The notes under the pieces were generated by a model, which saw only the letters and a list, made by a program, of their open reading frames with translations, had not been told where the DNA came from and searched no databases. This document shows positions 1 through 40,718 of a stretch of 40,718 nt of DNA, piece by piece. Positions within the stretch are counted from its first letter, which is position 1. The number at the start of each line of letters is the position of its first letter. Source of the DNA: Thiotrichales bacterium (lineage in GTDB: Bacteria > Pseudomonadota > Gammaproteobacteria > UBA5335 > SLRW01). Both the position numbers and the translations under genes were made by a program. The stretch lies in NCBI GenBank assembly GCA_003567955.1, contig PWYF01000191.1:1-40718 (forward strand), written 5' to 3'.

Positions 1-121
1 CTGTGGTCAGGGCCTTGCCGGGGTTTCAGGCCATAAAGCCCACCACAGAGGACACAGAGATCACGGAGATAAAACATTAGTTCATCTCAGTGTATTCGGT
101 GTGTTCGGTGTATTCGGTGGC
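1..121. repeat. Partial copy of palindromic repeat element C (truncated by window edge), inverted relative to 1584-1693
   Basis: 16-73 matches the reverse complement of 1615-1672 at 52/58 nt by manual alignment. It contains the 9-mer arrays ACCACAGAG-GACACAGAG-ATCACGGAG (42-68) and four (A/G)TTCGGTGT-like units (85-120). Confidence 0.9.
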
Positions 122-132
122 GCTTTAACTAC

Positions 133-169
133 CGCTAAACACACCCCATAGATATCCCGACAAGGCCCC
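133..169 (+). repeat. Direct repeat A, copy 1
   Basis: CGCTAAACACACCCCATAGATATCCCGACAAGGCCCC matches 1973-2009 at 30/37 nt, ungapped. Confidence 0.8.
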
Positions 170-200
170 CACACCCCCTTCTGAAAGCTGTTTGTGATTA

Positions 201-230
201 TTGGCGATAGCATGATATCCGTGATACCGT
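201..230 (+). promoter_or_regulatory. Putative sigma70 promoter of higBA (leaderless)
   Basis: TTGGCG (201-206), 18-nt spacer, TG-n-TACCGT extended -10 (222-230), then 6 nt to the ATG at 237. No Shine-Dalgarno sequence precedes higB. Confidence 0.5.
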
Positions 231-236
231 GTTTCC

Positions 237-530
237 ATGATTACCGGGTTCAGGGACAAGGGCACGGAGGACATCTTTGACGGCCGGGCTTCAAGGCATG
301 CCCGCAAGTCCTGTCCACAAGCGCTTTGGGGCATCGCCAGACGCAAACTTGATTTGCTTGATTCGGTTGAGACCCTCGAGGAGTTAAAATTGCCTCCGGG
401 AAACCGGCTTGAGGCACTTTCCGGTGACCGAAAGGGTCAATACAGCATCCGCATCAATCAGCAGTATCGGCTCTGCTTTCGCTGGGCCACTGCCGGGCCA
501 GAGGCACTAGAAATTACGGATTACCACTAG
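237..530 (+). CDS. higB: Type II toxin, HigB (RelE/ParE superfamily, plasmid maintenance killer-like)
   Basis: 97 aa with the HigB motifs LKLPPGNRLEALSGDRKGQYSIRINQQYRLCFRW and C-terminal EITDYH. The toxin lies upstream of an HTH antitoxin. Confidence 0.95.
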   Translation: MITGFRDKGTEDIFDGRASRHARKSCPQALWGIARRKLDLLDSVETLEELKLPPGNRLEALSGDRKGQYSIRINQQYRLCFRWATAGPEALEITDYH

Positions 531-539
531 AGGTTGATT

Positions 540-848
540 ATGGTTCGCATTCCCGCACAACGCGCCCCCACGCATCCCGGCGAAATGCTGCTGGAGGAAT
601 TCCTGGTGCCCATGGGAATCACCCAGCGCGAGTTGGCTGATGCTATCCACGTGCCTTATCAGCGCGTCAATGAACTGGTGAACCAAAAGCGCGGCATCAC
701 ACCGAGCACTGCGCTGCGCCTGGCGCGTTTTTTCGGCACCTCCGCTGGCTTCTGGCTGAACCTGCAACAGCGCTGGGACTTGTACCGCGCCCAACTGGAA
801 GAAAAAAACGAGCTTCTGACCATCCATCAGCACCAGGAGCCAGCCTGA
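540..848 (+). CDS. higA: Antitoxin HigA (Xre HTH, VapI family)
   Basis: PTHPGEMLLEEFL...GITQRELA...ITPSTALRLARFFGTS..FWLNLQ signature. GAGG at 530-533 favours the ATG at 540 over the track's 534 start. Confidence 0.95.
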   Translation: MVRIPAQRAPTHPGEMLLEEFLVPMGITQRELADAIHVPYQRVNELVNQKRGITPSTALRLARFFGTSAGFWLNLQQRWDLYRAQLEEKNELLTIHQHQEPA

Positions 849-860
849 ACCCATGAAGCC

Positions 861-916
861 GTTGTAAGCGGGATACCTTCCCGCTTTCCCGCTTACAACT
901 CACCCCGAAGGGGTGC
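861..916. repeat. Repeat B, left copy: 39-bp hairpin GTTGTAAGCGGGA...TCCCGCTTACAAC plus mini-hairpin CACCCC-GAA-GGGGTG
   Basis: 861-873 and 887-899 are perfect 13-nt inverted arms. 878-916 is identical (39/39) to 2037-2075, and 869-882 is identical to 2020-2033. It lies between the convergent higA and mazF 3' ends, so it could also act as a bidirectional terminator. Confidence 0.95.
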
Positions 917-1263
917 TACCGCTCAAGGATGAGATCAAGGCCGCTGAAGACCTCTTCGAGCCAGGGTTTGTGCAGCCGCCCCATATGCCCGGTCAGCGTT
1001 GACTTGTCGAGGGTAATGATCTGCGACACATTGGCCACGGAATCACGTGGCAAACCGGTATGCTTTTTTTGCAGCAGCACATTGCCCGGTGCGTCACGCC
1101 ATTTAAGATTGCTGGTCAGAACAATACACACCACCGTGGCGATCCGGCTTCGATTCAGGGCATTACCCTGAACCACCAGCACCGGCCGCCTCAAGCCCGG
1201 CTCTGATCCGGCGGGCTCCTCACTCAGATCAGCCCACCACACATCTCCCTGTGTAATCACCAT
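916..1263 (-). CDS. mazF: Type II toxin, PemK/MazF family endoribonuclease
   Basis: 115 aa with QGDVWWADL..GSEPGLRRPVLVVQ..LTSNL..APGNVLL..GLPRDSVANVSQIITLDK. It overlaps the antitoxin stop (ATGGTGA). Confidence 0.93.
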   Translation of the reverse strand: MVITQGDVWWADLSEEPAGSEPGLRRPVLVVQGNALNRSRIATVVCIVLTSNLKWRDAPGNVLLQKKHTGLPRDSVANVSQIITLDKSTLTGHMGRLHKPWLEEVFSGLDLILER

Positions 1264-1493
1264 TCATCCCTGTCAAACACCCGGCGCGCAGCCCGCCTGT
1301 GGAAGTCGTCATATTCCATGCCGGCTTCTTCGCAGACCCGGTTCATGGTCTCGGTCACATGATCGGGATCATGGCGCTGCAGAAATTCCCTGAGCGCACG
1401 ACTATAAAGCTGACTACGCGAGGTTTGCATACGATGCGCCACGCGATCAGCTTCTTCGTAAATATCGTCCGGCAATGATATGGCTACTTTCAT
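1257..1493 (-). CDS. Ribbon-helix-helix antitoxin (ChpI/MazE-like) cognate to mazF
   Basis: 78 aa with MKVAISLPDDIYEEADRVA..SRSQLYSRALREFL, an RHH pattern, ending in EW. It is coupled directly upstream of mazF. Confidence 0.88.
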   Translation of the reverse strand: MKVAISLPDDIYEEADRVAHRMQTSRSQLYSRALREFLQRHDPDHVTETMNRVCEEAGMEYDDFHRRAARRVFDRDEW

Positions 1494-1528
1494 ACCAAAA
1501 GTATGACCAGATCACCGATTCGGGTCAA
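1490..1528 (-). promoter_or_regulatory. Sigma70 promoter and operator palindrome of the RHH-mazF module
   Basis: The minus strand reads TTGACC (1528-1523), 17 nt, CATACT (1505-1500), 6 nt, ATG. A perfect inverted repeat TCATAC-N5-GTATGA (1490-1506) overlaps the -10 and the start codon. Confidence 0.75.
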
Positions 1529-1583
1529 GGTGTAGTGAAATGTTGTAAGCGGGAAAGCGGGAAAGCTGGAAAGTCGGTTTTTA

Positions 1584-1747
1584 GCCACCGAAGACACCGA
1601 ACACACTGAAATGCTTTATCTCCGTGACCTCTGTGTCCTCTGTGGTTAGCTTTATGGTCTGAAGCCTCGGCACAAGGCATTAATTCACCACAGAGGACAA
1701 AAAGGCTACAGAGACAATCTTTATATCCTTTCGGTGTGTTTGGTGGC
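1584..1747. repeat. Palindromic repeat element C (164 bp, two nested inverted arm pairs)
   Basis: Outer arms 1584-1601 and 1730-1747 match at 16/18. Inner arms 1619-1646 and 1687-1714 match at 23/28. The left arms are 9-mer triplets (CACCGAAnA; CTCTGTGnn). Confidence 0.9.
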
Positions 1748-1782
1748 AATATAAGAGGCGCAAGCAAGGTTTACCGTGTTTT

Positions 1783-1837
1783 CTGGCTTCCCGTCCCCGA
1801 TCCGGAGTCGAGGATGACGTTCCTGCGCGGGAATGAC
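1783..1837. repeat. REP-like hairpin CTGGcTTCCCG...CCTGCGCGGGAATGAC with a second hairpin nested at 1794-1818
   Basis: The outer stem is TTCCCG (1788-1793)/CGGGAA (1828-1833). The inner hairpin is TCCCCGATCCGGAGTCGAGGATGAC. Both end in ATGAC. Confidence 0.7.
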
Positions 1838-1850
1838 ATCTTTCAGGGTG

Positions 1851-1962
1851 AGTTTTCAGTGTTCTGTTTGAAGTTTTCCGACAAAACCCTTCATGCGCTT
1901 CATGAACTTCATGGTTAATATTCTCTGTTTTTCCTTTGCGGATTCGCGGCTTCGCGCGAGAC
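1851..1962. repeat. Three short-period tandem microarrays
   Basis: 7-mer AGTTTTC-AGTGTTC-TGTTTGA-AGTTTTC (1851-1878); 9-mer CTTCATGCG-CTTCATGAA-CTTCATGGT (1889-1915); 8-mer CTTTGCGG-ATTCGCGG-CTTCGCGC (1934-1957). Confidence 0.8.
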
Positions 1963-1972
1963 AAACAACCCA

Positions 1973-2009
1973 CGCCAAATACACCCCACACACATCCCGA
2001 TCAGGCCCC
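1973..2009 (+). repeat. Direct repeat A, copy 2
   Basis: 30/37 identical to 133-169. Confidence 0.8.
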
Positions 2010-2019
2010 AACCACATCA

Positions 2020-2075
2020 CGGGATACCTTCCCACATTCCCGCTTTCCCGCTTACAACTCACCCCGAAGGGGTGC
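2020..2075. repeat. Repeat B, right copy, overlapping the Nudix gene 3' end
   Basis: Identical to 869-916 apart from one extra 8-nt unit ACATTCCC (2034-2041). 2059-2075 encodes the terminal (G)TPSG-stop of the Nudix protein. Confidence 0.95.
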
Positions 2076-3006
2076 CAGTGAAAGCCCTGATCCCCGCCAC
2101 GCCCTGCCCGCCATGTTCGCGGGCCGTTTCAACATCGTCCGGAGTCATGCCGCCCAGGGCATAGACCGGAAACGGTGCGGCTTCAGCCAGCGCGGCGAAG
2201 CCATCCCACCCCAGTGGCGCCCGATCCGGATGCGAAGGCGTGGCCCGCACCGGCGAGAGCACAGCAAAGTCCACCGGCAGGCGGGCGGCCAGGGCGAGTT
2301 CGTCGGCATCGTGACATGAAGCGCCCAGCCAGCCACGCAGACCGGCCGGTCGCCGCCGCAAGCGCCGCAGTCGGCGAACGTTCAGGTGCGCCCCGTCAAA
2401 GCCCAGCCGCGCGGCCAGCGAGGGCGGACCATTGAGCACCACTGGCACCCCGGCAGCACGGGCTACATCACGCATCGCCCGCAACCAGTCGGTGTCGCGT
2501 AATTGCGCCGGCGACGGGCGCAGCTGCACCAGCGCCGGGGCTGCCGACTGCAGCAAGCGGGCGAAAGCTTCCGGTCCGGTGAGATCCGCCGGGGTAATGG
2601 GCAGGCAGTCCGGCAGGCACAATGCGTTCACAATGGGCCCGTTGGCCGGGAGTATGCGCTGCCCTGACAGTTGCCCGGGTTCAAGCCACTGGAGTTGCTG
2701 TCCCTCAAGCGGCCGGGGCTCGCCGTCAAAAGCTGCCACCTCATGCACATCAAGCAGCACGCGGCGATCAGGGTAGGTATAGGGGATACGGATCAACGGG
2801 CGCAGGGCGCCATGCACCTGGATGCCAAGCTCTTCAGCAAGCTCGCGCGCCAGCGCGGTGGTTATGCTCTCGCCCGGCGCCACCTTACCGCCGGGGAATT
2901 CCATGTAGCCGGCCATGTGACGGCCCTCGGGCCGGCGGGCGACCAGCACCCGGCCGCATGTATCGCGCAGGATCCCTACCGCCACGTGCAACAGCGGCCC
3001 GGTCAT
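2059..3006 (-). CDS. mutT: Nudix hydrolase (MutT-like 8-oxo-dGTP diphosphatase) fused to a thiamine-phosphate-synthase-like domain
   Basis: Nudix box GGKVAPGESITTALARELAEELGI and the ThiE-like C-terminal motifs GASCH..VLSPV..T.SHP..VYALGG. It occupies the usual position after secA-argJ. Confidence 0.88.
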   Translation of the reverse strand: MTGPLLHVAVGILRDTCGRVLVARRPEGRHMAGYMEFPGGKVAPGESITTALARELAEELGIQVHGALRPLIRIPYTYPDRRVLLDVHEVAAFDGEPRPLEGQQLQWLEPGQLSGQRILPANGPIVNALCLPDCLPITPADLTGPEAFARLLQSAAPALVQLRPSPAQLRDTDWLRAMRDVARAAGVPVVLNGPPSLAARLGFDGAHLNVRRLRRLRRRPAGLRGWLGASCHDADELALAARLPVDFAVLSPVRATPSHPDRAPLGWDGFAALAEAAPFPVYALGGMTPDDVETAREHGGQGVAGIRAFTGTPSG

Positions 3007-3033
3007 GGGCAGAAGGCAACGCCGGGCCCGGCC

Positions 3034-4251
3034 TCAGGAGCGGTACTCGGCATTGATACGTACGTAGTCATGGCTCAGGTCGCAGGTCCAGAGTTGGGTG
3101 GCCGCCTCACCCCGGCCCAGCTGAATAGTCACACTGATGTCTTCTTCAGCCATCGCCGCCTGGCCGGCCGCCTCGGTGTAGCCGGGCGCAGGTTCACCAC
3201 CGCGCACCAGCGCCACCTCGCCCAGGCTGATATCCACCCCGGTGATATCCAGATCGGCAATCCCGGCGCGGCCCACCGCCGCCAGGATACGGCCCCAGTT
3301 CGGGTCAGCGGCGTAAAAAGCCGTCTTTACCAGCGGCGAATGAGCCACCGCCTCGGCTACGCGACGCGCCTCGGCTTCGCTGGCCGCACCGGTCACATCA
3401 AGCGTGATGAATTTGGTGGCACCCTCGCCGTCACGCACAATCGCCTGTGCCAGGGCCACGCACACTGCCTCTATTGCCCCGGCGAAAGCCTGCCAGCCCG
3501 GACCGTCGGGCACCAGTGGCTCGCCACCGGCCGCGCCCGTGGCCACCAACACGCAGGCGTCATTGGTCGAGGTATCACCGTCCACGCTGATGCGGTTAAA
3601 AGAGCGCTTTGTCACCTCGGCCAGCAGACCCTGCAGATGCGCCTGCGACACGGGCGCATCGGTAGCCACAAAGGCCAGCATGGTGGCCATATCCGGGCGG
3701 ATCATACCGGCGCCCTTGCTGATGCCGGTCACCGTCACCTCAATACCGTTGACCTCGACTCGCGTAGAGGCGCCCTTGGGTCTTGTATCGGTGGTGAGAA
3801 TGGCTTCGGCGGCACCGGCCCAGCCATCTTCATTCAGTGCCGCCACCAGGGCCGGCAGGGCCGCCTCAATACGATCCACCGCCAGCGCCTCGCCGATCAC
3901 CCCGGTGGAAAAAGGCAGCACGGCTTCAGCCGCAACATCCAGTTCACCGGCCAGTGCGGCACAACTGCGCTGGGCCGCGGCAATCCCGGCCTGACCGGTG
4001 CCGGCATTGGCTGAGCCGGTATTGATCAGAAGCGCACGCGGGGACCCCGCCTGCAGGTGCTCACGCGCCACAATGACCGGTGCGGCGCAAAAGGCATTGG
4101 TGGTGAATACGGCTGCCACGCTGCTGCCCTCCGCCATTGCCAGCAGGGCCAGATCACGGCGCCCGGATTTGCGTATACCCGCACTGGCATACGCCAGGCG
4201 CACCCCGGCCACCGGGTGTAATTCGGGCAGCTTCGCCGGGTCCGTGGCCAT
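3034..4251 (-). CDS. argJ: Bifunctional ornithine acetyltransferase/N-acetylglutamate synthase
   Basis: KGAGMIRPDMATML autocleavage motif, DGDTSTND, DPNWGRI and C-terminal YVRINAEYRS. The ATG at 4251 overlaps the secA TGA (TGATG). Confidence 0.96.
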   Translation of the reverse strand: MATDPAKLPELHPVAGVRLAYASAGIRKSGRRDLALLAMAEGSSVAAVFTTNAFCAAPVIVAREHLQAGSPRALLINTGSANAGTGQAGIAAAQRSCAALAGELDVAAEAVLPFSTGVIGEALAVDRIEAALPALVAALNEDGWAGAAEAILTTDTRPKGASTRVEVNGIEVTVTGISKGAGMIRPDMATMLAFVATDAPVSQAHLQGLLAEVTKRSFNRISVDGDTSTNDACVLVATGAAGGEPLVPDGPGWQAFAGAIEAVCVALAQAIVRDGEGATKFITLDVTGAASEAEARRVAEAVAHSPLVKTAFYAADPNWGRILAAVGRAGIADLDITGVDISLGEVALVRGGEPAPGYTEAAGQAAMAEEDISVTIQLGRGEAATQLWTCDLSHDYVRINAEYRS

Positions 4252-6998
4252 CAATTCAGTCGACCGTGGCAGTGTTTGTACTTCTTGCCGGAGCCGCACG
4301 GACAGGGCTCATTGCGCCCCACCTTGCGATCCTGGCGCACGAAGGTCTGCGGTTTTTCGCCGGCCTGGCGCTGCCGGCCCTGCGGGGGCGGCGGCGCACC
4401 GGTATCCGGCGTGGCGCCGGCCGTGGCGGCGGCCGAGGGGCTGGCGGCATGGCGGAAAGTCATGTCCACCGACTGCTGGCGACGCTGTTCCTCAATCGCC
4501 TGCACGTCCTCCTCGGCCCGTAACTGCACTTTCTGCAGCAGAGTAACGGTATCGTGCTTGAGCCGCTCCAGCAGCTCCTCAAACATGCCGAAGGCTTCAC
4601 GCTTGTATTCCTGCTTGGGGTTTTTCTGGGCAAAGCCACGCAGACCGATGCCCTGGCGCAGGTAGTCCATGGCCGCCAGATGCTCGCGCCAGAGGTTGTC
4701 CAGCACATTGAGCATGACTGACTTTTCCAGTTGGCGCATGACCTGCTGACCGACCTTCTCCGACTTTTCCTCGTAGGCCCGGGTCAGCTCCATAAACACC
4801 TTCTGACGCACCCCGGCCTCGTTGAGCATCTCATCTTCTTCCAGCCAGCGGGACACCGGCAGTTCGGCATGGAATTCCTGCTTCAGGGCTTCTTCCAGAC
4901 CCTCCAGGTCCCACTGCTCCTCAATACTGCCGTGCGGCATGAAAGGATCGATCACCTCATCCACCACATCTTCACGAATCGCCTCGATGGTGCCGGAAAT
5001 ATCATCGGCCTCAAGCAATTCGCGACGTTGCTCATAGATCACCTTGCGCTGATCATTGGCGACATCGTCATATTCGAGCAGCTGCTTGCGGATATCGAAG
5101 TTGTGCCCTTCTACCTTGCGCTGGGCGTTCTCGATGGCGCGCGACACCCAGGGGTGCTCAATCGCCTCACCACGCTCCATGCCCATGCGCTGCATCAGAG
5201 ACCCGATCCGGCCCGAACCGAACACACGCAACAGATCGTCTTCCAGTGACAGATAGAAGCGACTGGAGCCAGGGTCGCCCTGACGGCCGGCACGGCCTCG
5301 CAGCTGGTTATCCACCCGCCGTGATTCATGACGCTCGGTGCCGATGATATGCAGGCCACCAGCCTCAATCACCTGGCGGTGGCGCTCGTCCCAGGCCTTG
5401 CGGCGTTCGGCGACGGTGGCCTCGTCCGGATCCTCAAGCTTGCGCAGCTCGGCCTCCAGGTTACCGCCGAGCACGATATCCGTGCCACGGCCGGCCATGT
5501 TGGTGGCGATGGTCACCCGCCCCGGCTGCCCGGCCTGGGCGATGATGTCAGCCTCGCGCTCATGTTGCTTGGCGTTAAGCACCTCATGTGCGATCTTGCG
5601 CTCGTCAAGCTGGCGCGAGAGCATTTCCGAGATTTCGATAGAGGTGGTGCCCACCAGCACGGGCTGGCCGCGCTGCTGGCAATCCACAATATCCTCGATG
5701 ACCGCCTCGTATTTCTCCTCCGCCGTCATGAAAACCTTGTCGCTGAAATCCTCACGCACCATGGGACGATGGGTGGGGATGACCAGCACTTCCAGACCAT
5801 AAATGGTCTGGAATTCATAGGCCTCGGTATCAGCGGTACCGGTCATGCCGGACAACTTGTCGTAAATACGGAAGAAATTCTGGAAGGTGGTGGAGGCCAG
5901 GGTCTGGTTTTCACTCTGGATACTCAGCCCTTCCTTGGCCTCGATCGCCTGGTGCAGGCCCTCGGACCAGCGCCGGCCGGGCATGGTGCGACCGGTGAAT
6001 TCGTCCACGATCACGATCTGGCCATCCCGCACAATGTAGTGCACGTCTTTCTGGAACAGCCGGTGGGCGCGCAGGGCCGCGTTTACGTGCGCCATGATGT
6101 TGAGGTTGGCGGCGTCATACAGGCTCTGGCCTTCTTCCAGAATGCCCGCTTCCGAAAGCATATTCTCGACGTTCTCGTGGCCGGCCTCGGTGAGAAACAC
6201 CTGGCGGTTTTTCTCGTCCACGGTGAAATCACCACCGTCGCCCTCTTCAACCTCTTCGCTCAAGCGGGGCACCAGCTTGTTGATGGTGTTGTACAGCTCG
6301 GTGTTTTCACGGGTGGCACCGGAGATGACAAGCGGCGTACGCGCCTCGTCAATCAGGATGGAGTCCACCTCGTCGACAATGCCAAAGTGCAGTTCACGCT
6401 GGACGCGCTCCTCGATGGATAGCGCCATATTGTCACGCAGGTAGTCAAAGCCGAATTCATTATTGGTGCCGTAGGTGATGTCAGCGCCATAGGCCTCGCG
6501 TTTTTCGTCCCGTTCCTGGCCACCCCGGACCACCCCCACGGTCATACCTAGCGCGGTATAGATCTGGCCCATCCATTCGGCGTCACGACTGGCCAGATAG
6601 TCATTAACCGTAATCAGGTGGACGCCCTTGCCGGGCAGGGCATTGAGATAAGCGGCCAGGGTCGCCACCAGGGTCTTGCCCTCACCGGTTTTCATTTCGG
6701 CAATATGGCCCTCGTGCAAGGCCATACCACCAACCAGCTGCACGTCGAAATGGCGCATGCCCAGGGTACGCCGCCCCGCTTCCCGGACCGCGGCAAAGGC
6801 TTCCGGCAAAAGCGCATCCAGCTTTTCACCCTGGCCCAGTCGTTCACGAAAACGGGCCGTGCACTGGCGCAGATCATCATCGCCAAGTTGCTCGAAATCG
6901 GGCTCCAGCGCATTGATTTTGTCCACCACCCGCCACATGCGTTTCAACACGCGCCGGTTGCGACTGCCCATTATTCTGGTGATCAGATTTGCAATCAT
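4251..6998 (-). CDS. secA: Preprotein translocase ATPase SecA
   Basis: [35 protein letters not shown] and the C-terminal SEC-C motif [19 protein letters not shown]. The ATG at 6998 is preceded by AGGA. Confidence 0.98.
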
Positions 6999-7162
6999 GT
7001 GTCCTGCTTGTCCCGTGTATACCCCGTGTGGCACAGGCTGATGATGCCGACCGTCATGCCACGACTGCCCGACCGGCAACTATAAAGGCCCCGGCCATAA
7101 TTAAAAAGTATCCGCACCAGGGAAAGCGTGATAATAACCAGTCGGAGCACGCCCAAACGACA

Positions 7163-7192
7163 GGGGGCGTGACCCGTAACGGGCACGCCCCC
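7163..7192 (-). terminator. GC-rich hairpin downstream of the M23 gene
   Basis: GGGGGCGTG-A-CCCG-TAA-CGGG-CACGCCCCC. The U-tract on the minus strand is weak (TGTCGTTT). Confidence 0.5.
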
Positions 7193-7234
7193 GAAGCTGA
7201 TACCCGCGCCGTTTACGGCCGCAGGTACGGCATA

Positions 7235-8161
7235 TTACTGCCCGGCTCTGACAAACTCCATGGGATCCACGGCACGGCCGTTATGCAGCACCTCGAAGTG
7301 CAGGTGCGGGCCGGTAGCCCGGCCGGTCTGCCCCACATCGGCAATCAGGTCGCCCCGGCGCACGGTATCGCCCACCTCAACGTGATTGACATCATTATGG
7401 GCGTAGCGGGTGCGATAGCCATTGCCGTGATTGATTTCCACCATGTAGCCATAGCCATGGCGCTTGCCAGACCAGGTCACCACGCCATCGGCCACGGCCT
7501 TGATGGGCGTACCGGTACGGGCAGCAAAATCAGTGCCAAAATGGCGTGTGCGCCGGCCGGTAAAGGGATCCGTGCGCACCCCGTAGCCGGATGAGATCCA
7601 GCCGCTGGTCACCGGCCGACCGGCAGGCATCACCTGATCCTGGAGGCTGCTGCTGCGCATGATGTCCTCAAGCACCACCAGCTGGCGATCACGGTAATCA
7701 ATGCGACTGGCCAGTTGCGCCAGGGCTTCGGAGAACTCGGCTGAGTACTGGCCAAAATCATCTTCGCCTTCGGTGGGACCACCCAGGGCCGGGCGGCGGG
7801 CAAAGTCAAACTCGCCATCATCAAGCTCTGCCATACTGGCCAGACGCTCGCCCAGTGCTTCCAGCCGGACCACCTGGGCCTGCAATTGCCCCAGCCGCAT
7901 GGACAGGGCCTGGACGTTTTCCTCGGCTTCGCGCGTGGCGCGGCGAATTTCCTCTTCCTGCTCGGCGAGTCGAGCCTGCCAGGTACGCGCCTGGGCATCC
8001 GGACTGGCCGCACCATGCGAGACAGCATACTGATACCCGGCGCCGAAAATACCACCCAGCATCAGCACCACCAGCAGCATGACGGGCAGCGCAATCACGG
8101 GCTGTCCGAGGCTGATCTGATGCAGGTGACCGCGTCGCCTGGTAAACAGGATGATGTTCAT
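7235..8161 (-). CDS. M23 family metallopeptidase with N-terminal TM helix and coiled coil
   Basis: HFGTD (HxxxD), TRYAHN and TGPHLHFEV (HxH). Conserved position between lpxC/dciA and secA. Confidence 0.92.
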   Translation of the reverse strand: MNIILFTRRRGHLHQISLGQPVIALPVMLLVVLMLGGIFGAGYQYAVSHGAASPDAQARTWQARLAEQEEEIRRATREAEENVQALSMRLGQLQAQVVRLEALGERLASMAELDDGEFDFARRPALGGPTEGEDDFGQYSAEFSEALAQLASRIDYRDRQLVVLEDIMRSSSLQDQVMPAGRPVTSGWISSGYGVRTDPFTGRRTRHFGTDFAARTGTPIKAVADGVVTWSGKRHGYGYMVEINHGNGYRTRYAHNDVNHVEVGDTVRRGDLIADVGQTGRATGPHLHFEVLHNGRAVDPMEFVRAGQ

Positions 8162-8236
8162 AATATGCTGACCCTGTGTGACGCCTGCCTTGCAAAAGGC
8201 GCAAAACCGACATCCTGTCAGAGCATTCCATCATCT

Positions 8237-8677
8237 ATGAGACCACGAGACCCCATAGCCCTGTCAAGCCTGGTCCGCAGCACGGGGGCGCTGGACAAGG
8301 TATTTGAACACACCCGGGAACTTGAAATCCTCAACCGGGAGTTGCGGGCTTTGCTGCCCGAGGCGCTGGCGGGGCATTGTGCCGTGGCCCGGTGTGACCA
8401 GAATGAACTGGCACTGGTGACTGACACCCCGGCACGTGCCGCGCGTGTGCGCTATATGAGCCGGGGCATTCTGGAAGGATTGCGAGAGCATATCAAGCCG
8501 CCGCCGGGGAAGATCAAGGTGTCGGTGGCACCGGTGCAACCGCTGGCGGAACAAGTTCCGATGAAACGGCAACTGTCGGCGGAAGCGGCCGCCAGACTGC
8601 GCAGCCTGGCAGATACGGTGGATGACAGGGAACTGGCCGCCAGCCTCCGGCGGCTGGCGTCACGGGCCGGCGACTGA
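8237..8677 (+). CDS. dciA: DciA (DUF721) replicative helicase loader family protein
   Basis: C-terminal 146 aa of track ORF 7886-8677, with LPEALAGHCAVA...LALVTDTPARAARVRY...IKVSV...LS.EAAARLRSLA..L.ASLRRLA. Opposite strand between lpxC and M23, as expected. Confidence 0.8.
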   Translation: MRPRDPIALSSLVRSTGALDKVFEHTRELEILNRELRALLPEALAGHCAVARCDQNELALVTDTPARAARVRYMSRGILEGLREHIKPPPGKIKVSVAPVQPLAEQVPMKRQLSAEAAARLRSLADTVDDRELAASLRRLASRAGD

Positions 8678-8701
8678 ACCCGGACTGCGCGAAACCGGCG
8701 C

Positions 8702-9613
8702 TCAGGCAGTCAGTGGGTTGAGGAAAGACACCGGGGCCTTGTCGGCCTCCTTGAATGTCACTTCCTCCCAGGCCTCCTGATCGGCCATCAGCGCCCGCAC
8801 CAGGCGGTTATTCAGATCGTGGCCCGAGCGATAGCCGGTAAAGCGGCCGATCAGGCTGTTGCCCATCAGGTAGAGGTCGCCGATCGCATCCAGGATCTTG
8901 TGTTTGACGAACTCATCCTCATAGCGCAGGCCGTCTTCATTGAGCACCCGGTAATCATCCACCACGATGGCGTTGTCCATGCTGCCACCGAGCGCCAGAT
9001 TGTTGTCACGCAGCATCTCGATTTCGCGCATGAAACCGAAAGTGCGTGCACGACTGACCTCACGCACAAAGGATGTGGTGGAGAAATCCACGCTGGCGCT
9101 GTGACTGTGGTTGCGGAACACCGGATGATCAAACTCGATGGTGAAATCCACCTGAAAACCGTCATGCGGATCAAAGCGGGCCCACTTGCCCTCGTCTTCC
9201 ACCACCACCGGTCGCTTGATGCGAATAAAGCGCTTGGGCGCATCCTGCTCCTCGATACCCGCGGACTGGATCAGAAACACAAACGGACCGGCGCTGCCAT
9301 CCATGATCGGCACTTCCGGCGCACTCAGCTCAACCACGGCATTATCAATGCCCAGACCGGCCATGGCGGACAACAAATGCTCCACCGTGGCGACCCGGAC
9401 CGCGCCATCGCAAAGCGCCGTGCACAGGCGGGTATCGCCCACCTTGTCGGCCCGCGCAAGGATCTCATTGTCGGGGCCGTCCATATCCGTACGGCGGAAG
9501 ACGATACCGTGATCGGCCGGCGCCGGGCGCAGGGTCATATAGACCTTTTCACCCGAATGCAGACCAATACCGGTGGCCCGGATCATGTTTTTCAAAGTCC
9601 GTTGACGAAGCAT
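8702..9613 (-). CDS. lpxC: UDP-3-O-acyl-N-acetylglucosamine deacetylase
   Basis: [36 protein letters not shown] and SGHDLN. Confidence 0.97.
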
Positions 9614-9856
9614 ACCTGGGGTTACCCTGGGTTTGGCGCGGGACCTGGTCGGCCGTTTGCGACCGGCTGTCCCGACTGATCGGGGGCTAGGCTGTGCCAT
9701 GACAGACCAGGTCGTCACCACCACCAGCACGGGCAATCCATTTCGCCCCGGCTGTGAGTTGGTGTCCGACCCGCTCCCTGTTCACGTTCAGCCCACCGCA
9801 ATGGGCGATATTATAACTGCTTTTCATAACGCACGCACCTCCCGGGCACTTGCCCT

Positions 9857-11005
9857 TCAGTCGGCCTGGCGCCGCAAAAATGCCGGCACATCAAGGTATT
9901 CCATGTCAGCATCGCTACCGGCGGTCACATCACTGCCTTCGGCCCGCTTCTTGCGGATCACCGTGGGCCGATCAAGCTGGGCGTAGTCCACTTCACCCGC
10001 GCTGTTGTGCTGCACGGGTCGCACCGGCTTGTCGGTGATGCGGTTCAGTGCATGCTCCAGCCCGGTTGCAACCACGGTCACCCGCAGTTCGCCGGTAATT
10101 TCAGGATCAATGACCGTACCCACAACCACGGTGGCGTCTTCCGAGGCGACTTCCTTGACGCAGTTGCCAACCTCTTCAAACTCACCAATAGACAGGTCCA
10201 TGCCAGCCGTTACATTGACCAGGATGCCGCGGGCCCCGGCGAGGTTGAACTCTTCCAGCAACGGACTCGACAACGCCGCATCGGCTGCGGTACGGGCACG
10301 ATTTTCGCCGGAGGCCATACCGGAACCCATCATTGCCATACCCATCTCGGACATCACGGTGCGTACGTCGGCAAAGTCCACATTGATGAGACCAGGCCGG
10401 GTAATCAGCTCGGCAATCCCGGACACCGCATTGAGCAACACCTTGTCCGCGGACTTGAAAGCGTCGAGCAAACCGGCATCCTTGCCCAGCACCGTGAGCA
10501 GCTTCTCGTTGGGAATGGTGATCAGCGAATCCACGTGTTTGGCCAGACTGGCAATCCCTTCCCGGGCCACGTGCATGCGCTTGTTGCCCTCAAACGGAAA
10601 GGGCTTGGTGACCACGGCCACCACCAGAATGCCCATCTCCCGGGCCAGCTCGGCCACCACCGGTGCCGCGCCGGTGCCCGTACCACCGCCCATGCCGGCG
10701 GTCACGAACAGCATGTCGGTGCCTTCGATGACTTCCTGGATCCTTTCGCGATCCTCCAGCGCGGCCTGGCGGCCCACTTCCGGGTCAGCTCCGGCGCCCA
10801 GGCCCTTGGTGATACCACAGCCGAGCTGCAGCACCGTCCCTGCAGTACTGTTTTTCAGCGCCTGGGCGTCGGTGTTGGCGTAGATAAACTCCACCCCCTC
10901 GACACCGGCCGTTGACATATTCTGGACAGCGTTGCCACCGCCGCCCCCGACACCGATTACCTTGATCACGGCGTTTTGACTATATGCATCCATCAGTTCA
11001 AACAT
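9857..11005 (-). CDS. ftsZ: Cell division GTPase FtsZ
   Basis: GGGTGTG tubulin motif, INVDFADV and C-terminal peptide YLDVPAFLRRQAD. Starts MFELMD after an A/G-rich SD. Confidence 0.98.
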   Translation of the reverse strand: MFELMDAYSQNAVIKVIGVGGGGGNAVQNMSTAGVEGVEFIYANTDAQALKNSTAGTVLQLGCGITKGLGAGADPEVGRQAALEDRERIQEVIEGTDMLFVTAGMGGGTGTGAAPVVAELAREMGILVVAVVTKPFPFEGNKRMHVAREGIASLAKHVDSLITIPNEKLLTVLGKDAGLLDAFKSADKVLLNAVSGIAELITRPGLINVDFADVRTVMSEMGMAMMGSGMASGENRARTAADAALSSPLLEEFNLAGARGILVNVTAGMDLSIGEFEEVGNCVKEVASEDATVVVGTVIDPEITGELRVTVVATGLEHALNRITDKPVRPVQHNSAGEVDYAQLDRPTVIRKKRAEGSDVTAGSDADMEYLDVPAFLRRQAD

Positions 11006-11046
11006 GATTCCGCCCTCCTCTTGAATTCGGGCCTTGCACAAAAATT

Positions 11047-12282
11047 TCAGAAGTTGCCTTCAAACCAGTTCTTCATCCGTTGCCACAAACCATCAAACGT
11101 CAAACCGACGTTCGCCCTTTGCTGGTTAGCCAGCATGTTCTCCCTGCCCAGTAACAGCAGCCCCACGCCCGTAGCGCACATGGGGTTGCTGACCACATCC
11201 GACAGACCCGTCACGTACTGGGGGATACCCAGTCTCACCGGCATGTGAAACACCTCCTCCGCCAGATCCACCGCGCCTTCCATGCGCGAGGTACCGCCGG
11301 TCAGAACAATGCCGGCAGCAATCTGCTCCTCGAACCCGCTGCGCCGCAGCTCGGCCTGCACCAGGTTGAACAGCTCTTCGTAACGTGGCTCAACCACCTC
11401 GGCCAGGGTCTGCCGGGCCAGCCGCCGGGCCGGGCGATCCCCCACGCTGGGGACATCGATGCTTTCGTCCGTGCTGGCAAGCTGCGACAGGGCGCAGGCG
11501 TATTTCAGCTTGATCTCTTCGGCATGATGCGTCGGTGTGCGCAGGGCCACGGCAATGTCATTGGTGACCTGGTCGCCGGCAATGGGAATTACCGCGGTAT
11601 GGCGAATCGCACCTTCAGTAAACACCGCCATGTCAGTCGTGCCGCCGCCAATATCCACCAGGCACACACCCAGTTCGCGCTCGTCCTGGGTGAGTACGGC
11701 GTGACTGGAAGCGAGTTGCTCAAGCACCACATCATCGACCTCCAGCCCGCATCGATTGACGCACTTGACGATGTTCTGCACCGCCGACAGGGCGCCGGTC
11801 ACCATGTGCACCTTGGCCTGCAGGCGCACCCCGAACATGCCGATCGGTTCGCGCACCCCTTCCTGGTCATCAATGATGAATTCCTGCGGCAGGATATGGA
11901 GGATCTTCTGATCCGCCGGGATGGCCACGGCCCGCGCGGCATCAATGACCCGGTCCACATCACTCTGGGAGACTTCCTTGTCGCTGATGGAAGCAATGCC
12001 GTGAGAGTTCAGGCTCTTGACGTGACTGCCGGCAATCCCGGTATACACCGAGTGAATTTCACAACCGGCCATCAGCTCCGCTTCCTCCACGGCCCGCTGG
12101 ATGGACTGCACGGTGGATTCGATGTTGACCACCACGCCTTTTTTCATGCCGCGCGAGGGATGCGAGCCCACACCGATAATCTCCACCGTATCGTCGGCAG
12201 TGATTTCGGCGACGATGGCCATCACCTTGGAGGTCCCGATATCCAGACCCACAATCAGATTCTGTTCCGGTTTCCGCGTCAT
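11047..12282 (-). CDS. ftsA: Cell division protein FtsA
   Basis: GLDIGTSK, VDIGGGTTD and C-terminal amphipathic helix WQRMKNWFEGNF. Confidence 0.98.
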   Translation of the reverse strand: MTRKPEQNLIVGLDIGTSKVMAIVAEITADDTVEIIGVGSHPSRGMKKGVVVNIESTVQSIQRAVEEAELMAGCEIHSVYTGIAGSHVKSLNSHGIASISDKEVSQSDVDRVIDAARAVAIPADQKILHILPQEFIIDDQEGVREPIGMFGVRLQAKVHMVTGALSAVQNIVKCVNRCGLEVDDVVLEQLASSHAVLTQDERELGVCLVDIGGGTTDMAVFTEGAIRHTAVIPIAGDQVTNDIAVALRTPTHHAEEIKLKYACALSQLASTDESIDVPSVGDRPARRLARQTLAEVVEPRYEELFNLVQAELRRSGFEEQIAAGIVLTGGTSRMEGAVDLAEEVFHMPVRLGIPQYVTGLSDVVSNPMCATGVGLLLLGRENMLANQQRANVGLTFDGLWQRMKNWFEGNF

Positions 12283-12288
12283 CTGCTG

Positions 12289-13041
12289 TTATCCCCCTTC
12301 AGCGTCGCGTTCACGTTCCGCGACCGCAAACCCATTGGTGTAGCGCAAGTCCACGTAACGCACCCGCATCACACGATCAGCAATCTCAGGCCAGCCATGG
12401 CGGAGAAAACGCTCGGCCTGCACCAGCGGATCCGCCGTGCCCAACCGGACTTCCACCCCCTGCGCCAGCACCATGCGCCAGCTGCCCCGACGGTCCAGCA
12501 ACAGCTGCGAGGCCATCAGTTCGTGACTGGCCAGTCGGGGGTGCAATTCACGCCACACCGCCAACATCTCGGCCGAGCGCTCCGGCGGGCCGTTAAACAC
12601 GGGCAGATCAACCAGCGATGCCGGCGCCGATGCCTCAAACAGTTCGCCCCGCTCATTGACCAGCCCGGTTTCACCCCAGCGCGCGACAGCCTGGTGTTCC
12701 TCCAGCGCCACGTGTATTCCATCCGGCCAGACCCGCCGCAGACGAACTTTGTCCACCCATGGCATGCTCGACAATTCGTCTTCCAGCTGCGACAGATCCA
12801 GCCCCATAATCCGTTCGCCCTGCCACGGCCGCAGCACGTCAGCCACGGCGGCCTCGTTCACCTGCGCGAAGGGCGCCGACACCTGCACCTGTGCCAGCCC
12901 GGTCTGGGCCAGCATGGCGCGGGTCCCGAACACCAGCGCGGCGGCAAAAATCAGCCCGAACATCACCACCCCCGTCCAGGGCCGCAAGCGGGGCCAGCGG
13001 CGCACGCCGGTCTCTGTTTGTCTGCGCGCCTGGGCTTTCAT
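12289..13041 (-). CDS. ftsQ: Cell division protein FtsQ
   Basis: TM segment, POTRA-like MPWVDKVRLRRVWPD and C-terminal YVDLRYTNGFAV. ATGA overlap with the ddl stop. Confidence 0.93.
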   Translation of the reverse strand: MKAQARRQTETGVRRWPRLRPWTGVVMFGLIFAAALVFGTRAMLAQTGLAQVQVSAPFAQVNEAAVADVLRPWQGERIMGLDLSQLEDELSSMPWVDKVRLRRVWPDGIHVALEEHQAVARWGETGLVNERGELFEASAPASLVDLPVFNGPPERSAEMLAVWRELHPRLASHELMASQLLLDRRGSWRMVLAQGVEVRLGTADPLVQAERFLRHGWPEIADRVMRVRYVDLRYTNGFAVAERERDAEGG

Positions 13042-13997
13042 GGCTGACCTCCCCCGCTCGCAACCAGACTGGTTTCCAGAATCGCCCAGACCAGGGTTTC
13101 GAAATCCATACCTGCGGCAGCGGCGGACATGGGTACCAGGCTGTGATCGGTCATGCCCGGCACCGCATTGAGTTCCAGCAATCCGATCTCGCCCGCGCCG
13201 TCGAGCATGAAATCCACTCTTCCCCAGCCCCGGGCATCGAGCCCATCGAAGGCACGGCGGCACAATTCGCCGATACGCGCCTCGGTATCCTCGTCAAGCC
13301 CGCAGGGGCAGAGATAGCGGGTCTGGTCCGAGTCATACTTGGCCTGGTAGTCATAAAAGGCGTGCGGGGTTTCCAGCCGAATCATCGGCAACACCTGCCC
13401 CTGCAACAGCGTGGCGGTATATTCCCCGCCGTCTACCCAGGCCTCGGCAAGCACCCGTGTATCCAGCGCCATTGCTTCACGCCAGGCCGCCAGCATGTCG
13501 GCCTGGCGCTCGACCTTGCTGATGCCGATACTGGAGCCCTCGCGCGAGGGCTTGATTACCAGCGGCAGTCCCAGGCGGGCCACCGCCGTGGCCAAATCCG
13601 CTTCCTCGCGCAACCAGCAGTAGTCCGGCGTGGGCAGCCCCTGGGCCTGCCACAGCTGTTTGCTGCGCAACTTGTCCATACTCAGGGCACAGCCCATCAC
13701 GCCACTGCCGGTATAGGGGATAGCCAACGCCTCAAGCACGCCCTGAACCACACCGTCCTCGCCGCCACGTCCGTGCAGGGCGACAAAGGCCCGGTCAAAG
13801 CCGGGCAGCCCGGCCAATTCGCCACGCTTGAGGTCAACGCCCTCGGCCTGCACGCCGGCACGCTGCAGCGCCGCAAGCACGGCCTGACCACTGCGCAGGG
13901 AAATCTCGCGCTCGGCCGACCAGCCACCCATAAGCACGGCAACCCGACCAAAGTCCTGTGGTCGGGAGACTTGCGGTTGCCAGTCCAGGCGCATCAT
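13038..13997 (-). CDS. ddl: D-alanine--D-alanine ligase
   Basis: GGWSAEREISLRSG, LHGRGGEDG, EGSSIG and ELNAVPGMT. Confidence 0.96.
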   Translation of the reverse strand: MMRLDWQPQVSRPQDFGRVAVLMGGWSAEREISLRSGQAVLAALQRAGVQAEGVDLKRGELAGLPGFDRAFVALHGRGGEDGVVQGVLEALAIPYTGSGVMGCALSMDKLRSKQLWQAQGLPTPDYCWLREEADLATAVARLGLPLVIKPSREGSSIGISKVERQADMLAAWREAMALDTRVLAEAWVDGGEYTATLLQGQVLPMIRLETPHAFYDYQAKYDSDQTRYLCPCGLDEDTEARIGELCRRAFDGLDARGWGRVDFMLDGAGEIGLLELNAVPGMTDHSLVPMSAAAAGMDFETLVWAILETSLVASGGGQP

Positions 13998-14887
13998 GCC
14001 GGCCTCCCCACAATCTGCACTTCAGGCTCGAGCAGGACGTCGAAACGCGCCTGCACCGTGTCGCGCACATGCGTAATCAGCGCCTCCATGTCCCCGGCCC
14101 GGGCCGCCCCGGTATTGACGATGAAATTGGCATGCTTGTCCGAAACCCGGGCGCCGCCGATGGCAAACCCCTTGAGCCCGACGGCCTCGATCAAGCGGGC
14201 AGCGTGATCGCCAGGCGGATTGCGGAACACCGATCCACAGCTGGGCTCGCCCGTGGGCTGGGTGGCCCCGCGGCGGGCCAGCATCTCGCGAATCCTCGCA
14301 CGCCCTTCACCATCTGCATCGGTCTCAAATCGCAGTCGCGCTGCGACGAACCATTCATCCCGTGGCCCGGCCACCGTGCGATAACCAATCTGATATTCAG
14401 CCGGCTGACGCCAGTGGACCCGGCCCTGACGGTCCATCACCTGGACTTCACACACACGCTCCCAGGTCTCTCCGCCAAAAGCTCCGGCATTCATCGCCAG
14501 GGCACCGCCCAGCGTGCCCGGGATACCGGCAAAGAACTCGCCGCCAGCCAGCCCCTGACGCACACTCTGGCGGGCAATCCGGGCACAGGGCACACCGGCT
14601 CCGGCCAGCACCTGTCCATCCGTCTCGAAGACCAGCCCCGACAACGCGCCGTGCACCGCAATCACGCTGCCCTCCAGGCCGCCATCACGTACCAGCAGGT
14701 TGCTGCCCAGACCTACCCAGTACACCGGCTCGCCGGGATCAAGCTGGCGCATGTACTCGGCCAGATCATTCACATCCGCCGGCCGGAAAAAGCGGGCCGC
14801 ACAGCCGCCCACACGCCAGGAGGTATGCCGGGACATGGGCTCGTTGTAGCGCAACTCGCCGCGCAGGGATTCCGCCATCGCCATCAT
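13994..14887 (-). CDS. murB: UDP-N-acetylmuramate dehydrogenase
   Basis: [31 protein letters not shown] and KHANFIVN. Confidence 0.96.
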
Positions 14888-16326
14888 GGGGCCGCCTCCG
14901 CTGCCAGTGCCGCCGGCAGTGCTGCCGACGCCGTGCCTATATCACCCGCGCCCAGGGTCAGGATCACATCACCCTCCCGAAGCACACCGCCCAACGCCTC
15001 CGCCAACTCGTCCAGGCGGGGCACAAAAACCGGCTCAACCCGACCCCGGGTGCGCACCGCACGGCTCAGGGCGCGGCCGTCGGCATCCTTGACCGGCGCT
15101 TCGCCCGCGGCATAGACCTCACACAACACCAGGCAGTCCGCCTGCGAAAGCACACGGGTAAAGTCTTCGAACAAGTCGCGTGTGCGGCTGTAGCGATGCG
15201 GCTGGAACACCACCACCAACCGGCGCCCGGGCCAGGCTTCACGTACAGCCCGCATGGTGGCCTCGATTTCCCGCGGGTGATGACCATAATCATCCACCAG
15301 CAACACCTGCCCGGCCGGGGTCTGGATGTCGCCATGGATCTGCAAACGCCGGCCAATGCCCTGGAAACCCGCCAGCGCCGACTGAATTGCTTCCGGCGCC
15401 ACGCCCAGTTCATGGCCCACAGCTATGGCCGCCAGCGCGTTGAGCACGTTGTGGCGCCCGGGCATATTGAGCACCAGCGATAATGGCTTGTCGCGATCCG
15501 GCAGCGACACCTTGAGACGGGTCGTTTCTCCCCCGGGGGCAATATCAAAGCCGCGCACGGCGGCATCACTGTCAAGGCCATAGGTCAGCACCGGCCGACT
15601 GACTTCATCCAGCAGCGCCCGCACCACCGGATCATCAATACACATGACGGCCAGACCATAAAAAGGCAGGTTGTGCAGGAAGCGGACAAAGGTTTGGCGC
15701 AGGCGGTCAAAATCACCGCCATAGGTGTCCAGGTGGTCCGCATCGATATTCGTGACCACCGCCATCAGCGGTTGCAGATGCAGGAACGAGGCATCACTTT
15801 CATCCGCCTCGGCCACCAGATAATATCCAGAGCCCAGTCGCGCATTAACACCGGCGCTGTTGAGCCGCCCACCGATCACAAAGGTGGGATCAAGCCCGGC
15901 CTCGGCCAGCACGCTGGCGACCAGACTGGTGGTGGTCGTCTTGCCGTGGGTGCCAGCCACCGCAATGCCATGACGGAAACGCATCAGTTCGGCCAGCATT
16001 TCCGCGCGCGGCACCACCGGGATGCGTCGCGCGTGCGCTGCCTGCACTTCCGGGTTGGCACTGTCGACAGCACTGGAAACCACAACCACGTCCACCTCGG
16101 CAACGGCTTCGGCGCTGTGGCCACAGGCGATACGCGCGCCCAGCCCGGCCAGCCGCTGCGTCGCCGGGCTTTCGCGCAGATCCGAGCCACTGATCTCATA
16201 GCCCAGGTTCAACAACACCTCGGCAATACCCGACATACCGGCACCACCGATACCCACGAAATGGATCCGGCGAATCCGGCCCATCCAGGCCTGTAACGGA
16301 TTGTGTTGTGGCGCCTGCGCGCTCAT
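14884..16326 (-). CDS. murC: UDP-N-acetylmuramate--L-alanine ligase
   Basis: [35 protein letters not shown] and FQPHRYSRT. Confidence 0.97.
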
Positions 16327-17411
16327 CTCACACCTCCGGCCTGTATCAGGGCATCCGCCAGCGCTGTCGCCGCATCCGGCCGGGCCAGGGCACGGCCGGC
16401 GAGGGCCATGGCCCGCCGCCGTTCACCATCAGTCAGCAGGGGCGCCAGGGTTTCACTCAGGCGTTCTGCCGTCAGTTGCGACTGCGGCAACAACACAGCC
16501 GCGCCGGCAGCCACCAGCGGCGCAGCATTGTGTGTCTGGTGGTCATCCACCGCATACGGATACGGCACCAGCACGGCAGGCACTCCGGCCGCACTCAATT
16601 CCGCCACGGTGAGTGCCCCGGCGCGGGCCAGCACCACATCGGCCCGGGCATAGGCCGCGGCCATGTCCTCTATAAAGGGGGTCACCTCAACCTCACCGGC
16701 ATAATCACGCCAGGCAAGCCGGGCTTCCTCCAGGTGGGCCTGCCCGCACTGGTGCAACACTTTGGGCTGAGTGGCCCGATCAAGTTGCAACAACGCTCCG
16801 GGCACCATCTGGTTGATTGAGCGAGCGCCCTGGCTGCCACCCAGGATCAGCAGTTGCACCGCTTCACCCTGGCGGGCCTGCAAGCGTGCTTCCGGCGTTG
16901 CCAATGAAGCGATATCCGCACGCACCGGATTGCCAATTACTCTGGCGCCGACGCGCGTCGGGAAGGTGTGATCAAAAGCGCACAGCACCTCACCGCCGAG
17001 ACGCGCCAGAATCCGGTTGGTCAGCCCGGGAATGGCGTTCTGTTCATGAATGACCAGGGGATAGCGCAGCAGCCAGGCCATCAACCCGCCGGGGCCGGCG
17101 GCGAATCCGCCCATACTCAGCACCACCGCCGGTCGCACCCGGGCAAGCACCCGCCATGCCTGCCAAAGCGCCCGGGCAAGCACCAGCGGAGCACCCAGCC
17201 AGCGTCGCCAGCCGCTGCCCCGCAGGCCGCGAATATCCAGATGATGCAGGGGAATTCCGGCCGCCGGGACGACCCGGGCTTCAAGGCCGGCAGCCGTGCC
17301 CAGCCAGCGCACCGGGATATCACGCTGGCGCAATACTTCAGCGACCGCCAGCCCCGGGAACACATGGCCACCGGTGCCCCCGGCCATAATCAGTACCGGC
17401 CGCGCGCTCAT
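16323..17411 (-). CDS. murG: Undecaprenyl-PP-MurNAc-pentapeptide GlcNAc transferase
   Basis: [27 protein letters not shown] and DDHQTHNA. Confidence 0.97.
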
Positions 17412-18619
17412 GCCACACCTCCCCGCGCACCCGGTGCTCGCACCTCAATCGCTACCCGAAGCACGATCGCCACGACCACGGCCATCACCAGCAAACTGCT
17501 GCCGCCGTAGCTCATCAGCGGCAACGTCAGGCCCTTGGTCGGCAGCAGCCCCATGTTGACGCCAATATTGACGAAGACCTGCAAACCCATCCAGGCACCC
17601 AGGCCGTAGACCAGGTACGCGGCGAACCAGCGCCCGGCGGTAGCGGCTTCGCCGGCAATCACCAGCATGCGCCAGACCACCACCGCGTACAGCGCGATAA
17701 TGGTCACCGACCCCACCAGCCCGAGTTCCTCGGCGATAATGGCAAACAGGAAATCCGTATGCGCCTCGGGCAGGTAAAACATTTTCTGCATGCTCGCCCC
17801 CAGCCCCGCACCCAGCCACTGGCCAGAGCCAATCGCCATCAGCGACTGGGTCAACTGAAAACCGGAGTTGAAGGGGTCAGCCCAGGGGTTAAGAAATCCG
17901 GTAAAGCGCGCCATGCGATAGGGTGAGCTCCAGACCAGAAACAACATGGCTGCCAGCGAGCCCGAAAACAGCAAGACAAAATAGCCCAGCCGCACCCCGG
18001 CCAGGTAAAACATGATCAGGGCCGCCGCCACCAGTACTGCCGCAGCCCCGAAATCCGGCTGCATCAACAACAGCGAGACGGCAAGACTGAGCACCAGCAT
18101 GGGTCGCAAAAAGGCGCCAATACCGACACGCAGTTCGGCATGCTGGCGCACCAGGTAGCCGGCCAGGTAGATCAGCAGGAACAGTCGCGCCGGCTCCGAG
18201 ACCTGGAGCTGGAACAAGCCCAGATCAATCCAGCGCGTGCTGCCGTTCACGGTCTTGCCCACGCCAGGCACCAGCACCAGTAACAACATCAACAGGGCAA
18301 GCCCCATCAGCACATAGCCCGAGCGCTCCCATAATCGTAGCGGTAATTGCAGCGTGAGGAATGCGGCCACCAGGGCCAGCAGCAGATAGATACTCTGGCG
18401 GGTGAAGTAGTGCCAGGGGTTACCCATCATGCGATCAGCCATGGGCATGGACGCTGAAGTCACCATCACCAGGCCCAGCGTGACCAGCGCCAGCACGGCC
18501 AGCAGCAGCGGGGTATCCAGGCGCGAAAGCACGCCCGCACGCTCGCCCGGGCGCATCCCCGTCGCGGCTCGCGGAGCACTGCCCGGAAGGCTGATGCCAC
18601 TGTTATAGATACTGGTCAT
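17408..18619 (-). CDS. ftsW: SEDS peptidoglycan polymerase FtsW
   Basis: Multi-TM protein with LPEAHTDF and LPTKGLTLPLMSYGGSS. Confidence 0.96.
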   Translation of the reverse strand: MTSIYNSGISLPGSAPRAATGMRPGERAGVLSRLDTPLLLAVLALVTLGLVMVTSASMPMADRMMGNPWHYFTRQSIYLLLALVAAFLTLQLPLRLWERSGYVLMGLALLMLLLVLVPGVGKTVNGSTRWIDLGLFQLQVSEPARLFLLIYLAGYLVRQHAELRVGIGAFLRPMLVLSLAVSLLLMQPDFGAAAVLVAAALIMFYLAGVRLGYFVLLFSGSLAAMLFLVWSSPYRMARFTGFLNPWADPFNSGFQLTQSLMAIGSGQWLGAGLGASMQKMFYLPEAHTDFLFAIIAEELGLVGSVTIIALYAVVVWRMLVIAGEAATAGRWFAAYLVYGLGAWMGLQVFVNIGVNMGLLPTKGLTLPLMSYGGSSLLVMAVVVAIVLRVAIEVRAPGARGGVA

Positions 18620-19962
18620 GCCGAAGCCAGCTCCCTCACCGCAGCCACAAAATCCCGACCGCGGTGTTCGTAACCTTCAAACATGTCGAAACTCGCGCAA
18701 GCCGGCGACAACAGCACCGCATCCCCTTGCCGGGCCAGGCGCGCCGCCATACGGACCGCTCGCGCCATCGATTCGGCGCGGTGCAACTCAGTGCAATCCG
18801 CCAGCGCGTCGGCGAGTAATGACGCATCCCGGCCGATCAATACTGCGGCGTGCACGTGCTCACGCACAGCCGGCGCCAGCACAGAGAAATCTGCATCCTT
18901 GCCCTCACCCCCGGCGATCAACACCAGCGGGCGGCCCAGGCCTTCAATGGCGGCCAGACTGGCGCCCGGATTGGTGGCCTTGGAGTCGTTATAGAAATCG
19001 ACCCCGTCAATGCGGGCCACCCACTGGCTGCGATGCGGCAAGCCCGGGAAGGTGCGCAATACTCCCAGCATGGCTTCGATCGGCAATCCGGCCGCTTCGC
19101 CGGTGGCCAGTGCCGCCAGGGCATTGGCCAGGTTGTGACGCCCCGGGATCAACAGTTCACCGGCAGGCAACAGGAGCGTTTCGCCCCGCGCCAGCCAGAC
19201 CGCGCCATCCCGTTCCAGCAACCCGTAATCTCGTTGTGTTGGCGGTTTGTCCAGACCGAAGGTAATAACTTGCGCCACCTCTCCGGCCATCCCCATGACC
19301 GTGGCGTCTTCGCGATTGAGGACTGCGGTCCGGGCATGAGCCAGGATCCGTTGCTTGGCTGCGGCGTACTCAGCCAGCCCGGCATAGCGGTCCATGTGAT
19401 CAGGGCTGATATTGAGTACTGTCGACACCCGGGTAGCCAGGGTGTCGGTCAACTCAAGCTGGAAACTCGAAAGTTCAAGCACATACAAGGCCGCCGGGTC
19501 GCCCTCGCCGGTGAGCAGATCCAGTGCCGGCGTCCCCAGGTTGCCCCCCATGCGTGTGGCCCCGGATACTTCACGCCCCATCAGCCCCACCAGCGTGGTC
19601 ACCGTACTCTTGCCATTGGACCCGGTTACCGCCACGACCGGGGCATCCACATGACGGGCAAACAACTCAATATCGCCATATACCGGCAGCCCGCGTGCAC
19701 GTGCTTCCAGCAGCACCGGCGTATCCGAGGCCAGACCCGGCGAGACGACCACCTGGTCAGCGTGATCCAGCACTGAAGGTGCCAACCCCCCCACAAAAAC
19801 CGCCACATCAGGCATATCGCGGCGCAGGGCTTCCAGCCCCGGCGGGTTGTCACGGGTATCGGCCACCGCCAGCACATCGCCACGGGCGCGCAGGAAGCGC
19901 ACCACCGACAGGCCGGTGACGCCCAGTCCCAGCACCAGGGTGCGCGTGGCCGCAACGCTCAT
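18616..19962 (-). CDS. murD: UDP-MurNAc-L-Ala--D-glutamate ligase
   Basis: GSNGKST, ELSSFQL, NDSKATN and SPACASFD. The ATG at 19962 has a GAGGGG SD; 20016 is an alternative start. Confidence 0.95.
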   Translation of the reverse strand: MSVAATRTLVLGLGVTGLSVVRFLRARGDVLAVADTRDNPPGLEALRRDMPDVAVFVGGLAPSVLDHADQVVVSPGLASDTPVLLEARARGLPVYGDIELFARHVDAPVVAVTGSNGKSTVTTLVGLMGREVSGATRMGGNLGTPALDLLTGEGDPAALYVLELSSFQLELTDTLATRVSTVLNISPDHMDRYAGLAEYAAAKQRILAHARTAVLNREDATVMGMAGEVAQVITFGLDKPPTQRDYGLLERDGAVWLARGETLLLPAGELLIPGRHNLANALAALATGEAAGLPIEAMLGVLRTFPGLPHRSQWVARIDGVDFYNDSKATNPGASLAAIEGLGRPLVLIAGGEGKDADFSVLAPAVREHVHAAVLIGRDASLLADALADCTELHRAESMARAVRMAARLARQGDAVLLSPACASFDMFEGYEHRGRDFVAAVRELASA

Positions 19963-20019
19963 CGCGTCCCCCTCATGCGCTGTTGCCAGATCCGTGTTGT
20001 AGGCATCATTCAGCATCCG

Positions 20020-21093
20020 TCACCGCAACTTGAGTGAACTCAGTGCAACCAGCACCAGAATCACCGTGATAATCCAGAAACGCACACTGACCCGTGGCTC
20101 AGGCCAGCCCTTGAGTTCAAAGTGGTGGTGCAACGGGGCCATGCGGAATACCCGCCGGCCGGTGAGCTTGTAGGAGACCACCTGCACAATGACCGAGACG
20201 GTCTCGACCACAAACACGCCGCCCATGATCACCAGCACCAGCTCCTGCTGCACCACCACCGCCAGCGTGCCCAGCGCCGCGCCCAGCGCCAGCGCGCCGG
20301 TGTCGCCCATGAACACCTGGGCCGGATAGGTGTTGAACCAGAGAAAGCCCAGCCCGGCGCCGACAATTGCCCCGCACAGAATGACTGTCTCGCCGGCCCC
20401 GGCGATAAAGGGAATGCCCAGGTAATCAGCAAAGTGGTAATGGCCGCTGGCGTAGGCAAACACGCCCAGCGCCCCGGCCACCATCACGGTGGGCATGATG
20501 GCCAGCCCGTCGAGGCCGTCGGTCAGATTGACGGCGTTACTGGTGCCCACGATCACGAAATAGGTGAACAGGATGTAAAGCACGCCCAGATTGATGCTCA
20601 CATCCTTGAGATAGGGAATCAGCAATTCAGTCTCGCCAGCGACGGAATACAGCACCACTGCCGTGACCGCACCGACCAGGGACTGCAGCAGGTATTTCCA
20701 GCGTGCCGGCAAGCCCCGCGCGTCCTGCAAAACCAGCTTGCGGTAATCATCAATGCCGCCGATCAGACCAAAGGCCAGCATGGTCAGCAGCGCGATCCAG
20801 ACATATTCATTGGTCAGATCGGCCCACAGCAGCACGCTGGCGGCGATAGAGAACAGGATCAGCGCACCACCCATGGTCGGTGTACCACGCTTGTCCAGAT
20901 GACTCTGGGGACCGTCGTCACGGACCGTCTGGCCAATGTGATAGCGAGTCAATCGACTGATCGCCGCCGGGCCCACCAACAGACAGATCACCAGCGCGGT
21001 AAGCACCCCCAGAATGGCGCGCATGCTGATATAGCCAAAGGCATTGAAGCCGGTATGGAACTGAATCAGATATTCACTCAGATGAAACAGCAT
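20020..21093 (-). CDS. mraY: Phospho-N-acetylmuramoyl-pentapeptide transferase
   Basis: [27 protein letters not shown] and MAPLHHHFE. Confidence 0.98.
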
Positions 21094-21097
21094 GGCT

Positions 21098-22468
21098 TCA
21101 GTCCCCCCCGGCGTCCGCCACTACCGGCGTCGCCAGCGCCGACACCACCCGTTCCATCTGCATGGCGCGGGACCCCTTGACGAGAATCGTGCAATCAGGA
21201 CCGGTACAGTCGTGCAGACGAGCCAGCAGCGCCTCTATTCCGGTACTGTGGGCGGCACCCTCACCGAAGGCCTCGCTCGCTGCTGCCGAGAGTTCACCCA
21301 GCGTGTACAGGTGTTCAATACCGCTGGCGCGGGCCTGACGCCCCATTTCAGCGTGCAAAGCCCGCCCCTCGGGACCCAACTCACCCATATCACCCAGCAC
21401 CAGAATCCGGCGCCCCTCGCGTGCGGCCAGGACATCCAGCGCCACTGCGAGTGAATCCGGGTTGGCGTTATAACTGTCATCGAGCAGACAGGCCCCGTCG
21501 GCAGTCTGGTGCAATTGCAGGCGTCCCGGCGCACCGTCCACACACGCCAGCCCGCTGGCAATTTCAGCCGGAGTACAACCGGCGGCCAGCGCAGCAGCGG
21601 CCGCCGCGAGGGCATTGCTGATGTTATGCGCCCCCGGCAGGGGCAGGCGAACCTCGGCCTCGCCCTGCGGCGTGACCAGCACAAACCACTGACCGCCATC
21701 GGCGGTTTGCTGCACGCTGCTGCCGGGACGGACATCGGCCAGTTCGCCATGGCCAAAGCGGATAACAGGACGCGAACCGGCAAGGGATAGCCATAATTCA
21801 GCGTAGGCGTCGTCCGTATTGATCACCGCGACCCCGTCTTCCGGCAGGGCCTCAAACATTTCTCCCTTGGCCCGGGCGACGCCGTCCAGTGAACCGAAGC
21901 CCTCCAGATGAGCACGCCCGGCATTGGTGACCAGCCCCACATCGGGACGGGCAAGACCCGCAAGCAACGCGATCTCGCCGGCATGATTGGCCCCCATCTC
22001 AATCACTGCCGCCTGATGACGCTCGTCCAGTTCCAGCAGGGTCAGCGGCATCCCGATGTGGTTGTTGAGATTGCCGCGAGTGGCCAGAACCTCGCCCCGA
22101 CAGGCCATGATAGCGGCCAGCATTTGCTTGACCGTGGTCTTGCCGTTGCTGCCCGTCACCCCGATCACCGGCAGCGTGAAGCGTTGCCGCCAGTGCAAGG
22201 CCAATTGCCCCAGCCCGGCGGTGGTGTCGGCAACGATCATCTGTGGCAGCGGCGTGTCGAGTTCACGCTCAACCATGGCGGCGGCCACACCGGCGCGGGC
22301 GGCATCAGTCACAAATTTGTGACCATCCATGCGCTCGCCACGGATCGCCACGAACAGGGCCCCGGACACGGCCCGACGGCTGTCGATGCTGACACCTTCA
22401 AAGCGCGCCGGTGCCGTGCAGCGACCCTGCAGTGTCGGGGCAAATTCAGCCAGCGATCCGCGGATCAT
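21098..22468 (-). CDS. murF: UDP-MurNAc-tripeptide--D-Ala-D-Ala ligase
   Basis: [30 protein letters not shown] and VKGSR. Confidence 0.96.
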
Positions 22469-23970
22469 GGCCCCACCTCCCGCAGTGCCAGCCGAACCTG
22501 GGCGACATCACTGAACGCCAGACGCTGCCCGGCACGTTCCTGCCAGCTCTCATGGCCCTTACCGGCTACCAGCACCACATCATTGGCCCCGGCCTGTGCC
22601 ACCGCGGTGGTAATAGCACGCGCCCTGTCATGGATCACTTTCGCCTGGGCGCCTGCGCCCTGAATAATCTCGCTGACGATGGCTTCCGGTGACTCGCCGC
22701 GCGGATTGTCATCCGTCACGATGACCCGATCGGCACCGTCGCGGGCAATTTCACCCATCAACGCCCGCTTGCCGGTATCGCGCTCGCCGCCACAACCAAA
22801 CACGCACCACAACTCCCCGGAGCAGTGCTCGCGGGCAGCTTCCAGAGCGCGGGCCAGCGCCGCCGGGGTATGGGCATAATCCACAATGACCAGCGGTTGG
22901 CCATCGCCGCCCAGACACTGCATCCGCCCGGGCACCGGCCCTACCCGTTTCAGCGCATCGGCCAGGGCCTCATCGCGATAACCCAGTGAATACAGGGTGG
23001 CGGCCACCGCCAGCAGGTTATCGGCATTAAAACGCCCCAGCAGTGGCAGCGACAGACTGAACTGCGCCGCACCCGCGAAGCTTAACTCCAGGCCGTCGCG
23101 ACGGGGCCGGACTTCGGTTGCTTCCAGCCAGGGCTCGCTGCCCGCCTGTTCACGCGCGCCCTGGCCGTACCAAATGCACTCGCTACCCTCGGGCATCACC
23201 GCACGCAATTGCGGCGAACGGGGATCTGCAGCATTGAGCACGCCACCACCCAGTTCCGCATATTCAAACAAGCGGCGCTTGGCTGCGAAATAAGCCGCCA
23301 TGTCGCCGTGATAATCCAGGTGATCACGGCTGAGGTTGGTGAACACCGCGCGGGTAAAATGCACCCCCGCGACCCGGTACTGATCCAGGGCGTGCGAGGA
23401 AACCTCCATCACCGCGTGACGGGCCCCGGCATCGCGAAAACGACCCAGCAACGCCTGCACCTGTGTCGCCGCCGGTGTGGTATGGGTAGCCGGATCCAGT
23501 TCGCCATACAGGCCGCTGCCCAGCGTCCCGATCAGCCCGCAACGGGCCTGTTCATGATCCAGTGCCGCCGCCAGCATCCAGCTGCAGGAAGTCTTGCCGT
23601 TGGTGCCGGTAATCCCGATCACCGCCAGCGCCCGGGAAGGCTCGCCCAGGCAGCGTGAGGCAATCACGCCAGCCCGGGCACTCAACCCGGGCGCCGCAAT
23701 CAACGGAATCGGTGCATCCGGCACGTCCAGCCCCGGCGCCGGCTCATAAAGCACAGCCACGGCCCCGTTGTCCAGGACCTGGTCCAGCCACTGCAGACCA
23801 TGACTGCGCTGGCCGGCCAATGCCAGAAACAGGCTACCGGGTCTCACCTCACGACTATCAGCTGCCACCGCGCTGACCTGTAAGGCACCGCTGTCACCTG
23901 CCGGCGCCAGCCCCTCCAGCAATTCGGTCAGCGCCATGGTGCTTTGCTGTTGGATACGCTGCGCCATCAT
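22465..23970 (-). CDS. murE: UDP-MurNAc-dipeptide--meso-DAP ligase
   Basis: GTNGKTS, MEVSSH, DYAHTP, DNPR (mDAP-specific motif) and AGKGHE. Confidence 0.96.
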   Translation of the reverse strand: MMAQRIQQQSTMALTELLEGLAPAGDSGALQVSAVAADSREVRPGSLFLALAGQRSHGLQWLDQVLDNGAVAVLYEPAPGLDVPDAPIPLIAAPGLSARAGVIASRCLGEPSRALAVIGITGTNGKTSCSWMLAAALDHEQARCGLIGTLGSGLYGELDPATHTTPAATQVQALLGRFRDAGARHAVMEVSSHALDQYRVAGVHFTRAVFTNLSRDHLDYHGDMAAYFAAKRRLFEYAELGGGVLNAADPRSPQLRAVMPEGSECIWYGQGAREQAGSEPWLEATEVRPRRDGLELSFAGAAQFSLSLPLLGRFNADNLLAVAATLYSLGYRDEALADALKRVGPVPGRMQCLGGDGQPLVIVDYAHTPAALARALEAAREHCSGELWCVFGCGGERDTGKRALMGEIARDGADRVIVTDDNPRGESPEAIVSEIIQGAGAQAKVIHDRARAITTAVAQAGANDVVLVAGKGHESWQERAGQRLAFSDVAQVRLALREVGP

Positions 23971-25709
23971 CCCGGCTCTCCCGGCAGATGGGTGCCGGCC
24001 ACACGGCCCTCATCACGCCTGACATCATCCGGCGTGATATCCAGCAACCGCAGGGCGCCCGACATGACCCGCGAGAACACCGGCGCGGCGACCAGGCCAC
24101 CGGCATAATGCTCGCCACCGGGCTCGTCGATCACCACCACCGTCACCAGCCGCGGATCACTGGCCGGTGCGGTGCCGGCAAATACCGCCACGTGACGTTC
24201 TTCCTCGTAACCGCCCAGACCGGACTTGCGCGCCGTCCCGGTTTTACCCGAGACACGATAAAAGGGCACAGCAGCACGGGTGCCGGTCCCCTCGGTGACC
24301 ACATATTCCATCATTCCCAGCAGCGCCCGCGCATGGCCCGGATCCGTGACCGGCACACCGGGCGGGGGGGCATCCACCCGCACAAAGGAGACATCACGCA
24401 TGACGCCACCCGAAGCCAGGGCGGCATAGGCTCGTGCCAGCTGTAACGGCGTTACTGAAACCCCGTAGCCATAGGCGAGCGTGGCCTGCCGAATTTTCTG
24501 CCAGCGATCAAAATGCGTGAGATTGCCGCTGCGCTCCCCCGGAAACCCGCTGGCAGTCACATCGCCAAAGCCGAAACCGCGAAGACTGGACCAGAGCGTC
24601 TCGGGGGGCAGACTCATGGCCACACGGGTGGCACCCACGTTACTGGAATGACTGAGCACACCGGTGAGGCTGAGCTCACCATAATTGCGCAAATCGCGAA
24701 TGGTGGCATTCTGTACCCGCATCCAGCCCGGCGAAGTATCGATGCGCGAACTCGTGTCCACCATGCCGGCATCCATGGCCGCCGCCACGATAAATGGCTT
24801 GATCGCCGAGCCCGGCTCAAACACATCACTCACTGCACGGTTGCGGGTGTGCATGCTGCGCAGGGTGGCCCGGTTATTGGGATTGAAGGCCGGCTGGTTG
24901 GCCATCGCCAGCACCTCGCCGGTCTGCGCATCCAGAATCACCAGCGAACCACTGCGGGCATTGTGTTCGGAGACCGCGGCCTTGAGTTCACGGTAGGCCA
25001 GATACTGCACCCGCCGATCAATGCTCAGCGTCAGATCACGCCCCGGGCGAGGTTCGCGCACCAGCCCCAGGTCCTCGACCACGCGGCCGAGACGATCCCT
25101 GATCACCCGCTTGCTGCCCGACTCTCCCCGCAACCAGTCATCAAAGGCCAGCTCCATGCCCTCCTGGCCCTGATCATCAATATTGGTAAATCCCAGCACA
25201 TGCGCGGCCACTTCACCCATGGGGTAATAGCGGCGGTATTCACGTTGCAGATACACGGCCGGTATATCCAGGGCGGTCACCACCTCGGCCTCATCCGGGG
25301 TCATGTGCCGACGGATATACATGAACTCCCGATCGCGCCGGGCCTGCACGGTCTGGACCAGGGTGCGCGGATCGTGGCCGGTGACCGCCGCCAGGCGTTC
25401 AATCGCCGCCGTGTCTTCGGCCAGCCGGGCGGGATTGGCCCAGACCGAGTCCACCGGCGTGCTCACAGCCAGCGGTTCGCCGTTGCGGTCACGAATCATG
25501 CCCCGGTGGGCCGGAATATCCACGACCCGAACCTGACGGGCCTCGGCCTGGGTGCTGAGAAAACCACTGTGCCAGACCTGCAGGTCCACAGCGCGCCACA
25601 GCAACACACCGGCGGCCAGCGCAAACATCACCATCAGCACCTGGCTGCGGCGGCGCCAGACGGTGTTTTCCACCACCTGCGTGCGTCCTGTCTGGCCTTC
25701 AGTGTTCAC
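23967..25709 (-). CDS. ftsI: Penicillin-binding protein 3 FtsI
   Basis: SxxK (SAIK), SxN (SSN) and KTG motifs, with an N-terminal TM. Confidence 0.96.
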   Translation of the reverse strand: MNTEGQTGRTQVVENTVWRRRSQVLMVMFALAAGVLLWRAVDLQVWHSGFLSTQAEARQVRVVDIPAHRGMIRDRNGEPLAVSTPVDSVWANPARLAEDTAAIERLAAVTGHDPRTLVQTVQARRDREFMYIRRHMTPDEAEVVTALDIPAVYLQREYRRYYPMGEVAAHVLGFTNIDDQGQEGMELAFDDWLRGESGSKRVIRDRLGRVVEDLGLVREPRPGRDLTLSIDRRVQYLAYRELKAAVSEHNARSGSLVILDAQTGEVLAMANQPAFNPNNRATLRSMHTRNRAVSDVFEPGSAIKPFIVAAAMDAGMVDTSSRIDTSPGWMRVQNATIRDLRNYGELSLTGVLSHSSNVGATRVAMSLPPETLWSSLRGFGFGDVTASGFPGERSGNLTHFDRWQKIRQATLAYGYGVSVTPLQLARAYAALASGGVMRDVSFVRVDAPPPGVPVTDPGHARALLGMMEYVVTEGTGTRAAVPFYRVSGKTGTARKSGLGGYEEERHVAVFAGTAPASDPRLVTVVVIDEPGGEHYAGGLVAAPVFSRVMSGALRLLDITPDDVRRDEGRVAGTHLPGEPG

Positions 25710-25968
25710 GAATGATCACCACTTCGTCACTTTCAGGGTTTTTCATTTGCAGACGCTCGCGCGCCAGGCGCTCAATACGCGGATGCGTCGCCCAGGTGCT
25801 TAGCTCCAGCTGCAAGCGCCCCCAGTCCACATTCATCTCATCCCGTTCTGCGACCAGTTGCTGCCACTCGGTATACAGCTTGCGGTTTTCATATTTGACG
25901 TAGACCAGCCCCAGACCCGAAGCCATCAGGGCCGCCGTCAACAGCGCCAGCAACACCAGCCGCATCAT
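25699..25968 (-). CDS. ftsL: Cell division protein FtsL
   Basis: 89 aa with TM plus coiled coil ([16 protein letters not shown]). Lies between rsmH and ftsI. Confidence 0.92.
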
Positions 25969-26909
25969 GAGTCCAGCCTCTCGGCCACCCGCAGCACGGC
26001 ACTGCGCGCACGCGGGTTGGCTTCGGTTTCCGCCGCCGACGCCCGGCGAGCCTTGCCCACCAGCTTCAGCAGGGGCTGCGCCGAGGCCGGCACCACCGGT
26101 AACTGCGACAATTCGGGATCCACCCGGCTGTGATCACGCATGAAACGCTTGACCATGCGGTCTTCCAGCGAGTGGAAACTGATCACAACCAGGCGACCGG
26201 CAGGCCGCAACCGGGCCAGCGCTGCCTGCAGACCCGCGCGCAAGGCGTCCAGTTCGCCATTGATATGGATGCGAAGGGCCTGGAAAGTGCGCGTGGCGGG
26301 ATGCCTGCCGCGCACCTGCTGTCGCTGCGGCACCACGGCAGCCACCAGCTCGGCCAGCTCAGCAGTTGTACCCAGCGGCGCTTCCGCCCGGTGTTGCACA
26401 ATCGCGCGGGCGATGCGCCGGGCCAGGGGCTCCTCACCATAATCCCGCAACACCCGGGCGATCTCACGCTCATCGACCTCGGCCAGCCACTCAGCCGCAC
26501 TCGGCCCGCTGTCCGGGTCCATGCGCATATCCAGGGGGCCGTCGCGGGTGAAACTGAAACCGCGTGCGGGTGTATCGAGCTGCGGCGAGGACACACCCAG
26601 ATCAAGCAGAATGCCATCCACCCCGAGCCCTTCGGGCAACAGCTCATCAAGTCGGGCAAAACTCCCGTGAATCACCCGGCAGCGGGGATCATCTCCCCGC
26701 CGCTGGCGGGCATCGGCCACCGCTTCAGGGTCACGGTCAAGCAACCACAGCCGTCCGTCGGGGCCAAGCTGTTCCAGGATGGCAGCGGCATGACCGCCAC
26801 GCCCGTAGGTCCCGTCCACGTACCGACCATCTGCCCTGATCGCCATGGCTTCGACCACCTGTTGCAACATCACCGGGCTATGGTCTGCGTTGACCACGAC
26901 CCGCCTCAC
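25965..26909 (-). CDS. rsmH: 16S rRNA m4C1402 methyltransferase
   Basis: [28 protein letters not shown] and NPRARSA. The exact start codon is uncertain by a few residues. Confidence 0.96.
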
Positions 26910-27361
26910 AGTGACAACGACTCAAGCTCATCACTGAGCTCAAGATTGTCTCCGTCATATTCCGCCAGCCACCGCTCGCGGTTGCTGTTCCAGCGCTCTT
27001 CGTCCCAGAGCTCGAATTTCTTGCCCTGCCCGATCAGCACAGCGCGGCGGTCAATACCGGCAAATTCACGCAACGGCTGGGGCAACAGCATGCGGCCATT
27101 ACCATCCAGATCAATCTCGGTGGCATGCCCGACCAGCAGGCGCTGCAAACTGCGCGCCTTGCGGTTAAGGCTGGAGAGTTTCACCAGCTTGGCTTCGATC
27201 TGCTCCCATTCCTGCTGGGGATAGATGAGCAGGCAGTGATCCACATCCACGGTCACGACCAGCTGGCCTTCGCAGATTTCCAGCAAACGATCACGGTGAC
27301 GCGTGGGCATGGCCACGCGCCCCTTGGCATCTACCGTGATATTGCTGACTCCCCTGAACAA
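26906..27361 (-). CDS. mraZ: Division/cell wall cluster transcriptional repressor MraZ
   Basis: (M)FRG..DAKGR and DGNGR repeats. TTG start at 27361 after a GGAG SD. Confidence 0.95.
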
Positions 27362-27387
27362 GGCTCCCCTCCGCCGGGCTGCAAATT

Positions 27388-27463
27388 CCATTTTTTGCCA
27401 CTTTTTTCCACTTCGCGCCACTATATGGACCACATTCCCCCACTGTCAAGAAAATTTCCCCAC
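27388..27463 (-). promoter_or_regulatory. dcw promoter with MraZ-binding GTGG repeats
   Basis: The minus strand reads TTGACA (27449-27444), 18 nt, TATAGT (27425-27420). CCA(C/T) boxes start at 27388, 27398, 27408, 27418, 27430, 27440 and 27460, with ~10-nt period. Confidence 0.85.
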
Positions 27464-27541
27464 CAGCACAGGATTAAATACTGGCGCGACAAATACTTAC
27501 AAACACAACCAAACCAAAAACGGGTCTCACGAAAGGGTAAT

Positions 27542-27554
27542 AATCAATAAGTTG
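27542..27554 (+). promoter_or_regulatory. IHF consensus site
   Basis: AATCAATAAGTTG fits WATCAANNNNTTR exactly, in AT-rich DNA ~90 bp upstream of the dcw -35. Confidence 0.55.
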
Positions 27555-27690
27555 CAACGCTTTTCTAGACTGATTCTATAGCTCTGGTGGCTATCAAACC
27601 GGGCGGGAACGGCACTGCAGCGGGCACGGGAAAACGGGAACACAACCGGAAGAATGCGTGCCCTGTTGGTGCCGGGGCTGAAAGGGGACA

Positions 27691-27726
27691 CAATAAAGCC
27701 CCCGGAACCGGTCAGGTTCCGGGGGC
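27691..27726 (-). terminator. Intrinsic terminator of rnpB
   Basis: Perfect 12-bp stem GCCCCCGGAACC/GGTTCCGGGGGC followed by TTTATT on the minus strand. Confidence 0.85.
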
Positions 27727-27735
27727 CCGGAAAAG

Positions 27736-28091
27736 AGATGGAAGCCAGCCTGTAAGCCGGGTTCTGTCGGGGACAGTCATTCATCTGGGACGTGCGTCAC
27801 CGCACGCCTCAAGCGACCTACCCGGGAGCAGCGCGGGCCACGCCATTGCTCCCCTATTTGGTCTTGCTCCGGATGGGGTTTACCGTGCCGCGAGCTGTTG
27901 CCAGTCGCGCGGTGCGCTCTTACCGCACCTTTTCACCCTTGCCTGTGCCCGAAGGCCATCGGCGGTATGTTTTCTGTGGCACTTTCCGTGGGCTCACGCC
28001 CCCCAGGGGTTACCTGGCATCCTGCCCTGCGGAGCCCGGACTTTCCTCGACGCCACCGTTCGGCGACGCCGCGACTGCCCGGCCAGCTTCC
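27736..28091 (-). ncRNA. rnpB: RNase P RNA, class A
   Basis: The minus strand has 5' GGAAGCTGGCCGGGCAGTCGC, GAGGAAAGTCCGGGCTC, AGTGCCACAGAAA, GGTAAACCCC and 3' ACAGAACCCGGCTTAC. A TACAAT -10 lies at 28103-28098. It is downstream of rsmI as in E. coli. Confidence 0.97.
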
Positions 28092-28132
28092 ATGGTCATT
28101 GTACGCCTACAGGGGATAGCGCAACCACTCTA

Positions 28133-29017
28133 TTATTCAGATCCTCCGGCACCGGACAGCTCCAGCGCTCGCTGGTACAGGGCATTGCGCCGCAAACCAC
28201 TGAGGTGGGCTGCGGTATCCACCGCCTGTCGCAGTGGCAGCGCGGCAAGCAAACCGGCCAGCAGTGCATCCGTTTCGATCTCTACCCGATCACCGGGCGG
28301 CGAACCAGCCCCGCCCACACAGATCACGAACTCTCCGCGCCGCTCGGCGCCGGGCGCCGCAAATTGTCGGTGGAGCTCGCCCAGGCTGCCGTAATAAAGG
28401 GTCTCATGACGCTTGGTCAGTTCGCGGGCCACACTGGCACGGCGCTCACCGCCGAGTATCTCGACCATATCCGCCAGACTGGCAACAAGGCGATGCGGGG
28501 CCTCGTAAAACACACGAGTGAGATCAAGCCGCGCCAGGGCCTGCAAGCGCTGGCGGCGCGGCCCGCTACGGGGCGGCAAAAAACCCTCGAAGACAAAGCG
28601 GTCGGTCGGCAGCCCACTGACACTCAGCGCCGCCACCAGCGCGGTTGCCCCGGGCACCGCGATTACCGGCAACCCGGCCGCCACCACCGCGCTCACCAGC
28701 GGATAACCGGGGTCGCTGATCAGAGGCGTCCCCGCATCACTGATCAGCGCCACCGATCTGCCCTCCCCCAGCCATTGCACAATGACGCTGCTGCGCTCGC
28801 GCTCATTGTGTTCATGCAGGGCTGTCAGGGATGTCCTGATCCCCAGGTGCGCAAGCAGGCGCGCGCTGTGCCGGGTATCTTCGGCGGCAATGCAGTCCAC
28901 ATTATTGAGGATATGCACCGCCCTCGCCGTGATATCACCGAGATTACCAATGGGTGTCGCCACCACATACAGCGTTCCGGGACACACGGGCTCATCAATT
29001 GACAGGGTATAATCCAA
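28133..29017 (-). CDS. rsmI: 16S rRNA Cm1402 2'-O-methyltransferase
   Basis: LYVVATPIGNLGDIT, AAEDTR, SDAGTPLISDPG and ARELTK. The start codon is uncertain. Confidence 0.95.
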   Translation of the reverse strand: MDYTLSIDEPVCPGTLYVVATPIGNLGDITARAVHILNNVDCIAAEDTRHSARLLAHLGIRTSLTALHEHNERERSSVIVQWLGEGRSVALISDAGTPLISDPGYPLVSAVVAAGLPVIAVPGATALVAALSVSGLPTDRFVFEGFLPPRSGPRRQRLQALARLDLTRVFYEAPHRLVASLADMVEILGGERRASVARELTKRHETLYYGSLGELHRQFAAPGAERRGEFVICVGGAGSPPGDRVEIETDALLAGLLAALPLRQAVDTAAHLSGLRRNALYQRALELSGAGGSE

Positions 29018-29177
29018 AACCGATACTGCGCCTTATTCTGCAGGCTTGGCCGGCAGCCTGGGCTGTTGCGGCACCGGACGCCATTATTGCCGGCCGGTCA
29101 GCCACCTGCAATACCGTTGGCTTCGCTGCCCGGCCAGCCACCCGATCACCGTCAGCAACCTTGAACGACAGGGACTC

Positions 29178-31079
29178 ATGCAAGCACGCCATATTTCCCT
29201 TCTGCTGTTATGCATCGCGCTGCTGACCAGCGCCTGCGCGCGACCCCTGCTGGAAAGCGATGCCGATCGCCAACAGCGCGTGCTGGCCGAGGCCGAGGCC
29301 GAAGCGGCGGCCGGTGAATACGCCAGCGCTGCCCGACGGGTGGAGGAACTGCTTGGCGAGCTGCCCCGGGACGAACAGATTGATGCCGCCCTGCAAGCGG
29401 CCGAATACTGGTTGCAGGCCGAGCGCATGCGCCAGGCGCTGGATCTCACCCGACGCCTTGATGAACTACCCCTGAGCCAGGAACAACTGGCAAGGCGCTA
29501 CCTGATTTACACTGAAATCCTGACCCGGCAGGGTCGCCACGCCCAGGCCGCCGACTACGTTCCCGAACCACTCGATGCCCTGCCCCCGGCCCTGCAGCAG
29601 CGCGGCCTCAAACTGCGCGCCGAAATCCGGATCATGCAGGGTGACGTCATTCCGGGGCTGCGCGACCTGCAACAGCGCGAAACGTTGCTGACAACCGCTA
29701 AAGCCCGTGAACAAAACCTGCACACAACATGGCACCTGCTCGGATCCACACCGGCAGACCTGGCGTTGATCAGCGCCCCCCGGGGAACTGAGCCGGGGAT
29801 TGTCGGCTGGCTGGAGCTTGGCGCGATTGCACAGCAACGATGGCGGGATCCGCGCAGGTTCCGCGAGCAATTGCGGTCCTGGCGCGACAGTTATCCGCAG
29901 CATCCTGCCAGCGGGCGACTGGTAGAGGATATTCTCGCCGAGCATCGCCGCCAGACCGATTATCCGCAACGAATTGCCGTATTGCTGCCTTTATCAGGCC
30001 GCTTTGCCGGCCCGGCCCATGCCGTACGTGACGGCCTGATGGCAGCACATTACGCCCGCCATGATGAGGCACAGACGACTGAAGTGCTGGTCTATGACAC
30101 CGGGGATTTTGCCGAGGATATCCTCGACAGCTACAACCTGGCCATCGAACAGGGCGCGGATTTTGTAATCGGCCCGTTGTCACGGGAGGCCCTGGCCATC
30201 CTGGCCGAGCAGCGCCGTCCCGCCGTGCCCACACTGGCACTCAACCGGCTGGACCCGGATGAGCATCGCATTCGCCGGCGCGAACTGTTCCAGTTCTCAC
30301 TCAACCCTGAGGACGAGGCCCGCCAGGTGGCCGAACGGGCGGCGCTGGACGGGCATGCCCGGGCCGTGGCCCTGGTCCAGCGCGGCGACTGGGGGGAGCG
30401 TGTGATCGCCGCCTTTGCCGAACGCTTTGAAGAACTCGGCGGTGAACTCCTCGCCTACACCACCTTCCTGCCCGACAGCCAGGACTTCTCCGGCGGTATC
30501 AGGCGACTCTTTGAAATCGACCGCAGTCAGCAACGTCAGCGCGCGCTCGCACGTACCCTCGGAGAAAACCCGGCTTTCGAACCACGCCGGCGCCAGGATG
30601 CCGAGATGGTCTTTATTGCCAGCTTCCCGGCCCAGGCCCGCCAGATCCGGCCCCAACTGCGCTTTCACCACGCCGGCGAGTTGCCGGTGTACGCCACATC
30701 GCATGTGTTTACCGGGCATGTCGACCGCCGCCAGGACCGCGACATGGACGGCATTATATTTCCGGACATGCCCTGGACACTGCACCCTGACGAATTCCCC
30801 GTGGCCGGCGAGTTAAGTGAGCTATGGGGCTCACGCTTTGACAGCCGCAGCCGTCTGTTTGCCATGGGCTACGATGCCTATCGCCTGGTCCCGCTGTTGC
30901 GGGACGGCGGCAGCGGCTTCCGGGGTTATTTCCCCGGCGCCACCGGCCATCTGTATCTGGACGAGAATGGCGAGCTGCGCCGATTGCTGCGCTGGGCCCA
31001 ATTCCACCGCGGCGCCCCCGATACCGAGCAACTGATCGCGCCATCCCCGGCGCTGGAAGTCGACCCCGAGCAGCCGTGA
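29178..31079 (+). CDS. lpoA: Penicillin-binding protein activator LpoA (LppC family lipoprotein)
   Basis: Signal peptide with lipobox LTSAC from the ATG at 29178, plus IAVLLPLSG, VIGPL, VYATS and RLFAMGYDAY. Divergent from rsmI and upstream of yraN. Confidence 0.9.
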   Translation: MQARHISLLLLCIALLTSACARPLLESDADRQQRVLAEAEAEAAAGEYASAARRVEELLGELPRDEQIDAALQAAEYWLQAERMRQALDLTRRLDELPLSQEQLARRYLIYTEILTRQGRHAQAADYVPEPLDALPPALQQRGLKLRAEIRIMQGDVIPGLRDLQQRETLLTTAKAREQNLHTTWHLLGSTPADLALISAPRGTEPGIVGWLELGAIAQQRWRDPRRFREQLRSWRDSYPQHPASGRLVEDILAEHRRQTDYPQRIAVLLPLSGRFAGPAHAVRDGLMAAHYARHDEAQTTEVLVYDTGDFAEDILDSYNLAIEQGADFVIGPLSREALAILAEQRRPAVPTLALNRLDPDEHRIRRRELFQFSLNPEDEARQVAERAALDGHARAVALVQRGDWGERVIAAFAERFEELGGELLAYTTFLPDSQDFSGGIRRLFEIDRSQQRQRALARTLGENPAFEPRRRQDAEMVFIASFPAQARQIRPQLRFHHAGELPVYATSHVFTGHVDRRQDRDMDGIIFPDMPWTLHPDEFPVAGELSELWGSRFDSRSRLFAMGYDAYRLVPLLRDGGSGFRGYFPGATGHLYLDENGELRRLLRWAQFHRGAPDTEQLIAPSPALEVDPEQP

Positions 31080-31429
31080 GCGAGCGTCGCGGCACACAAG
31101 CCGAACAGTTGGCCGAATCCTGGCTGACACGCCAGGGGCTAAGCCCGGTGGGCCGCAATTTCCGGGGGGCAGGCGGCGAGCTGGACCTGATCATGCGTGA
31201 GGGAGACACCCTGGTGATGCTGGAAGTGCGTCACCGCAGCGATGCCCGTCACGGCAATGCCGCAGAAAGCATCACCCCGGGCAAGCAGCAACGACTGATG
31301 CGCGCGGCGGAGTTGTTCCTGTTGCGCCATCCCGAACAGCGCCGGTTGTCGGTGCGCTTTGACGTGGTGGCGTTTGACGGCGAGCTGAAACTCCCCCCGC
31401 AGTGGCTCAAGGATGCCTTCAGGCCCTGA
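31076..31429 (+). CDS. yraN: YraN family (UPF0102) protein
   Basis: G..AE..A, RNFR..GELDLIM, EVR.R and RFDVVA. Confidence 0.93.
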   Translation: MSERRGTQAEQLAESWLTRQGLSPVGRNFRGAGGELDLIMREGDTLVMLEVRHRSDARHGNAAESITPGKQQRLMRAAELFLLRHPEQRRLSVRFDVVAFDGELKLPPQWLKDAFRP

Positions 31430-31439
31430 AGGCCCGGGT

Positions 31440-31838
31440 TTATTTGACCACCTTGAGCTGTGGACGCTGCTTGTCGCCCCCTTCCTCTGACGGTGGCCCG
31501 TCACCTCCGGGGCCATCGGGACCGCCATCCTCGTCCGGCGGGAACATGATGCCTTCGCCATTTTCCCTGGCATACACGGCAAGCACGGCCTTGCCGGGCA
31601 CGAACACCGCATGCGCCACGCCACCAAAACGGGCGCTGAAGCTGACAGCGTCGTTAGTGATTGACAGGCCCTGCACCGCACCGGGCGCGATGTTCAGAAT
31701 AATGCGGCCATCCTGGACATAATCCGAAGGCACCTGAACCCCGGGCAGGGTGGCGTCAACAAGCAGGTGGGGGGTGCAGTCGTTATCCAGAATCCACTCG
31801 TAAATGGCACGGATCAGATACGGCTTGCGGGAAGTCAT
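31440..31838 (-). CDS. sspB: ClpXP adaptor SspB
   Basis: MTSRKPYLIRAIYEWILDN, FSARFGG, YARENG and C-terminal ClpX-binding LKVVK. Confidence 0.95.
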   Translation of the reverse strand: MTSRKPYLIRAIYEWILDNDCTPHLLVDATLPGVQVPSDYVQDGRIILNIAPGAVQGLSITNDAVSFSARFGGVAHAVFVPGKAVLAVYARENGEGIMFPPDEDGGPDGPGGDGPPSEEGGDKQRPQLKVVK

Positions 31839-31861
31839 AAGCGGTGATCCCAACGGCGCTT

Positions 31862-32491
31862 TCAGTGCTTTCGCATGTCCCGTTCGACCTCGGACAAACT
31901 GGCCTGGAAGCCCGGTCGTGCAAACATGCGACCGGCATAATCCTGGATCGCGGCCGCCTGGCGTGGCAACTCTATGCCGTGATGCGGCAGCCGCCACAGT
32001 ACCGGCAGCACCGTGCTGTCAACAATGCTGTACTCCTCGCTGAGGAAATACGGCATGGCGGCGAATAATTCCACGCTACTCAGTAATTGTTCCAGCAACT
32101 GCTTGCGCGGTTTAGCGGCGGCCTTGCCACTGCGCCGCTCCAGCTCCGCCAGCAGCGGATACCAGTCGCGCTCGATACGATACATCACCAACCGGGCCCG
32201 GGCCCGGGCCACCGGGTCAACCGGCATCAGCGGCGGATGCGGGAAGCGCTCGTCCAGATACTCCATAATCACCCGCCCCTCATAGAGCACCAGTTCGCGA
32301 TCCACCAGTGTTGGCACGGAATGATAGGGGTTGAGATCGAGCAGGTCTTCCGGCAGCTCCCCGTCACCGACCTCGACAAGCTCATGACTGATGCCCTTCT
32401 CGGCCAGCACAATACGCACCCGGTGGCATTCCGGGCAGGCAGCTCGACTAAAGAGAGTCATCACCGAACGTCTGCTGGTGACCTGGCTCAT
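31862..32491 (-). CDS. sspA: Stringent starvation protein A (GST fold)
   Basis: HRVRIVLAEKG, NPYHSVPTLVDR and EYLDERFPHPPLMPVDP. Confidence 0.95.
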   Translation of the reverse strand: MSQVTSRRSVMTLFSRAACPECHRVRIVLAEKGISHELVEVGDGELPEDLLDLNPYHSVPTLVDRELVLYEGRVIMEYLDERFPHPPLMPVDPVARARARLVMYRIERDWYPLLAELERRSGKAAAKPRKQLLEQLLSSVELFAAMPYFLSEEYSIVDSTVLPVLWRLPHHGIELPRQAAAIQDYAGRMFARPGFQASLSEVERDMRKH

Positions 32492-32548
32492 ACTGTGGCC
32501 TCTGTGATGATAGTGTCGCTCGTCCGGCAACACCCGGGGCAAGCTCGG

Positions 32549-32594
32549 GCGAGCATCAACCTGACCCGGGCTAACGGGCCGGGTTGATACTCGC
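32549..32594. terminator. Long hairpin between petC and sspA
   Basis: 20-nt arms 32549-32568 and 32575-32594 match at 17/20. On the minus-strand RNA two of the three mismatches are G-U pairs. No U-tract. Confidence 0.45.
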
Positions 32595-32617
32595 AGATAT
32601 TGATGCGCTGGCTATCC

Positions 32618-33358
32618 TCAGTGCACGTCCTTCCAGTATTCCTGCTTGAGCATATAGGCAAGCATGGTGAACAGAACCAGGAAAATCAGCACCCACAGCC
32701 CGATACGCTCACGCTGCAGACGGGCCGGCTCGGAAACATAAGTCAGATAATTGACCAGATCAGTCACGGCCCGGTCATACTCACGCGGACTCATACTGCC
32801 TTCACTCACCTGCTCGAAGCCGGCAAAACGCTGTTCACCGTCGACCTCTTCGTAGACCGCCCGCTGAACACCCTGCAGGCCGACAAGCACGTGCGGCATG
32901 CTGGTATTGGACACCACCAGATTGTTCATGCCTACGGGCCGCTCTTCATCCTCGTAGTATCCATGCAGGAAGGCATACAGCCAGCGCGGCCCGTGGGAGC
33001 GTGCCACCAGACTGAGATCAGGCGGCGCCTGGCCAAACCACTGCTCGGCATCTTCCGCCGGCATCGCCACCTGCATGGTTTCATGGATATTATCAGTGGT
33101 GAACATCAGGCTCTCGCTGACCACGTCCTCGGGCAGGCCCAGGTCTTCCGCCATGCGCCGGTAACGCATGTACTGCGCTGAATGACAACTCAGGCAGTAG
33201 TTGTGGAACAGACGTGCGCCGCGCTGCAACGAAGCCTTGTTATGTACATCCAGCTCCAGCTCCAGACCGTCAATCTCCGGCACCGTCGGCCAGGCCGCTA
33301 TCGCAGTCATTGGCGCCAGCAGCAAGCCCATCATCGCAAGCAAGATTATTTTTCGCAT
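32618..33358 (-). CDS. petC: Cytochrome c1
   Basis: Signal peptide, CLSCH heme motif, PPDLS, SMPHVL and C-terminal TM ending YWKDVH. TGATG coupling to petB. Confidence 0.96.
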   Translation of the reverse strand: MRKIILLAMMGLLLAPMTAIAAWPTVPEIDGLELELDVHNKASLQRGARLFHNYCLSCHSAQYMRYRRMAEDLGLPEDVVSESLMFTTDNIHETMQVAMPAEDAEQWFGQAPPDLSLVARSHGPRWLYAFLHGYYEDEERPVGMNNLVVSNTSMPHVLVGLQGVQRAVYEEVDGEQRFAGFEQVSEGSMSPREYDRAVTDLVNYLTYVSEPARLQRERIGLWVLIFLVLFTMLAYMLKQEYWKDVH

Positions 33359-34584
33359 CAGCCTGTCACCCTGTCCGGAACCGGTTTGGTCTTGTCCCAA
33401 CTCGTATACAACGGCATCAGCAGGAAGAAACCGAAGTAGATCAAGGTCCCCACCTGCGCCAGCGTCGTGTACAGACCACCCGCCGGCTGCGTACCGAGAT
33501 ATCCGAGTACCACGAAACTGATCACAAACAGCGTCAGTGCGGTTTTGTACATCCAGCCCCGGTAGCGAATCGAACGCACCGGTGAGCGATCCAGCCAGGG
33601 CAGAAAGAACAACACCAGCACCGCGGCAAACATCAACACCACACCGGCCAGATCATTGGGTACTGCCCTCAAGATCGCGTAGAAGGGGGTGAAATACCAC
33701 ACCGGGGCGATATGATCGGGCGTAGCCAGCGGATCAGCACGCTCGAAGTTGGGATACTCCAGGAACAACCCGCCCATCTCCGGCGCGAAGAAAATCACCA
33801 GCGCGCAGAGGAACAGGAACACACCCACGCCAAAGATATCCTTCACCGTGTAGTAGGGATGGAAGGGAATACCATCCAGCGGCTTGCCGTCCTTGTCCTT
33901 GTGCTGCTTGATATCCACGCCATCGGGGTTGTTGGAGCCGACCTCATGCAGCGCCAGGATATGCGCGACCACCAGGGCCAGCAACACCAGTGGCAGGGCG
34001 ATCACATGCAGGGCGAAGAAGCGATTCAGGGTGGCATCCCCGATCACATAATCGCCACGAATCCAGGTCACCAGCTCATCACCAAAGAAGGGAATGGCCC
34101 CGAACAGCGAGATGATGACCTGGGCGCCCCAGTAGGACATCTGCCCCCAGGGCAACACATAGCCCATGAAGGCCTCGGCCATGAGCACCAGATAAATCAG
34201 CATGCCCAGAATCCAGATCAGCTCCCGCGGGCGCTGATAGGAGCCATACAGCATGGCCCGGAACATGTGCAGATAAATCACCACGAAGAAGGCCGAAGCG
34301 CCGGTGCTGTGCATGTAGCGAATCAGCCAGCCCCAGTCCACATCGCGCATGATGTATTCGACCGAACCGAAGGCTTCCTCGGCACTGGGCTTGTAGTGCA
34401 TGGTGAGGAAAATACCGGTGACGATCTGGTTAACCAGCACCAGCAGCGCGAGACTGCCGAAGAAATACCAGAAATTGAAATTCTTCGGCGCGTAGTACTC
34501 GGCCACATGCTCATTCCACATGCGGGTGAGCGGAAAACGTTCGTCAATCCAGCCAAGCAGGCCGCCCTGGGCGTTGCCACTCAT
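33358..34584 (-). CDS. petB: Cytochrome b
   Basis: RYMHSTGAS, LPWGQMSYWGA, RFFALH and PVWY (PEWY equivalent). Confidence 0.98.
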   Translation of the reverse strand: MSGNAQGGLLGWIDERFPLTRMWNEHVAEYYAPKNFNFWYFFGSLALLVLVNQIVTGIFLTMHYKPSAEEAFGSVEYIMRDVDWGWLIRYMHSTGASAFFVVIYLHMFRAMLYGSYQRPRELIWILGMLIYLVLMAEAFMGYVLPWGQMSYWGAQVIISLFGAIPFFGDELVTWIRGDYVIGDATLNRFFALHVIALPLVLLALVVAHILALHEVGSNNPDGVDIKQHKDKDGKPLDGIPFHPYYTVKDIFGVGVFLFLCALVIFFAPEMGGLFLEYPNFERADPLATPDHIAPVWYFTPFYAILRAVPNDLAGVVLMFAAVLVLFFLPWLDRSPVRSIRYRGWMYKTALTLFVISFVVLGYLGTQPAGGLYTTLAQVGTLIYFGFFLLMPLYTSWDKTKPVPDRVTG

Positions 34585-35177
34585 CAGGCCTCTCCTCCGT
34601 CTTCACCGATAACCAGCACCGTATCGCTGGCGTAGCGATGCGGCGGCACGGCCATGTTCAGCTGCGCGGGCACACCGGCATACACACGCCCGGCCAGGTC
34701 AAAATAGGAACCGTGACAGGGGCAGAAAAACCCGCCGGTCCACTGCTCGTGAATCTCGGGTGCCGGCGCGTCCGGGCGAAACAGCGGCGAACAGCCCAGA
34801 TGGGTGCAGATACCTACCAGCACCAGGTATTCCTCGCGAATCGAGCGGTATTCGTTACGCGCATATTCCGGCTGCTGATCACGCTCGGAGTCGGGATCCC
34901 GCAGGCGGATTTCCTGGGTGCGCAAACGGGCCAGCATGTCATCGGAGCGCCGCACCACCCATACCGGCCGGCCACGCCATTCCGTGGTCAGGCGCTCGCC
35001 GGGCTGAAGCTGGCTGACATCAACCTCCACCGGCGCCCCGGCCGCCTGGGCCCGCTCGCTGGGCGCCATGGACGCCAGAAAGGGATACAGTGCCGCCACT
35101 ACACCGGCACCGCCCACCGCAGCCGTGGCGCGGGTAAGAAAGCGCCGCCTGCTGGTATCCACACCTTCATTACTCAT
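34584..35177 (-). CDS. petA: Rieske iron-sulfur subunit of cytochrome bc1
   Basis: Tat motif SRRRFL, CTHLGC and CPCHGS. ATG at 35177. Confidence 0.96.
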   Translation of the reverse strand: MSNEGVDTSRRRFLTRATAAVGGAGVVAALYPFLASMAPSERAQAAGAPVEVDVSQLQPGERLTTEWRGRPVWVVRRSDDMLARLRTQEIRLRDPDSERDQQPEYARNEYRSIREEYLVLVGICTHLGCSPLFRPDAPAPEIHEQWTGGFFCPCHGSYFDLAGRVYAGVPAQLNMAVPPHRYASDTVLVIGEDGGEA

Positions 35178-35387
35178 GCAAGAAAGTCCCCCAGACTCGA
35201 TTCCCGATGCCATCGACCGGCAACCCCGGGGCACCGGCCTCACGGGGCGACAAAAAGCCCCTGATTCAAGCGTGTCGCACTCCAACCAAAGAAAACCGTC
35301 AGCCCGCGCAGGGCACCGGAGATGCAAACAGGCCGGAATTATACACGGCCGCAAGGATGATTCACCACTCCCCCTGCGGAATAAGCC

Positions 35388-36494
35388 CTATTCCTGATCT
35401 GAATCACCCCCCAACACAAGATCAAGAGCCTTGAGCAGCTGGCGATTTTCCTCGCTCGTGCCGACAGTAATCCGCAGACAAGCCGTCAGCGCCGGGTGGC
35501 TTCCATCCAGGTTTTTCACCAGCACGCCCTGCGCCCGCAGCCCGGAATGCACCCGGGCGGCATCCCTGCCATGCAACCGTACCAGCAGGAAATTGGCTTC
35601 ACTGGGCCAAACGTCCAGATCACCCCGTGAGGCCAGTGCCTGAAACAACACCTCGCGATCTTCACAAACCCGGGCGATACGGACGCGCAGTTCATCCTCG
35701 TGGCGCAGAGCAAACGCCGCGCTGGCCTGGGTCAGGCTGTTGATATTGTAGGGCAGGCGCAGCTTGTCGAACTGCTCCAGCCAGGCTGGTGGACCAGCCA
35801 GCAGCCCCAGCCGGAGGCCCGCCAGGCCAATTTTGGACACGGTGGCCATCACCAGCAGATTGGGCCAGCGCTCAAGCCAGGCCATGACACTGTCGCCGGC
35901 AAACGGCGCATAGGCCTCATCCACCACCACCAGGCCGGGCGCCGCCTCAAGTACGGCTTCAAGGGCCTCGGGCGCAAAGCGATTGCCGGTGGGGTTGTTG
36001 GGTCGCGCCAGCATCACCAGTGCCGGCTGCAGGCGCTTGATGGCGGCCAGCATGGCTGGCACATCCAGCCCGAAATCATCCCTGCGCAGCGGCACGCCTT
36101 CACAGCGCATGCCGGTAAAGCGGGCAATCATCCCGTACATACTGAAGGAAGGCTCGGGCATCAGCATCGTGGCGCCCGGGCGATTCAGCGCCAGGCACAG
36201 CAGCTGGATCAATTCATCAGAGCCGTTGCCCAGCATCACGCGGGCCGCATCGGGCACACTGAAAAACCGCCGCAACCCCGGCGCCAGCGCGCTGGCCTGC
36301 GGATCGGGATAACGATTGAGCTCAACCGTCTGCAACTGCGCCAGCCAGGCGTCTGTCAATGCCGGCGGCCAGCCGTGGGGGTTTTCCATGGCGTCCAGTT
36401 TGACCGGCCCGTCAAAGGGCGGCACCGCATAGGCCTCGAGCTCGAGAATCTCTTTCCGAACCCAGCGGCTTGCCAAAGACCGCGCGTCATCCAT
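35388..36494 (-). CDS. hisC: Histidinol-phosphate aminotransferase
   Basis: [30 protein letters not shown] and [11 protein letters not shown]. The ATG at 36494 overlaps the hisD stop. Confidence 0.95.
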
Positions 36495-37809
36495 CCTTGG
36501 CTTCCATGCGACATTCAGCGGAACGGGCATGCGCTTCCAGTCCTTCCGCCCGGGCCAGCACGGATGCCACCCGGCCCAGCTCGCGCGCGCCTTCGGGCGA
36601 ACAGTGGATCACACTGGCGCGCTTCTGGAAGTCATAGACCCCCAGCGGCGAGGAAAAGCGTGCGGTACGCGCGGTCGGCAGCACATGGTTGGGGCCGGCA
36701 CAGTAATCCCCCACCACTTCGGCTGAATAACGCCCCATGAACACTGCACCAGCGTGCCGCACACGGGCCAGAAAGGCCTCCGGGTCGGCCAGAGACAACT
36801 CCAGATGCTCCGGCGCCACCCGATTCACAATCTCGACGGCCTCGTCCAGATCACGCACCTCGACCACCGCCCCACGATCCAGCAGCGAGGCGCGAATAAT
36901 ATCCGCCCGCGGCATCTCCGGCAGCAGTCGCTCTATCGCGGCCAGTACCCGGTCAATAAACGCCGCATCGGGGCTGACCAGCAGCGCCTGGGCATCCTCG
37001 TCATGCTCGGACTGGGCAAACATGTCCAGCGCAATCCAGTCCGGGTCGGTATCGCCATCACAAACCACCAGGATTTCCGAAGGGCCGGCGATCATATCAA
37101 TGCCGACCACGCCGTAGACCAGACGCTTGGCGGCCGCCACATAGCGGTTGCCGGGCCCGGTGATCTTGTCCACTGCCGGCACGGTTTCAGTTCCCCAGGC
37201 CATAGCCGCTATCGCCTGGGCGCCACCGAGCATGAACACCCGGTCCACCCCGGCCACGCTGGCCGCCGCCAGCACCATGTCATCGAGTTCGCCATCGGGT
37301 GCCGGTACGCACATGATGATCTCACCGACCCCGGCCACCCGGGCCGGCACCACATTCATCAACACCGTGGAGGGATAGGCTGCCTTGCCACCGGGCACAT
37401 AGACCCCGGCCCGATCCAGGGGCCGCACCGTCTGCCCCAGCACAGTGCCGTCCGCCTCCTGGTAGGACCAGGACTCACCGCGCTGATGCTCGGCATAGCG
37501 CCGCAGGCGCGTTGCGGCCACCTCCAGCGCCTCGCGCTGCTTGTCATCAATGCGCGCCAGCGCTTCACCCAGACGCGCCGGGGGCACTTCCAGCGCCGCG
37601 CCGCTGCCCGGATCCAGCCGATCAAAGCGACGGGTATATTCAAGCAGCGCCGCATCCCCCCGCTGGCGCACATCGGCGAGAATGCCGCTGACCACATCGA
37701 ATACCCCGGCATCATCGGCTTCCAGTCGAGACATCAGACGCTCGAGTTGAGGGCCGAAATCCGGATCACGGGTACGCAGTCGCTTGATATTGAGAGCCTG
37801 CTCCACCAC
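36487..37809 (-). CDS. hisD: Histidinol dehydrogenase
   Basis: [29 protein letters not shown] and GPNHVLPT. Confidence 0.97.
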
Positions 37810-37815
37810 CGAAAA

Positions 37816-38493
37816 TTACTCCTCTGCCGCCGCTGGCGCGGTGCCGGCAGCCGTCACTGCCTGGCGCAGCGCGTCAATAAAATCGCGCACACGCTGGTTG
37901 CGGGTCTTGAAGGCGACCTTGTTGACGATCAGGCGCGAGCTGATATCCGCCACATGCTCCAGTGGCTCCAGGCCGTTGGCCCGCAGGGTGCTGCCCGTAT
38001 CCACCACATCCACGATACAGTCTGCCAGTCCCAGCACCGGCGCAAGCTCCATGGAGCCATACAGTTTGATCAACTCGACCTGCTGGCCACGGCTGGCAAA
38101 AAACCGTCGGGTGGTATTGATGTACTTGGTCGCCACCCGCAGACGGCCGTCCGGCATCACGGCACCCTCGCGCGCGGCGGTCATCAGCCGGCAGCGGGCA
38201 ATACCCAGATCCAGCGGCTCATACAGGCCGGCACCCCCATGCTCCATCAGCACGTCCTTGCCCGCCACGCCCAGATCGGCCGCGCCGTACTCCACATAGG
38301 TGGGCACATCCGAGGCACGCAGAATCAACAAGCGCACATCAGCCACGCTGGTCTGTAACACCAGCTTGCGGCTGCTTTCCGGATCGCCATGCACTTCGAT
38401 TCCGGCGCGGGCAAGCAACGGCAGAGTCTCCCTGAAAATACGCCCTTTCGACAGGGCCACTGTCAGGGGAAGCTGTTCGCCATTCGTGCTCAT
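37816..38493 (-). CDS. hisG: ATP phosphoribosyltransferase, short form (HisZ-dependent)
   Basis: [33 protein letters not shown] and DVVDTGSTL. At ~225 aa it lacks the C-terminal regulatory domain. Confidence 0.95.
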
Positions 38494-38521
38494 CAAAAAA
38501 CTCCGTCAGAAAAACACTGGT

Positions 38522-39787
<1,266 letters not shown>

Positions 39788-39860
39788 TTACTCCCAGTCC
39801 ATTAGTGCCTGCCCGTCGGGGTATTGCTAACCGACAGGCCGGGACAGACACGCGGTGCTT

Positions 39861-40100
39861 TCAATTCGCGCGCTGGTGCTCTGCGGGCGTCAGTGTTTTC
39901 AGCGATAACGCGTGCACCTCGCCGCCCATGCGTTCGCCCAGTGCGTCATAGACCATGCGATGACGGCTCAGCACCGGCTTGCCCTCAAAGGCATCCGAAA
40001 CCACCAGCGCCTGGAAGTGCACGCCATCATCCCCCGCCACCTGGATCCGGGCATCGGGCAGATGGGACTCGATCATCTCTCTGATCGCTTCGGGTGTCAT
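39861..40100 (-). CDS. ibaG: BolA/IbaG family protein
   Basis: DDGVHFQALVVS..F.G...RHRMVY..VHALSLKT.TP.E. Immediately upstream of murA. Confidence 0.85.
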   Translation of the reverse strand: MTPEAIREMIESHLPDARIQVAGDDGVHFQALVVSDAFEGKPVLSRHRMVYDALGERMGGEVHALSLKTLTPAEHQRAN

Positions 40101-40273
40101 ATGTATTCTCCCGGATAACCGGCCGGACCCGGCCGGCGTAAAAGCCGTAAGCATGCCAATGATATAGAAAAGCGCCGCGCCGCGAAATGCCGAGGGCGGC
40201 TCACATACGCCCGAACTCCGGTACCATGGGCAACAACTTCCCCCATGAGCGGCTGCAACAGCGGGAACCCGGC

Positions 40274-40718
40274 ATGCTAGTTTATATCGCCATTGTCATT
40301 CTGGCCCTGGCCGCCCTGGTGTGGAGTGCCGACCGTTTCGTGCTGGCTGCTTCGCGTACCGCGCGCACAATGGGTCTACCGCCCTTGCTGGTAGGGCTGA
40401 CCGTTGTCGCCATGGGCACCTCTGCCCCCGAGCTGCTGGTCTCCGCCACAGCTGCGGTACAAGGTCGTCCCGGCATCGCCATCGGCAACGCGCTGGGCTC
40501 GAATATTGCCAATATCGCCCTGATTCTCGGCCTGACCGCCCTGATCGCCCCTGTTGCCGTCTACTCCCGTCTGCTGCGCCGCGAGTTTCCGGCCCTGATA
40601 TTGACCACGGGGCTGGCGATCCTGCTCATGGCCAACAATCAGCTCACCCGGCTGGATGGCCTGATCCTGCTGGCGGCATTTATCATCCTGCTGACATGGC
40701 TCGCATGGCTGGCGCGCC
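40274..40718 (+). CDS. yrbG: Calcium/sodium antiporter, YrbG/CaCA family (3' truncated by window end; absent from the ORF track)
   Basis: Manual translation gives MLVYIAIVILALAALVWSADRFV...GLTVVAMGTSAPELLVS...GNALGSNIANIALILG, which is the CaCA alpha-1 repeat. Confidence 0.88.
   Translation, partial: MLVYIAIVILALAALVWSADRFVLAASRTARTMGLPPLLVGLTVVAMGTSAPELLVSATAAVQGRPGIAIGNALGSNIANIALILGLTALIAPVAVYSRLLRREFPALILTTGLAILLMANNQLTRLDGLILLAAFIILLTWLAWLAR

Follow-up and report, generated by a model that had tools for sequence, protein, structure and literature searches.

Toxin–antitoxin operons among intergenic mosaic repeats in the yacG/mutT-thiE spacer of an uncultured gammaproteobacterium

Related repeat and cassette systems

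It has long been suspected that mosaics of intergenic repeats promote gene exchange, but clear statistics on their cargo are scarce. Neisserial intergenic mosaic elements (NIMEs), in which dRS3 20-mers flank RS elements, are proposed to favour exchange between incoming DNA and the genes that they enclose or adjoin, with a postulated recombinase acting in trans (PMC1797815); minimal mobile elements are named in PMC1538595. REP/BIME sequences are described as palindromic extragenic mosaics enriched 3′ of genes and between convergent genes (PMC3333891), the ccdO157 toxin–antitoxin (TA) locus is placed in a REP-containing variable spacer between folA and apaH (PMC3184786), and TIMEs are reported to build mosaic elements with passenger genes (PMC4133298). 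In chromosomal integrons, TA cassettes are over-represented and penalise the loss of cassettes (PMC13108822). The Xer-dependent dif modules of Acinetobacter plasmids are described as accessory modules bounded by pdif sites, and TA systems are mentioned in connection with them.

The locus described here belongs to an uncultured gammaproteobacterium, the reads of which stem from runs labelled soda or salt lake. The window, i.e., the whole stretch of 40,718 nucleotides that was analysed, represents contig C9 of this genome and starts at the first base of the contig. Arrays of heterogeneous short repeats between genes are common to this locus and NIMEs, and the dRS3 pattern was also detected in the host genome (exact ATTCCC-N8-GGGAAT at 16 loci vs. 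none in two controls). However, the 20-bp sequence that flanks each 50–150 bp unit of NIMEs does not punctuate the window arrays: a dRS3-type 20-mer was not found in positions 1–2200, even with two substitutions allowed. Here, the blocks are 7–10 nt tandem units arranged in nested palindromes with terminator-like ends, and the cargo consists of TA modules instead of surface-protein genes. With REP/BIME sequences, the repeats share palindromic extragenic mosaics enriched 3′ of genes and between convergent genes, as well as the presence of RAYT genes, but the elements of this genome are far longer composites of tandem units (up to ~520 nt).

Similarity to MITEs is given by inverted terminal repeats (33 nt, 88% complementary), many copies, nesting, and the lack of a transposase or other coding capacity inside the element, since Pfam yielded no match for the open reading frames (ORFs) within 1542–2058. 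In contrast to MITEs and TIMEs, neither 1542 nor 2058 shows a target-site duplication, no unit length is fixed (arm-to-arm distances range from 15 nt to more than 1000 nt), and no cognate transposase was found when IS110 and TnpB were searched for in the 92.7%-complete assembly. Small promoter-bearing TA units between repeated palindromic sites in direct orientation are also known from integrons and dif modules, whereas positions 1–2200 of the window yielded neither attC-type core pairs nor a dif-like 28-mer, and the two TA operons face opposite ways. Cyanobacterial short tandemly repeated repetitive (STRR) heptamers are 7-nt units repeated in tandem between genes, frequently as inverted pairs; the likeness lies in these 7-nt arrays, while unit sequences and phylum differ, and we know of no reported link between STRR heptamers and TA modules.

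An earlier note on this DNA had suggested an undescribed system without considering REP/BIME, NIME or MITE fillers, and it is these that the elements look like. In our judgement, these are intergenic mosaic repeats related to NIME, REP or MITE sequences, at which TA cassettes have probably come and gone; as terminator-bearing fillers of intergenic DNA they resemble known types, and they form a newly found family.

Genes and repeats of the window

The array comprises the following features:

1–121, no strand: C1, truncated by the contig start and comprising one arm and the loop of a nested c/g palindrome (repeat comparison)
133–190, plus strand: A1 (core ATCCCGACAAGGCC at 154–167) with one degenerate CTGAAA tail unit, toward the 5′ end of higB (repeat search)
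237–530, plus strand: higB toxin gene (PF05015, HigB-like, 62.8 bits)
540–848, plus strand: higA antitoxin gene (PF01381, HTH_3, 41.6 bits)
861–899, no strand: B1 hairpin (13-bp stem), two k-type tails back to back (GTTGTAAGCGGGA ... TCCCGCTTACAAC)
874–1554, no strand: mazEF segment of 681 nt, with the 13-nt direct repeat GTTGTAAGCGGGA on each side (861–873 and 1542–1554)
901–915, no strand: GC hairpin CACCCCGAAGGGGTG, located where the higA and mazF stops converge, with a UUCG-type loop on the minus strand (the mazF direction)
916–1263, minus strand: mazF/PemK toxin gene (PF02452, 86.1 bits)
1257–1493, minus strand: putative ribbon–helix–helix (RHH) antitoxin gene (RHH_5, 19.9 bits, below the cut-off of 26)
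1542–2058, no strand: composite element of 517 nt with 33-nt inverted ends, 88% complementary (1542–1574 vs. 2026–2058)
Composite element, first half: k tail (1542–1577), C2 palindrome (1584–1747), repeat recurring on other contigs (1781–1837)
Composite element, second half: GTTTTCA units (~1848–1882), CTTCATG units (1888–1917), TTCGCG units (~1936–1960)
Composite element, right end: A2 (1973–2009), k tail (2020–2058)
2059–3006, minus strand: mutT-thiE-type Nudix fusion (NUDIX/TMP-TENI; NF006530, 357.9 bits), the core gene bounding the array on the right
2060–2075, no strand: GC hairpin identical to the copy at 901–915 (39/39 identity with B1)

Both operons consist of adjacent small genes with matching type II TA family domains, the RHH member, a 78-aa ORF overlapping mazF, being weak; the higBA and mazF identities given in the earlier note hold. 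The operons point in opposite directions. The earlier note called each module self-promoting; a sigma-70-like promoter was flagged for RHH-mazF at 1528–1500 on the minus strand, which was the only one flagged, and the promoter scan returned none for higBA. The GC content of higB is 0.554, vs. 0.66–0.69 for argJ and mutT-thiE, and its codon score is 0.3. Orthologues of mutT-thiE were identified in 29 out of 30 relatives searched (30/31 genomes, counting the host itself), in agreement with the claim that the array abuts a core gene. In our best explanation, held as a whole with moderate confidence, higBA and RHH-mazF represent two ordinary, horizontally acquired type II TA operons between the core genes yacG and mutT-thiE.

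Repeat comparison recovered the non-coding elements A, B and C at the positions from which they had been described, and the repeat islands of the window are confined to 90–2073. C1 and C2 proved to be related as proposed, but mainly in inverted orientation (16–78 vs. 1610–1672, 56/63 identical), the direct match being weaker (41–121 vs. 1686–1747, 53/81). C2 forms a nested palindrome around a 40-nt loop, its outer arms consisting of CACCGAA-type 9-mers and its inner arms of CTCTGTG-type 7-mers. A1 and A2 are identical at 30 of 37 positions, and B1 and B2 show 98% identity over 42 nt (875–916 vs. 2034–2075; 39/39 for 878–916 vs. 2037–2075); the inverted B arms at 878–899 and 1542–1563 match 22/22, as had been claimed. 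In B1, the left 13 nt of which are the first copy of GTTGTAAGCGGGA, the 13-bp hairpin is followed by a 6-bp GC hairpin (fold z = −6.6 for both together); for the composite element, the fold z is −5.6. Four copies of the GC hairpin were found in the genome, two of them inside the window, and mutT-thiE takes its final five codons and its stop from the copy at 2060–2075 (the ORF ends ...GTPSG). A simple scan flagged none of these hairpins as terminator-like.

The repeat family and its association with TA modules

Genome-wide, nested palindromic repeats of 7–10 nt tandem units form 381 islands (59.5 kb) on 173 of the 270 contigs. Pieces of the window repeats recur on 14–27 contigs each, with the exception of A, which was found on 2–5; its core has 62 matches vs. 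15 in a reversed-sequence control, and the recurrence of the repeats exceeds what chance would give. Based on gene calls from a crude ORF and codon-score caller, and on a 270-contig assembly in which contigs are broken at repeats, 249 out of 808 intergenic gaps are occupied (85/131 convergent, 35/208 divergent and 129/469 tandem), with a preference for gene 3′ ends. Downstream of genes, the repeat flanks consist of a GC hairpin with a UUCG loop and, after it, a GTTnTAnG tail; judging from their sequence, these outward-facing hairpins with T-rich tandem tails look like intrinsic terminators. A new repeat family whose ends resemble portable terminators is documented here.

The recurrent C-A-B order, which the earlier note regarded as a cassette scaffold, does exist, but as the usual internal order of the family: c units lie upstream in 7 of 24 copies of the H-A element, the repeat type containing A (window and six others), giving the order C...A...tail, and the six loci outside the window are mostly near ordinary genes. 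H-A tails adjoin gene 3′ ends in 15 and non-TA genes in 18 out of 21 cases, and just 32 of the 381 islands have a TA module at a distance of 200 nt or less. These values speak against a scaffold dedicated to cassettes; the repeats recur widely and are not private to this locus.

In line with the earlier note, TA modules are strongly over-represented among genes bracketed by repeats. Among Pfam-defined TA modules, 10/18 have repeats within 150 nt on both sides, compared to 51/2064 other genes (p = 8e-12). Small same-strand gene pairs, used as a control, are bracketed in 6/68 cases, five of which turned out to be TA modules and the sixth a split crotonase. For small low-GC non-TA genes (n = 111), the proportions are 3.6% for both sides and 20% for either side, the latter being 75% for the 40 genes in TA modules; GC content and gene size do not account for the enrichment. 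Gaps adjoining TA modules are occupied in 27/36 cases vs. 222/772 for other gaps (p = 3e-8), and direct repeats of at least 12 nt occur in the 200-nt flanks of 11/23 TA modules vs. 24/1662 other genes (p = 6e-14), both counts being biased by the inclusion of five modules that were found via bracketing by repeats. The unbiased set of 18 modules has such repeats in nine (own count; the p-value refers to 23 modules). Two of the eleven direct-repeat cases, both on contig C118, represent attC-type sites, i.e., a separate system. Among bracketed genes, direct repeats were found in 8/15 TA and 7/51 non-TA cases (p = 0.003). Their start-to-start spacing at TA modules is 644–891 nt, and their sequence varies from locus to locus, with no common site. 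Thus, in one genome, a strong and specific signal was obtained: TA modules, and almost nothing else of that size, are boxed by repeats with direct copies.

The reading favoured here, with somewhat more confidence than doubt, is that the stretch is a lineage-specific filling of the convergent yacG/mutT-thiE spacer by TA operons and genome-wide mosaic repeats, with gain and loss through short homologies. Each intergenic gap of the 2-kb stretch appears to be occupied by one copy of the family. The spread of the repeats was most likely that of non-autonomous palindromic elements, which would be tolerated at gene ends as terminators or insulators. With the same modules then present, in direct orientation, to the left and right of a small accessory unit, short homologies are provided for the gain and loss of TA cassettes, which may proceed by homologous or illegitimate recombination or by integration and excision of circles, as suggested by one strain difference and the direct-repeat statistics. 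The over-representation of TA modules would be due in part to their being acquired as small, self-contained units; an addictive module is also likely to resist repeat-promoted deletion, as the analogy of integron TA cassettes suggests, which would add to the enrichment. A dedicated recombinase would not be needed for this process, and none was seen. Should closed genomes bear the pattern out, it would be a tractable case for asking whether mosaic repeats act as recombination substrates and whether addictive modules persist by resisting repeat-mediated deletion, as shown for integron arrays.

It is also possible, though rather unlikely, that no causal link exists, the repeats saturating dispensable intergenic DNA and the TA modules having arrived via integron cassettes, phages or transposons. 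In that case, a pair of direct repeats would be no more than two like-oriented terminators of one family, and the strain difference would stem from diverged strains that recombined in the ordinary way. The overall occupancy of the gaps, particularly the convergent ones, is in line with this, as are core genes such as xerD and dsbC, which are likewise boxed in by repeats, and the attC-type array with TA cassettes on C118, which provides an independent route of TA entry. However, it leaves unexplained the excess occupancy of TA-adjacent gaps, the lack of enrichment for small low-GC non-TA genes, and the lower frequency of direct repeats at bracketed non-TA genes.

Recombination machinery

The cassette exchange postulated in the earlier note relied on an enzyme served in trans; no such enzyme was found. 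The PF00589 search of the genome returned two tyrosine recombinases, scoring as XerD (374 bits) and XerC (370.5 bits). An integron integrase was not detected in the assembly, which is 92.7% complete and may lack such a gene for that reason, the corresponding model giving 127.6 and 131.8 bits for these two at a cut-off of 265. Two REP-associated tyrosine transposases (RAYTs; NF047646, 178 and 187 bits) sit among their own REPs, the heads of which occur 1–7 times, almost only on contig C219, and look unlike A, B or C, so that a match between RAYT and window repeats was not obtained. XerC, XerD and the two RAYTs are the sole candidates for an enzyme; dedicated cassette machinery was not found. 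An IS256-type gene was met by chance on C118.

The attC core consensus is RYYYAAC-N40-130-GTTRRRY. On either strand of positions 1–2200, no such core pair was found with this pattern, which misses variant cores such as those on C118; the B hairpin runs from a 5′ GTT to a 3′ AAC, opposite to the attC arrangement, and the C118 array looks quite unlike that of the window. A dif-like 28-mer (up to six substitutions) or a XerD-arm-like 11-mer (up to two) was likewise not detected in 1–2200, the best dif-like site in the genome, on C73, having three substitutions. The repeat families of the window are irregularly spaced and of mixed orientation, unlike CRISPR. On these three points, the earlier note was right.

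A dedicated system, in which the hairpin-plus-tail repeats would be sites for a trans-acting enzyme (HUH/Y1, e.g., the RAYTs, or another) and TA modules would move as discrete cassettes, possibly circles, without attC sites, is improbable. TA-specific enrichment beyond GC content and gene size, the 644–891 nt spacing of the flanking direct repeats and the two RAYT genes point in its direction. Against it stand direct repeats without a common site, the 349/381 islands that lie away from TA modules, RAYT REPs limited to C219, and the lack of any integrase, IS110 or TnpB hit in the 92.7%-complete assembly. Recent intragenomic copies of TA modules were not found either, paralogues being at most 45% identical. 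Equally doubtful, or a shade more so, is the narrower version in which TA operons, possibly as circles with one repeat copy, enter and leave terminator-like hairpin-plus-tail repeats by means of a trans-acting enzyme that is neither an integron integrase nor Xer. If true, terminator mimics spread over the genome would serve as docking sites for a cassette system that does without attC.

The junction in relatives and in a second strain

In all three family relatives with an assembled locus (G002, G003 and G004), yacG is directly convergent with mutT-thiE and TA genes are absent. The stops are 5 nt apart in G003, and the spacer of G002 and G004 (~190–250 nt) holds only a (GTTTTAG)n...(CTAAAAC)n palindrome. 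The repeat family is present in G001 of the same genus (22 matches) and in G003 of another genus (24), and essentially absent from G002 (one match) and G004 (none). The repeats retain 84–94% identity in G001 and G003, as against just 51% for the MutT-ThiE protein of G003, which would suit a dedicated system. At the ParE loci of G003, read by eye, flanking repeats were found in 0/3 cases, which counts against such a system and agrees with the absence of a causal link.

Through the metagenome contig L073 and contig C138, the left neighbours of the array were identified as yacG, coaE and pilD; as the earlier note had it, no recombinase is found there. L073 shows 98.9% identity over 1499 nt of pilD-coaE-yacG and continues with a tail, the C palindrome, A1 and higBA, followed directly by a tail and a C-type palindrome. 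It lacks mazEF, the window having 681 nt extra bounded by the 13-nt direct repeat, so that one cassette differs between strains with a breakpoint exactly at a repeat; this comparison represents one strain difference, L073 ending inside the palindrome. The variable cargo anticipated for an insertion hotspot was thus observed. The exact breakpoint speaks against an absent causal link, and the repeat-bounded segment would also fit a dedicated system. Because the tail and palindrome of L073 are ~75% identical to window 1575–1663, the difference is not a clean recent insertion or deletion. For recombination of the RecA type, an exact homology of 13 nt is short.

That the array is a chimera from repeat-induced misassembly in a metagenome bin is very improbable. 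It is true that the contig begins inside a palindrome, that its first 121 nt are identical (121/121) to the reverse complement of L073 1652–1772, the left arm, and hence are either a perfect palindrome arm or an assembly fold-back, and that 59/540 contig ends lie within repeat islands. However, the order yacG, palindrome, A1, higBA is the same in the independent metagenome contig L073. Furthermore, contigs from four public runs cover 95–605, 974–1831 (two differences in 858 nt), 1808–2075 and 2037–4000, thereby linking mazF-RHH to C2 and A2-B2 to mutT-thiE.

Layout of the locus and its hairpins

The assembly of the studied Thiotrichales genome (2.32 Mb, 270 contigs, 92.7% complete) carries the locus at the beginning of contig C9, which the window represents from base 1. 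Repeats were restricted to the first 2.1 kb, and positions 7000–40718 featured long, close-packed ORFs and zero repeat islands. A bacterial class A RNase P RNA was also detected (27737–28090, minus strand, 339.6 bits). The features of the first 3 kb are as follows:

1–121: palindrome arm of repeat C1
133–169: repeat A1
237–530: higB
540–848: higA
861–899: repeat B1, a 13-bp hairpin
901–915: GC hairpin, first copy
916–1263, minus strand: mazF
1257–1493, minus strand: RHH antitoxin
1542–2058: composite repeat of 517 nt
2060–2075: GC hairpin, second copy, encoding the final five codons and the stop codon of mutT-thiE
2059–3006: mutT-thiE-type Nudix fusion, with argJ and secA beyond

The earlier note had described three non-coding elements, C, A and B, recurring twice in the same order. 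All of these relations were found to be present, but the kinship of C1 and C2 is chiefly inverted, C2 being a nested palindrome and B a hairpin of two inverted tails. Insertion of higBA into a split element between A1 and B1 was considered and dropped, A1 owning a degenerate tail unit and B1 representing a self-contained hairpin. The composite at 1542–2058 possesses inverted ends of 33 nt and a nested-stem fold (z = −5.6). The hairpin at 2059–2075, forming the coding end of the core gene mutT-thiE, is identical (39/39) to the copy at 878–916. Since the C-terminal codons of mutT-thiE are encoded by a repeat hairpin, the repeat replaced or created this C-terminus.

On the 3' side of stop codons, a GC hairpin whose loop is of the UUCG type is followed by GTTnTAnG-type units, which corresponds to the form of an intrinsic terminator. 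On the 5' side of TA (toxin–antitoxin) operons, the hairpin-tail module is mirrored, with the hairpin located beside the promoter region; thus, the tails always point to the neighbouring gene. Judged from sequence, every gap appears to hold one palindromic composite with terminator-like ends, for which we infer a terminator function. A simple terminator scan flagged none of these hairpins.

The repeat family across the genome

Parts of B, of C and of the C-to-A interval were each found on 14–27 contigs, and A on 2–5 contigs. To delimit stretches of the family, referred to as islands, 12-mers with at least six non-genic copies and at least 70% of their copies outside genes were used; earlier definitions (14-mers merged over 150 nt; 12-mers with at least eight copies) marked GC-rich coding DNA and were replaced. 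In total, 381 islands spanning 59.5 kb were detected on 173 out of the 270 contigs, within the window solely at 90–2073, and 59 of the 540 contig ends lie inside islands. Islands occupied 249 out of 808 intergenic gaps (≥60 nt), namely 85 of 131 convergent, 35 of 208 divergent and 129 of 469 tandem gaps.

The family is composed of tandem units of 7–10 nt, among them TTCGGTG, CTCTGTG, CTTCATG, CTGAAAA, CTTACAAC/TTCCCGCT, ACGTAAYC and AAGACGTCTT. Tandem Repeats Finder at low score was dominated by a 6-nt coding periodicity and was taken only as a sign of many such units. One recurring arrangement, the H-A element, consists of two to four CTTCATG units, GGTTnnnGCTTTTA, about 37 nt, ATCCCGAYCAGGCCCC, about 20 nt, a tandem tail and a GC hairpin, and was found in at least 24 copies. 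A2 and B2 together represent one of them with a longer spacer, because of which the strict pattern matched nothing in the window. A gene boundary lies within 250 nt past the tail in 21 of the 24 copies, 15 of these being 3' ends and 18 belonging to non-TA genes. Units of the c type precede the element in 7 of 24 copies, so that the order C…A…B recurs at six other loci.

A fixed-length MITE family was ruled out, as arm-to-arm distances are widely spread, and an Rfam search returned no family for the repeats, merely sub-threshold miRNA-like hairpin matches. Two tandem RAYT genes (178 and 187 bits) are encoded in a low-GC region of contig C219 (1500–3741), with their own REP doublets between and around them. 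These REPs are nearly absent beyond this contig, and a driving role of the RAYT genes was not supported.

Further elements were observed in the same genome. A classical MITE, about 280 nt long and bearing inverted ends of 26 nt (CTTAAGGAAACGCTGATTAATTCGTC), occurs at many sites, and also in the same-genus relative G001 (contig C79, locus L061, 2290–2570); 14-mers from this MITE rank among the commonest of the studied genome (33–40 copies), and one copy overlaps ORFs of a ParE region on contig C115. The exact neisserial dRS3 pattern ATTCCC-N8-GGGAAT was present at 16 loci (e.g., C261:23463 and C24:524) and at none in two controls. These loci mostly read ATTCCCGCCTGCGCGGGAAT or its complement, a sequence similar to the Neisseria consensus.

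Association of toxin–antitoxin modules with repeats

Even a relaxed gene caller scored higB at 0.3, its first version having missed argJ and higB, so TA modules were placed from Pfam matches. Four toxin families yielded 18 modules (ParE 7, PIN 4, PemK 3, HigB 4). For 10 out of the 18 modules, each flank had an island at a distance of at most 150 nt, compared to 51 out of 2064 other genes (p = 8e-12). Among small same-strand gene pairs serving as control, 6 out of 68 were bracketed in this way; five of the six were TA modules too (three BrnT/CopG, one RelE/HTH and one Gp49/HTH), and the sixth was a split crotonase. The effect is not explained by GC content or size. Gaps adjacent to TA modules contained islands in 27 of 36 cases versus 222 of 772 other gaps, the former count including five modules discovered through bracketing.

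Only 32 of the 381 islands are located near a TA module, so the repeats are not TA-specific, though the modules are repeat-associated. The proposal that the repeats form a scaffold for TA cargo was borne out in part: TA modules are enriched among bracketed genes, but few islands lie near them, and the C…A…B order stands at other loci as well. Two kinds of selfish DNA coinciding, and nothing more, would be a possible but rather unlikely explanation. Exact direct repeats of at least 12 nt within 200-nt flanks were found for 11 of 23 TA modules versus 24 of 1662 other genes, and among bracketed genes alone for 8 of 15 TA versus 7 of 51 non-TA genes. Several of them stretch to about 40–70 nt of imperfect similarity, with a start-to-start spacing of 644–891 nt. 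Against the generality of this feature, two of the 11 cases, both on contig C118, represent attC-type sites, and reading by eye revealed flanking repeats at none of three ParE loci of G003, a relative from another genus.

The studied genome is unusually TA-rich for its family. ParE-family toxins numbered seven, compared to three in G003 and none in each of G001, G002 and G004, G001 being merely 80% complete.

Relatives, strain differences and proposed mode of exchange

The repeat family yielded 22 matches in G001 and 24 in G003, and was essentially absent from G002 (1) and G004 (0). Among approximately 185,000 species genomes, an exact 23-base pattern taken from the H-A element was found in only eight stretches from four MAG records. 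In G003, a convergent yacG follows 5 nt beyond the mutT-thiE stop codon, then coaE and pilD. In G002 and G004, which belong to one genus, the homologous spacer between yacG and mutT-thiE measures about 190–250 nt, is devoid of TA genes, and harbours a (GTTTTAG)n…(CTAAAAC)n palindrome (L160, 1260–1450, and L159, 1690–1870, respectively); elements with tandem-heptamer arms are thus either older here than the TA insertions or of parallel origin.

Contig C138 of the studied genome carries pilD, coaE and yacG, the last cut by the contig start, and an end-overlap search to lengthen the window contig found nothing. The two are joined by L073, a metagenome contig of 2707 nt from another strain, whose bases 1–1499 are 98.9% identical to C138, followed by the yacG end, a k-type tail, the full C palindrome, A1 and higBA (nucleotide identity to the window 97.6% for higB and 92.9% for higA). 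As the earlier note had it, no recombinase is in view, and since yacG-coaE-pilD lie to the left, none is there. Past higA, L073 proceeds at once to a tail and a C-type palindrome; at this junction the window holds 681 extra nt (874–1554), which comprise the other arm of B1, the GC hairpin, mazF, and RHH together with its promoter, and which are bounded by a 13-nt direct repeat (GTTGTAAGCGGGA). Because L073 stops within the palindrome and shares only about 75% identity with the window in the tail and palindrome, the two contigs can be said to differ in structure at a repeat, which falls short of proving a recent excision. The comparison downstream of mutT suggested by the earlier note thus revealed a lineage-specific insertion site of variable content, with no TA genes in G002, G003 or G004, and with higBA but not the mazEF segment in L073.

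Window positions 1–121 are the exact reverse complement of the L073 left arm, indicating either an assembly fold-back or a perfect palindrome. That the arrangement as a whole is an assembly artefact is very improbable: contigs from four public runs independently cover 95–605, 974–1831, 1808–2075 and 2037–4000, which argues against a chimeric assembly. At the joints of these contigs the shorter side is below 30 nt and repeats from elsewhere pile up, making them unusable for excision, inversion or empty-site junctions. When the relatives' loci were searched with the TA proteins of the studied genome, the only matches were to DNA derived from MITEs, apart from one higBA homologue in G002; the surroundings of contigs C201 and C100 share only one 239-aa gene (82%) with G001 and G003, synteny being too poor to define empty sites.

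The best reading, which we favour with modest confidence, is that the gaps are occupied by mosaic repeats of a generic, terminator-like sort (REP/BIME, NIME or MITE kind), and that TA operons, as small acquired cassettes, come and go via recombination at these repeats. The cassettes would probably be kept since an addictive module withstands repeat-mediated deletion, by analogy with integron arrays. In integron arrays, TA cassettes are enriched and penalise cassette loss (PMC13108822), NIME arrays have been proposed to act likewise (PMC1797815), and one TA locus has been described inside a variable spacer that contains REPs (PMC3184786). The literature on TA modules linked to extragenic repeats yielded a ccdO157/REP remark and TIMEs, none resembling the present case, which is no proof of absence in print. 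The kind of arrangement is already known. New are the repeat family, in which tandem units form nested palindromes whose ends look like terminators, the strong and specific association of TA modules with it, and the direct repeats at their flanks.

A dedicated cassette system acting in trans, as proposed in the earlier note from the recurring repeats, appears improbable, and an attC-independent cassette system for TA operons is given slightly less credence still. No tyrosine recombinases besides XerD and XerC were found in the 92.7% complete genome, and no IS110 or TnpB family genes, all these absences being provisional given the incomplete assembly. The statement that the locus is neither integron attC nor pdif held, with neither attC-type nor dif-type sites in window positions 1–2200.

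Contig C118 (locus L164, 1–6188) resembles an integron-type cassette array in a bin without integrase. Its direct repeats of 70–110 nt are located at 313–401, 1037–1127, 1747–1837, 3032–3060, 4446–4513, 5096–5184 and 5652–5742, one of them folding into an R box, spacer, L box and bulged bases (ATAAC…GTTAT). The cassettes encode, among others, Gp49/HI1420-antidote, higBA, antitoxin/ParE, a Phd antitoxin and DUF4160, and the contig also carries an IS256-type (Mutator family) transposase gene. A further copy of the site was detected on contig C39 (L165, about 2390–2480).
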